A stretch of 64,000 bases of DNA from Heptranchias perlo (taxonomy: Eukaryota). The notes under the pieces were generated by a model. The model saw only the letters and a list, made by a program, of their open reading frames with translations. It did not search any database and was not told the DNA's origin. Both the position numbers and the translations under genes were made by a program. The stretch lies in contig NC_090369.1 of the NCBI RefSeq assembly GCF_035084215.1, forward strand, positions 1,550,001 through 1,614,000. Direction: 5' to 3'. Positions 1 through 64,000 of the stretch are shown piece after piece (positions within the stretch are counted from its first letter, which is position 1; each line of letters starts with the position of its first letter).

Positions 1-2472
1 TATCTAACCCTGTACCTGCCCTGGGAGTGTTTGATGGGACAGTGTAGAGGGAGCTTTACTCTGTATCTAACCCTGTACCTGCCCCGGGAGTGTTTGATGG
101 GACAGTGTAGAGGGAGCTTTACTCTGTATCTAACCCTGTACCTGCCCTGGGAGTGTTTGATGGGACAGTGTAGAGGGAGCTTTACTCTGTATCTAACCCT
201 GTACCTGCCCTGGGAGTGTTTGATGGGACAGTGTAGAGGGAGCTTTACTCTGTATCTAACCCTGTACCTGCCCCGGGAGTGTTTGATGGGACAGTGTAGA
301 GGGAGCTTTACTCTGTATCTAACCCTGTACCTGCCCTGGGAGTGTTTGACGGGACAGTGTAGAGGGAGCTTTACTCTGTATCTAACCCTGTACCTGCCCT
401 GGGAGTGTTTGATGGGACAGTGTAGAGGGAGCTTTACTCTGTATCTAACCCGTGCTGTACCTGCCCCGGGATTGTTTGATGGGACAGTGTAGAGGGAGCT
501 TTACTCTGTATCTAACCCGTGATGTACCTGCCCTGGGAGTGTTTGATGGGACAGTGTAGAGGGAGCTTTACTCTGTATCTAACCCGTGCTGTACCTGCCC
601 CGGGATTGTTTGATGGGACAGTGTAGAGGGAGCTTTACTCTGTATCTAACCCTGTACCTGCCCTGGGAGTGTTTGATGGGACAGTGTAGAGGGAGCTTTA
701 CTCTGTACTAACCCTGTACCTGCCCTGGGAGTGTTTGATGGGACAGTGTAGAGGGAGCTTTACTCTGTATCTAACCCTGTACCTGCCCTGGGAGTGTTTG
801 ATGGGACAGTGTAGAGGGAGCTTTACTCTGTATCTAACCCTGTACCTGCCCTGGGAGTGTTTGATGGGACAGTGCAGAGGGAGCGTCACTCTGTATCTAA
901 CCCTGTACCTGCCCTGGGAGTGTTTGATGGGACAGTGTAGAGGGAGCTTTACTCTGTATCTAACCCTGTACCTGCCCTGGGAGTGTTTGATGGGACAGTG
1001 TAGAGGGAGCTTTACTCTGTATCTAACCCTGTACCTGCCCTGGGAGTGTTTGATGGGACAGTGTAGAGGGAGCTTTACTCTGTATCTAACCCTGTACCTG
1101 CCCTGGGAGTGTTTGATGGGACAGTGCAGAGGGAGCTTTACTCTGTATCTAACCCTGTACCTGCCCTGGGAGTGTTTGATGGGACAGTGTTGAGGGAGCT
1201 TTACTCTGTATCTAACCCTGTACCTGCCCTGGGAGTGTTTGATGGGACAGTGTAGAGGGAGTTTTACTCTGTATCTAACCCTGTACCTGCCCTGGGAGTG
1301 TTTGATGGGACAGTGTAGAGGGAGCTTTACTCTGTATCTAACCCTGTACCTGCCCTGGGAGTGTTTGATGGGACAGTGTAGAGGGAGCTTTACTCTGTAT
1401 CTAACCCTGTACCTGCCCTGGGAGTGTTTGATGGGACAGTGTAGAGGGAGCTTTACTCTGTACTAACCCTGTACCTGCCCTGGGAGTGTTTGATGGGACA
1501 GTGTAGAGGGAGCTTTACTCTGTATCTAACCCTGTACCTGCCCTGGGAGTGTTTGATGGGACAGTGTAGAGGGAGCTTTACTCTGTATCTAACCCTGTAC
1601 CTGCCCTGGGAGTGTTTGATGGGACAGTGCAGAGGGAGCGTCACTCTGTATCTCTCCCTGTACCTGCCCTGGGAGTGTTTGATGGGACAGTGTAGAGGGA
1701 GCTTTACTCTGTATCTAACCCTGTACCTGCCCTGGGAGTGTTTGACGGGACAGTGTAGAGGGAGCTTTACTCTGTACTAACCCTGTACCTGCCCTGGGAG
1801 TGTTTGATGGGACAGTGTAGAGGGAGCTTTACTCTGTATCTAACCCTGTACCTGCCCTGGGAGTGTTTGATGGGACAGTGTAGAGGGAGCTTTACTCTGT
1901 ATCTAACCCTGTACCTGCCCTGGGAGTGTTTGATGGGACAGTGGAGAGGGAGCTTTACTCTGTATCTAACCCTGTACCTGCCCTGGGAGTGTTTGATGGG
2001 ACAGTGTAGAGGGAGCTTTACTCTGTATCTAACCCTGTACCTGCCCTGGGAGTGTTTGATGGGACAGTGTAGAGGGAGCTTTACTCTGTATCTAACCCTG
2101 TACCTGCCCTGGGAGTGTTTGATGGGACAGTGTAGAGGGAGCTTTACTCTGTATCGAACCCTGTACCTGCCCTGGGAGTGTTTGATGGGACAGTGTCGAG
2201 GGAGCTTTACTCTGTATCTAACCCTGTACCTGCCCTGGGAGTGTTTGATGGGACAGTGTAGAGGGAGCTTTACTCTGTATCGAACCCTGTACCTGCCCTG
2301 GGAGTGTTTGATGGGACAGTGTAGAGGGAGCTTTACTCTGTATCTAACCCTGTACCTGACCCTGGGAGTGTTTGATGGGACAGTGTAGAGGGAGCTTTAC
2401 TCTGTATCTAACCCTGTACCTGCCCTGGGAGTGTTTGATGGGACAGTGGAGAGGGAGTTTTACTCTGTATCT
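1..2472 (+). repeat. 63-bp minisatellite array (CTGTATCTAACCCTGTACCTGCCCTGGGAGTGTTTGATGGGACAGTGTAGAGGGAGCTTTACT), about 39 copies
   Basis: Directly visible tandem unit. A few copies carry a 5-bp longer variant (AACCCGTGCTGTACC). Confidence 0.98.
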
Positions 2473-2939
2473 GACGATTCGGGCCCAGGACATGGAAGGA
2501 GGTGTCCTTTATCGATGAGGTCACTGTCTGACGATGTCAGTGTCTGGGATTTCACAACCTTGGTTTCGATGAATGGCTCGAGTTGAAATGATATTTGAGA
2601 TGACAGATATTTATGAATGGCCTGAGTATCCATCTACCTCGATGGATTGGGCGGAGGGAAACCCCCGTCTTTGTGAATGGGATACGGGCTGTCCAGTCCT
2701 CCCCTGTGTCCCAGCCCCTCTCTGCACTGCCAGAGATGGAGCCAACCCCCGAGTCAGTCTGATCACAGCTCCCCCCGCCTTTGTGAACTCGGGGACAGAA
2801 TTCACCACAGATCTTGGAAGTGCGATGGGCAATGTGGGGAAATGTGGGATATTCAGAGGCCTGTGAGATCTGAGTGACTGTCTGTCCATCTCTCTGTACC
2901 CCATCGTAAGCACATCGGAGACTGGAGGAATCACACAGT

Positions 2940-3100
2940 GTGGGGCCCAGAACTGAACACAATACTCCAGCTCAGGCCCAACCAGAGTTTTATAAAGGGT
3001 TAGAATAACTTTCTTGCTGCTGTACTCTATGCCTCTATTAAAAAAAAATCAGATCCTGGGCTTTATTAACAGCCTTCTCAACTTGTCCTGCCACCTTCAA
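2940..3100 (-). mobile_element. Degenerate CR1-type LINE fragment
   Basis: Reverse complement resembles the CR1 RT segment at 46990-47100 (L.LYKTLV...LE.CVQF). Confidence 0.55.
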
Positions 3101-3102
3101 AG

Positions 3103-3432
3103 ACACTCTCCCCATCACAGACTCTCCCCACCCATTTAATCTCCCCTCACACCCCCTGTACACTCTCCCCACTCACAGACTCTCCCCACCCATTTAATCT
3201 CCCCTCACACCCCCTGTACACTCTCCCCACTCACAGACTCTCCCCACCCATTTAATCTCCCCCACACCCCCTGTACACTCTCCCCATCACAGACTCTCCC
3301 CACCCATTTAATCTCCCCCACACCCCCTGTACACTCTCCCCATCACAGACTCTCCCCACCCATTTAATCTCCCCCACACCCCCTGTACACTCTCCCCATC
3401 ACAGACTCTCCCCACCCATTTAATCTCCCCCA
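3103..3432. repeat. 56-58-bp minisatellite (ACACTCTCCCCATCACAGACTCTCCCCACCCATTTAATCTCCCCCACACCCCCTGT), about 6 copies, running into a gap
   Basis: Visible tandem unit. Confidence 0.95.
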
Positions 3433-3632
3433 NNNNNNNNNNNNNNNNNNNNNNNNNNNNNNNNNNNNNNNNNNNNNNNNNNNNNNNNNNNNNNNNNNNN
3501 NNNNNNNNNNNNNNNNNNNNNNNNNNNNNNNNNNNNNNNNNNNNNNNNNNNNNNNNNNNNNNNNNNNNNNNNNNNNNNNNNNNNNNNNNNNNNNNNNNNN
3601 NNNNNNNNNNNNNNNNNNNNNNNNNNNNNNNN
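3433..3632. other. Assembly gap (200 N)
   Basis: Run of N. Confidence 1.
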
Positions 3633-3948
3633 TGGGGGGGGTGAGGAGTCCCCATAGTTTGGGGGGGTGAGGAGTCCCCACAGTTTGGGGGGGGGTGAGG
3701 AGTCCCCACAGTTTGTGGGGGGGGTGAGGAGTCCCCACAGTTTTGGGGGGTTGAGGAGTCCCCACAGTTTGGGGGGGGGTGAGGAGTCCCCATAGTTTGG
3801 GGGGGTGAGGAGTCCCCACAGTTTGTGGGGGGGGGGTGAGGAAGTCCCCACAGTTTGGGGGGTGAGGAGTCCCCACAGTTTGTGGGGTGAGGAGTCCCCA
3901 CAGTTGGGGGGGTGAGGAGTCCCCACAGTTTGGGGGGGGTGAGGAGTT
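3633..3948. repeat. About 30-bp G-rich minisatellite (GTGAGGAGTCCCCACAGTTTGGGGGG)
   Basis: Visible tandem unit; same family as 4951-6030. Confidence 0.95.
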
Positions 3949-4018
3949 TGAGTCTGAGAGAGGACGTGGTGACCGGTCGCTCTTCTGACCTTTGATATTC
4001 GCTCTGGTCTTCTTGCAG

Positions 4019-4151
4019 CAAGTACAATGTTTTTGTGGAGGATATCATGGTCCGTAATGTGGTTCACGTCTGCTCGATTTGCAAATACCGAGACCTGCAG
4101 AAAATCCTCAATCAAAGCACTCTGAAAACCTTCCCTTTGTAGACTCCGCAG
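4019..4151 (+). CDS. ClC chloride channel (ClC-1/ClC-0 clade), CBS1 exon, with an apparent 1-bp deletion near 4136-4139
   Basis: Boundaries ttgcag|C..GCAG|gtaggt. Encodes KYNVFVEDIMVRNVVHVCSICKYRDLQKILNQSTLKTFP[fs]VDSA, which resembles CLCN1 KYTIFVEDIMVRDV...VKTLPLVDS. Confidence 0.9.
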
Positions 4152-4250
4152 GTAGGTCAAAGGTCCCCACTGGGTGAAAGGTCATTGATTGACCCCCATT
4201 GCCCCCTGACTGTCCCCCCACCATCAGAGAGAGAGAGAAAAAGGAGCTCT

Positions 4251-4670
4251 TCATGACTTGCCCTTTGAACTCATAACTTGCCCTTTGAACTCATAACTTG
4301 TCCTTTGAACTCATGACTTGTCCTTTGAACTCATGACTTGCCCTGTGAACTCATGACTTGCCCTTAAAACTCATGACTTGCACTTTGAACTCATGACTTG
4401 TCCTTTGAACTCATGACTTGCCCTTTGAACTCATGACTTGCCCTTTGAACTCATGACTTGCCCTTTGAACTCATGACTTCCCCTTAGAACTCATGACTTG
4501 CCCTTTGAACTCATGACTTGTCCTTTGAACTCATGACTTGCCCTTTGAACTCATGACTTGCCCTTTGAACTCATGACTTGCCCTGTGAACTCATGCCTTG
4601 ACCTGTGAACTCATGACTTGCCCTTAAAACACAAGCCTTGACCTGTGACCTCATGACCTGACCTTTAAAC
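4251..4670. repeat. 20-bp minisatellite (TCATGACTTGCCCTTTGAAC), about 20 copies, intronic
   Basis: Visible tandem unit. Confidence 0.97.
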
Positions 4671-4696
4671 TCTCCCCCTCCGGCTCTCTTTTCCAG

Positions 4697-4923
4697 TCTC
4701 CATGATTCTCTTGGGCTCCATTGAGCGGACGGAGATTTTGAGCCTCCTCCAGCGGCACTTCAGCCGGGAGCGAAGGCTGAAGGAGGACAGGGAGAGGAAA
4801 GGACACGAGGAGCCGTTCACTGGCCAGGCCCCCGGCATCGAGGGGGCTCCAGCAACCAATCACATGTCCTTCCTGTTCATCGATGAGGAGGAGGGGGACG
4901 GATACGAGATGGACAACCTGGAG
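4697..4923 (+). CDS. ClC chloride channel exon: end of CBS1 and inter-CBS linker
   Basis: Boundaries ttccag|TC..GAG|gtaagg. Encodes SMILLGSIERTEILSLLQRHFSRERRL...SFLFIDEEE, which resembles CLCN1 [21 protein letters not shown]...SFAFVDEDE. Confidence 0.92.
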
Positions 4924-4950
4924 GTAAGGGCGGGAAGGGAGAGGGCCAAG

Positions 4951-6030
4951 GGGGTGAGGAGACCCCACAGTTTGGGGGGTGAGGAGACCCCACAGTTTGG
5001 GGGGGTGAGGAGACCCACAGTTTGGGGGGTGAGGAGACCCCACAGTTTGGGGGGTGAGGAGACCCCACAGTTTGGGGGGTGAGGAGACCCCACAGTTTGG
5101 GGGGTGAGGAGACCCCACAGTTTGGGGGGGGGGTGATGAGACCCCACAGTTTGGGGGGTGAGGAGACCCCACAGTTTGGGGGGTGAGGAGACCCCACAGT
5201 TTGGGGGGTGAGGAGACCCCACAGTTTGGGGGGGGGTGAGGAGTCCCCACAGTTTGGGGGGGGTGAGGAGACCCCACAGTTTGGGGGGGTGAGGAGACCC
5301 CACAGTTTGGGGGGGTGAGGAGTCCCCACAGTTTGGGGGCGGGGGGGAGACCCCACAGTTTGGGGGGGTGAGGAGACCCCACAGTTTGGGTGGGTGAGGA
5401 GACCCCACAGTTTGGGGGGTGAGGAGTCCCCACAGTTTGGGGGGTGAGGAGACCCCACAGTTTGGGGGAGGGTGAGGAGTCCCCACAGTTTGGGGAGGTG
5501 AGGAGTCCCCACAGTTTGGGGGGGTGAGGAGACCCCACAGTTTGGGGGAGGGTGAGCAGTCCCCACAGTTTGGGGGGGGTGAGGAGTCCCCACAGTTTGG
5601 GGGGGTGAGGAGTCCCCACAGTTTGGGGGAGGGTGAGGAGTCCCCACAGTTTGGGGAGGTGAGGAGTCCCCACAGTTTGGGGGGGTGAGGAGTCCCCACA
5701 GTTTGGGGGGTGAGGAGTCCCCACAGTTTGAGGGCGGGTGAGGAGTCCCCACAGTTTGGGGGGGGTGAGGAGTCCCCACAGTTTGGGGGGGGGTGAGGAG
5801 TCCCCACAGTTTGGGGGGGGGTGAGGAGTCCCCACAGTTTGGGGGGGGGTGAGGAGTCCCCACAGTTTGGGGGGGGTGAGGAGTCCCCACAGTTTGGGGG
5901 GGGTGAGGAGTCCCCACAGTTTGGGGGGGTGAGGAGTCCCCACAGTTTGGGGGGTGAGGAGTCCCCACAGTTTGAGGGGGGTGAGGAGTCCCCACAGTTT
6001 GAGGGGGGTGAGGAGTCCCCACAGTTTTGG
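4951..6030. repeat. About 30-bp G-rich minisatellite, about 35 copies, filling the ClC intron
   Basis: Unit GTGAGGAG(A/T)CCCCACAGTTTG(n). Confidence 0.97.
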
Positions 6031-6104
6031 GGTTGCAGGGTTTTGACGATGAGACGAAGCACCTCTCGGTTGAATTGCCGCTGAGGATTTCTTTCTTTTT
6101 GCAG

Positions 6105-6186
6105 AGATCACGGGCTGAGACACCGAAGCCTCCAACAGGCGAACAGCCCAAACGACCGACGACAGATCGAAAAGCGGAGAGTAAAG
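6105..6186 (+). CDS. Probable next ClC linker exon (RSRAETPKPPTGEQPKRPTTDRKAESK)
   Basis: Strong polypyrimidine tract with cag acceptor and G|gtagga donor. Open in phase 0, continuing the previous exon. Pro-rich like the ClC-1/ClC-0 linker. Confidence 0.7.
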
Positions 6187-6402
6187 GTAGGAGTTAGGGA
6201 TCGATCTCCCCACACCCGCAGGTACAGACCATCATTCAGTACACAGCAAGATCCCAGAAACGGCCAATGCGTTCGAGGCTCCAGTTAATGTGGCGGTGGG
6301 CCCAGGACGCTGGGGAGAACGACCCCTGACCCTCCTCGAATCGTCTCTGTGGGATCTTCCTGAACTGGGAGACGGGGTCACAGTATAAGATCCCCCAATG
6401 AA

Positions 6403-9400
6403 AGGGTTAGATACAGAGTAAAGCTCACTCTACACTGTCCCATCAAACACTCCCAGGGCAGGTACAGGGTTAGATACAGAGTAAAGCTCCCTCTACACTG
6501 TCCCATCAAACACTCCCAGGGTCAGGTACAGGGTCAGATACAGAGTAAAGCTCCCTCTACACTGTCCCATCAAACACTCCCAGGGCAGTACAGGGTTAGA
6601 TACAGAGTAAAGCTCACTCTACACTGTCCCATCAAACACTCCCAGGGCAGGTACAGGGTTAGATACAGAGTAAAGCTCCCTCTACACTGTCCCGTCAAAC
6701 ACTCCCAGGGCAGGTACAGGGTTAGATACAGAGTAAAGCTCCCTCTACACTGTCCATCAAACACTCCCAGGGCAGGTACAGGGTCAGATACAGAGTAAAG
6801 CTCCCTCTACACTGTCCCGTCAAACACTCCCAGGGCAGGTACAGGGTTAGATACAGAGTAAAGCTCCCTCCACACTGTCCCATCAAACACTCCCAGGGCA
6901 GGTACAGGGTTAGATACAGAGTAAAGCTCCCTCTACACTGTCCCGTCAAACACTCCCAGGGCAGGTACAGGGTTAGATACCAGAGTAAAGCTCCCTCTAC
7001 ACTGTCCCATCAAACACTCCCAGGGCAGGTACAGGGTTAGATACAGAGTAAAGCTCCTCTACACTGTCCCATCAAACACTCCCAGGGCAGGTACAGGGTT
7101 AGATACAGAGTAAAGCTCCCTCTACACTGTCCCATCAAACACTCCCAGGGTCAGGTACAGGGTTAGATACAGAGTAAAGCTCCCTCTACACTGTCCCATC
7201 AAACACTCCCAGGGTCAGGTACAGGGTTAGATACAGAGTAAAGCTCCCTCTACACTGTCCCATCAAACACTCCCAGGGTCAGGTACAGGGTTAGATACAG
7301 AGTAAAGCTCCCTCTACACCGTCCCATCAAACACTCCCAGGACAGGTACAGGGTTAGATACAGAGTAAAGCTCCCTCTACACTGTCCCATCAAACACTCC
7401 CAGGGCAGGTACAGGGTTAGATACAGAGTAAAGCTCCCTCTACACTGTCCATCAAACACTCCCAGGGCAGGTACAGGGTTAGATACAGAGTAAAGCTCCC
7501 TCTACACTGTCCCATCAAACACTCCCAGGGCAGGTACAGGGTGAGATACAGAGTAAAGCTCCCTCTACACCTGTCCCATCAAACACTCCCAGGGTCAGGT
7601 ACAGGGTTAGATACAGAGTAAAGCTCCCTCTACACTGTCCCGTCAAACACTCCCAGGGCAGGTACAGGGTTAGATACAGAGTAAAGCTCCCTCTACACTG
7701 TCCCATCAAACACTCCCAGGGTCAGGTACAGGGTTAGATACAGAGTAAAGCTCCCTCTACACTGTCCCATCAAATACTCCCAGGGTCAGGTACAGGGTTA
7801 GATACAGAGTAAAGCTCCCTCTACACTGTCCCATCAAACACTCCCAGGGGCAGGTACAGGGTTAGATACAGAGTAAAGCTCCCTCTACACTGTCCCGTCA
7901 AACACTCCCAGGGCAGGTACAGGGTTAGATACAGAGTAAAGCTCCCTCTACACTGTCCCATCAAACACTCCCAGGGTCAGGTACAGGGTTAGATACAGAG
8001 TAAAGCTCCCTCTACACTGTCCCATCAAACACTCCCAGGGTCAGGTACAGGGTTAGATACAGAGTAAAGCTCCCTCTACACTGTCCCATCAAACACTCCC
8101 AGGGTCAGGTACAGGGTTAGATACAGAGTAAAGCTCCCTCTACACTGTCCCATCAAACACTCCCAGGTCAGGTACAGGGTTAGATACAGAGTAAAGCTCC
8201 CTCTACACCGTCCCATCAAACACTCCCAGGACAGGTACAGGGTTAGATACAGAGTAAAGCTCCCTCTACACTGTCCCATCAAACACTCCCAGGGCAGGTA
8301 CAGGGTTAGATACAGAGTAAAGCTCCCTCTACACTGTCCATCAAACACTCCCAGGGCAGGTACAGGGTTAGATACAGAGTAAAGCTCCCTCTACACTGTC
8401 CCATCAAACACTCCCAGGGCAGGTACAGGGTGAGATACAGAGTAAAGCTCCCTCTACACTGTCCCATCAAACACTCCCAGGGTCAGGTACAGGGTTAGAT
8501 ACAGAGTAAAGCTCCCTCTACACTGTCCCGTCAAACACTCCCAGGGCAGGTACAGGGTTAGATACAGAGTAAAGCTCCCTCTACACTGTCCCATCAAACA
8601 CTCCCAGGGTCAGGTACAGGGTTAGATACAGAGTAAAGCTCCCTCTACACTGTCCCATCAAATACTCCCAGGGTCAGGTACAGGGTTAGATACAGAGTAA
8701 AGCTCCCTCTACACTGTCCCGTCAAACACTCCCAGGGCAGGTACAGGGTTAGATACAGAGTAAAGCTCCCTCTACACTGTCCCATCAAACACTCCCAGGG
8801 TCAGGTACAGGGTTAGATACAGAGTAAAGCTCCCTCTACACTGTCCCATCAAACACTCCCAGGGTCAGGTACAGGGTTAGATACAGAGTAAAGCTCCCTC
8901 TACACCGTCCCATCAAACACTCCCAGGACAGGTACAGGGTTAGATACAGAGTAAAGCTCCCTCTACACTGTCCATCAAACACTCCCAGGGCAGGTACAGG
9001 GTTAGATACAGAGTAAAGCTCCCTCTACACTGTCCATCAAACACTCCCAGGGCAGGTACAGGGTTAGATACAGAGTAAAGCTCCCTCTACACTGTCCCAT
9101 CAAACACTCCCAGGGCAGGTACAGGGTGAGATACAGAGTAAAGCTCCCTCTACACTGTCCCATCAAACACTCCCAGGGTCAGGTACAGGGTTAGATACAG
9201 AGTAAAGCTCCCTCTACACTGTCCCGTCAAACACTCCCAGGGCAGGTACAGGGTTAGATACAGAGTAAAGCTCCCTCTACACTGTCCCATCAAACACTCC
9301 CAGGGTCAGGTACAGGGTTAGATACAGAGTAAAGCTCCCTCTACACTGTCCCATCAAATACTCCCAGGGTCAGGTACAGGGTTAGATACAGAGTAAAGCT

Positions 9401-12400
9401 CCCTCTACACTGTCCCATCAAACACTCCCAGGGGCAGGTACAGGGTTAGATACAGAGTAAAGCTCCCTCTACACTGTCCCGTCAAACACTCCCAGGGCAG
9501 GTACAGGGTTAGATACAGAGTAAAGCTCCCTCTACACTGTCCCATCAAACACTCCCAGGGCAGGTACAGGGTTAGATACAGAGTAAAGCTCCCTCTACTC
9601 TGTCCCATCAAACACTCCCAGGGGCAGGTACAGGGTTAGATACAGAGTAAAGCTCCCTCTACACTGTCCCATCAAACACTCCCAGGGTCAGGTACAGGGT
9701 TAGATACAGAGTAAAGCTCCCTCTACACCGTCCCATCAAACACTCCCAGGACAGGTACAGGGTTAGATACAGAGTAAAGCTCCCTCTACACTGTCCCATC
9801 AAACACTCCCAGGCAGGTACAGGGTTAGATACAGAGTAAAGCTCCCTCTACACTGTCCCATCAAACACTCCCAGGGCAGGTACAGGGTTAGATACAGAGT
9901 AAAGCTCCCTCTACACTGTCCCATCAAACACTCCCAGGGCAGGTACAGGGTTAGATACAGAGTAAAGCTCCCTCTACACTGTCCCATCAAACACTCCCAG
10001 GGTCAGGTACAGGGTTAGATACAGAGTAAAGCTCCCTCTACACCGTCCCATCAAACACTCCCAGGACAGGTACAGGGTTAGATACAGAGTAAAGCTCCCT
10101 CTACACTGTCCCATCAAACACTCCCAGGGTCAGGTACAGGGTTAGATACAGAGTAAAGCTCCCTCTACACTGTCCCATCAAATACTCCCAGGGTCAGGTA
10201 CAGGGTTAGATACAGAGTAAAGCTCCCTCTACACTGTCCCATCAAACACTCCCAGGGGCAGGTACAGGGTTAGATACAGAGTAAAGCTCCCTCTACACTG
10301 TCCCATCAAACACTCCCAGGGGCAGGTACAGGGTTAGATACAGAGTAAAGCTCCCTCTACACTGTCCCATCAAACACTCCCAGGGCAGGTACAGCGTTAG
10401 ATACAGAGTAAAGCTCCCTCTACACTGTCCCGTCAAACACTCCCAGGGCAGGTACAGGGTTCGATACAGAGTAAAGCTCCCTCTACACTGTCCCATCAAA
10501 CACTCCCAGGGCAGGTACAGGGTTAGATACAGAGTAAAGCTCCCTCTACTCTGTCCCATCAAACACTCCCAGGGCAGGTACAGGGTTAGATACAGAGTAA
10601 AGCTCCCTCTACACTGTCCCATCAAACACTCCCAGGGGCAGGTACAGGGTTAGATACAGAGTAAAGCTCCCTCTACACTGTCCCATCAAACACTCCCAGG
10701 GTCAGGTACAGGGTTAGATACAGAGTAAAGCTCCCTCTACACCGTCCCATCAAACACTCCCAGGACAGGTACAGGGTTAGATACAGAGTAAAGCTCCCTC
10801 TACACTGTCCCATCAAACACTCCCAGGGCAGGTACAGGGTTAGATACAGAGTAAAGCTCCCTCTACACTGTCCATCAAACACTCCCAGGGCAGGTACAGG
10901 GTGAGATACAGAGTAAAGCTCCCTCTACACTGTCCCATCAAACACTCCCAGGGCAGGTACAGGGTTAGATACAGAGTAAAGCTCCCTCTACACTGTCCCA
11001 TCAAACACTCCCAGGGCAGGTACAGGGTTAGATACAGAGTAAAGCTCCCTCTACACTGTCCCATCAAACACTCCCAGGGTCAGGTACAGGGTTAGATACA
11101 GAGTAAAGCTCCCTCTACACTGTCCCGTCAAACACTCCCAGGGCAGGTACAGGGTTAGATACAGAGTAAAGCTCCCTCTACACTGTCCCATCAAACACTC
11201 CCAGGGTCAGGTACAGGGTTAGATACAGAGTAAAGCTCCCTCTACTCTGTCCCATCAAACACTCCCAGGGGCAGGTACAGGTTAGATACAGAGTAAAGCT
11301 CCCTCTACACTGTCCCATCAAACACTCCCAGGGCAGGTACAGCGTTAGATACAGAGTAAAGCTCCCTCTACACTGTCCCGTCAAACACTCCCAGGGCAGG
11401 TACAGGGTTAGATACAGAGTAAATCTCCCTCTACACTGTCCCATCAAACACTCCCAGGGCAGGTACAGGGTTAGATACAGAGTAAAGCTCCCTCCACACT
11501 GTCCCATCAAACATTCCCAGGGCAGGTACAGGGTTAGATACAGAGTAAAGCTCACTCCACACTGTCCCATCAAACACTCCCAGGGCAGGGACAGGGTTAG
11601 ATACAGAGTAAAGCTCCCTCTACTCTGTCCCATCAAACACTCCCAGGGCAGGTACAGGGTTAGATACAGAGTAAAGCTCCCTCTACACTGTCCCATCAAA
11701 CACTCCCAGGGGCAGGTACAGGGTTAGATACAGAGTAAAGCTCCCTCTACACTGTCCATCAAACACTCCCAGGGCAGGTACAGGGTTAGATACAGAGTAA
11801 AGCTCCCTCTACACTGTCCCGTCAAACACTCCCAGGGTCAGGTACAGAGTTAGATACAGAGTAAAGCTCCCTCTACACTGTCCATCAAACACTCCCAGGG
11901 CAGGTACAGGGTTAGATACAGAGTAAAGCTCCCTCTACACTGTTCCATCAAACACTCCCAGGGCAGGTACAGGGTTAGATACAGAGTAAAGCTCCCTCTA
12001 CACTGTCCCATCAAACACTCCCAGGGCAGGTACAGGGTTAGATACAGAGTAAAGCTCCCTCTACACTGTCCCATCAAACACTCCCAGGGCAGGTACAGGG
12101 TTAGATACAGAGTAAAGCTCACTCTACACTGTCCCATCAAACACTCCCAGGGTCAGGTACAGGGTTAGATACAGAGTAAAGCTCCCTCTACACTGTCCCA
12201 TCAAACACTCCCAGGGTCAGGTACAGGGTTAGATACAGAGTAAAGCTCCCTCCACACTGTCCCATCAAACACTCCCAGGGTCAGGTACAGGGTTAGATAC
12301 AGAGTAAAGCTCCCTCTACACTGTCCATCAAACACTCCCAGGGCAGGTACAGGGTTAGATACAGAGTAAAGCTCCTCTACACTGTCCCATCAAACACTCC

Positions 12401-13668
12401 CAGGGTCAGGTACAGGGTTAGATACAGAGTAAAGCTCCCTCTACACTGTTCCATCAAACACTCCCAGGGCAGGTACAGGGTTAGATACAGAGTAAAGCTC
12501 CCTCTACACTGTCCCATCAAACACTCCCAGGGCAGGTAAAGGGTTAGATACAGAGTAAAGCTCCCTCTACACTGTCCCATCAAACACTCCCAGGGTCAGG
12601 TACAGGGTTAGATACAGAGTAAAGCTCCCTCTACACTGTCCCATCAAACACTCCCAGGGTCAGGTACAGGGTTAGATACAGAGTAAAGCTCACTCTACAC
12701 CGTCCCATCAAACACTCCCAGGGCAGGTACAGGGTTAGATACAGAGTAAAGCTCCCTCTACACTGTCCCATCAAACACTCCAGGGTCAGGTACAGGGTTA
12801 GATACAGAGTAAAGCTCACTCTACACCGTCCCATCAAACACTCCCAGGGCAGGTACAGGGTTAGATACAGAGTAAAGCTCCCTCTACACTGTCCCATCAA
12901 ACACTCCCAGGGTCAGGTACAGGGTTAGATACAGAGTAAAGCTCCCTCTACACTGTCCCATCAAACACTCCCAGGGTCAGGTACAGGGTTAGATACAGAG
13001 TAAAGCTCACTCTACACCGTCCCATCAAACACTCCCAGGGCAGGTACAGGGTTAGATACAGAGTAAAGCTCCCTCTACACTGTCCCATCAAACACTCCCA
13101 GGGTCAGGTACAGGGTTAGATACAGAGTAAAGCTCCCTCTACACTGTCCCATCAAACACTCCCAGGGCAGGTACAGGGTTAGATACAGAGTAAAGCTCCC
13201 TCTACACTGTCCCATCAAACACTCCCAGGGTCAGGTACAGGGTTAGATACAGAGTAAAGCTCACTCTACACCGTCCCATCAAACACTCCCAGGTCAGGTA
13301 CAGGGTTAGATACAGAGTAAAGCTCCCTCTACACTCTCCCATCAAACACTCCCAGGGCAGGTACAGGGTTAGATACAGAGTAAAGCTCCTCGACACTGTC
13401 CCATCAAACACTCCCAGGGTCAGGTACAGGGTTGGATACAGAGTAAAGCTCACTCTACACCGTCCCATCAAACACTCCCAGGGGCAGGTACAGAGTTCGA
13501 TACAGAGTAAAGCTCCCTCCACACTGTTCCCGTCAAACACTCCCAGGGCAGGTACAGAGTTCGATACAGAGTAAAGCTCCCTCTACACTGTCCCATCAAA
13601 CACTCCCAGGGCAGGTACAGAGTTCGATACAGAGTGAAGCTCCCTCTACACTGTCCCATCAAACACTC
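6403..13668 (-). repeat. 63-bp minisatellite array, about 115 copies, inverted relative to 1-2472
   Basis: Unit is the reverse complement of the 1-2472 unit. Confidence 0.98.
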
Positions 13669-13675
13669 TCAGTCG

Positions 13676-13845
13676 TAGGTTTTAAGGAGGGTGTTAAAGG
13701 AGGAGAGAGAGGTGGAGAGGTTTAGGGAGGGAATTCCAGAGCTTAGGGTCCAGACGGCTGTAGGCACGGCTGCCAATGGTGGAGCGATGAAAATCGAGGT
13801 TGTGCAAGAAGCCGGAACTGGAGGAGCGCAGAGATCTGGGAAGCT
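13676..13845 (-). mobile_element. L2-like LINE 3' fragment
   Basis: Same dispersed repeat as 17290-17690. Encodes RS..SG.L...TIGSRAYSRLDPKLWNSLP, an L2-type C-terminal motif. Confidence 0.65.
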
Positions 13846-14984
13846 CCGGCTCTGAATCCGGGGTTGACGTCCAGTGGGATACTCGTTTGTGAACTTTCAC
13901 ACTTCCGCCTGAAAGAGGCCTGCCATTTGGCACAGCTCGTGGACTGGGCTGGGGTGGGGTGGGGTGGGGGGGGGGCGTAGAAATCAGCCAGGGGGTCCCT
14001 GCTCCCGCCCACTACCCAGTAGCTGCTGCTGGAAAGTCCGCCCGGAGGCCCAGTGGGGAGACAGGATTGAGCTGGGCTACGATGCCCCCTGTAGTCGAAT
14101 ATCACAGCTGGTGCTCACCGCCCGGGCTGAATGGGAGGGTGGCCGCGGTGAGAGCAGGGTGATGGGTGGGAGCTGCCCCCTTCCCCCTCCCAAACCCCCC
14201 CCCCCCTTCCCCCTCCCAAATCCAGCCCACTCCCCCCCGGTTGGAATTTACCTTTCGCCTCTGGCATGTTGACCGGCCTGTGATCCAACTCCTGCTGCGT
14301 TCGGATTCTGCCCGTGTGATTCAGTGCGGGCGACTGCCTCCCCTCCTGAATTTATCACCGGACGCACGGGGCGGGGGGAGGGGCTGAGATTTGTAAAGAC
14401 AGAGAACTCTCCGGATGGAGCGCGTGCGTCTACGAGCGAGGGGCCCTATCCCAGCCCAGCCCGGCCCACAAAGAGTTCTGCCCAGTCGGCAGGGGGGATG
14501 TGCTGACGCCACAAGGGGTTCGTTTTAGGGACTCGCTGGCTGGGGACCTAATCCTACTTTTTTGTTCCGTTAATCCCAGGCTCAACGTTCGTCTGTTTTG
14601 GTCAATTGTCCTGACGGCGAGGGGAGCTTTGTGCCCCTTGACCTCTGACCTTTTCGGTGTTGACGCAGGTCACGGGGTATGGAGCTGTTCAAAACAGCTG
14701 GGAAGCTACTTTTTTCTTTCTCTCGGTTGGTTCCCTCTCCCCACCTCCCTCCCCCCCCCCCCCCCCCACCGCCCCAACCCCAGAACAAAATAGACCCTCT
14801 CCGAGACTCGGACACAGAAAACAGAGAGCCACACCTTCCCAGGCCTCCACAACATCTGTACCCCGTGCTCCACGGCTAGTACCCCTCCCTACAACTCATC
14901 CCTCCCGCCTCACCACCGACCCTCTCGATCGGACCTCCAACTCCTGCTCCGTCTCAGTTTCCACACATTCCACTCCCCTCGCCC

Positions 14985-15305
14985 CCCTCCCTATCTCTGT
15001 AACCTCCTCCAGCCCCTACACCCCTCCCAGATCTCTGCGCTCCTCCAATTCTGGCCTCTTGTCCACCCCCCCCCCCCGATTTCCATCGCTCCGCCATTGG
15101 CGGCCGTGCCTTCAGCTGCCTCGGCCCTAAGCTCTCGAATTCCCTACTTAAACCTCTCCCTCTCCTCCTTTAAGATGCTCCTTAAAGCCTACCTCTTTGT
15201 CACCTGTCCTTATGACTCTCCTTTGGCTCGGAGCTCATTTTTTTGCACATACCCCTGTGAAGAGCCTTAGGATATTTTGCTACATTAAAAGGCACTGTAT
15301 ACAGG
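14985..15305 (+). mobile_element. L2-like LINE 3' end
   Basis: Near-identical to 26640-26960 and 52740-53075. Confidence 0.7.
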
Positions 15306-15434
15306 TCGTAAGTTGGTCTAGACTGGAGTTGCAGAGGGGGTGTGACAGTAGGCCTCCGCATCCCTGGGTTAGGGAGGGGGAGAAACCAGCAGGGTTCCTG
15401 CACCTGATCACTGGTCAGCAAACCCTGCTGGAAA

Positions 15435-15908
15435 GTGTATGTTAGTGTCTGTCTGTACGTGTGTGTGCACGTGTTTACATCTGTGTGTGTGCATGTGTTT
15501 ATTTGTGTGTGCACGTTTATCTGTGTGCATATTACGTCTGTGTGTGCGCATTTACATCTGTGTGTACGTGATTACGTGTGCACGTCTGCATGTTTTATGT
15601 CTGCGTGCATGTTTACGTCTGTGTGTGCATGTGTTTTGAGTGTGTATCTGCATTAATGTGTGTGTGCATGTTTGTGACTGTCCGTGTGTGTGTTTGTGAC
15701 TGTCCATGTGTGTGCGCAAGTGTCTGTTCGTGTGCATACCTGTCTGTGTGTGCATTTGTGTACGTGGTGTGTGCTTGTGTGCGTATCTGTCCGTGTGCGT
15801 GTTTATGTCTGTCCATGTTTGTGTGCCCGTTTGTGTGCATGTGTCTGTGTGCGTGAGTGTGTTTGTGTACTTGTGTGTGTGTTTGTGTGCATGTGTCTGC
15901 TTGTGTGC
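15435..15908. repeat. Degenerate (TG)n-rich low-complexity tract
   Basis: Visible. Confidence 0.9.
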
Positions 15909-16389
15909 GGACATCGGCTGAGACCAGTGGTGGATTGCAACACGATGCCCTTCATAGTTGAACAGCCAGACGACACTCCCTCTCTGGGTTTGCACATGAA
16001 AAGCGGAGACTCGGGTGAGGCCCTGCGTGGTACCTGTGGAACCTGCACCCCCCGACGAGGGTGTGCGTTCAAGAGGAGAGGGGGTGGGAGGAGGAGAAGC
16101 AAAACTCCCACTGTGCCCAGACCATAATTATTTCTCACCAGATTGTTCACTCGGAGGACTTTCCCTTTAAAGATCCCCTCCCCGCTCGCCTCCTGGACCA
16201 ACGTTTGGTTACCTGAGACAGTTCGAAGGTCAAGGTGCCTGAAGTGGACTTGAACCCGTTACCTAGGCACACACCTGAGGTGAGTCAATCATTGATCCAG
16301 GAGGAAGGAAGCTGGCTGCACTCGCTCCCCCAGCTCTGGGACACGGCGGGAGCCTGAATCCGTCTCCGACCCCCACCTCCACTTTCGCA

Positions 16390-16459
16390 ATGAACTGGAA
16401 ACCGTTCAACTGCTCGCTCCCCGACGGGGAGATCCCACTGTCGGGCGACTTTTTTAAAG
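16390..16459 (+). CDS. OSTalpha/SLC51A-like, coding exon 1 (MNWKPFNCSLPDGEIPLSGDFFK)
   Basis: ATG in GCAATG context; AAG|gtgagc donor; phase 1 matches the acceptor at 18431; NCS glycosylation sequon near the N-terminus. Confidence 0.75.
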
Positions 16460-16499
16460 GTGAGCGGGCAGGGCGGCGGGTAAGGAACACGACTGCTTC

Positions 16500-17060
16500 C
16501 CGCCTGTATCAAACTGAAAATTCCATTCTGGGCACCGCACTTCAGGAAGGATGTCAAGGCCTTGGCGAGGGTGCAGAGCAGGTTTACTCGAATGGTACCG
16601 GGGATGAGGGACTTGAGTGATGTGTGGAGACTGGAGAATTTGGATTGTTCTCCTTAGAGCAGAGAAGGTTAAGGGGAGATTTGATCGAGGTGTTCAAAAT
16701 CATGAAGGGTTTTGATCGAGTAAATAAGGAGGAACTGTTTCCAGTGGCAGGAGGGTCGGTAACCAGAGGACACAGATTTAAGATAATCGGGAAGAGATCC
16801 GGGGCAGGCGGGGGAAGATGCTGAGAATTTATTTTATGCAGCGAGTTGTTCTGATCTGGAATTCGCTGCCTGAAAGGGCGGTGGAAGCAGATTCAATAAT
16901 AACTTTCAAAAAGGGAATTGGATAAATACTTGGATAGAATTTACAGGGCGACGGGGAAAGAGCCAGGGGGGAGTGGGACTAATTGGAGAGCTCTTTCAGA
17001 GAGCCGGCAAGGGCACGATGGGCCGAATGGCCTCCTTCTGTGCTATACGATTCTATGATG
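16500..17060 (+). mobile_element. CR1 LINE 3' fragment (RT C-terminus and 3' UTR)
   Basis: Encodes LFSLEQRRLRGDLIEVFKIMKG...TRGH. Confidence 0.85.
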
Positions 17061-17289
17061 CTATAAAGGAACAGCAGGTTCTGCCACGAGTCTACTGCGA
17101 GAGAGTGTCAATGGTGGCGTGATTCCCGACCGGCTGGTGGAGGGCCTGGGGATTCCCAGATATCCAGCGACGTTACTGTCAACCTGCATTTCCTCAAGGC
17201 CGATTTCACAGGCCTGGGAGTGGGTTCCTGGGGTGCTTTTTTTTAAAATGAGGTGGGCGGGCGTGTCTGAGGGAGATTCAGTAATAACA

Positions 17290-17692
17290 ATTGCATTTAT
17301 ACGATGCCTTTAACGTAGTAAAACATTCAAAGGCGCTTCACAGGAGCGATTATCAAACAAAATTTGACACCGAGCCATATAAGGAGATATTAGGACAGGT
17401 GACCAAAAGCTTGGTCAAAGAGGCAGGTTTTAAGGAGCGTCTTAAAGGAGGAGAGAGAGGCGGAGAGGTTTAGGGAGGGAATTCCAGAGCTTAGGGCCGA
17501 GGCAGCTGAAGGCACGGCCGCCAATGGCGGAGCGATGGGAATCGAGGGATGCGCAAGAGGCCGGAATTGGAGGAGCGCAGAGATCTGGGAGGGTCGTAGG
17601 GGCTGGAGGAGGTTACAGAGATAGGGAAGGGGGGGAAGACGAGGGCCATGGAGGGATTTGTACAGGAGGATGGAGAATTCTAAAATCGAGGA
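17290..17692 (-). mobile_element. L2-like LINE 3' end
   Basis: Reverse complement of the 26510-26960 repeat. Confidence 0.7.
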
Positions 17693-17954
17693 TGAGAAGG
17701 TAAGAAACGAAAAGGGGAGTGTCGTCCTTGCGAATAAATAACTCCCCCGGGGCTCTCACGGGGGAGGGGGGCTAAAGTGGGTGAAAGTGAGACACACAAA
17801 CTAGGAAGGGGCCTGATTTCAGCCCCCGCCTCTGCCGAGACAGGGGAATGGAGCAGGTAAGGATATACACCTGTCCTCTGTGGGGCAAGAGAGAATCAGA
17901 GCAAAGGGAAGTCCAGGACAAGGGGGCATAACCTTCTGGTCTCCCCTCTCCCAG

Positions 17955-18390
17955 AATACCACCGGGGCTAAAAGGGGTTAAATTACGAGGACAGGTTGCA
18001 CAGACTGGGCTTGTATTCCCTCAAGTATAGAAGATTAAGGGGTGATCTAATGGAGGGGTTTAAGATGATTAAAGGATTTGATAGGGTCGATAGAAACTAT
18101 TTCCTCTGGTGGGGGGAGTCCAGAACAAGGGGGAATAACCTTAAAATTAGAGCCAGGCCGTTCAGGGGTGATGTCAGGAAGCACTTCTTCACACAAAGGG
18201 GAGTGGAAATCTGGAACTCCCTCCCCCAAAAAAAGCTGTGGAGGCTGGGGGTCAATTGGAGCTTTCAAGACTGCGATCGATAGATTTTTGTTGGGTAAGG
18301 GTATCGAGGGATATGGAGCAAAGGCGGGTAAATGGGGTTAAGATACAGATCAGCCCTGATCTAATTGAACGGAGGAGCAGGCTCGAGGGG
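17955..18390 (+). mobile_element. CR1 LINE 3' fragment
   Basis: Encodes LGLYSLKYRRLRGDL...FFTQRGVEIWNSLP. Confidence 0.85.
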
Positions 18391-18430
18391 GTTTATTTCT
18401 CCCTCTCTCTCTCTGTGTTTTCTTTCTCAG

Positions 18431-18582
18431 CGATTGGGTCCGAGCTTTGGATATTCATCATTCCGGCCGTCATGACCTTGGTGATCCTGGTCCTCTTCTT
18501 GGAAGAGATGGGATTTTTCTTTCGGAATATCCGGAGCGATAAACGCAGGAGGCTGAACCTGTGGATCCTGGGAATCTATCCG
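18431..18582 (+). CDS. OSTalpha/SLC51A-like exon 2
   Basis: Boundaries ctcag|CG..CCG|gtgagg. Encodes IGSELWIFIIPAVMTLVILVLFLEEMGFFFRNIRSDKRRRLNLWILGIYP. Confidence 0.88.
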
Positions 18583-18634
18583 GTGAGGACATTAACCCCT
18601 TCTCGTGGTGTCAGGCTCCCCATGCTAACATTCA

Positions 18635-20978
18635 CCTCCCTCAGTCCCCCCTTCCCCCACCTCCCTCGGTCCCCACTTCCCCCTCCGCCCCCCCCTTCCC
18701 CCTCCGCCCTCGGTCCCCCCTTCCCCCTCCGCCCTCGGTCCCCCCTTCCCCCTTCCCCCTTCCCCCTCCGCCCTCGTCCCCCCTTCCCCCTCCGCCCTCG
18801 GTCCCCCCTTCCCCCTCCGCCCTCGGTCCCCCCTTCCCCCACCTCCCTCGGTCCCCCCCTTCCCCCACCTCCCTCGGTCCCCACTTCCCCCCCTTCCCCC
18901 TCTGTCCCCACTCCCCCTTCCCCCTCTGCCCCCCCTTCCCCCTCTGCCCCCCCTTCCCCCTCTGCCCCCCCTTCCCCACCTCCCTCGGTCCCCCCTTCCC
19001 CCTCCGCCCTCGGTCCCCCCTTCCCCCTCCGCCCTCGGTCCCCCCTTCCCCCTCCGCCCTCGGTCCCCCCTTCCCCCTCCGCCCTCGGTCCCCCCTTCCC
19101 CCTCCGCCCTCGGTCCCCCCCTTCCCCCTCCGCCCTCGGTCCCCCCTTCCCCCTCCGCCCTCGGTCCCCCCCTTCCCCCTCCGCCCTCGGTCCCCCCCTT
19201 CCCCCTCCGCCCTCGGTCCCCCCCTTCCCCCTCCGCCCTCGGTCCCCCCTTCCCCCTCCGCCCTCGGTCCCCCCTTCCCCCTCCGCCCCTCGGTCCCCCC
19301 TTCCCCCACCTCCCTCGGTCCCCCCCTTCCCCCACCTCCCTCAATCTGCCCTTCCCCCTCGGTCCCCCCTTCCCCCACCTCCCTCGGTCCCACCTCCCTC
19401 CGTCTCCCTTCCCCCACCTCCCTCAATCTGCCCTTCCCCCTCGGTCCCCCCTTCCCCCACCTCCCTCGGTCCTCCCTTCCCCCACCTCCCTCGGTCCCCC
19501 CCTCCGCCCTCGGTCCCCCCTTCCCCCACATCCCTCGGTCCCCCCTTCCCCCACCTCCCTCGGTCCCCCCTTCCCCCACCTCCCCCGGTCCCCCCTCGGT
19601 CCCCCCCTTCCCCCTCCGCCCTCGGTCCCCCCTTCCCCCTCCGCCCTCGGTCCCCCCTTCCCCCTCCGCCCTCGGTCCCCCCTTCCCCCTCCGCCCTCGG
19701 TCCCCCCTTCCCCCTCCGCCCTCCGCCCTCGGTCCCCCCTTCCCCCACCGCCCTCGGTCCCCCCTTCCCCCACCTCCCTCAATCTGCCCTTCCCCCTCGG
19801 TCCCCCCTTCCCCCACCTCCCTCGGTCCCACCTCCCTCGGTCTCCCCTTCCCCCACCTCCCTCAATCTGCCCTTCCCCCTCGGTCCCCCCCTTCCCCCAC
19901 ATCCCTCGGTCCCCCCTTCCCCCTCCGCCCTCGGTCCCCCCTTCCCCCACCTCCCTCGGTCCCCCCTTCCCCCACCTCCCCCGGTCCCCCCTTCCCCCAC
20001 CTCCCCCGGTCCCCCCTCGGTCCCCCCTTCCCCCTCCGCCCTCGGTCCCCCCTTCCCCCTCCGCCCTCGGTCCCCCCTTCCCCCCCTCCGCCCTCGGTCC
20101 CCCCTTCCCCCTCCGCCCTCGGTCCCCCCTTCCCCCTCCGCCCTCGGTCCCCCCTTCCCCCACCTCCCTCAATCTGCCCTCCCCCTCGGTCCCCCCCTTC
20201 CCCCACCTCCCTCGGTCCCACCTCCCTCGGTCCCCCCTTCCCCCTCCGCCCTCGGTCCCCCCTTCCCCCTCCGCCCTCGGTCCCCCCTCCGCCCTCGGTC
20301 CCCCCTCCGCCCTCGGTCCCCCCTCCGCCCTCGGTCCCCCTCCGCCCTCGGTCCCCCCTCCGCCCTCGGTCCCCCCTCCGCCCTCGGTCCCCCCTCCGCC
20401 CTCGGTCCCCCCCTTCCCCCTCCGCCCTCGGTCCCCCCTTCCCCTCCGCCCTCGGTCCCCCCTTCCCCCTCCGCCCTCGGTCCCCCCTTCCCCCTCCGCC
20501 CTCGGTCCCCCCCTTCCCCCTCCGCCCTCGGTCCCCCCTTCCCCCTCCGCCCTCGGTCCCCCCTTCCCCCTCCGCCCTCGGTCCCCCCTTCCCCCTCCGC
20601 CCTCGGTCCCCCCTTCCCCCTCCGCCCTCGGTCCCCCCTTCCCCCTCCGCCCTCGGTCTCCCCCTTCCCCCCACCTCCCTCAATCTGCCCTTCCCTCTCG
20701 GTCCCCCTTCCCCCACCTCCCTCGGTCCCACCTCCCTCGGTCTCCCCTTCCCCCACCTCCCTCAATCTGCCCTTCCCCCTCGGTCCCCCCCTTCCCCCAC
20801 CTCCTCGGTCCCCCCTTCCCCCTCCGCCCCCCCTTCCCCCACCTCCCTCGGTCCCCCCTTCCCCCACCTCCCCCGGTCCCCCCTTACCCCACCTTCCTCG
20901 GTCTCCCCATCCCTCACCTCCCCCAGTCCCCTCCTCCCTCAGTCTCCCCTTCCCCCACCTCCCTCAGTCTCCCCTCCC
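18635..20978. repeat. C-rich minisatellite of about 25 bp (CCCCCCTTCCCCCTCCGCCCTCGGT), intronic
   Basis: Visible; source of the spurious 928-aa and 813-aa ORFs. Confidence 0.97.
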
Positions 20979-21246
20979 TCCTACAATTTGCGGGCTTTTT
21001 AAACCCCATTTCCCCAATTGTTGACCCTCCTCTCTTCTCTTTTACCCTGGGGCGGGCCCTGCCCTCTGATTCCTGCCCCTCCAGCTAAACTTCTCAAGTA
21101 AGAAATATCCTTCCACCTGATGCGTGGCTGATGTTGCCATGGTTTCAAGAGGCATATGGACAGAGCGTTACTGATTAAATAGCATTTGGAGCTGAGAACC
21201 GCCAGGTATGGAGTGTGAGTAATCCTCCATTCTCTGTTTCTGTTAG

Positions 21247-21320
21247 GTGTTTGCGATAACCTCACTGGTCGGGATGTACATCCCCAGATCTGCCTCCCTC
21301 TGCAGCTTTGTGGCTTCGAT
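21247..21320 (+). CDS. OSTalpha/SLC51A-like exon 3
   Basis: Boundaries gttag|GTG..AT|gtaagt. Encodes VFAITSLVGMYIPRSASLCSFVAS, containing the family G..IPR motif. Confidence 0.88.
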
Positions 21321-21410
21321 GTAAGTATTGCAACTGGTCTCCCAGGGCTGATAAAACGCTCCTACTGAGTGGGACTAAGGGACATTTGTCACCTCTGTTC
21401 GCATTGTAAA

Positions 21411-22062
21411 CCAATGGACCAAACCCCTTCCCATTCACTCCCATTGTACACAATCCTAATGGACCAAACCTCTTCCCATTTAGTCCCATTGTACACAGTC
21501 CCAATGGACCAAACCCCTTCCCATTCACTCCCATTGTACACAATCCCAATGGACGAAACTCCTTCCCATTCACTCCCATTGTACACAATCCCAATGGATC
21601 AAATCCCTTCCCATTCACTCCCATTGTACACAGTCCCAATGGACCAAACCCCTTCCCATTCACTCCCATTGTACACAATCCTAATGGACCAAACCCCTTC
21701 CCATTCACTCCCATTGTACACAATCCCAATGAACCAAACCCCTTCCCATTCACTCCCATTGTACACAGTCCCAATGGACCAAACTCCTTCCCATTCACTC
21801 CCATTGTACACAATCCCAATGAACCAAACCCCTTCCCATTCACTCCCATTGTACACAGTCCCAATGGACCAAACTCCTTCCCATTCACTCCTATTATACA
21901 CAATCCCAATGAACCAAACCCCTTCCCATTCACTCCCATTGTACACAGTCCCAATGGACCAAACCCCTTCCCATTCACTCCCACTGTACACAATCCCAAT
22001 GAACCCAAACCCCTTCCCATTCACTCCCACTGTACACAATCTCAATGAACCAAACCCCTTCC
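21411..22062. repeat. 45-bp minisatellite (CCAATGGACCAAACCCCTTCCCATTCACTCCCATTGTACACAATC), about 14 copies
   Basis: Visible tandem unit. Confidence 0.97.
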
Positions 22063-22283
22063 CTTTGTGTCTTGGCACCTTGCTGGTCTGTAATTGGCTC
22101 TTTAGCAAGAGGAGATGGGATATGAGACTGGTCCAGTGGGGCCCAAACATGGATCTAAATGACATCACCAGCTGGAGGGGCTGAATGCCACTTCTCGTAT
22201 ACTTATGTACGTGTATGCCACTGTCTAATTGCTCCAGTTTCTGTACCAAGCATCTCTTTATAATCCAGTCCCTTTCTTTTCAG

Positions 22284-22439
22284 CTATCATTCCATAACTC
22301 TTTGGAAATTCCTGGGACTGATTACGGATTTCTTCGGTGGGAAGATGAGGATGCTGGAACAGTTGGCTGGGGAGGAGGTGTCGCCCAGTCCCTTCCCATG
22401 TTGCTGTTGCTGTTGCCTCCCGATGATCTCCGTCAACCA
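22284..22439 (+). CDS. OSTalpha/SLC51A-like exon 4 with the poly-cysteine motif
   Basis: Boundaries ttcag|C..CA|gtgagt. Encodes YHSITLWKFLGLITDFFGGKMRMLEQLAGEEVSPSPFPCCCCCCLP; the PCCCCC run is the OSTalpha signature. Confidence 0.92.
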
Positions 22440-22510
22440 GTGAGTTCCTTCGGAGAGAGGGGGGGGAGAGGGGGGAGAGCGGGGGGGCGACGGAGAGAGA
22501 GACAGTGGGA

Positions 22511-23408
22511 GAGGGAGAGAGCGCGCACGCGGGAGAGGGAGAGAGCGCGCACGCGACAGAGGGAGAGAGCGCGCACGCGACAGAGGGAGAGAGCGCGCAC
22601 GCGACAGAGGGAGAGAGCGCGCACGCGACAGAGGGAGAGAGCGCGCACGCGACAGAGGGAGAGAGCGCGCACGCGACAGAGGGAGAGAGCGCGCACGCGA
22701 CAGAGGGAGAGAGCGCGCACGCGACAGAGGGAGAGAGCGCGCACGCGACAGAGGGAGAGAGCGCGCACGCGACAGAGGGAGAGAGCGCGCACGCGACAGA
22801 GGGAGAGAGCGCGCACGCGACAGAGGGAGAGAGCGCGCACGCGACAGAGGGAGAGAGCGCGCACGCGACAGAGGGAGAGAGCGCGCACGCGACAGAGGGA
22901 GAGAGCGCGCACGCGACAGAGGGAGAGAGCGCGCACGCGACAGAGGGAGAGAGCGCGCACGCGACAGAGGGAGAGAGCGCGCACGCGACAGAGGGAGAGA
23001 GCGCGCACGCGACAGAGGGAGAGAGCGCGCACGCGACAGAGGGAGAGAGCGCGCACGCGACAGAGGGAGAGAGCGCGCACGCGACAGAGGGAGAGAGCGC
23101 GCACGCGACAGAGGGAGAGAGCGCGCACGCGACAGAGGGAGAGAGCGCGCACGCGACAGAGGGAGAGAGCGCGCACGCGACAGAGGGAGAGAGCGCGCAC
23201 GCGACAGAGGGAGAGAGCGCGCACGCGACAGAGGGAGAGAGCGCGCACGCGACAGAGGGAGAGAGCGCGCACGCGACAGAGGGAGAGAGCGCGCACGCGA
23301 CAGAGGGAGAGAGCGCGCACGCGACAGAGGGAGAGAGCGCGCACGCGACAGAGGGAGAGAGCGCGCACGCGACAGAGGGAGAGAGCGCGCACGCGACAGA
23401 GGGAGAGA
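22511..23408. repeat. 24-bp near-perfect minisatellite (GAGGGAGAGAGCGCGCACGCGACA), about 37 copies
   Basis: Visible tandem unit. Confidence 0.98.
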
Positions 23409-23559
23409 CAGTGAGATACAGAGAACATGGAGCAAGAGGAGACAGAGAGAAAGGGAGGGACAGGAAGAGAGAGACACAGAGAAAGGAGAGAGAGTGAGAA
23501 AAAGCGAGGGGAGAGTGAGAGAAGGAGTGAAAGTGAGGAAGAAGAGACTAGGAGGAGCG

Positions 23560-23825
23560 ACCAAAAGCTGGGTTGAAGAGGTGGATTTTAAGGAGGGTCT
23601 GAAAGGATTAGGGGGAGGTGGAGAGATTTAGGGAGGGAATTCCTAGGTGGCTGACGGTTTTGGATGAGCTGAATTTTACCAAGGGAGGAGGATGGGAGGC
23701 CGGCCAGGAGAGCATTGGAATAGTCGAGTCTGGGAGTAACAAAGGCATGGAGGAGGGTTTCAGCGGCAGATGAGCTGAAGCAGAGGCGGAGACGGGCGAT
23801 GTCACGGAGGTGGAAGTGGGCGGCC
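23560..23825 (-). mobile_element. L2-like LINE RT fragment
   Basis: Encodes AETLLHAFVTPRLDYSNALLAGLP. Confidence 0.8.
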
Positions 23826-23880
23826 AGACGTTTAACTTGGGGCCCCGAGGTGATGGCCATTTCCCCTTTCTCTTCCTGAG

Positions 23881-23992
23881 GTCGAACCTGAGGTGGATGA
23901 CAGCGGCTGTATTCCAGTTATCCGTCGTCAGGACGATTCTCTTCTTTGTCATGCTTGTGCTGTGGACAGACGAAAAGTACGATTATGGAGAC
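23881..23992 (+). CDS. OSTalpha/SLC51A-like exon 5
   Basis: Boundaries ttcctgag|G..GAC|gtgagt. Encodes SNLRWMTAAVFQLSVVRTILFFVMLVLWTDEKYDYGD; phases fit both neighbours. Confidence 0.88.
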
Positions 23993-24046
23993 GTGAGTAC
24001 CTTCTGCAAATCCCAGAGAGCTACCATCCTGCTTGATTTGTTTCTT

Positions 24047-24900
24047 ACTCCCAGGGCAGGTACAGCACGGGTTAGATACAGAGTAAAGCTCCCTCTACAC
24101 TGTCCCATCAAACACTCCCAGGGCAGGTACAGGGTTAGATACAGAGTAAAGCTCCCTCTACACTGTCCCATCAAACACTCCCAGGGCAGGTACAGGGTTA
24201 GATACAGAGTAAAGCTCCCTCTACACTGTCCCATCAAACACTCCCAGGGCAGGTACAGGGTTAGATACAGAGTAAAGCTCCCTCTACACTGTCCCATCAA
24301 ACACTCCCAGGGCAGGTACAGGGTTAGATACAGAGTAAAGCTCCCTCTACACTGTCCCATCAAACACTCCCAGGGCAGGTACAGGGTTAGATACAGAGTA
24401 AAGCTCCCTCTACACTGTCCCGTCAAACACTCCCAGGGCAGGTACAGGGTTAGATACAGAGTAAAGCTCCCTCTACACTGTCTCGTCAAACACTCCCAGG
24501 GCAGGTACAGGGTTAGATACAGAGTAAAGCTCCCTCTACACTGTCCCATCAAACACTCCCAGGGCAGGTACAGGGTTAGATACAGAGTAAAGCTCCCTCT
24601 ACACTGTCCCATCAAACACTCCCAGGGCAGGTACAGGGTTAGATACAGAGTAAAGCTCCCTCCACACTGTCCCATCAAACACTCCCAGGGCAGGTACAGG
24701 GTTAGATACAGAGTAAAGCTCCCTCTGCACTGTCCCATCAAACACTCCCAGGGCAGGTACAGGGTTAGATACAGAGTAAAGCTCCCTCTACACTGTCCCG
24801 TCAAACACTCCCAGGGCAGGTACAGGGTTAGATACAGAGTAAAGCTCCCTCTACACTGTCCCGTCAAACACTCCCAGGGCAGGTACAGCACGGGTTAGAT
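24047..24900 (-). repeat. 63-bp minisatellite array, about 13 copies
   Basis: Same family as 1-2472. Confidence 0.98.
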
Positions 24901-25502
24901 TTCAGCAGACAGGATGCAGAGAGGAGGAAAAGGATGTAGGACGGGTTTTGTTAAGATGAGAGAAAAGTTTAGAAGCTTAATGACTGCGGTGAATATAAAA
25001 TTAGGGAGATGAAAAGAGTGCAACAGAGAAAGAGGTGGCTAGTGATAAGAGAAGGTTCCGCTATCAGACAGCAGCAATTTGTATTTATTTGGTGTCTTCA
25101 AGATAAGGAAACATCCTGAGAAATTACAGGTGGGAGAGTGTGGGCACAAGTAGCAGAGGAAACTTCGGAGGGATTATCTAAGGGATGGTGAACAAGAGAG
25201 GAGACTGCTATTGGCAGAGAGAGACGTAGAGAGGCATAGAGGGTTAGGGAGGGAGTGCCAGAGTCCAGGGCCGAGGCAGCTGAAGGCACGGACACCAATG
25301 GGAGAGTTGCGAGGGTGGGAATGCAGAATCGGACATAAGGCTGGCAGAGGGGGTGAGGCGAGGCCAGGCCATGAGGGGATTGGACAAGGGGTATGAGATG
25401 GATGGGGTCAGAAGAGTCTCTTTGATATAGTTTGGGGCGGGGGGCAGCATCGAGATTTGTGCTTGATGGAGCTGGCAAGGCGAAGGCAGCTTTAGGATGG
25501 AA

Positions 25503-25932
25503 CGTAGGAACAGGAGGAGGCCATTCAGCCCCTCGTGCCTGTTCCGCCATTCAACTAGATCATGGTTGACCCGCCTTGGTTCCGTAACCCTAAATACCCA
25601 ACAAAAATCGATCAATCTCAGTTTTGAAATTTTCAATTGACCCCCAGCCTCAACAGCTTTTTGGGGGATTCCCACTCCCCTTTGTGTGACGAAGTGCTTC
25701 CAGGCATCACCCCTGAACGGCCTGGCTCTAATTTTAAGGTTATGCCCCCCTTGTTCTGGACTCCCCCCACCAGAGGAAATAGCTTCTCTCTCTCTCTACC
25801 CTATTGAATCCTATAATCATCTTAAACACCTCAATCAGATCACCCCTTAAACTTCTACACTCGAGGGAATACAAGCCTAGTCTACGCAACCTGTCCTCGT
25901 AATTTAACCCTTTTAGCCCCGGTATCATTCTG
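25503..25932 (-). mobile_element. CR1 LINE 3' fragment
   Basis: Encodes MIPGLKGLNYEDRLRRLGLYSLE.R.LRGDLIEVFK; inverted copy of the 17955-18390 family. Confidence 0.85.
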
Positions 25933-26004
25933 GAGAGAGGAGACTCTAACGGAGGGACGACAAAAAGCAGATGTCACATGTTGACATGTCTTTGCCCTTT
26001 CCAG

Positions 26005-26257
26005 GTTGACTTCCTAAACCCCAACTCCTATGTAAACATCATCATCGGCGTCTCCACCTTCCTGTCCTTCTACGGATACCTGCTCTTCTACAAGGCGACA
26101 AAGAACTCGCTGCAAGGCTACGGGCTCCAGGAGAAGTTCATCTGCATCATCGTGGTTCTGGTGCTGTTTGGACTGCAGAGCGGAATCCTAGAGACCATGA
26201 GCGCGCTCGGAGCCATCCCCTGCTTCCCGCCGTTCTCCGTCGACATGCGTTCTCAGA
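26005..26257 (+). CDS. OSTalpha/SLC51A-like exon 6
   Basis: Boundaries ttccag|GTT..CAG A|gtaagt. Encodes VDFLNPNSYVNIIIGVSTFLSFYG...KFICIIVVLVLFGLQSGIL...IPCFPPFS. Confidence 0.92.
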
Positions 26258-26499
26258 GTAAGTCAGCGGTCGCTTTGGCGTTCACAGGAAACCCAGGTGA
26301 GGCGTGCCAAGCTTCCTCACCCAACCTGGCCCCATAGAACGGGGCACTACCTTGGTTGGAAAGAGAAGGTGGCAGAAGATGAGGTGTCATTAAGCTTGAA
26401 AGTCTCTAGATTGCAGGAGAAGGGGAAGAACGAGGGAGGTAAGAAATGTTTCGTGGTTGGAAGCTCCAGGCCGAAGATGGATCACATGTAAAAACTCTA

Positions 26500-26965
26500 T
26501 TGCCCGGATCCTAACTCGCACCAGGTCCCGTTCACCCATCACCCCCTGTGCTCGCTGATCTACATTGGCTCCCAGTCCGTCAATGCCCAATTTTAAAATC
26601 CCTCATCCTTGTTTTCTAATCCCTCCACGGCCCTCGCCCCCCTCCCTATCTCAGTAACCTCCTCCAGCCCCTACAACCCTCCCAGATCTCTGCGCTCCTC
26701 CAATTCCGGCCTCTTGTCCATCCCCTGATTCCCATCGCTCCGCCATTGGCGGCCGTGCCTTCAGCCGCCTCGGCCCGAAGCTCTGGAATTCCCTCCCTAA
26801 ACCTCTCCAATTTTTTCTCTGCCTTTAAGACGCTCCTTAAAACCTCCCTCTCGTCACCTGTCCTAATATCTCCTTATGTGGCTCAGTGTCGGATTTTGTC
26901 TGATAGCACTCCTGTGAAGCGCCTCGGGACGTTTTACTACGTTAAAGGCGCTGGATAAATACAAG
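26500..26965 (+). mobile_element. L2-like LINE 3' end
   Basis: Encodes an SPITPVLADLHWLPV motif followed by the shared 3' end. Confidence 0.8.
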
Positions 26966-27735
26966 TTGCTGTCAGATGGCCAGTTTTATTTTGTAATCCT
27001 GTCAGGAAGGTGAGAGTTGGTAATGGAGCCTCTCCAGCTGGGAGCTAAGGATATAAAGACTTGCATTTATACAGCGAGTTACTTTGAAGTGCAGTCACTG
27101 TCGTTATGTGGGGTAACGTCACAAGCGTTTTTGCAAACATGAACGAGCAGTGTCGGCCGAGGGGGGAATGTTGGCTTCCTGCTCTTCTTCCAATCGGGCC
27201 GTGGGACCTTTAACCTCCACCGTCCTTACCCAGTCTGGCCTATACCAAGGTGGTTGACTCTTAGCTGCCCTCTGAAGTGGTCCAGCGAGCCACTCCATCG
27301 TATCAAACTGCCTCAAGGAAAAACAGTGGCTCAAGAAGGCGGCCCACCACCGCCTTCTCGGGGCATCTAGGGACGGGCAATAAATACCAGCCCTGCCAGC
27401 GACGTCCACATCCCAAGAATGAATAAAGAAAACTAAGACAGGGCCTCATTCATAAGGCAGCACCTCTGACAATGTTGCACTCCCTCGGTGCTGCACTAGA
27501 GTGTCAGCCCAGATTATGTTGCTCCAGCCCTCAAACCCACAACCAAATGAATCAGAAGAGCGATACTGACTGAGCCAAGCTGGCACAGTCAGGGTTGGGT
27601 CGGGTCGAGGTGGGGTTGGGTCAAGGCCACGATAGAGTGGACTGTACACGGTCTGTGCATCGACTTGATGAGCCAAATGGCCTTATCTTGTTCCCCGCTT
27701 CCTCCTGTAACGCCCTGCTGCTGTGTCTCTTGCAG

Positions 27736-28208
27736 TAATTTTCCATTACGCAGTAATCGTCGAGATGTTCTTCATCAGCATGTTGGCCCGCTACTGCTTC
27801 AGGAAGGTGGAGCCCTGCAATAACCTGGCCGACGATCAGCCCAGGCCCAAGTCGCACAAGTCCGTGCAGACGGACGAAGCCGAGTTCAACAGCAACGACT
27901 GTGGCTTCGTCGACCCGGAGGAGTTCGCGTTGGGATTGAGCCCGGGTTACAACAGTGACACAGAAGACACCCTGTGCAGGATCGAACACGCCCCCTTGGA
28001 TAGGTTCGACTTCAAGACGGCTAAGAAACTGCTGGCGGACAGCAGGTTTGTCTCCGTGCACCTCAATGAGCAGAAAGATACGAGGGAGCCGAGTACCATT
28101 TGCAACGTATCCCCAGTTCAAGACTCTGTATCAGTTGAAATGGACACTGTGCAGGTGAGGGCACAGATTAACTACCGGGATCCCAGTAAGGACGTGACTA
28201 TGGTCTGA
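27736..28208 (+). CDS. OSTalpha/SLC51A-like terminal exon 7 (spliced CDS 1290 nt, 429 aa)
   Basis: Acceptor ttgcag|TA. Encodes IFHYAVIVEMFFISMLARYCFRK, a long tail and a TGA stop. AATAAA signals follow at 28360, 28622 and 28712. Confidence 0.9.
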
Positions 28209-28949
28209 AGCTTCTGCTCCCTGTAACGGTCATTTACCCCAATGATAAATTCGAAGCTTTTAACATCTACCTATGTATATAAAAGACTGGAGTCTATTAT
28301 GCATCTGAGACACTCGGGCATCACGCTGCGTTACAGATGCTTAAACAGTTTAAGGGAGAAATAAAGCTGGGTTTTTCACCCTGGGGATTCTTTTGAGCTG
28401 CAATCCACTCTAATTGACCTGGGCAATGTACAAGCAGCTACCAATGCCCGGTTTCCTAGAAAGTACTTTGAGCATTGTCTTTAAAAGGGACAGGTCAGTT
28501 TAGAAGCTCAAACATCAGAACCGTGAGCAATGCCACGGGTCACCCACACGTTTTTAAGTGGAATGCTCAATCAACAAAGAGCACATGAGTTTCCTTCCAT
28601 AGACCCTGGGGACTGAAGGAAAATAAAACATTTTTACACACTTTTTTTTTCTTTTTAGATTTCAGTAGGAAGGTTTTGTGCAGCGTGACTTTATTTATTT
28701 ATTTCTGAGTGAATAAATAGTCAGGCTGCACTTGAGTAAGGTGGACTGGCAAATGGTGTTTCATGTACTAAAGGTCATGTTTAATTTACTAACATTATTC
28801 CTGTCCGTAGGAACATAGGGACAGGAGTAGGCCATTCAGCCCCTCGAGCCTGTTCCGCCATTCAATCAGATCATGGCTAATTGGTACCTCAATTCCATTT
28901 ACCCTCCATAATCCCTTGATACCCTTACAAAACTAGTTAGATAGTTACT

Positions 28950-29490
28950 TAGGCCACTACTTGAGTATTGCATACAGTTCTGGTCACCACATTACAGCAA
29001 GCATGTGATTGCACTGGAGAGGGTACAGAGATTTACGAGGGTGTTGCCAGGACTGGAGAATTTTAGCTGTGAGGAAAGATTGGATAGGCTGGGGTTATTC
29101 TGTTTGGAACAAAGGAGGCTGAGGGGAGATTTAATTGAGGTGTATAAAATTATGAGGGGCCTAGATAGAATAGATAGGAAGGACCTATTTCCCTTAGCAG
29201 AGAGGTCAATAACCAGGGGGCATAGATTTAAAGTGATTGGTAGAAGGATTAGAGGGGAGCTGAGGAGAATGTTTTTCACCCAGAGGGTGGTGGGGGTCTG
29301 GAACTCACTGCCTGAAAGGGTGGTAGAGGCAGAAACCCTCAACTCATTTAAAAAGTACCTGGATGTGCACCTGAAGTGCCGTATCCTACAGGGCTACAGA
29401 CCAAGTGCTGGAAAGTGGGATTAGGCTGGATGGCTCATTCTCGGCCAGCACGGACACGATGGGCTGAATGGCCTCCTTCTGTGCCGTAAA
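28950..29490 (+). mobile_element. CR1 LINE 3' fragment
   Basis: Encodes IALERVQRFTRVLPGL...RRLRGDLIEVYKIMRG...WNSLP. Confidence 0.9.
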
Positions 29491-30849
29491 TTTTCTCATG
29501 AAAACAAAAATCCATCGATCTGAGTCTTCAAAATTCCAATTGACCCAGCATCCACAGACTACTGGGGCAAGAGAGTTCCAGATTTCCACCAGCCTTTGCG
29601 TGAAAACATGCTTCCTGATTTCACTCCTGAGCGGTCTGCTCGAGGGGTCTTTTGAACATTCTGGCTCCTAACAATAATGGAGATTGGTATTGGGTTTGGG
29701 TTTGTGACTCTACTGAATAAACTACTTGTTTTATTAAACGGCACTGGTGAGTGATCTGAATTTGTCACCCAATTAGGACACGCACTGTCTGCCAGCTTAT
29801 AGTAATCTTGCTATTCACAGGCCAGAACCTAAGTCGCATCGCCTCCCAGCTTCTAGCGCCCCTCCTGGCTTCCCAGCTTTTGGATCCGTGCAATCCTGCT
29901 CTGTGTCCCAAACTTTTATCTCTCCTACACAGCAATAATTAATGCAATTAGAATTCAGGGAGCCAACAGTAATCTTTCCAATGATATCAGTGTGCATCTC
30001 TTATAGTCTTGAATCTATGTGAATGTGCACCAGTGATATGTTGTAGAATGCCTTCGACAATCAGACTACTGAAGCAGAGGACTATTATCTCTTCAATGCT
30101 ATCAAAATACATTGAGCTTTGCTGTTTCTGCCGGCAGTCTTCCCTCAGATGGTCATTGCTGACACTTTCCACTTCCAAATTTGTATATCAATTTCAAAGT
30201 ATGAATCCTTGATTCATCAGCATTGCTATGGGAATTCCAGTACAGTGTGTATATATATGTTTGTGAGATATATAATCTGATCGTAGGCAGAGTCAAGACC
30301 TAGTACTGTCTTAAGGTGAAGGAAAGATAGAGGGTAGAGCATAGTTGGGCTATGCTGTGCAGACATAATTCAGTCCCCATACATTCTGTCCTTAATTTTT
30401 AAACTGATTTTATCCAATTTTTTATATAGTTGAATAGATAAACTTGACGTCAATTTGAGAAGCGGAGAAGTCGAGTTGTTTGGAGCACAGGAGATGCTCT
30501 GCAGAACAGGCAGGGGAGTCAGGAGACGGCAAACTGAGGCACCACAGCGTCACCATTGGCTGCAGAGTGTAATTACAGTGTGACATGTTTACATAGGAAA
30601 TTTCCATTATAACCGTGGACTTGGGAGTTTACAGTGGGGAAAAAAGTTGGTAGGAAGATTCTAAATATAATGTAGATTATATGGAAAATTGCAGGTGGCT
30701 CTACTCAGTTAATTGAAACACTGCGGTGAGAGAGAGAAAGAATCCCTCAATTCAGTTTAAAATAGCCTTCAAAGTTCATTTTAAAAATAAATGCAGTTCA
30801 AACAGGTTTGTTTTGCAGTGTTATGCCCCCTTAGCCAAGGCAAATATCA

Positions 30850-31502
30850 GCTTTTAATATTAACAGTATATTTACAATTCCTATTACATTTCTTATTAAC
30901 CATTTAACAAGTTATCTAGTGACAATTCCTATTAAATTGTTTAATCGTTAATAAGAAATGTAATAGTAATTGTCACTAACTAGATAAATTGTTAATAAGA
31001 AATGTAATAGGAATAATCACTAACTCAATAACTTGTTTAATAGTTAAATAAGAAATGTATCTAGTTGGTGACAATTCCTATTACAATCCTTATTAACTAT
31101 TAAACAATTTATCTAGTTGGTGACAATTCATATTACAGTCCTTATTAACTATTATACAATATATCTAGTTAGTGACAATTCCTATTACAGTCCTTATTAA
31201 CTATTAAACAATGTATCTAGTTGGTGACAATTCCTATTACAGTCCTTATTAACTATTAAACAATTTATCTAGTTGGTGACAATCCCTATTACAGTCCTTA
31301 TTAACTATTATACAATTTATCTAGTTGGTGACAATTCCTATTACAGTCCTTATTAACTAGTAAACAATTTATCTAGTTGGTGACAATTCCTATTACAGTC
31401 CTTATTAACTATTATACAATTTATCTAGTTGGTGACAATTCCTATTACAGTCCTTATTAACTAGTAAACAATTTATCTAGTTGGTGACAATTCCTATTAC
31501 AT
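30850..31502. repeat. AT-rich 51-bp minisatellite (CTAGTTGGTGACAATTCCTATTACAGTCCTTATTAACTATTAAACAATTTAT-like) with some inverted copies
   Basis: About 9 direct copies at 31058-31502 and inverted or degenerate copies at 30870-31058. Confidence 0.9.
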
Positions 31503-31599
31503 TTCAACTTTCAGCGCAGGGAATTTTCCCCCCTCCTTTTTTAAGCCCCCTTAAAAAGAGGGGGGGGGGTTAGGGCGTCACTTTCATGAGAAAAAACCC

Positions 31600-32260
31600 T
31601 CAAACCCGAAGCCAGAGTCGGGTAATAACTTCACTGCAGCGCGGACGACCCTCACAAGGACCACCAGCATTCCTACCTGCGCGGCGTTAAGGCGGAGGCC
31701 CCGCTGAGAGTCCGTAACCAAGGCCTCGCTCCTCTTGGCAACGGGAGTCACGTGAGGAGAAATGCTGGGCTCCCGGCCCGCGCCTCGCCTCGCCACGTGA
31801 CCGGAGCCACTTCCGCCAATGGGAGGGGAGGCACGTGACTGGGGCGGTCGGTGGGGGGGTGGGTGAAGAGAGAGAACGCTCGCTTGTCAGCGGGAGCGGC
31901 CGCTATGTTCGGGGAGAGAGAGAGAGAGAGAGAGTTCGTTGTCGGTGAGATCGGCCTAAGTCTGTAAGAAATGGTGAGTTTATCGATTTTCCTTCTGTAA
32001 ATCGGTGGCGGTTGTGTTTTTTTTTATTGTTGTTGAGCTGAGGGAGCTGGCCGCTCGAGCGGCGGCGGCCGTCACGTGACATTGGGTGAGCGGGGTGGGG
32101 CCCCCTCCGCTGTTGATGGACGTGCGGCTTCGACCAATCGGCCGCCCACCGCTCCCCTAGCAACGGGGCACGCTGGCGCTTCTGGGGGCCAATCAGCAAG
32201 CGCGGGGGGCGGGACATGCGGACCGGAGCCCGGAAGGGAGGGGGAGGAATGAGGAAGTGC
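31600..32260. promoter_or_regulatory. CpG-island promoter of WDR13 with four CACGTG E-boxes, CCAAT boxes, and ETS and GC boxes
   Basis: High CpG density. GTCACGTGAG at 31747, GCCACGTGAC at 31792, GGCACGTGAC at 31830, GTCACGTGAC at 32071; CCAAT at 31816, 32134 and 32189. Confidence 0.8.
31880..31973 (+). other. WDR13: Probable WDR13 5' leader exon (start approximate)
   Basis: Consensus donor ATG|gtgagt inside the CpG island, upstream of the acceptor at 34442. Confidence 0.65.
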
Positions 32261-32631
32261 TTTTGTTTCATCGACCACCCTTTCCCTTAATGGCTGTCTT
32301 GGAGGAACTGGTTGGTTCTGACTGAAACCTGCCATTTTGCAATTAATTAACGTCTGTGCATTTGGTCTGTGTGAACAATATGCTTTTAAAATGCCGTTAA
32401 TATTTAACATACTTTCAATGCACATTCTAAAATCAGCCAGCAATGTTTAAATTGCCACGTCTGACTTGCCTTGAATCCCCTGGCTAGCATTGGATTGGCC
32501 TTTCTGCACCAGCTGATGGCATTGGTTGCTGACTGTGCTATAAATTTGAAAGGCTTTATTGATTGCCCCTTTTTTATTTAAACTGTCAAGTGAAGAAATG
32601 GTTCTTAGGAGTTGCCTGGATGAGTTTTTAT

Positions 32632-33404
32632 TTTATTCGTTCCATGGGATGCGGGCGTCGCTGGCGAGGCCGGCATTTATCGCCTGTCCCTAATTGCTCC
32701 TTGAGAAGGTGGTGGTGAGCCGCCGCCTTGAACCGCTGCAGTCTGTGTGGTGAAGGTTCTCCCACAGTGCTGTTAGGAAGGGAGTTCCAGGATTTTGACC
32801 CAGCGACGATGAAGGAACGGCCGATATATTTCCAAGTCGGGATGGTGTGTGACTCGGAGGGGAACGTGCAGGTGGTGGTGTTCCCATGTACCTGCTGCTC
32901 TTGTCCTTCTAGGTGGTAGAGGTCGCGGGTTTGGGAGGTGCTGTCGAAGAATCCTTGGCGAGTTGCTGCAGTGCATCCTGTGGATGGTACACACTGCAGC
33001 CACGGTGCGCCGGTGGTGAAGGGAGTGAATGTTTAGGGTGGTGGATGGGGTGCCAATCAAGCGGGCTGCTTTGTCCTGGATGGTGTCGAGCTTCTTGAGT
33101 GTTGTTGGAGCTGCACTCATCCAGGCAAGTGGAGAGTATCCCATCACACTCCTGACTTGTGCCTTGTAGATGGTGGAAAGGCTTTGGGGAGTCAGGAGGT
33201 GAGTCACTCGCCGCAGAATACCCACCCTCTGACCTGCTCTTGTAGCCACAGTATTTATGTGGCTGGTCCAGTTAAGTTTCTGGTCAATGGTGACCCCCAG
33301 GATGTTGATGGTTGGGTATTCGGCGATGGTAATGCCGTTGAATGTCAAGGGGAGGTGGTTAGACTCTCTCTTGTTGGAGATGGTCATTGCCTGGCACTTG
33401 TCTG
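32632..33404 (-). mobile_element. CR1-group LINE 3' portion (RT C-terminus)
   Basis: The 204-aa ORF contains ILGVTIDQKLNWTSHI...IYKAQVRSVMGYSPLAW. Confidence 0.9.
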
Positions 33405-34090
33405 GAGTGCAGCTCCAACAACACTCAAGAAGCTCGACACCATCCAGGACAAAGCAGCCCGCTTGATTGGCACCCCATCCACCACCCTAAACATTCACTC
33501 CCTTCACCACCGGCGCACTGTGTACCATCCACAGGATGCACTGTAGCAACTCGCCAAGGCTTCTTCGACAGCACCTCCCAAACCCGCGACCTCTACCACC
33601 TAGAAGGACAAGATGTGGGGTTGACAATTGTAAACAATTTTACAACACCAAGTTATAGTCCAACAAATTTATTTTTAATTCCACAAGCTTTCGGAGGCTT
33701 CCTCCTTCGTCAGGTGATCATACCGTTCACCTGACGAAGGAGGAAGACTCCGAAAGCTTGTGGAATTAAAAATAAATTTGTTGGACTGTAACTTGGTGTT
33801 GTAGAAGGACAAGGGCAGCAGGCACATGGGAACAACACCACCTGCACGTTCCCCTCCAAGACACACACCATCCCGACTTGGAAATATATCGACCGTTCCT
33901 TCATCGTCGCTGGGTCAAAATCCTGGAACTCCCTCCCTAACAGCACTGTGGGAGAACCTTCACCACATGGACTGCAGCGGTTCAAGAAGGCGGCTCACCA
34001 CCACCTTCTCGAGGGGCAATTAGGGATGGGCAATAAATGCCGGCCTTGCCAACGACGCCCACATCCCATGAACGAATAATAAAAAAAAAA
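33405..34090 (+). mobile_element. Second copy of the same LINE 3' end, in opposite orientation, with an A-rich tail and an internal insertion
   Basis: Reverse complement of 32640-33118, interrupted at 33613-33801. Confidence 0.88.
33613..33801. mobile_element. Penelope-like-element-derived palindromic insertion with minimal hammerhead motifs
   Basis: 77-bp inverted arms; flanking 12-bp direct repeat TAGAAGGACAAG; CTGACGA-stem-GAAA core in each arm. Confidence 0.75.
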
Positions 34091-34501
34091 GTTGGAGAGA
34101 CCTTAATGGTTTTCAAAAGTACACCTAGTCCTTCGGGAGGTTTGAGCACCTCACTGGGTCGGGCCCACTGCTTGGCGTTAGGATTTTTAAAAAAAAGCAG
34201 GCTGTGCCCCTCACGGCTCTGCAGGTAATTGTACGGCCTGGCGTGTGTGGGAACTGAAAGCTCTCGGGGGGGTTTGATCCCTAATCTGGGCTGATTTGGC
34301 TGTTCTCAGCTGCTCGGACACTGCAGTCAGCCTCGGTATCCGCTCCCACCCCCCTCCCTGTAAATTGTAATAAATGAACGGCCGCTTCCAACTTTCCGCC
34401 ATTGTGTGATTGTCTGTTTTTCTTTCTCTCCTCTGTTGTAGAGGGGAGTGTGCCACTGCTTGTATCCCAGAACCCCCTGAAGATTTCCCAGTGCCTCTGT
34501 G

Positions 34502-34542
34502 ATGGCAGCTGTCTGGCAGCAGGTGTTAGCTGTTGATGCCAG
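34502..34542 (+). CDS. WDR13: WDR13 first coding exon (exon spans 34442-34542)
   Basis: Encodes MAAVWQQVLAVDA(R), the recalled WDR13 N-terminus; donor AG|gtaagc. Confidence 0.95.
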
Positions 34543-35287
34543 GTAAGCTTTGGGTAAATCGCAGGAGGGGCGGTTGGGGAATAAGGGATGTTGATTCTTC
34601 TGCATCGAATTCGATCAACAGGCCTGGGCTAAACACTGTGCGCCGATTGGCCATTCTCTTCCCTCCAGCCTCCAATCCCTCCGCTTCACTCTGTCACTGT
34701 TCCTCTGACCGTCTTTTTCCCCCCCCCCCTCTCGCTCCACCTCCTCCTAACCTCCACATACCCTGATCCTGCACCATTGCGTCCTGCCCGTCCACTAGAG
34801 ACTGCCTGTGCATCGGGTGGATGTTGACGATCCCACGGCACGAATGGACGAGCCGGGATTCGTCCTGATATCCTGAGGCAGCATTCCTCCCTCAACCACC
34901 AATACGTTAACTGCTGGTGGGACGGTATCATGGTGTGCCTACATAATGACAGTCGCTGGACTCCAAGGTAATTCATTGTACGTGAAACACTTTGGGGCAC
35001 CTCCCCTGTGATAACGTACTGTGTAATTGCGCGTACCTCTACCACCTTAGGAACAGGGGGAGGCCATTTAGCCCCTCGAGCCTGACCTTGAGCTGTCTCA
35101 CCTCTGAGTCAGAAGGATGTGCTTCTGATCTGATTTTGAGTGGAAAATGGCTGACAGCAGTCCCTGCACTTTCAGAGCAATGCACTGAATGTGAAACCCT
35201 TTGTGAGACTTGTAATGACTTGCTGCATAACCGAAAGCCTTCCTTTTAATGCACTTGTTTTTTTGAAGTGAGGGATAATGAGATTCA

Positions 35288-35582
35288 GTTAAATCAGGGC
35301 TGATCTGTACCTCCATTTTACCCGCCTTTGCTCCATATTCCTCACCCAACAAAAATCTATCAATCTCTGTCTTGAAAGCTTCAGTTGATCCCCAGTCTCA
35401 ACAGCTTTTTGGGGGAAGAGAGTTCCAGATTCCCACTCCCCTTTGTGTGAAGAAATGCTTCCAGGTATCACCCCTGAACGGCCTGGCACTAATTTTAAGG
35501 TTCTGCCCCCTTGTTCTGGACTCCCCCCACCAGAGGAAATAGTTTCTCTCTATCGACCCAATCGAATCCTTTTATCATTGTA
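35288..35582 (-). mobile_element. CR1 LINE 3' fragment
   Basis: Reverse complement of 18070-18365. Confidence 0.8.
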
Positions 35583-36117
35583 AACGCATTTTAAACCTTC
35601 CTCCTTCTGCACCCACTGCCCCCGCCCGCTCACTGTGTTGAAATGGAGACTGATGGACAGTCTGCTACTCTAACTCATTTTTTCTCAGGACCTAAACACT
35701 GTGGGACATCTCGCCTCCCTCAGTCTCCCCTTCCTTCTTACAGCCTGCAGCGTCTGCCTCGGTGCAGTTGGGAGCTGTCTCACCACTGAGTCAGAAGGAT
35801 GTGCATCTGATCTGATCTGATTTTGAGTGGAAAATGGCTGACAGCAGTCCCTGCACTTTCAGAGCAATGCACTGTATGTGAAACCCTTCTTGAGAGATAT
35901 AATGACTTGCTGCATAACCGAAAGCCTTCCTTTTAATGCACTTGTTTTTTTTTAAAGTGAGGGATAATGAGATTCCGAACAGATGGCCACATGATTTGGG
36001 CAAATTAGGTCTCGTCATACAATTACCTCAAAGCACTTCACAAAATGAATTACTTGCGATGCAGCGACTGTTGGTGTACAGCTGTTGTATAGATTCTGAT
36101 ATAGACTGTTGTCAGCT

Positions 36118-36370
36118 GCGGCCCCGAGGGAGCGCTGCCCCGTCGGAGGGGCGGCCCCGAGGGAGCGCGGCCCCGAGGGAGCGCTGCCCCGTCGGAGGGG
36201 CGGCCCCGAGGGAGCGCTGCCCCGTCGGAGGGGCGGCCCCGAGGGAGCGCTGCCCCGTCGGAGGGCGGCCCCGAGGGAGCGCTGCCCCGTCGGAGGGGCG
36301 GCCCCGAGGGAGCGCTGCCCCGTCGGAGGGGCGGCCCCGAGGGAGCGCTGCCCCGTCGGAGGGGCGGCCC
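36118..36370. repeat. About 33-bp GC-rich minisatellite (GCCCCGAGGGAGCGCTGCCCCGTCGGAGGGGCG)
   Basis: Visible, about 8 copies; resembles an internal SINE segment. Confidence 0.92.
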
Positions 36371-36526
36371 CCGCCCTGTGTACTGTACCGAGAGTGTGGG
36401 CCTGGATTGTCTGTTCAAACAGACAATTTGTGTGCAGTGAGCAATAGGCTCACCTCCATTTTAAGCACAGAAATGATCGGCAGTTCCCCTGACAGGTTTA
36501 CTTCAATTTGAAGAGAATATTTAGTC

Positions 36527-37605
<1,079 letters not shown>

Positions 37606-37814
37606 TAAATGCAAGATCCGGCAAGGCTGCCATGGTCGAATAGCTTATCTCACTGCCTAGGCTCACACAGGAGACACGCCCAGCGAGTGTCGGCTCCTTC
37701 AGGAGAGGGAAGGGGAGGGTAGGGGGGGGGAATTCGTGCTCTGACGTTCTTTTTTATTTGTTTATCTTCTTCCCCTCCGAACAGCTTCGATTAATTTTTA
37801 TCCCCTCCTTTCAG

Positions 37815-37850
37815 GACCCCGCACGCACCGTTCCGTGGCTGAACGGGCGG
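37815..37850 (+). CDS. Candidate 36-nt in-frame cassette exon of WDR13 (DPARTVPWLNGR)
   Basis: Long pyrimidine tract with tttcag acceptor, CGG|gtaagt donor, phase 0-0, no stop codon. Confidence 0.5.
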
Positions 37851-37895
37851 GTAAGTGACCTGAGGTCTCCGGCAATGGCGTGTTTGAGGTGTTTA

Positions 37896-38095
37896 NNNNN
37901 NNNNNNNNNNNNNNNNNNNNNNNNNNNNNNNNNNNNNNNNNNNNNNNNNNNNNNNNNNNNNNNNNNNNNNNNNNNNNNNNNNNNNNNNNNNNNNNNNNNN
38001 NNNNNNNNNNNNNNNNNNNNNNNNNNNNNNNNNNNNNNNNNNNNNNNNNNNNNNNNNNNNNNNNNNNNNNNNNNNNNNNNNNNNNNNNNNNNNNN
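37896..38095. other. Assembly gap (200 N)
   Basis: Run of N. Confidence 1.
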
Positions 38096-38666
38096 TGAGA
38101 CAAAGCTATTAAGGCACAAGTGTCAACATTTTGAGAGTAATTTACCCTCTCCCGTCCTCCCATTGCCCTCGTCCACAACTGGGTCTCGAAGGGACCCCAG
38201 GCTGACTTCTGAGCGCCCAAAAGAGGAAAGCAAAGATTGGAAATGGCGGAGGTACGTGGATGTAATTCGGGAGCTGGGGGGGGGGGGGGGGGGGGAGGGG
38301 TGTTTTTTCCAAAAACATTGAGCTGGAAACCGCCCGGTGTGGCACTGAGCCGTGCCCGGCCTGTGCCAAGTTAGCCACAGCAAAATAAAAAGCGCGCCAC
38401 CATTCCTGCGCCCGGTGCCCGCTGGCGAGGGGCGTTTGTGCGTGTACGCTGGACAGTTTACAAAAAAGACCGTCGACACTCGCTGCCTAGGAGGCCCACT
38501 TGGTTAAGGGACGCTTGCTGGAGGAACGGTGCCCAGGGTGAGCCGGGGGGGTTTGGAAGGGAAGGGGACACGGGGAGAACGGAGCCTCCCGCCCCGACCT
38601 TTCCCGCCAGAGACGACTTGTATTCGCACCCAAGCGTTTAAAATGGCTGACGGGCGGCCATTTTAC

Positions 38667-38684
38667 CTGATTTTCCTTTTCTTC
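38667..38684 (-). CDS. PORCN: PORCN 18-nt alternative microexon ((R)KKRKI(R))
   Basis: Minus strand reads gaacag|GAAGAAAAGGAAAATCAG|gtaaaa. Phase 2-2; resembles the mammalian NKKRKA microexon. Confidence 0.8.
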
Positions 38685-38915
38685 CTGTTCGAGGACGCAG
38701 CGTTCAGAAAAGAGAGAGAAAGGGCAAAGTTAAGAGCGACTCGCAAGTTTTTGCTCAAAGGTTAGGAGAGACGGGGGCTCGGCAAGGTGCGGAGGGAGGA
38801 GAATATCGGAGGAGAGGGGTCGGTTAAGATCGTCTAGTGATGTTGCTGGTTATCATGTAGTTTGCTTGACCGCTTCAGGGAATTGGGGGAAGACGCTTTC
38901 CCTGAGGTTTGGCCA

Positions 38916-39083
38916 CTTTTTCTGCCCTCACCCTGGAGGCCAGGTTTTTTCTGCCCTCACCCTGGAGGCCAGGTTTTTTCTGCCCTCACCCTGGAGGCCA
39001 GGTTTTTTCTGCCCTCACCCTGGAGGCCAGGTTTTTTCTGCCCTCACCCTGGAGGCCAGGTTTTTTCTGCCCTCACCCTGGAG
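38916..39083. repeat. 29-bp minisatellite (CTGCCCTCACCCTGGAGGCCAGGTTTTTT), about 6 copies
   Basis: Visible. Confidence 0.95.
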
Positions 39084-39219
39084 CAAGCAGCACAGTACCA
39101 GCAGTTGGGAGGGCAAAATGCACATGGGGGAGCAGAGATGGGCCCTCATCTCACTCCCCTGGGCACCTCAGTCATGCTGCTACCTAGGTCGGGCCAGAAC
39201 TCGAGCAGAACAACAACCA

Positions 39220-39590
39220 CCTGCATTTATATAGCGCCTTTAACGTCCCGAGGCGCTTCACGGGAGTGAAATCAGACAAAAATCAGACACCGAGCCACGT
39301 AAGGAGATATTCGGACAGGTGACCGAAAGCTTGGTCAAAGAGGGAGGTTTTAAGGAGCGTCTTAAAAGGAGGAGAGGTTTAGGGAGGGTCGGGCCGAGGC
39401 GGCTGAAGGCACGGCCGCCAATGGCGGAGCGACGGAAATCGGGGGATGCGCAAGAGGCCGGAATTGGAGGAGCGCAGAGATCTGGGAGGGTCGTAGGGGC
39501 TGGAGGAGGTTACAGAGAGAGGAGGGGGGGGGGGGGGGGCGCGAGGGCCATGGAGGGTTTGAAAAAGGAGGATGAGAATTTTAAAAATGG
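39220..39590 (-). mobile_element. L2-like LINE 3' end
   Basis: Same family as 17290-17692. Confidence 0.7.
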
Positions 39591-39805
39591 AGGCATTGCC
39601 GGACTTGATGGGTAGGGAGAGAGAGGGACACGGTGAGAAGGCGGGTTACGTGAGGCAGAGAAAGGGGCAGGTCGGTTGGCCCTCTTTGCTTGACCCTAAA
39701 AACTTTTCTGTCCTCAAACACACGAGGAGCTTTTTAAGACAAAAAATGTCATTCGGACTTTTACTCCGAGCGGAGATTGTCGACGGGCAAACACGCGCGA
39801 CTCAC

Positions 39806-39936
39806 CTTTTCAGGAGCTTGTCCCCGTACACAGGGATGAAGTAGGGGAAGAGGTAAGGGGCGACACAGGTGGAGACGACGAGGCAGACGAGGCTTTTCAC
39901 CATACTCAGGGAAACCTTGGTGAACCAGGCAAAGCT
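39806..39936 (-). CDS. PORCN: PORCN coding exon 5
   Basis: Encodes SFAWFTKVSLSMVKSLVCLVVSTCVAPYLFPYFIPVYGDKLLK; ag and gtgagt boundaries. Confidence 0.95.
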
Positions 39937-40444
39937 CTACAGAGGGGGGGAAGAGAGAGAAACGTACTTCTGAACCAGGGGTAGAAGAGATCATCACGGA
40001 TGCACAAGTTACGAGAGAGAGCTGCTAAGACTTGGGAACTCTGTTTTACTTTTTATCAGATGGAATAAAGTACTGTAATCTAACTAAATCCGCTGTTCTG
40101 TTGTTTTTTTGCTTCTGTTTAATCTTACTTCTAAATAAATACCAATTAGTCCTTAGCCTGAGCAAACCACCTGACAGTGGGTTTTATCCCCCGCTCCCCA
40201 AGATTTGTACTATTTCCAGTGCCTACCTCAGTGGTTAAAAAGGGTTCACTGTTCACCCAGATACTTTGCCCCACGATCAAGTTTTGGTTCGCAGGAATCA
40301 CGGGGTGGCACGCGAAGGCTGACTTTTGCGCCGAGAACGAGTGCGAGAAAGAATCTTGGCGTCCAACAGCCAACAGCAGAGGAGACGGGTGGGGGAGATT
40401 AACAGGAGGGAGCTGGTGGCCCCTTCTCAGCCCAACACACTCAC

Positions 40445-40626
40445 CATCTTCTTGCTCTCCACTGCCAGCAGGTAAGTATTGAAGCTAATCCATGGTCCGA
40501 AGATCACCGTTCCCACAAAGTAAATGTACCCCATAAACTCGGCCGGAGAGGGCATGGCGCCGACTGAACCCTGGTCCAGGTCAAACCCCAACGAGATGGC
40601 CTTCATGGCGACAATCATCTGCGCTC
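40445..40626 (-). CDS. PORCN: PORCN coding exon 4
   Basis: Encodes [18 protein letters not shown]...[20 protein letters not shown] (MBOAT motif). Confidence 0.96.
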
Positions 40627-40694
40627 CTGCAGCAGTTCAAGGGGAGAAGGGGAAGCAAAAAAAAACAAAAAGGGGATAAGATTGCAGATGCGTT

Positions 40695-40950
40695 AAGAAC
40701 ACGGGAAATAGGAGCAGGAGGAGGCCACTCGGCCCCTTCGAGCCTGCTCCGCCATTCAATCAGATCATGGCTGATCTTCGACCTCAACTCCACTTTCCCG
40801 CCCGATCCCCACAGACCCCAAAAAATCTATCGCTCTCAGCCTTGAATGTACTCAACGACTGAGCATCCCCAGCCCTCGGGGGTAGAGAATTTCAAAGATT
40901 CACCACCCTCTGAGTGAAGAAATTCCTCCTCATCTCAGTCTTAAACGGCC
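40695..40950 (-). mobile_element. CR1 LINE 3' end or CR1-tailed SINE
   Basis: Shares the AGGAGGCCA..GCCC..CGAGCCTG..CCGCCATTCAAT tail with other copies in the window. Confidence 0.65.
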
Positions 40951-41354
40951 GTCGTTGCAAACACAGAATTTGTCGTTGTTAAAGTCATGCCGACGTCATA
41001 GAATCTTACAGCACAGAAGGAGGCCATTCAGCCCGTCGTGCCTGTGCCAGCTCTTTGGAAAAAGCTGTCCAGTTAATCCCACTCCTCAGCTTTTTCCCCA
41101 TAACCCTGCCAATTACTCCTCTTCAAGTACACGTCCAATTGTCTTTTTGAAAGTCCCTATGGAATCTGCTCCCACTGCCCTTTCAGGCGGTGAATTCCAG
41201 GTCTGTGTGAGGGAAAAAATTTCTCCTCATTTCCCCTCTAGTTCTTCAGCCAATTATTTTAAAATCGACGACCTCTGCGTCTTGACGCGTCGCAGCAACC
41301 AATCCCCGGGTTTAAGAGTCTCCAATTTAAACTACAGGCAGAGTCTCTGTTTGC

Positions 41355-41762
41355 CCGACATGGAAGGGTTTTGATAAGAGCAGAGAGGGAGAAACCGTTT
41401 CCAGCGGCAGGAGGGTCGGTAACCAGAGGACACAGATTTAAGGTAACTGGCAGTAGATCCAGAGGGGGGGGAGATGAGGAGAATGTTATTTTACGCAGCG
41501 AGTTGTTCTGATCTGGAATGCGCTGCCTGAAAGGGCGGTGGAAGCAGATTCAATAATAACTTTCAAAAGGGAATTGAATAAATATTTATCTTAGAATCAT
41601 ACAGCACAGAAGGAGGCCATTCAGCCCATTCGTATCTGTGCTGGCTCTTTGAAAGAGCTCTCCAATTGGTCTCACTCCCCCCCCTGCTCTTTCCCCACAG
41701 CCCTGAACATTTCTCCTTTTCAAGTATTTATCCAATTCCCTTTTGAAAGTCACGACTGAATC
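41355..41762. mobile_element. Two CR1 3' fragments in opposite orientation (41355-41585 +, 41590-41762 -)
   Basis: Match 16700-16930 directly and 16890-17055 in reverse complement. Confidence 0.75.
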
Positions 41763-41927
41763 GAACATTTTGGGCCCCGTTATCCCTCCCGAGAATACGG
41801 GAACACTCCCTAAAAATCCAGCGGACCAGGCCACGCACAGGCTGGCAAGAGAAACAGCGGACCTTGCTCAGGGGCAGTTGCGTGCCACAGGCGGGTAACT
41901 AAAGATCGGGCGCCGACCCAGCCTCAC

Positions 41928-41971
41928 CTCGCATCTTGTGCCAGCTGACGGTGTCCACCATGTGCATCTCC
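41928..41971 (-). CDS. PORCN: PORCN coding exon 3 (44 nt)
   Basis: Encodes EMHMVDTVSWHKMR; boundaries ttaacag and gtgagg. Confidence 0.95.
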
Positions 41972-42419
41972 CTGTTAAAACGCAGAGCGACAACGTTAGT
42001 GAGTCTCGGGCAAGAATCACGAATCCCCGCCCCACTCCCACCCAATGCTGGCATGGCGCCCACTTGAACCGCGACCTCGCTGATTCCTGACGTTCACGCA
42101 CGCCACGCGAGAGTGGCTGCCCCCCCCCCCCCTCCGCCCCCAACATCAAGGCAATGCTCGACCAATTACGACGCCAAGGAGCCCCAGCGAAACGGAGGTC
42201 ACTAGGGTCAGTAAACGGCTCACGGCGTTGCCCAGAATCCATCGATGAATGCAAGATGGCGGCCGGAGCGGAGACACTTCAGGAGCCAACTCCACAGCGC
42301 CACCTGCTGGCCGGAACCTGCAACTACACCGTGACTGTTGACATAGCAATTTGCAATGCTGACAGGAAAACGGGACCAACAAAATCCAGATAGCAGGAAG
42401 CATGGTTTTTGTTTCAAAA

Positions 42420-42760
42420 ATGCATTCTCGGGATGTGGGCGTCGCTGGCAAGGCCGGCATTTATTGCCCGTCCCTCGTTGCCCCTTGAGAAGAGGCTGGT
42501 GGGCCTTCTTCTTGAACCCCTGTGGGGAAGCGACGTTGGGGAGGTAATTCCAGGATTGTGACCCAGCGACCACGAAGGAATGGCCGATGTGCGTCCAAGT
42601 CAGGGATGGCGCGGAGAGACTCGGGGCGGGGAACTTGGAGGTGATGTTGGAGGCGTCTGCTGCCCTTGTCCTTCGAGGTGGTGGAGGCCACGGGTTTGGA
42701 GGGTGCTGTCGAAGAAGCCTTGGGCGAGTTGCTGCAGGACATCCTGTGGATAGAACACAT
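42420..42760 (-). mobile_element. Degenerate CR1-group LINE 3' end
   Basis: Similar to 32640-32990. Confidence 0.7.
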
Positions 42761-42867
42761 CCGTGGACGTTGCAGGCGATTTCCTTTGTGCGCGTTTCCC
42801 CAGACGAGACCTGGACGAGCGAGGCGGGAACGCGGCCCGAAACAGAGATGGACGCGCGCGGACTCAC

Positions 42868-43060
42868 CCCATGAGGAGGTAGATGAGGATCGTCACCGAC
42901 AAGAAGACGCCTTTGTAGCGTGAGTGGCGGCAGAGGAAGAGAACCACATAGCACATGAGGCTCAGCAGCACCACCCACACCATCTGCAGCTGGAAGAAGT
43001 GGTAGAGGCAGTAAAAGCCACCAGTGACCGTGCTCAGGTGCTTCACCCACTGGGGCAGAC
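42868..43060 (-). CDS. PORCN: PORCN coding exon 2 (193 nt)
   Basis: Encodes [46 protein letters not shown]...ILIYLLMG. Confidence 0.96.
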
Positions 43061-43189
43061 CTGAGAGGGAGGAAGAGGGGGTGAGAGGAAGGGAGAGACA
43101 TCAACGTTACAACACGGAGGCAGGGGCTCTTTAATAACTACAACCCGTCTAAATAACAAAGTCTCGCCCGCAGGAATAGCCCGTCTGGT

Positions 43190-43498
43190 CTATCCCGGTG
43201 TTTATTCTGCACACGAGCCTCCTCCCTCCCTACTCCATCTCACCCTATCCTTCTATTCCTTTCTCCCTCATCCAGCTTCCCCTTAAATGCATCTGTGCCT
43301 CGACCACTCCCTGTGGGAGCGAGTTCCACATTCTCGCCACTCTCTGGGTAAAGAAGTTTCTCCTGAATTCCCGATTGGATTTATTACTGATTACCTTATA
43401 TTTATGGCCCCGAGTTTTGGGACTCCCCCACAAGTGGAAACATCGTCTCTACGTCGACTGTTCATAATTTTGAAGACCTCGATCAGGTCACCCCCTCA
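43190..43498 (-). mobile_element. CR1 LINE 3' fragment
   Basis: Encodes TRGHKYK...RRNFFTQRVARMWNSLP. Confidence 0.8.
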
Positions 43499-43607
43499 CC
43501 ATGGGAGGAGATGCAAAGTGTAGGGTCCGGGGTTCCACCCCACCTTTGCGCTGAGGGAGCCGATTTCAGGCGGGGAGGTTTTCGCAATTCACGCCAGCGT
43601 CCCAGGT

Positions 43608-44072
43608 GTCAGCCCTGGCTCAGTGAGGAGCACTCTCTCGCCACAGAGACAGAAAGTCGTGGGTTCGAGTCCCCACTCCAGAGGCTTGAGCCCCATAATC
43701 CAGGCCGACACTCCCGGTGCGGAGGGAGCGCCGCGCTGTCGGAGGGGCCGTCTTTCGGATGAGACGTTAAACCGAGGCCCCGTCTGCCCCTCTCAGGTGG
43801 GACGTAAAAGATCCCACGGCCACTATTGGAAGAAGAGCAGGGGGAGTTCTCTCCGGTGTCCTGGGGCCAATATTTATCCCTCAACTAACATCACTAAAAA
43901 ACAGATGATCTGTGTCATTATCACATCACTGTTTGTGGGATCTTGCTGTGCGCAAATTGGCCGCCACGTTTCCCTACGGTGACCACACTTCGAAAGTACT
44001 CCATTGGCTGTGAAGCGCTTTGGGACGTCCTGAGGTGGTGAAAGGGGCTGTGGGAATACAAAGTCTTTCTTT
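43608..44072 (+). mobile_element. tRNA-derived SINE with Deu domain (SacSINE1-like)
   Basis: Pol III A box TGGCTCAGTG and B box GGTTCGAGTCC, followed by the GCCGTCTTTCGGATGAGACGTTAAACCGAGG core. Confidence 0.8.
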
Positions 44073-44477
44073 CATTTTAAGATCGGGGGGCGGGGGTTTC
44101 GGGAGGACGAATCAGTCAAGGTTACACTTCCTCAGCAACATCCAGAGACCCCCCCCCCGCCCCCACCACCCCGACGGAGGGTGCGTCCTGCGGACTTTAA
44201 GACGAGCAAATGGGTGTGATGCCCCCTACAGTCGAATAGCCGGAAAGGCACAGGCGGGCGTTTGATGAGCGCCTCGTTTAAGCGAGGTAGAGGAGGGTCG
44301 TCGGTGACCTCAGGAGCGCTGGGGATGGGAGGGGTGGCGGGGGGTGAAACAGCATTAAGGTCCTTCTCCGTCATTACAGCAAGATTGGGGGTGGGGGCAG
44401 TTCACCAGCCCCCCCCCCCCCCCCCGTAGGGCCAAGCAAGGCTCCGATAAAGGGCCCAGCGCAGTCACGACACTCAC

Positions 44478-44613
44478 CCAGCCTCCAGAAGACTCGACAC
44501 CCGAGGCAGATGAGGAGAAGCTGCCAGACCTGCTCGAAGCCCTGCTCGGCGGTGGGGAGCACGCAGCCTCTGGACAGCTGCCGGAAGAACTCCTGTCGAC
44601 TCAGTGCTGCCAT
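44478..44613 (-). CDS. PORCN: PORCN coding exon 1 (136 coding nt; exon starts at 44637)
   Basis: Encodes [45 protein letters not shown]. Confidence 0.96.
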
Positions 44614-44739
44614 GCCGAGCCTCCAGCGTCATCGGACCTGCGGGAGAGAGGCACAGATCGGTCAGCGCTGCCGCACTCTCCCAACATCCTGCGTCCGCTT
44701 TCCATTTTACCAAACTCGCTAGATGTGGTGTGACAACCG

Positions 44740-45295
44740 GTGCTGAGGGAGCGCCGCGCCGTCGGAGGGTCGGTACTGAGGGAGCGCCGCGCCGTCGGAG
44801 GGTCGGTACTGAGGGAGCGCCGCGCCGTCGGAGGGTCGGTACTGAGGGAGCGCCGCGCCGTCGGAGGGTCGGTACTGAGGGAGCGCCGCGCCGTCGGAGG
44901 GTCGGTACTGAGGGAGCGCCGCGCCGTCGGAGGGTCGGTACTGAGGGAGCGCCGCGCCGTCGGAGGGTCGGTACTGAGGGAGCGCCGCGCCGTCGGAGGG
45001 TCGGTACTGAGGGAGCGCCGCGCCGTCGGAGGGTCGGTACTGAGGGAGTGCTGCACTGTCGGAGGGTCGGTACTGAGGGAGCGCCGCGCCGTCGGAGGGT
45101 CGGTACTGAGGGAGCGCCGCGCCGTCGGAGGGTCGGTACTGAGGGAGCGCCGCGCCGTCGGAGGGTCGGTACTGAGGGAGCGCCGCGCAGTCGGAGGGTC
45201 GGTACTGAGGGAGCGCCGCGCCGTCGGAGGGTCGGTACTGAGGGAGCGCCGCGCCGTCCGAGGGTCGGTACCGAGGGAGCGCCGCACTGTCGGAG
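44740..45295. repeat. 33-bp minisatellite (ACTGAGGGAGCGCCGCGCCGTCGGAGGGTCGGT), about 17 copies
   Basis: Visible; runs directly into a SINE body. Confidence 0.97.
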
Positions 45296-45772
45296 GTGCC
45301 GTCTTTCCGCTGAGACGTTAAACCGAGGCCCCGTCTGCCCCTCTCAGGTGGATGTAAAAGATCCCACGGCCATTACTGGAAGAAGAGCAGGGGGAGTTCT
45401 CCCCGGGGTCCTGGGGCCAATATTTATCCCTCAACCAACATCACTAAAAAACAGATGATCTGCTCATTTACCCCATTACTGTTTGTGGGATCTTGCTGTG
45501 CGCAGATTGGCTGCCACATTACAACAGTGACCACACTTCGAAAGTACCTCATTGGCCGTGGAGGGCTTTGGGACGTCCTGAGGTGGCGAAAAGCCCTGTT
45601 GAAGTGCGCTCACTGTTGTAATGTGGGGAACGCGGCAGACAATCTGCGCACAGCAAGATCCCACAAACAGCAATGTGATAAATGAGCAGATCATCTGTTT
45701 TTTAGTGATGGTTGAGGGATAAATATTGGCCCCAGGACCCCGGGGAGAACTCCCCCTGCTCTTCTTCCAATA
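45296..45772. mobile_element. Inverted pair of Deu-SINE fragments (45296-45600 +, 45610-45772 -)
   Basis: Match 43748-44045 and its reverse complement. Confidence 0.8.
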
Positions 45773-46383
45773 GGATGAGGAGTCCTGGCTGATTTCCGCC
45801 CTAGCCCGGGGGGGGGCACTGAGGCCAATTATAGCAGCCCGATGCCTCACCCACCCCTCACCCTCACCCCCACCCCACCAGTGGACTGGGGGGGATCGAG
45901 CTGCCCCCTGTCCAGCTCTGCAAACAGAACAGCATCTCTGCACTTGGTGGGGAAGCTGCTCTCATTCCCAAAGCCTCTGCACCAACCCCCATCTTTAATT
46001 AAGCAGACCTCTGATTTTCTGCAACCCTAGTTCTCCTCCGGGCCTTTGGTTAGATTGCACAGTGGGTGCTTTTGAGCAGACTGCAATCTCTGGGGAAGAG
46101 ATTGCATTTTATTTTTTTTGGGGAGGGGGGGGGAAAAAAATCTTTTCTGCAATTACTTTTTACACTCAAATGCGCCCACTGGCTTCATTTTGCCCATAAC
46201 CCCGGGATTTTTTGGCAGTATTTTCTTATTTCCAACAAGTGGGATTGTTTTAGCGAGGTTTGGCTGAAATCTATGGAGATTATTTTTTTTTTTGGCCGGC
46301 TGGGACCACCTTAACATTAACCCCGGGGACGGGCTCCTCGAGGCCTTTCCCTCGCAGGGCCGCCGATCCCAGCTCGATTTTAC

Positions 46384-46740
46384 CTCAACAAACGGCCGGC
46401 GTCGCGTCTCTTTCTTTCCCCCCCTCTCTCTCTCTCTCTCACTTCAGACTCGGCCCGATTCTCCGTCTCACCTCCGACATTATAACCGGTCGAAGGAAAA
46501 AGAAAAAAAAGACTCGAAAACAAGAAGGCAGGGAGGCTCGCTGCCGCGCATGCGCCCGCCGGAGCGTCGCGACGCAGGCGCAGTTGCTGGGTGCCCCCTG
46601 TGGTTGGGGGGGGGGGTGTTTTGACACGCATGCGCCGCTCACGGACCCGGTCTGTATTTGCTGGGCATGCGCCGCTCACGGACCCGGTCTGTATTTGCTG
46701 GGCATGCGCATCCCGCCCGCGCCCGCGCCCTTCCCCACCG
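46384..46740 (-). promoter_or_regulatory. PORCN: PORCN CpG-island promoter and probable non-coding first exon (donor after 46384), with NRF1-type motifs
   Basis: GAG|gtaaaa donor on the minus strand. GCGCATGCGC at 46546, with related motifs at 46626, 46663 and 46700. Confidence 0.65.
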
Positions 46741-46799
46741 TGGGCTCCTGCAGCGCAGGAGGAGGCCATTCGGGCCATCGGTCAAATGCAATCCAATCC

Positions 46800-47393
46800 A
46801 GGGGAAAGTGTGGGTTGATGCATTTGGGGAGGGCAAACAAGGCAAGGGAGTGCACAATAAATGGGAGGATGGCGAGAGACCTTGGAGGGCATGTCCACAG
46901 ATCCCTGAAGGTAACAGGACAGGTAGATAAGGTGGTTAAGAAGGCATACGGGATACTTCCCTTTATTAGACTCTATGACTCTATGACTTCCCTTTATTAG
47001 CCGAGGCAAAGACTATAAGAGCAGGGAGGTTATGCTAGAACTGTATAAAACATTGGTTAGGCGACAGCTTGAGTGCTGCGTACAGTTCTGTTCACCACAT
47101 TACAGGAAGGATGTGATTGCACTAGAGAGGGTACAGAGGAGATTTACGAGGACGTTGCCAGGACTGGAGAATTTTAGCTATGAGGAAAGATTGGATAGGC
47201 TGGGGTTGTTTTCTTTGGAACAGAGGAGGCTGAGGGGAGATTTAATTGAGGTGTACAAAATTATGAGGGGCCTCGATAGAGTGGATAGGAAGGACCTATT
47301 TCCCTTAGCAGAGAGGTCAATAACCAGGGGGCATAGATTTAAAGTAATTGGTAGAAGGATTAGAGGGGAGCTGAGAACATTTTTTTCACCCAG
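46800..47393 (+). mobile_element. CR1 LINE RT fragment
   Basis: Encodes LELYKTLVRRQLECCVQFCSPHYRKDVIALERVQRRFTR. Confidence 0.9.
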
Positions 47394-50300
47394 ATGGGGG
47401 GAAATGGGATTAAGGGGAGAGCTCTTTCAGGGAGGGGGTACAGGGGGCAATGGGACTGAGGGGAGAGCTGTTTCAGGGAGAGGGTACAGGGGGCGATGGG
47501 GGGAATGGGGACTGAGGGGAGAGCTCTATCAGGGAGAGGGTACAGGGGCGATGGGGGGAATGGGACTGAGGGGAGAGCTCTATCAGGGAGAGGGTACAGG
47601 GGCGATGGGGGGAATGGGACTGAGGGGAGAGCTGTTTCAGGGAGAGGGTACTGGGGGCGATGGGGGGAATGGGGACTGAGGGGAGAGCTCTATCAGGGAG
47701 AGGGTACAGGGGCGATGGGGGGAATGGGACTGAGGGGAGAGCTCTTTCAGGGAGAGGGTACAGGGGGCGATGGGGGGAATGGGGACTGAGGGGAGAGGGT
47801 ACAGGGGGCGATGGGGGGAATGGGGACTGAGGGGAGAGCTCTATCAGGGAGAGGGTACAGGGGCGAGGGGGGGAATGGGGACTGAGGGGAGAGATCTTTC
47901 GAGGAGAGGGTATAAGGGGAGATGGAGGGAATGTGGACTGTGGGGAGAGCTCTTTCAGGTAGAGGGCAATGGTGGGAATGGGACTGAGGGGAGAGCTCTT
48001 TCTGGGAGAGGGGAGAGGGTACAGGGGGCGATGGGGGGAATGGGGACTGAGGGGAGAGCTCTTGAGGGGAGAGGGTACGGGGGCGATGGGGGGAATGGGA
48101 CTGAGGGGAGAGCTCTTTCAGGGAGAGGGTACAGGGGGCGAGGGGGGGAATGGGGACTGAGGGGAGAGCTCTTTCAGGGAGAGGGCAAAGGGGGCGATGG
48201 GGGGAATGGGGACTGAGGGGAGAGCTCTTTCAGGGAGAGGGTACAGAGGACGATGAGGGGAATGGGGACTGAGGGGAGAGCTCTTTCAGGGAGAGGGTAC
48301 AGGGGGCGATGGGCACTGAGGGGAGAGCTCTTTCAGGGAGGGGGTACAGGGGAATGGGGACTGAGGGGAGAGGGTACAGGGGCGATGGGGGGGAATGGGG
48401 ACTGAGGGGAGAGCTCTTTCAGGGAGGGGGTACAGGGGGCGATGGGGGGAATGGGGACTGAGGGGAGAGCTCTTGAGGGGAGAGGGTACGGGGGCGATGG
48501 GGGGAATGGGACTGAGGGGAGAGCTCTTTCAGGGAGAGGGTACAGGGGGCGAGGGGGGGAATGGGGACTGAGGGGAGAGCACTTTCAGGGAGAGGGCAAA
48601 GGGGGCGATGGGGGGAATGGGGACTGAGGGGAGAGCTCTTTCAGGGAGAGGGTACAGAGGACGATGAGGGGAATGGGGACTGAGGGGAGAGCTCTTTCAG
48701 GGAGAGGGTACAGGGGGCGATGGGCACTGAGGGGAGAGCTCTTTTAGGGAGGGGGTACAGGGGGCAATTGGGTGAATGGGGACTGAGAGGAGAGCTCTTT
48801 CAGGGAGGGGGTACATGGGAATGGGGACTGAGGGGTGAGGGTACAGGGGCGATGGGGGGGAATGGGGACTGAGGGGAGAGCTCTTTCAGGGAGGGGGTAC
48901 AGGGGGCGATGGGGGGAACGGGGACTGAGGGGAGAGGGTACAGGGGGCGATGGGGGGGGATTGGGGACTGAGGGGAGAGCTCTTTCAGGGAGAGGGTACA
49001 GGGGCGATGGGGGGAATGGGGACTGAGGGGAGAGCTCTTTCAGGGAGAGGGTACAGGGGGCGATGGGGGGAATGGGGACTGAGGGGAGAGCTCTTTCAGG
49101 GAGGGGCAAAGGGGGCGATGGGGGGAATGGGGACTGAGGGGAGAGATCTTTGAGGGAGAGAGTACAGGGGGTGATGGGGGGAATGGGACTGAGGGGAGAG
49201 ATCTTTCGAGGAGAGGGTATAGGGGGAGATGGAGGGAATGGGGACTGAGGGGAGAGATCTTTCTGGGAGAGGGGAGAGGGTACAGGGGGCGATGGGGGGA
49301 ATGGGACTGAGGGGAGAGCTCTTGAGGGGAGAGGGTACGGGGGCAATGGGGGGAATGGGACTGAGGGGAGAGCTCTTGAGGGGAGAGGGTATGGGGGCGA
49401 TGGGGGGGGAATAGCGACTGAGGGGAGAGCTCTTTCAGGGAGAGGGTACAGGGGGCGATGGGGGGAATGGGGACTGAGGGGAGAGCTCTTTCAGGGAGAG
49501 GGTACGGGGGTGATGGGGGTGATGGGGACTGAGGGGAGAGCTCTTTCAGGGAGAGGGTACAGGGGGCGATGAGGGGAATGGGGACTGAGGGGAGAGCTCT
49601 TTCAGGGAGAGGGTACAGGGGGCGATGGGGGGAATGGGGACTGAGGGGAGAGGGTACAGGGGGCGATGGGGGGAATGGGGACTGAGGGGAGAGCTCTTTC
49701 AGGGAGAGGGTACAGGGGGCGATGGGGGGAATGGGGACTGAGGGGAGAGGGTACAGGGGGCGATGGGGGGAATGGGGACTGAGGGGAGAGCTCTTTCAGG
49801 GAGAGGGTACGGGGGCGATGGGGGGAATGGGGACTGAGGGGAGAGGGTACAGGGGGCGATGGGGGGAATGGGGACTGAGGGGAGAGCTCTTTCAGGGAGA
49901 GGGTACAGGGGGCGATGGGGGGAATGGGGACTGAGGGGAGAGCTCTTTCAGGGAGGGGCAAAGGGGGCGATGGGGGGAATGGGGACTGAGGGGAGAGATC
50001 TTTCAGGGAGAGAGTACAGGGGGTGATGGGGGGAATGGGACTGAGGGGAGAGATCTTTCGAGGAGAGGGTATAGGGGGAGATGGAGGGAATGGGGACTGA
50101 GGGGAGAGATCTTTCTGGGAGAGGGGAGAGGGTACAGGGGGCGATGGGGGGAATGGGACTGAGGGGAGAGCTCTTGAGGGGAGAGGGTACGGGGGCAATG
50201 GGGGGAATGGGACTGAGGGGAGAGCTCTTGAGGGGAGAGGGTATGGGGGCGATGGGGGGGGAATAGCGACTGAGGGGAGAGCTCTTTCAGGGAGAGGGTA

Positions 50301-50848
50301 CAGGGGGCGATGGGGGGAATGGGGACTGAGGGGAGAGCTCTTTCAGGGAGAGGGTACGGGGGTGATGGGGGGAATGGGGACTGAGGGGAGAGCTCTTTCA
50401 GGGAGAGGGTACAGGGGGCGATGAGGGGAATGGGGACTGAGGGGAGAGCTCTTTCAGGGAGAGGGTACAGGGGGCGATGGGGGGAATGGGGACTGAGGGG
50501 AGAGGGTACAGGGGGCGATGGGGGGAATGGGGACTGAGGGGAGAGCTCTTTCAGGGAGAGGGTACAGGGGGCGATGGGGGGAATGGGGACTGAGGGGAGA
50601 GGGTACAGGGGGCGATGGGGGGAATGGGGACTGAGGGGAGAGGGTACAGGGGGCGATGGGGGGAATGGGGACTGAGGGGAGAGCTCTTTCAGGGAGAGGG
50701 TACAGGGGGCGATGGGGGGAATGGGCACTGAGGGGAGAGGGTACAGCGGGCGATGGGGGGAATGGGGACTGAGGGGAGAGCTCTTTCAGGGAGAGGGTAC
50801 GGGGGCGATGGGGGGAATGGGGATTGAGGGGAGAGCTCTTTCAGGGAT
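47394..50848. repeat. G-rich minisatellite of about 55 bp (GGGGGCGATGGGGGGAATGGGGACTGAGGGGAGAGCTCTTTCAGGGAGAGGGTACA) with shorter variants
   Basis: Visible tandem array. Confidence 0.97.
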
Positions 50849-50919
50849 GGGGCTAAGGGCTGCCCTCCACCACCTTTGCCCTTTGAGCCCGAGGGGGCGG
50901 GGGGGGGGGGGGGGTTTGA

Positions 50920-51242
50920 CCATGTTGCGATTGGCCCCGCCCCCCCCCCCCCCCCGGTCGTTGCCACAGCAACCCTCGGATGATGCGAGGCTCCCGCGCC
51001 AATCAGCGGAATCGAACGAGGGTGGCGCGCGGGCCGAGCGGCAACCGCCGCTCTCCGACGTCACCGTGACACGTGGGGTGTGACGGACCCTCCCATCGCG
51101 ATTCGTCAAGGGCAGCGTCAATCATGCCAAGCGGAGATTTGATTGGTGGATTCGGCTACCAATCAGTCTAGGGCCCGCCCTCTCCCCATGCTGGGTATAA
51201 ATAGTGGGCGGAGCGGCTCAGTTCTCAGTCCCGCTGCCGGTG
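50920..51242 (+). promoter_or_regulatory. EBP: EBP promoter: TATA box, multiple CCAAT boxes, GC box and SRE-like sites
   Basis: TATAAAT at 51196-51202; CCAAT at 50999 and 51159; ATTGG at 50930 and 51142; GTCACCGTGACACGTGGGGTGTGAC at 51060-51084. Confidence 0.7.
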
Positions 51243-51550
51243 ATGGAAGGCTCTGGGTCGGCTGTGGTGGGCGAGGCCCACCCCTACTGGCCGCGGGAGC
51301 TCAGGCTCCCCGGGTACCACAGCAACGACAGGCCCATGTGGAGTATCCTGGCCTTTCTCTTCTCCGTGTCCGGGGCGCTGCTGGCCGGCACCTGGCTGCT
51401 GACGGGCCGGGTTCGGGGGCTGGGCGCCGGCCGCAGGCTCGCCGTCTGCTGGTTCGCCGTCTGCGCCTTCATCCACGGGGTGATCGAGGGCTGGTTCAGC
51501 CTGTACTACCGGCAGATCCCCGGGGGACCAGGCCTTCCTCTCCCAGCTGT
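51243..51550 (+). CDS. EBP: EBP (sterol delta8-delta7 isomerase) coding exon 1, with an apparent +1 G at 51522-51526
   Basis: Encodes [10 protein letters not shown]...[23 protein letters not shown][fs]DQAFLSQL; donor T|gtgagt. Confidence 0.95.
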
Positions 51551-51555
51551 GTGAG

Positions 51556-52030
51556 TGGGGGGGGGGTAGCAAGGGGGGGGCGCCACTGGGGGTAGCAAGG
51601 GGGGCGGGGCGGCCACTGGGGGTAGCAAGGTGGGGGGCCACTGGGGGTAGCAAGGGGGGGGGCCACTGGGGGTAGCAAGGGGGGGGGCCACTGGGGGTAG
51701 CAAGGGGGGGGGAACACTGGGGGTAGCAAGGGGGGGGGGCCACTGGGGGTAGCAAGGGGGGGGGGCCACTGGGGGTAGCAAGGGGGGGGGGGCACTGGGG
51801 GTAGCAAGGGGGGGGGGCCGCTGGGGGTAGCAAGGGGGGGGGCCGCTGGGGGTAGCAAGGGGGGGGGCCGCTGGGGGTAGCAAGGGGGGGGGCCGCTGGG
51901 GGATCAGAGGGGGGGTGGGAAGGGGGCGGCAGAAGTGGGGGTGGGAAGGGGGCAACAGGGGTGGCAGAAGTGGGGGTGGGAAGGGGGCAACAGGGGTGGC
52001 AGAAGTGGGGGTAACAGGGGTTGTGGGGTA
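51556..52030. repeat. G-rich minisatellite of about 27 bp (CCACTGGGGGTAGCAAGGGGGGGGG) and adjacent G-rich repeats
   Basis: Visible. Confidence 0.92.
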
Positions 52031-52410
52031 GCACTGGGGGTCAGAAGGGGGTTGGGGCAGAGAGGAGGCAACTGGGGGTCGGAGGGGGAGAGAAGGTGGG
52101 GAATATTGAGGCTTGAGGGGGACTGTGGGGTTGGATGAGAGGAGACAACTGCGGGGGGAGGCCTGGGGTGAAAATAGGTGGTAACGTGAGGTGGGAATCT
52201 GGGGTGGCAGTAGATTGGGGGGGGGGGGGGGGGTGGGGGAGTTTGGAGTGCTTGGGATGTAGGGGAATACAGGGATTGGGGGGCGATCTGGGTGGAGGGA
52301 GCTTCATTTTGCCGCGTTGGGTTGGCGTGCTGTTGTGAGACGAGCAGTATAACTGCGTCCTGGGTATTTTGAAGTCTGGGTTCAGTTATTCTCCCGTTCT
52401 GTTTCTGCAG

Positions 52411-52447
52411 GGAAGGAGTACGCCAAGGGAGACAGTCGCTATGTCAC
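52411..52447 (+). CDS. EBP: EBP coding exon 2 (37 nt)
   Basis: Encodes (W)KEYAKGDSRYV; boundaries cag and gtgagt. Confidence 0.96.
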
Positions 52448-52739
52448 GTGAGTAACTCGAGCCCCATCGCGCGCCCTGCTTGCGGTGTGGCTCTCCCCGC
52501 AGACAGCAGGAGCAGAGTCTCGCTCTGTCGGCGGAACTGGTCAGTGCGCCGACCTGGTTCGCCGCTGTGCAAAATGGCGTCGAGTCACTGGATCGGCTGC
52601 ATCCAATTCAGTGGGTACCTCCACTCACTGTACAGAATCTGGGATCGAGCCGCCCCCTAATAACGTTCTCTCGGGAAAAGGAGGGGGAGCTGCCCACTCT
52701 GGTGGGAGACTCCTCTTCAAGTCTTGTTTTCCATCCCCC

Positions 52740-53080
52740 TCCCTATCTCTGTAACCTCCTCCAGCCCCTACAACCCTCCCAGATCTCTGCGCTCCTCCAA
52801 TTCCGGCCTCTTGTCCATCCCCCGATTTCCATCGCTCCGCCATTGGAGGCCGTGCCTTCAGCCGCCTCAGCCCTAAGCTCTGGAATTCCCTCCCTAAACC
52901 TCTCCGCTCGCTCTCCTTTTTAAGACACTCCTTAAAACCGACCACTTTGACCAAGCTTTTGGTCGCCTGTCCGCATATCTCCTGATGTGGCTCAGTGTCA
53001 GATTTTTTTTGTCTGATTTACACTCCTGTGAAGTGCCTTGGGGATGTTTCACTATGTTAAAGGTGCTGTATAAATGCAGG
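52740..53080 (+). mobile_element. L2-like LINE 3' end
   Basis: Same family as 26640-26960. Confidence 0.7.
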
Positions 53081-53223
53081 TTGTGGTGTAAGGGGTGAAC
53101 GTGGACCTGGGTGGGCTTCCAGGGCCCCCCCCCCCAAGGACCAGGAGGAGGTGGGGGAAGATTTGGTAATAGTGCCCCAAACCGCTCTTAGTGATTTTTC
53201 TCTCGCACTCTCTCTCTCTGCAG

Positions 53224-53354
53224 TGCCGACAACTTCACCGTGTGCATGGAGACCATCACTGCCTGGACCTGGGGCCCACTGAGCGCCTGGACTGTCGTGG
53301 CCTTCCTGCAGAATAAGCCGTACCGTTTTGTCCTGCAACTCATCGTCTCCCTCG
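53224..53354 (+). CDS. EBP: EBP coding exon 3 (131 nt)
   Basis: Encodes [20 protein letters not shown]...[10 protein letters not shown]. Confidence 0.96.
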
Positions 53355-53480
53355 GTAAGGGCCGGAGGTTTCAGTCAGCACCGGGGTTGATGTTTGCCGC
53401 TCTGACCCTGGACCCGCCTCGGGGAGGAATCTGCAATCTTTCCCATCCGGCTCCAAAGTTACTGCAGGAATGGCAGTCGC

Positions 53481-53938
53481 AGGGAGTGTTTGATGGGACA
53501 GTGTAGAGGGAGCTTTACTCTGTATCTAACCCGTGCTGTACCTGCCCCGGGAGTGTTTGATGGGACAGTGTAGAGGGAGCTTTACTCTGTATCTAACCCT
53601 GTACCTGCCCTGGGAGTGTTTGATGGGACAGTGTCGAGGGAGCTTTACTCTGTATCTAACCCTGTACCTGCCCTGGGAGTGTTTGATGGGACAGTGTCGA
53701 GGGAGCTTTACTCTGTATCTAACACTGTACCTGCCCTGGGAGTGTTTGATGGGACAGTGTCGAGGGAGCTTTACTCTGTATCTAACCCTGTACCTGCCCT
53801 GGGAGTGTTTGATGGGACAGTGTAGAGGGAGCTTTACTCTGTATCTAACCCTGTACCTGCCCTGGGAGTGTTTGATGGGACAGTGTAGAGGGAGCTTTAC
53901 TCTATCTAACCTGTGCTGTACTTGCCCTGGGCTGTGTT
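53481..53938 (+). repeat. 63-bp minisatellite array, about 7 copies, in the last EBP intron
   Basis: Same family as 1-2472. Confidence 0.97.
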
Positions 53939-53961
53939 TAACCATTGTCCTTGCTCTGCAG

Positions 53962-54191
53962 GCCAGCTGTATGGCGATGTGCTCTACTTTTACACTGAAT
54001 ACCGGGACGGTTTCAGCCACAGCGAGCTGGGACACCCCGTCTACTTCTGGTTCTACTTCATCTTCATGAACTCGCTCTGGATCGTCATCCCGGCCGCCCT
54101 GATCCTGGACGCCTGGGCCAACCTCAGCGGGGCGCAGCGAGCAGCCGATCGAGGGGCTCCCTGCCCCAGCGGCAAGTCCAAGACCACGTGA
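53962..54191 (+). CDS. EBP: EBP terminal exon
   Basis: Encodes [13 protein letters not shown]...[20 protein letters not shown] and ends KSKTT*, a KxKxx ER-retrieval motif. AATAAA signals at 55608, 55718 and 55752. Confidence 0.96.
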
Positions 54192-56137
54192 GAGGAGGAC
54201 GGGGCTGGGCCTGCCTCGTCTTCCCTCCTCTTGCAGCCCTGGCGGTATAACGGGCCCCTCGATACCTTGACCAATGGCCATGGTCTGGGCTTGGGCCTTT
54301 GACCCTTGGTTGCCCAACGGAGCCTGTCTTAAGCAAGAAGATGGCTCTCCAGTCACACTTTTGAGGTTAACAACACTGACTCGTTGGGGTGTACTGCGCC
54401 CAGTCTCTCATCGATGCTACCATGGTCAGTGCTCCTCTGAACTCTCCTACGTCTGATCGGCCAGACGTCTGACACACATAAAAATCCATCACTATTGGCA
54501 CCACCGATTCAAACTAACTAACCCACAAAGCTTGCCAAGCTCACGTTACCCATAACTGTTGGGGCATTGACCTGGAGGCTTACTGGAGCCAAGCGGAATG
54601 AATGCAGCCTCCCAGGAGGAGTCTGTTCAGCCTGTTCTGCCATTCAGTTAGATCATGGCTCCATTTGCCCATTGTTGGGTCTACCCCCAAACTCCGATAC
54701 GGGCCGGTCGCTGACGGTGCCTTGTAGTGCTGCAGGCCTGCCTGGCTCTGAACTCTCCTCTCGTGTTCCTGCTAAGCTCCATCTCTCGTCCTACCCTCCT
54801 CGTCCTCCCCTTGCTGTGTGGAGATTAAGGACCCCCCCCCCTTACGTTGTCTCCTACACTCAGTCTTTCTCAGGATCTCCAACACATGGAGCTCTTCTCC
54901 TTCCTCCTACAATCCATATCCCAAGCTTGGCGTCACCTAACCACTACAATGTACCTGTACCCCAGGGTGGCTGCTGCCAGTGAACCTCTGCCCCAGTGGG
55001 ATGCTGGAGGGTGCATGGTGCCTGTGCCCCAGTGGGGTACTGGTAGTATTAGGAAATGAGGGACGGCCAGTGCTGGTGTAGCCGTACCCCATCAAGAGTC
55101 TGAACCTTATTCAGGAGGGATGTAGTACGTAAATCAGTGTCCCCACATTGTAACGTGCAGCTTGAAGGGTACAGTGGGGGTGTGGTGTTTGAATCCTCAT
55201 GTCACTCGCTGTCTGGAATCGGATATTTTTAATGGCCTCTGAAGCTCTGCTGGGAGAATGGGACTAACTGGATTGCTCTTACAAAGAGCTGGCAGGGGTG
55301 TGATGGGCTGAATTCTCTTAATAGAGAATTATTAGCTGTCACTGGGACTGAGATATGTGTAATAATAAAGCTAATTGTTGCTAGACTTGATGTTGGGCTA
55401 TTTGCACAATGTGTAGCAGTGGGAGAACCCACCGTCAGCAGTCAAGCTTTGTATGTGCAGAACCCTCTTGCTTCGGCTAAAGTCTGTTGTAAAACCCAGG
55501 GGACCAATCACCGCATTACAACTCAGATCAGTAAGCCAATGGTATGTGTACTGTATGGAGAACACTATTCAAAACTTTAGTTAGTTTGTTGATGACTGAA
55601 GTGCTGTAATAAAGTTCTCCTAAATTACCATACCACTGCGTGCTGAATCTTTTTATGAGATCTTACAGTTCTTCTGTGCTGTAACCATTCTATGATTTTG
55701 ATATTTTAATTTTATTAAATAAAGGTCTTTGTACTGAATGTATCTAATGTTAATAAATTATACATGCTGACCACAAAAAAACCTCTTGTGCACTGTGCAT
55801 GTGATGACTTGATGGTTAAGGGAGTGTCTCTAAATTCATACATGATTTAATGGGCACACTGACATCTCCTGAATTAAGGGAACTGCTGTAAATGCCCGCT
55901 ATTGTTGCACAACATCCCTCCCACAAACTTCAAGGGGGAGGGTTGATCTAATATTCCATGGTCTCTTGTAGCTAATTTCTGTGGTGAGATTGTCGACTCT
56001 CTCTCGCAGCTGCTCTGTCTGGTTTCTGGGCATGTTAACAATGGTTTACCCACATTTATAAACAGGAAAGCTGTAACTGCAGCAATTTTTAAATAGCAAA
56101 GTGCTGTTTGGTGATATACTCCACAGAGGTGCTGACT

Positions 56138-57387
56138 GGTCCTCCCACCAGCAGGGGGCACTGCCACCACCTGGTGTTTGGTCCTCCCACCAGCAGGGGG
56201 CACTGCCACCACCTGGTGTTCGGTCCTCCCACCAGCAGGGGGCACTGCAACCACCTGGTGTTCGGTCCTCCCACCAGCAGGGGTCGCTGCCACCGCCATG
56301 TGTTCAGTCCTCCCACCGGCAGGGGGCACTGCCACCGCCTGTTGCTCGGTCCTCCCACCAGCAGGGGGCACTGCTACCACCTGGTGTTCAATCCTCCCAC
56401 CAGCAGGGGTCGCGGCCACCGCCTGTTGCTCGGTCCTCTCACCAGCAGGGGGCACTGCTACCACCTGGTGTTCAATCCTCCCACCAGCAGGGGGCACTGT
56501 CACCACTTGGTGTTCGGTCCTCCCACCAGCAGGGGTCGCTGCCACTGCCATGTGTTCAGTCCTCCCACCAGCAGGGGGCACTGCCACCGCCTGTTGCTCG
56601 GTCCTCCCACCAGCAGGGGGCACTGCTACCACCTGGTGTTCAATCCTCCCACCAGCAGGGGTCGCGGCCACCGCCTGTTGCTCGGTCCTCTCACCAGCAG
56701 GGGGCACTGCTACCACCTGGTGTTCAATCCTCCCACCAGCAGGGGGCACTGCCACCACCTGGTGTTCGGTCCTCCCACCAGCAGGGGGCACTGCCACGAC
56801 CTGGTGTTTGGTCCTCCCACCAGCAGGGGGCACTGCCGCCACCTGGTGTTCGGTCCTCCCAACAGCAGGTGGCACTGCCACGACCTGGTGTTCGGTCCTC
56901 CCACCAGCAGGGGACACTGCCACCATCTGGTGTTCGGTCCTCCCACCAGCAGGGGTCGCTGTCCCCGCCTGGTGTTCGGACCTCCCACCAGCAGGGGGCA
57001 CCGCCACCACCTGTTGTTCGGTCCTCCCACCAGCAGGGGGCACCGCCACCACCTGTTGTTTGGTCCTCCCAGCAGCAGGGGGCACCGCCACCACCTGGAG
57101 TTCGGTCCTCCCACCAGCAGGGGGCACCGCCACCACCTGGAGTTCGGTCCTCCCACCAGCAGGGGGCACCGCCACCACCTGGAGTTCGGTCCTCCCACCA
57201 CCTGGAGTTCGGTCCTCCCACCAGCAGGGGGCACCGCCACCACCTGGAGTTCGGTCCTCCCACCACCTGGAGTTCGGTCCTCCCACCAGCAGGGGGCACC
57301 GCCACCAACTGGAGTTCGGTCCTCCCACCAGCAGGGGGCACCGCCACCACCTGGAGTTCGGTCCTCCCACCAGCAGGGGGCACCGCC
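56138..57387 (+). repeat. 42-bp tandem array, about 30 units, most carrying a CTCF consensus (CCACCAGCAGGGGGCAC)
   Basis: Unit GGTCCTCCCACCAGCAGGGGGCACTGCCACCACCTGGTGTTC. Confidence 0.95.
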
Positions 57388-57475
57388 CCCGCCCGGAGCC
57401 GCTGTCTCCCCGTCTCCGCCCCGGCCCCCAGACTGTCTGCTTCGCTGGCTGCGTCTGGCTGTGAGTCGGGTCGAC

Positions 57476-57505
57476 ATGGCTGGGCTGCCGCGGCGTATCG
57501 TTAAG
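57476..57505 (+). CDS. UBE2N: UBE2N/Ubc13-like coding exon 1 (MAGLPRRIVK)
   Basis: Strong Kozak context GACATGG; 9 of 10 residues match recalled UBE2N MAGLPRRIIK; AAG|gtaacg donor after codon 10; CpG-rich context. Later exons are not in the window. Confidence 0.85.
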
Positions 57506-57956
57506 GTAACGGGGCGGGGGTGGAGAGAGAGAGGGAGGGAGGAGACCGCGGCCTCGGGCCTGGGACTCGAGTGGAGGGGGAGAGGCTGCTCACCCGGGGG
57601 GTAGGGCGGGAGGATCGACCCCCTCTTCCAAACCTGGGCCCTGCAGCTCCCAAAGCCTCGGGCTGGGTTTACACTCCAGCCCGGGTAGGAGTTCCCAGCA
57701 CCGGACACATGAGCTGGGTTCCCCCCCCCCCCCATTAATGAAATATTCAGTGTAAATACAGCCCTGGATTTAATCCCAGACAATTCCTGTTTATAAACTC
57801 TGTTTATAATTAAATGCATTCATTAGAAAGTTGTTTTCTTTAATTAGGACACTTTCCCCTCCAATATCTTTTCTCTTTAATCCGTCCCTGCCCCGACCCC
57901 GGATTCCAGGGGGCACTCATTCACCACCCGGATGCCCATCGTGTGTCGGCTGGGAC

Positions 57957-59076
57957 TGTTGGGGTGAACGCGAGCCCAGCACCCCATCTATTGGGGGTGA
58001 ACGCGAGCCCGACATCCCATCTATTGGGGAAACGCGAGCCCGGCATCCCATCTATTGGGGGTGAACGCGAGCCCGACATCCCATCTATTGGGGAAACGCG
58101 AGCCCGGCATCCCATCTATTGGGGAAACGCGAGCCCAGTATCCCATCTGTTGGGGGTGAACGCGAGCCCGACATCCCATCTATTGGGGGTGAACGCGAGC
58201 CCGACATCCCATCTATTGGGGAAACGCGAGCCCGACATCCCATCTATTGGGAAACGCGAGCCCAGTATCCCATCTGTTGGGGGTGAACGCGAGCCCGACA
58301 TCCCATCTATTGGGGGTGAACGCGAGCCCGACATCCCATCTATTGGGGAAACGCGAGCCCGACATCCCATCTATTGGGGAAACGCGAGCCCGACATCCCA
58401 TCTATTGGGGAAACGCGAGCCCGACATCCCATCTATTGGGGAAACGCGAGCCCGGCATCCCATCTATTGGGGGTGAACGCGAGCCCAACATCTCATCTAT
58501 TGGGGGTGAACGCGAGCCCGGCACCCCATCTATTGGGGAAACGCGAGCCCGACATCCCATCTATTGGGGAAACACGAGTCCAGTATCCCATCTGTTGGGG
58601 GTGAACGCGAGCCTGGCATCCCATCTGTTGGGGAAACGCGAGCCCGACATCCCATCTGTTGGGGAAACGCGAGCCCGACATCCCATCTGTTGGGGAAACG
58701 CGAGCCCAGTATCCCATCTGTTGGGGGTGAACGCGAGCCCGGCACCCCATCTGATGGGGGGAAACGCGAGCCCGGCATCCCATCTGTTGGGGAAACGCGA
58801 GCCCGACATCCCATCTATTGGGGAAACGCGAGTCCAGTATCCCATCTGTTGGGGAAACGCGAGCCCAACATCCCATCTATTAGGGAAACGCGAGTCCAGT
58901 ATCCCATCTGTTGGGGGGTGAAAGCGAGCCCGACATCCCATCTGTTGGGGAAACGCGAGCCCAGTATCTCATCTGTTGGGGAAACGCGAGCCCAACATCC
59001 CATCTGTTGGGGGTGAACGCGAGCCCGACATCCCATCTGTTGGGGGAAACGCGAGCCCAACATCCCACCTGTTGGG
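57957..59076. repeat. 31-33-bp minisatellite (GGGGAAACGCGAGCCCGACATCCCATCTATT), about 35 copies
   Basis: Visible. Confidence 0.97.
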
Positions 59077-59397
59077 GAGGAGGGGTCAGACGTGTTGGGG
59101 TCCCCATATCCCACGCACACACTCGTATTCTAACAGGGGGTCCTTGGGTAGTGAGAGTGGTCAGTTTTTCCACCTCACATGCCCAGGGGCACTGAGGCCA
59201 AATGCAAACCCCCACTGCCCATCATCACTGCCCAGGGATCAGCTCAGAACGTTGTGTGGAGACACCGACACGGTCACCATGCCTCAGACTTGTTTGGGTA
59301 ACTGGTCGATAAGAAGTTTTCTTGGGTTTATAGACCTGCACGTTGTGATCCATAATCATGAGATTATAATCACAAATAATATCGTCACTACTGACCC

Positions 59398-62329
59398 GGG
59401 AAGGGAGAGCGGGAGGGGGAGAGGCGGATAGAGAGTGGGAAGAGGTGGATGGAGAGCGGGAGGAGGTTGGACGGAGAGCGGGGAGGAGGTGGAGGGAGAG
59501 CGGGGAGGAGGTTGGACGGAGAGCGGGGAGGAGGTGGAGGGAGAGCGGGGAGGAGGTGGAGGGAGAGCGGGGAGGAGGTGGACGGAGAGCGGGGAGGAGG
59601 TGGAGGGAGAGCGGGAGGAGGTGGACGGAGAGCGGGGAGGAGGTGGAGGGAGAGCGGGGAGGAGGTGGAGGGAGAGCGGGAGGAGGTGGAGGGAGAGCGG
59701 GGAGGAGGTGGAGGAGAGCGGGGAGGAGGTGGAGGGAGAGCGGGGAGGAGGTGGAGGGAGAGCGGGGAGGAGGTGGAGGGAGAGTGGGAGGAGGTTGGAC
59801 GGAGAGCGGGGAGGAGGTGGACGGAGAGCGGGGAGGAGGTGGACGGAGAGCGGGAGGAGGTTGGACGGAGAGCGGGGAGGAGGTGGAGGGAGAGTGGGAG
59901 GAGGTTGGACGGAGAGCGGGGAGGAGGTGGAGGGAGAGCGGGGAGGAGGTGGAGGGAGAGCGGGGAGGAGGTGGAGGGAGAGCGGGGAGGAGGTGGAGGG
60001 AGAGCGGGGAGGAGGTGGAGGGAGAGCGGGGAGGAGGTGGAGGGAGAGCGGGGAGGAGGTGGACGGAGAGCGGGAGGAGGTTGGACGGAGAGCGGGGAGG
60101 AGGTGGAGGGAGAGCGGGGAGGAGGTGGAGGGGAGAGCGGGGAGGAGGTGGAGGGAGAGCGGGGAGGAGGTGGAGGAGAGCGGGGAGGAGGTGGAGGGAG
60201 AGCGGGGAGGAGGTGGAGGGAGAGCGGGAGGAGGTGGACGGAGAGCGGGGAGGAGGTGGAGGGAGAGCGGGGAGGAGTTGGAGGTAGAGCGGGAGGAGGT
60301 GGACGGAGAGCGGGAGGAGGTGGACGGAGAGCGGGAGGAGGTGGAGGGAGAGCGGGAGGAGGTTGGACGGAGAGCGGGGGAGGAGGTGGAGGGAGAGCGG
60401 GGAGGAGGTGGACGGGGAGCGGGGAGGAGGTGGAGGGAGAGCGGGGAGGAGGTGGACGGGGAGCGGGAGGAGGTGGACGGAGAGCGGGGAGGAGGTGGAG
60501 GGAGAGCTGGGAGGAGGTTGGACGGAGAGCGGGGAGGAGGTGGACGGAGAGCGGGGAGGAGGTGGACGGAGAGCGGGGAGGAGGTTGGACGGAGAGCGGG
60601 GAGGAGGTGGAGGGAGAGCGGGGAGGAGGTGGAGGGAGAGCGGGGAGGAGGTGGACGGAGAGCGGGGAGGAGGTTGGACGGAGAGCGGGGAGGAGGTGGA
60701 CGGAGAGCGGGGAGGAGGTGGAGGGAGAGCGGGGAGGAGGTTGGACGGGAGAGCGGGGAGGAGGTGGAGGGAGAGCGGGGAGGAGGTGGAGGGAGAGCGG
60801 GGAGGAGGTTGGACGGAGAGCGGGGAGGAGGTGGACGGGAGAGCGGGGAGGAGGTTGGACGGAGAGCGGGGGAGGAGGTGGAGGGAGAGCGGGGAGGAGG
60901 TGGAGGGAGAGCGGGGAGGAGGTGGAGGGAGAGCGGGGAGGAGGTTGGATGGAGAGCGGGGAGGAGGCGGAGGGAGAGCGGGGAGGAGGTGGACGGAGAG
61001 CGGGGAGGAGGTGGAGGGAGAGCGGGGAGGAGGTGGAGGGAGAGCGGGGAGGAGGTGGACGGAGAGCGGGGAGGAGGTTGGACGGAGAGCGGGGAGGAGG
61101 TGGAGGGAGAGCGGGGAGGAGGTGGAGGGAGAGCGGGGAGGAGGTGGACGGAGAGCGGGGAGGAGGTGGAGGGAGAGCGGGGAGGAGGTGGAGGGAGAGC
61201 GGGAGGAGGTGGACGGAGAGCGGGGAGGAGGTGGACGGGAGAGCGGGGAGGAGGTGGAGGCGAGAGCGGGAGGAGGTGGAGGGAGAGCGGGAGGAGGTGG
61301 AGGGAGAGCGGGAGGAGGTGGAGGGAGAGCGGGAGGAGGTGGACGGAGGCGGGAGGAGGTGGAGGGAGAGCGGGGAGGAGGCGGAGGGAGAGCGGGGAGG
61401 AGGTGGACGGAGAGCGGGGAGGAGGTGGACGGAGAGCGGGGAGGGAGGTGGAGGGAGAGCGGGGAGGAGGTGGAGCGGAGAGCGGGGAGGAGGTGGAGGA
61501 GAGCGGGGAGGAGGTGGAGGGAGAGCGGGGAGGAGGTGGAGGGAGAGCGGGGAGGAGGTGGAGGGAGAGCGGGGAGGAGGTGGAGGAGAGCGGGGAGGAG
61601 GTGGACGGGAGAGCGGGGAGGAGGTGGACGGAGAGCGGGAGGAGGTTGGACGGGAGAGCGGGAGGAGGTGGACGGGAGAGCGGGGAGGAGGTGGAGGAGA
61701 GCGGGGAGGAGGTTGGACGGAGAGCGGGGAGGAGGTGGACGGAGAGCGGGGAGGAGGTGGACGGAGAGCGGGGAGGAGGTTGGACGGGAGAGCGGGGAGG
61801 AGGTGGAGGGAGAGCGGGGAGGAGGTGGAGGGAGAGCGGGGAGGAGGTGGACGGAGAGCGGGAGGAGGTGGAGGGAGAGCGGGGAGGAGGTGGAGGAGAG
61901 CGGGGAGGAGGTGGAGGGAGAGCGGGAGGAGGTGGAGGGAGAGCGGGGAGGAGGTTGGACGGAGAGCGGGGAGGAGGTGGAGGAGAGCGGGGAGGAGGCT
62001 GGAGGAGAGCGGGGAGGAGGTGGAGGGAGAGCGGGGAGGAGGTGAGGAGAGCGGGAGGAGGGGAGGGAGAGCGGGGAGGAGGCGGACGGAGAGCGGGGAG
62101 GAGGCGGAGGAGAGCGGGGAGGAGGCGGACGGAGAGCGGGGAGGAGGCGGAGGGAGAGCGGGGAGGAGGCGGACGGGAGAGCGGGGAGGAGGCGGACGGA
62201 GAGCGGGGAGGAGGCGGACGGAGAGCGGGGAGGAGGCGGACGGAGAGCGGGGAGGAGGTGGAGGGAGAGCGGGGAGGAGGTGGAGGGAGAGCGGGGAGGA
62301 GGTGGAGGAGAGCGGGGAGCGAGGTGGAA
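59398..62329. repeat. Purine-rich minisatellite of about 22 bp (GGAGAGCGGGGAGGAGGTGGAG), 2.9 kb, ending at a gap
   Basis: Visible; source of the spurious ORFs longer than 1000 aa. Confidence 0.97.
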
Positions 62330-62529
62330 NNNNNNNNNNNNNNNNNNNNNNNNNNNNNNNNNNNNNNNNNNNNNNNNNNNNNNNNNNNNNNNNNNNNNNN
62401 NNNNNNNNNNNNNNNNNNNNNNNNNNNNNNNNNNNNNNNNNNNNNNNNNNNNNNNNNNNNNNNNNNNNNNNNNNNNNNNNNNNNNNNNNNNNNNNNNNNN
62501 NNNNNNNNNNNNNNNNNNNNNNNNNNNNN
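62330..62529. other. Assembly gap (200 N)
   Basis: Run of N. Confidence 1.
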
Positions 62530-62665
62530 TAGAAGAGGGGAGGGAGGAGGCTGGTGTGGAGCATAAACACCGGCACGGACTAGTTGGGCCGAATGGCCTG
62601 TTTCTATGCTGTAGACTCGATGTAACTTTCAAAACGGAAATTAGACTTTTTTTTTCCTTTTTTAA

Positions 62666-64000
<1,335 letters not shown>

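Follow-up and report, generated by a model that had tools for sequence, protein, structure and literature searches.

A 42-bp Minisatellite with a CTCF Core Motif in 29 of 31 Units Adjoins a UBE2N-Type First Exon in the Shark Heptranchias perlo

Just upstream of a UBE2N-type first coding exon of the shark Heptranchias perlo is a run of short repeat units, most of which carry a match to the motif of CTCF. Such an array could be a selected long-range chromatin anchor, or it could be an ordinary promoter site that became caught up in tandem repetition, and this is the question that we address here. The window, i.e., the whole stretch of DNA analyzed, is 64,000 nucleotides long (NC_090369.1, positions 1,550,001 to 1,614,000), and all coordinates below are positions within it.

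TRF reported the array as one row (56138-57387, period 42, 29.7 copies). Splitting the sequence into units gave a 42-bp minisatellite of 31 units on the plus strand, at 56138..57401 (1.26 kb), so the original prediction of a 42-bp unit repeated about 30 times was confirmed. There are 28 full 42-bp units, two 23-bp units (at 57188 and 57253), and a terminal unit at 57360 whose 3' half diverges into promoter sequence. The TRF end is 89 bp from the ATG at 57476, in agreement with the claim that the last unit merges into the promoter about 90 bp before the ATG. Three features bear on the history of the array:

56264..56767, plus strand, a 6-unit (252-bp) block that was duplicated once (units 4 to 9 versus units 10 to 15)
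57146..57275, plus strand, a 65-bp block (42 + 23 bp) that is present twice, found by unit splitting
57360..57401, plus strand, the terminal unit, with the last CTCF core (57370-57383) and then a GC box; a candidate for the ancestral promoter site

The units lie head to tail and include variants, as in a minisatellite or VNTR, in which units measure ∼10 to 100 bp; their mean pairwise difference is 12%. Among the 28 full units are 22 distinct sequences, which have nested shared variants and zero single-base indels. Corresponding units of the two copies of the 252-bp block differ at 1, 1, 0, 0, 0, and 2 positions; the recurrence on which a 252-bp higher-order repeat had been proposed is therefore real, but it reflects a single duplication event. 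Each 23-bp unit lacks 19 bp, the core included, because of a deletion between two short direct repeats within the unit; the core-less unit was tolerated and was then duplicated as part of the 65-bp block. These internal duplications and deletions show that the array was unstable in the past.

The plus strand of the array is stop-free in all frames, and a 461-codon stop-free frame (56093-57475), which has no ATG, runs into the UBE2N-like ATG and is in frame with it; there is a weak acceptor-like AG near 56126. We rejected a coding repeat: no ATG lies in frame, the unit frame is broken by the 19-bp deletions, and stop-free frames are common among the arrays of the window, 8 of 19 having one strand free of stops. 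There were no Rfam matches to structured RNAs across the window. A hairpin as the driver of the repeat was also rejected: the unit is an imperfect palindrome, but it folded no better than shuffled sequences in five of five stretches (z, −0.1 to −1.6). So was an origin from a transposon, since no further copy of the unit or of the left flank was found in the window beyond chance matches of 12 to 18 bp. Two 33-bp arrays (36118-36371 and 44738-45296) adjoin and resemble the 5' end of a dispersed element, copies of which are at 43.7, 45.3, 45.7, 63.3, and 63.8 kb; within the window, the CTCF array does not adjoin this element.

The CTCF core consensus pattern was found on the plus strand of 29 of the 31 units, exactly in 20 and with one mismatch in 9. 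Elsewhere in the window there was one exact match, at 42297 on the minus strand, with a chance expectation of 0.12 per window. For scoring we used a CTCF count matrix (column sums, 908 to 913) that was written out for this analysis rather than taken from JASPAR, and all bit scores given here rest on it. By this matrix all 29 core-bearing units scored 16 to 22 bits, each with p < 2e-6, and the consensus site scored 21.6 of 26.1 bits (p = 2e-8, or 1e-7 at 65% GC). Shuffled units reached the score of the consensus unit in 0 of 20,000 trials. This test was set for one unit, not for 29 copies, as the right comparison, and judged so, the predicted CTCF match of one unit is far above chance. None of the 19 other array rows had a unit above 10.4 bits by this matrix. 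Thus, the claim that most units contain the CTCF core was borne out by pattern and by matrix scan. The CTCF-related sites discussed below are the following:

56187..56205, plus strand, example 19-bp CTCF site in unit 2 (unit positions 8 to 26; 21.6 bits)
56204..56222, minus strand, example inverted CTCF-like site (unit positions 25 to 43; 16.0 bits)
42295..42313, minus strand, a single very strong CTCF site (23.6 bits) in an intron of the PORCN-like gene, divergent to the array and, apart from the array, the only strong one in the window
57351..57360, plus strand, upstream-motif-like 10-mer, 9 bp ahead of the last core; 8 of its 10 positions match the motif given in PMC12885311

The weaker CTCF-like sequence that had been noted on the opposite strand is present, though uneven among units: the inverted site, at unit positions 25 to 43, reached p < 1e-5 at 9 positions and p < 1e-4 at 21. 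With the first site held fixed, a second CTCF-like site this good arose in 0.055% of shuffles (P = 5.5e-4). Consequently, the sites are co-oriented in the sense that one orientation dominates, but the array is not pure, because inverted weaker sites occur in many units.

CTCF fingers 9 to 11 bind an upstream motif that is separated from the core by a linker of 7 to 10 bp, according to PMC12885311 and PMC10484683. The 10-mer before the last core resembles this motif and, at a 9-bp linker, the other units have the same arrangement, matching 4 to 8 of 10 positions; over the 29 cores, 6 match at 8/10, 12 at 7/10, and 11 at ≤6/10. The site at 42295 has a 7/10 match, likewise with a 9-bp linker. The shuffle P values were 0.04 for the consensus unit and 0.005 for the right-end units; these, like the match counts, were scored against the consensus printed in PMC12885311, not against a matrix. 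The 10-mer is mismatched at one contacted position. When the terminal unit is compared with its neighbor over the upstream-motif window, all four differences are towards the motif in the repeat (from 4 to 8 of 10), a comparison made post hoc. By our own sum from the parts described in PMC10484683, upstream motif, linker, core, and the triplets of fingers 1 and 2 span ∼40 bp, near the 42-bp period. One unit, consisting of the upstream-like 10-mer, a 9-bp linker, a 15-bp core, and a 3' flank, would thus correspond to about one 11-finger footprint. The inverted site at 56204..56222 shares 2 bp with the plus site and also overlaps the 10-mer, so the 10-mer and the inverted site cannot both be counted.

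The 42-bp period had also been credited with placing the sites on one face of the helix. This is not distinctive: periods that close to a multiple of 10.5 (within 1 bp) are found in 8 of the 19 other array rows and account for 12 of the 44 possible ones from 20 to 63; four of the 8 rows belong to one 63-bp family, which forms four separate arrays in the window.

The array lies between two genes, with the following features around it:

51243..54192, plus strand, EBP gene, upstream of the array; three blocks are 96 to 99% identical to the Heptranchias perlo protein
55364..55757, plus strand, four candidate polyadenylation hexamers (AATAAA/ATTAAA), the last ∼380 bp before the array
57476..57505, plus strand, UBE2N-type first coding exon, 10 codons and then a GT donor
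62330-62529, unstranded, an assembly gap downstream of the UBE2N-type exon

In its last exon, EBP shares 99% identity with the Heptranchias perlo protein and 84% with that of Heterodontus, which points to a hexanchiform shark. EBP orthologues are on record for Heterodontus, Carcharodon, Cetorhinus, Pristis, and Mobula. The array had been placed just downstream of the EBP polyadenylation signals, and the four hexamers, which start at 55364 to 55752, agree with that. The UBE2N label is based on a match at 9 of 10 residues and on 15 of 15 PDB hits being UBE2N, at an E value of about 0.9. Later UBE2N exons were not found in the window, including 57506-62529 before the gap, and a Pfam search of 450 of the 463 stop-to-stop frames, including all frames downstream of the ATG, found no ubiquitin-conjugating domain. 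Hence, of the UBE2N-like start codon that was proposed, the exon 1 match stands, but the domain was not found in the frames scanned. The remainder of the gene may be inside the gap at 62330.

The same Pfam search found OST-alpha (25.9 kb, plus strand), MBOAT (40.4 kb, minus strand), EBP, and WD40 (62.9 kb). The OST-alpha match is an SLC51A-like exon at 25903-26334 on the plus strand. We take the MBOAT gene to be PORCN and the WD40 gene to be WDR13. The WDR13-like match is an internal exon after the gap; its first exon was not seen, and the gap may truncate genes. This neighborhood presumably corresponds to that of human Xp11. The correspondence gives no link to X inactivation, because the shark X is reported not to be homologous to the human X (bioRxiv 2022.10.17.512540).

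Tandem repeats make up 44% of the window, in 21 arrays. Some are near other promoters: one is 396 bp before the EBP ATG, and others are in the first introns of EBP and the UBE2N-like gene. The EBP intron 1 array (51562-51915) has a 25-bp unit and weak CTCF-like matches (10 to 12 bits) at 6 positions. In the CpG-rich PORCN-like promoter, a 37-bp unit is repeated 2.2 times (46628-46709) and carries a GCATGCGC element, which we assume to be NRF1-like; this duplication is possibly an early stage of the kind of promoter-motif duplication that would have given rise to the CTCF array. On the genome scale, simple tandem repeats are described as abundant on small shark chromosomes and at chromosome ends (bioRxiv 2022.10.17.512540).

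Where did the CTCF array come from? Units 23 to 30 differ from the terminal unit at 6 to 7 positions, and the other units do so at 8 to 12. That the nearest units are the most similar to the terminal unit suggests that the right (promoter) end is the ancestral site, its ancestral status being deduced from unit similarity. No solo copy of the 42-bp unit exists elsewhere within the window. On the sense strand, the last core ends 92 bp short of the ATG and is followed by the GC box. In bioRxiv 095802, promoter CTCF sites are given as ∼60 bp upstream of the start site, with 90% in the direct orientation. A promoter-proximal site would lie within ∼100 bp upstream of the start site; the terminal core has the direct orientation, and its 92 bp are measured to the ATG rather than to a start site. 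Position and orientation of the terminal unit, similarity of its neighbors, and absence of a solo copy in the window all uphold the original prediction that a promoter CTCF site was amplified, and we regard this origin as highly probable.

The array most likely arose by capture of an ordinary promoter site in a local tendency to form tandem repeats. Mutational capture of such a site is enough to explain it, given that the window is 44% tandem repeat and has arrays beside other promoters; that no other array row exceeded 10.4 bits fits capture being rare. Assuming a density of one site per 20 to 100 kb, the probability that a 42-bp unit holds a whole CTCF site is 2e-4 to 1e-3. By this reckoning, several such cases would be expected, with no selection needed, in a genome that has many thousands of arrays.

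We then asked what the variants say about selection. Counts were made on 28 of the 31 units, leaving out the terminal unit and the two 23-bp units. There are 30 distinct substitution alleles, 7 of them at the 14 core positions and 23 at the remaining 28 (P = 0.135); counted by cells, core versus noncore gave P = 0.053. When alleles were weighted by matrix loss and compared with shuffles of position, the plus site was spared (P = 0.014 to 0.034, and 0.05 to 0.19 within the site only), and the inverted site was damaged more than the shuffle average (P = 0.90 to 0.97). The four most informative columns have no allele (P = 0.035), as is the case for 2 of the 42 slid registers. Alleles that had spread to several units touch the core in 2 of 17 cases (P = 0.04) and singleton alleles in 5 of 13 (4.3 expected); the Fisher test between the two classes gave 0.10. 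The low-variation stretch comprises unit positions 2 to 20, starting outside the motif, and in a register-slide control on the motif cost profile, the true register ranked 10th of 42. Variant clumping was lowest in P for the CTCF array (0.063) among the 17 array rows with variants. Note that these motif-constraint tests overlap and use nonindependent events. Whether substitutions are spread evenly over motif and nonmotif positions, a point raised by the original prediction, thus gets a divided answer: the spread leans to mild constraint (P = 0.01 to 0.05), yet the register slide does not single out the motif. The allele sparing leans towards selection on many copies.

A long-range super-anchor role for the array is possible. 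As a selected insulator, its ∼29 forward sites would be an unusually strong cohesin barrier. Paired with the reverse site at 42295, they would enclose the PORCN-like and EBP promoters in a divergent boundary and send loops downstream. All 29 cores have kept p < 2e-6, the allele tests point in the same direction, the array and the site at 42295 point away from each other, insulation grows with site number in the experiments and models of PMC11828424, PMC12885311, and PMC7087399 as presented there, and PMC12885311 links the upstream motif to insulator activity. However, the quiet stretch is not the motif, neither the core-versus-noncore count nor the singleton-versus-spread comparison is significant, two units have no core, and arrays are everywhere in the window; moreover, the site-dosage experiments described in PMC11828424 used 180-bp spacing, whereas the array has 42 bp. 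We therefore consider this explanation unlikely. Its fullest form would be a unit tuned to a complete 11-finger footprint, packed 29 times, and selected as a length-variable CTCF dosage element, with minisatellite expansion of promoter factor sites being a general way of building boundaries between packed housekeeping genes on small shark chromosomes; this combination is quite unlikely. Hints in its favor are the four post hoc differences towards the upstream motif, the allele-free top columns of the motif, and the smaller promoter-motif duplication at 46628.

The opposite extreme is an inert passenger: a methylated, nucleosomal repeat in which only the terminal site, in the promoter CpG island, is bound. 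The observed-to-expected CpG ratio is 0.34 in the array versus 0.66 to 0.85 at promoters, so the array may be methylated and closed. However, 23 of the 29 cores contain no CpG to methylate, there are the weak signs of motif sparing, and many human simple tandem repeats are reported to be strongly enriched for CTCF (PMC5007689), all of which makes inertness improbable in our judgment. CTCF binding to the array is plausible, both because of the CpG-free cores and because elasmobranch boundaries use the motif: elasmobranch TAD boundaries are described as having the same CTCF motif and orientation code (PMC10115646). That multiple units are bound seems to us somewhat probable.

In the explanation that we prefer, the promoter-proximal CTCF site of a UBE2N-like housekeeping gene would have been duplicated and then expanded ∼30-fold by slippage and unequal exchange, as for minisatellites throughout this GC-rich, repeat-dense region. 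Several CTCF molecules could probably occupy neighboring units end to end, since a unit corresponds to roughly one 11-finger footprint and CpG is absent from most cores. Their effect would be local: a 1.26-kb CTCF-loaded, nucleosome-poor barrier that would fix the upstream edge of the promoter and dampen both antisense initiation upstream of it and read-through from EBP; additional stalling of cohesin would be a by-product. Promoter CTCF sites are reported to set the edge of the nucleosome-free region (bioRxiv 095802) and to prevent antisense initiation upstream with no need for loops (bioRxiv 2021.10.30.465508). The array may limit read-through because it is ∼380 bp past the last candidate EBP polyadenylation hexamer. 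Copy number would probably owe most to mutation, selection on it being weak at best. We give the whole explanation, capture plus local cluster, an even chance; a measurable local effect beyond that of one site is a tentative, somewhat doubtful part of it.

The array could also be a clustered-site platform, similar to 2xCTS sites, on which CTCF and its paralogue CTCFL tune this promoter in the male germ line; alternatively, other factors could use it. Motifs that we take to be ZIC-like are in 21 of 31 units and E-boxes in 18 of 31, but both are substrings of the CTCF-like sequences. The array does have at least two closely spaced motifs (plus sites every 42 bp, and the inverted site at p < 1e-4 at 21 positions), and the second site is better than chance (P = 5.5e-4), but the inverted site has been damaged beyond the shuffle average and overlaps the plus site by 2 bp. 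As for precedents, close, sometimes palindromic CTCF motifs are said to mark promoters cobound by CTCF and BORIS (PMC4562119), the two proteins cobind simple VNTRs (PMC5007689), and testis-biased CTCFL is reported in sharks (PMC7471279). We hold this reading to be very unlikely. An assembly artefact is hardly credible: there are homopolymer frame shifts at ∼51524 (EBP exon 1) and ∼63035 (WD40 exon), probably assembly errors, and three N gaps in the window, but the 22 distinct sequences among 28 full units, their nested shared variants, and the absence of single-base indels argue against it, and no gap is within 4.9 kb of the array, although the copy number could still be off.

How does the array compare with known systems? 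The original prediction likened it to DXZ4 and FIRRE, and as with these and ICCE, there is a CTCF motif in each tandem unit (PMC6125249, PMC3491370). The analogy fails on scale and setting: in these accounts the units are 3 to 5 kb, extend over tens to hundreds of kilobases, and bind CTCF on the hypomethylated inactive X, whereas the array, at 42 bp × 31, is of short-unit scale and extends over 1.26 kb. That class is also marked by superloops of megabase length, and its CTCF motif is what is conserved between species. It is closer to the human VNTRs and TAR1 that are bound by CTCF/BORIS, which likewise have short units with CTCF motifs and staggered cluster sites; 171 human repeats, mostly simple VNTRs, are listed as coenriched for CTCF and BORIS (PMC5007689). 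For those, binding is demonstrated, whereas the shark array is a candidate defined by its sequence and abuts a housekeeping promoter; the likeness is one of kind, not of motif quality or density, as Table S2 of PMC5007689 lists neither unit sequences nor periods. Alphaherpesvirus reiterations (CTRS, CTUS1, and pseudorabies virus [PRV] repeats) are also short repeats with a CTCF motif near promoters and are proposed insulators that vary in copy number between strains, as presented in PMC3192842; however, they are viral, whereas the shark array has the full-length cellular consensus on a vertebrate chromosome. Promoter-proximal CTCF sites (bioRxiv 095802, bioRxiv 2021.10.30.465508) resemble the terminal site in being upstream of a housekeeping gene and transcription-directed, but those described are single, and the shark array has 29 in a row. 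The 2xCTS sites of PMC4562119 have, like the array, two close inverted motifs at a GC-rich promoter, but in the array the second site is the weaker one, deteriorates from unit to unit, and shares 2 bp with the first. The array belongs with the CTCF-bearing short tandem repeats, not with the DXZ4/ICCE/FIRRE class.

CTCF-bearing short tandem repeats were already known, and this example is unusually dense, clean, and promoter adjacent. In the literature searched, outside of which most subscription papers fell, there was no earlier report of such an array in a shark, a lineage for which there are so far few chromatin data. If the array is occupied and polymorphic, it would be a natural test of whether CTCF sites 42 bp apart load together and of how, so closely spaced, they scale in barrier strength with their number. 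Shark minisatellites could likewise be screened across the genome, in a simple way, for factor sites that they have captured.
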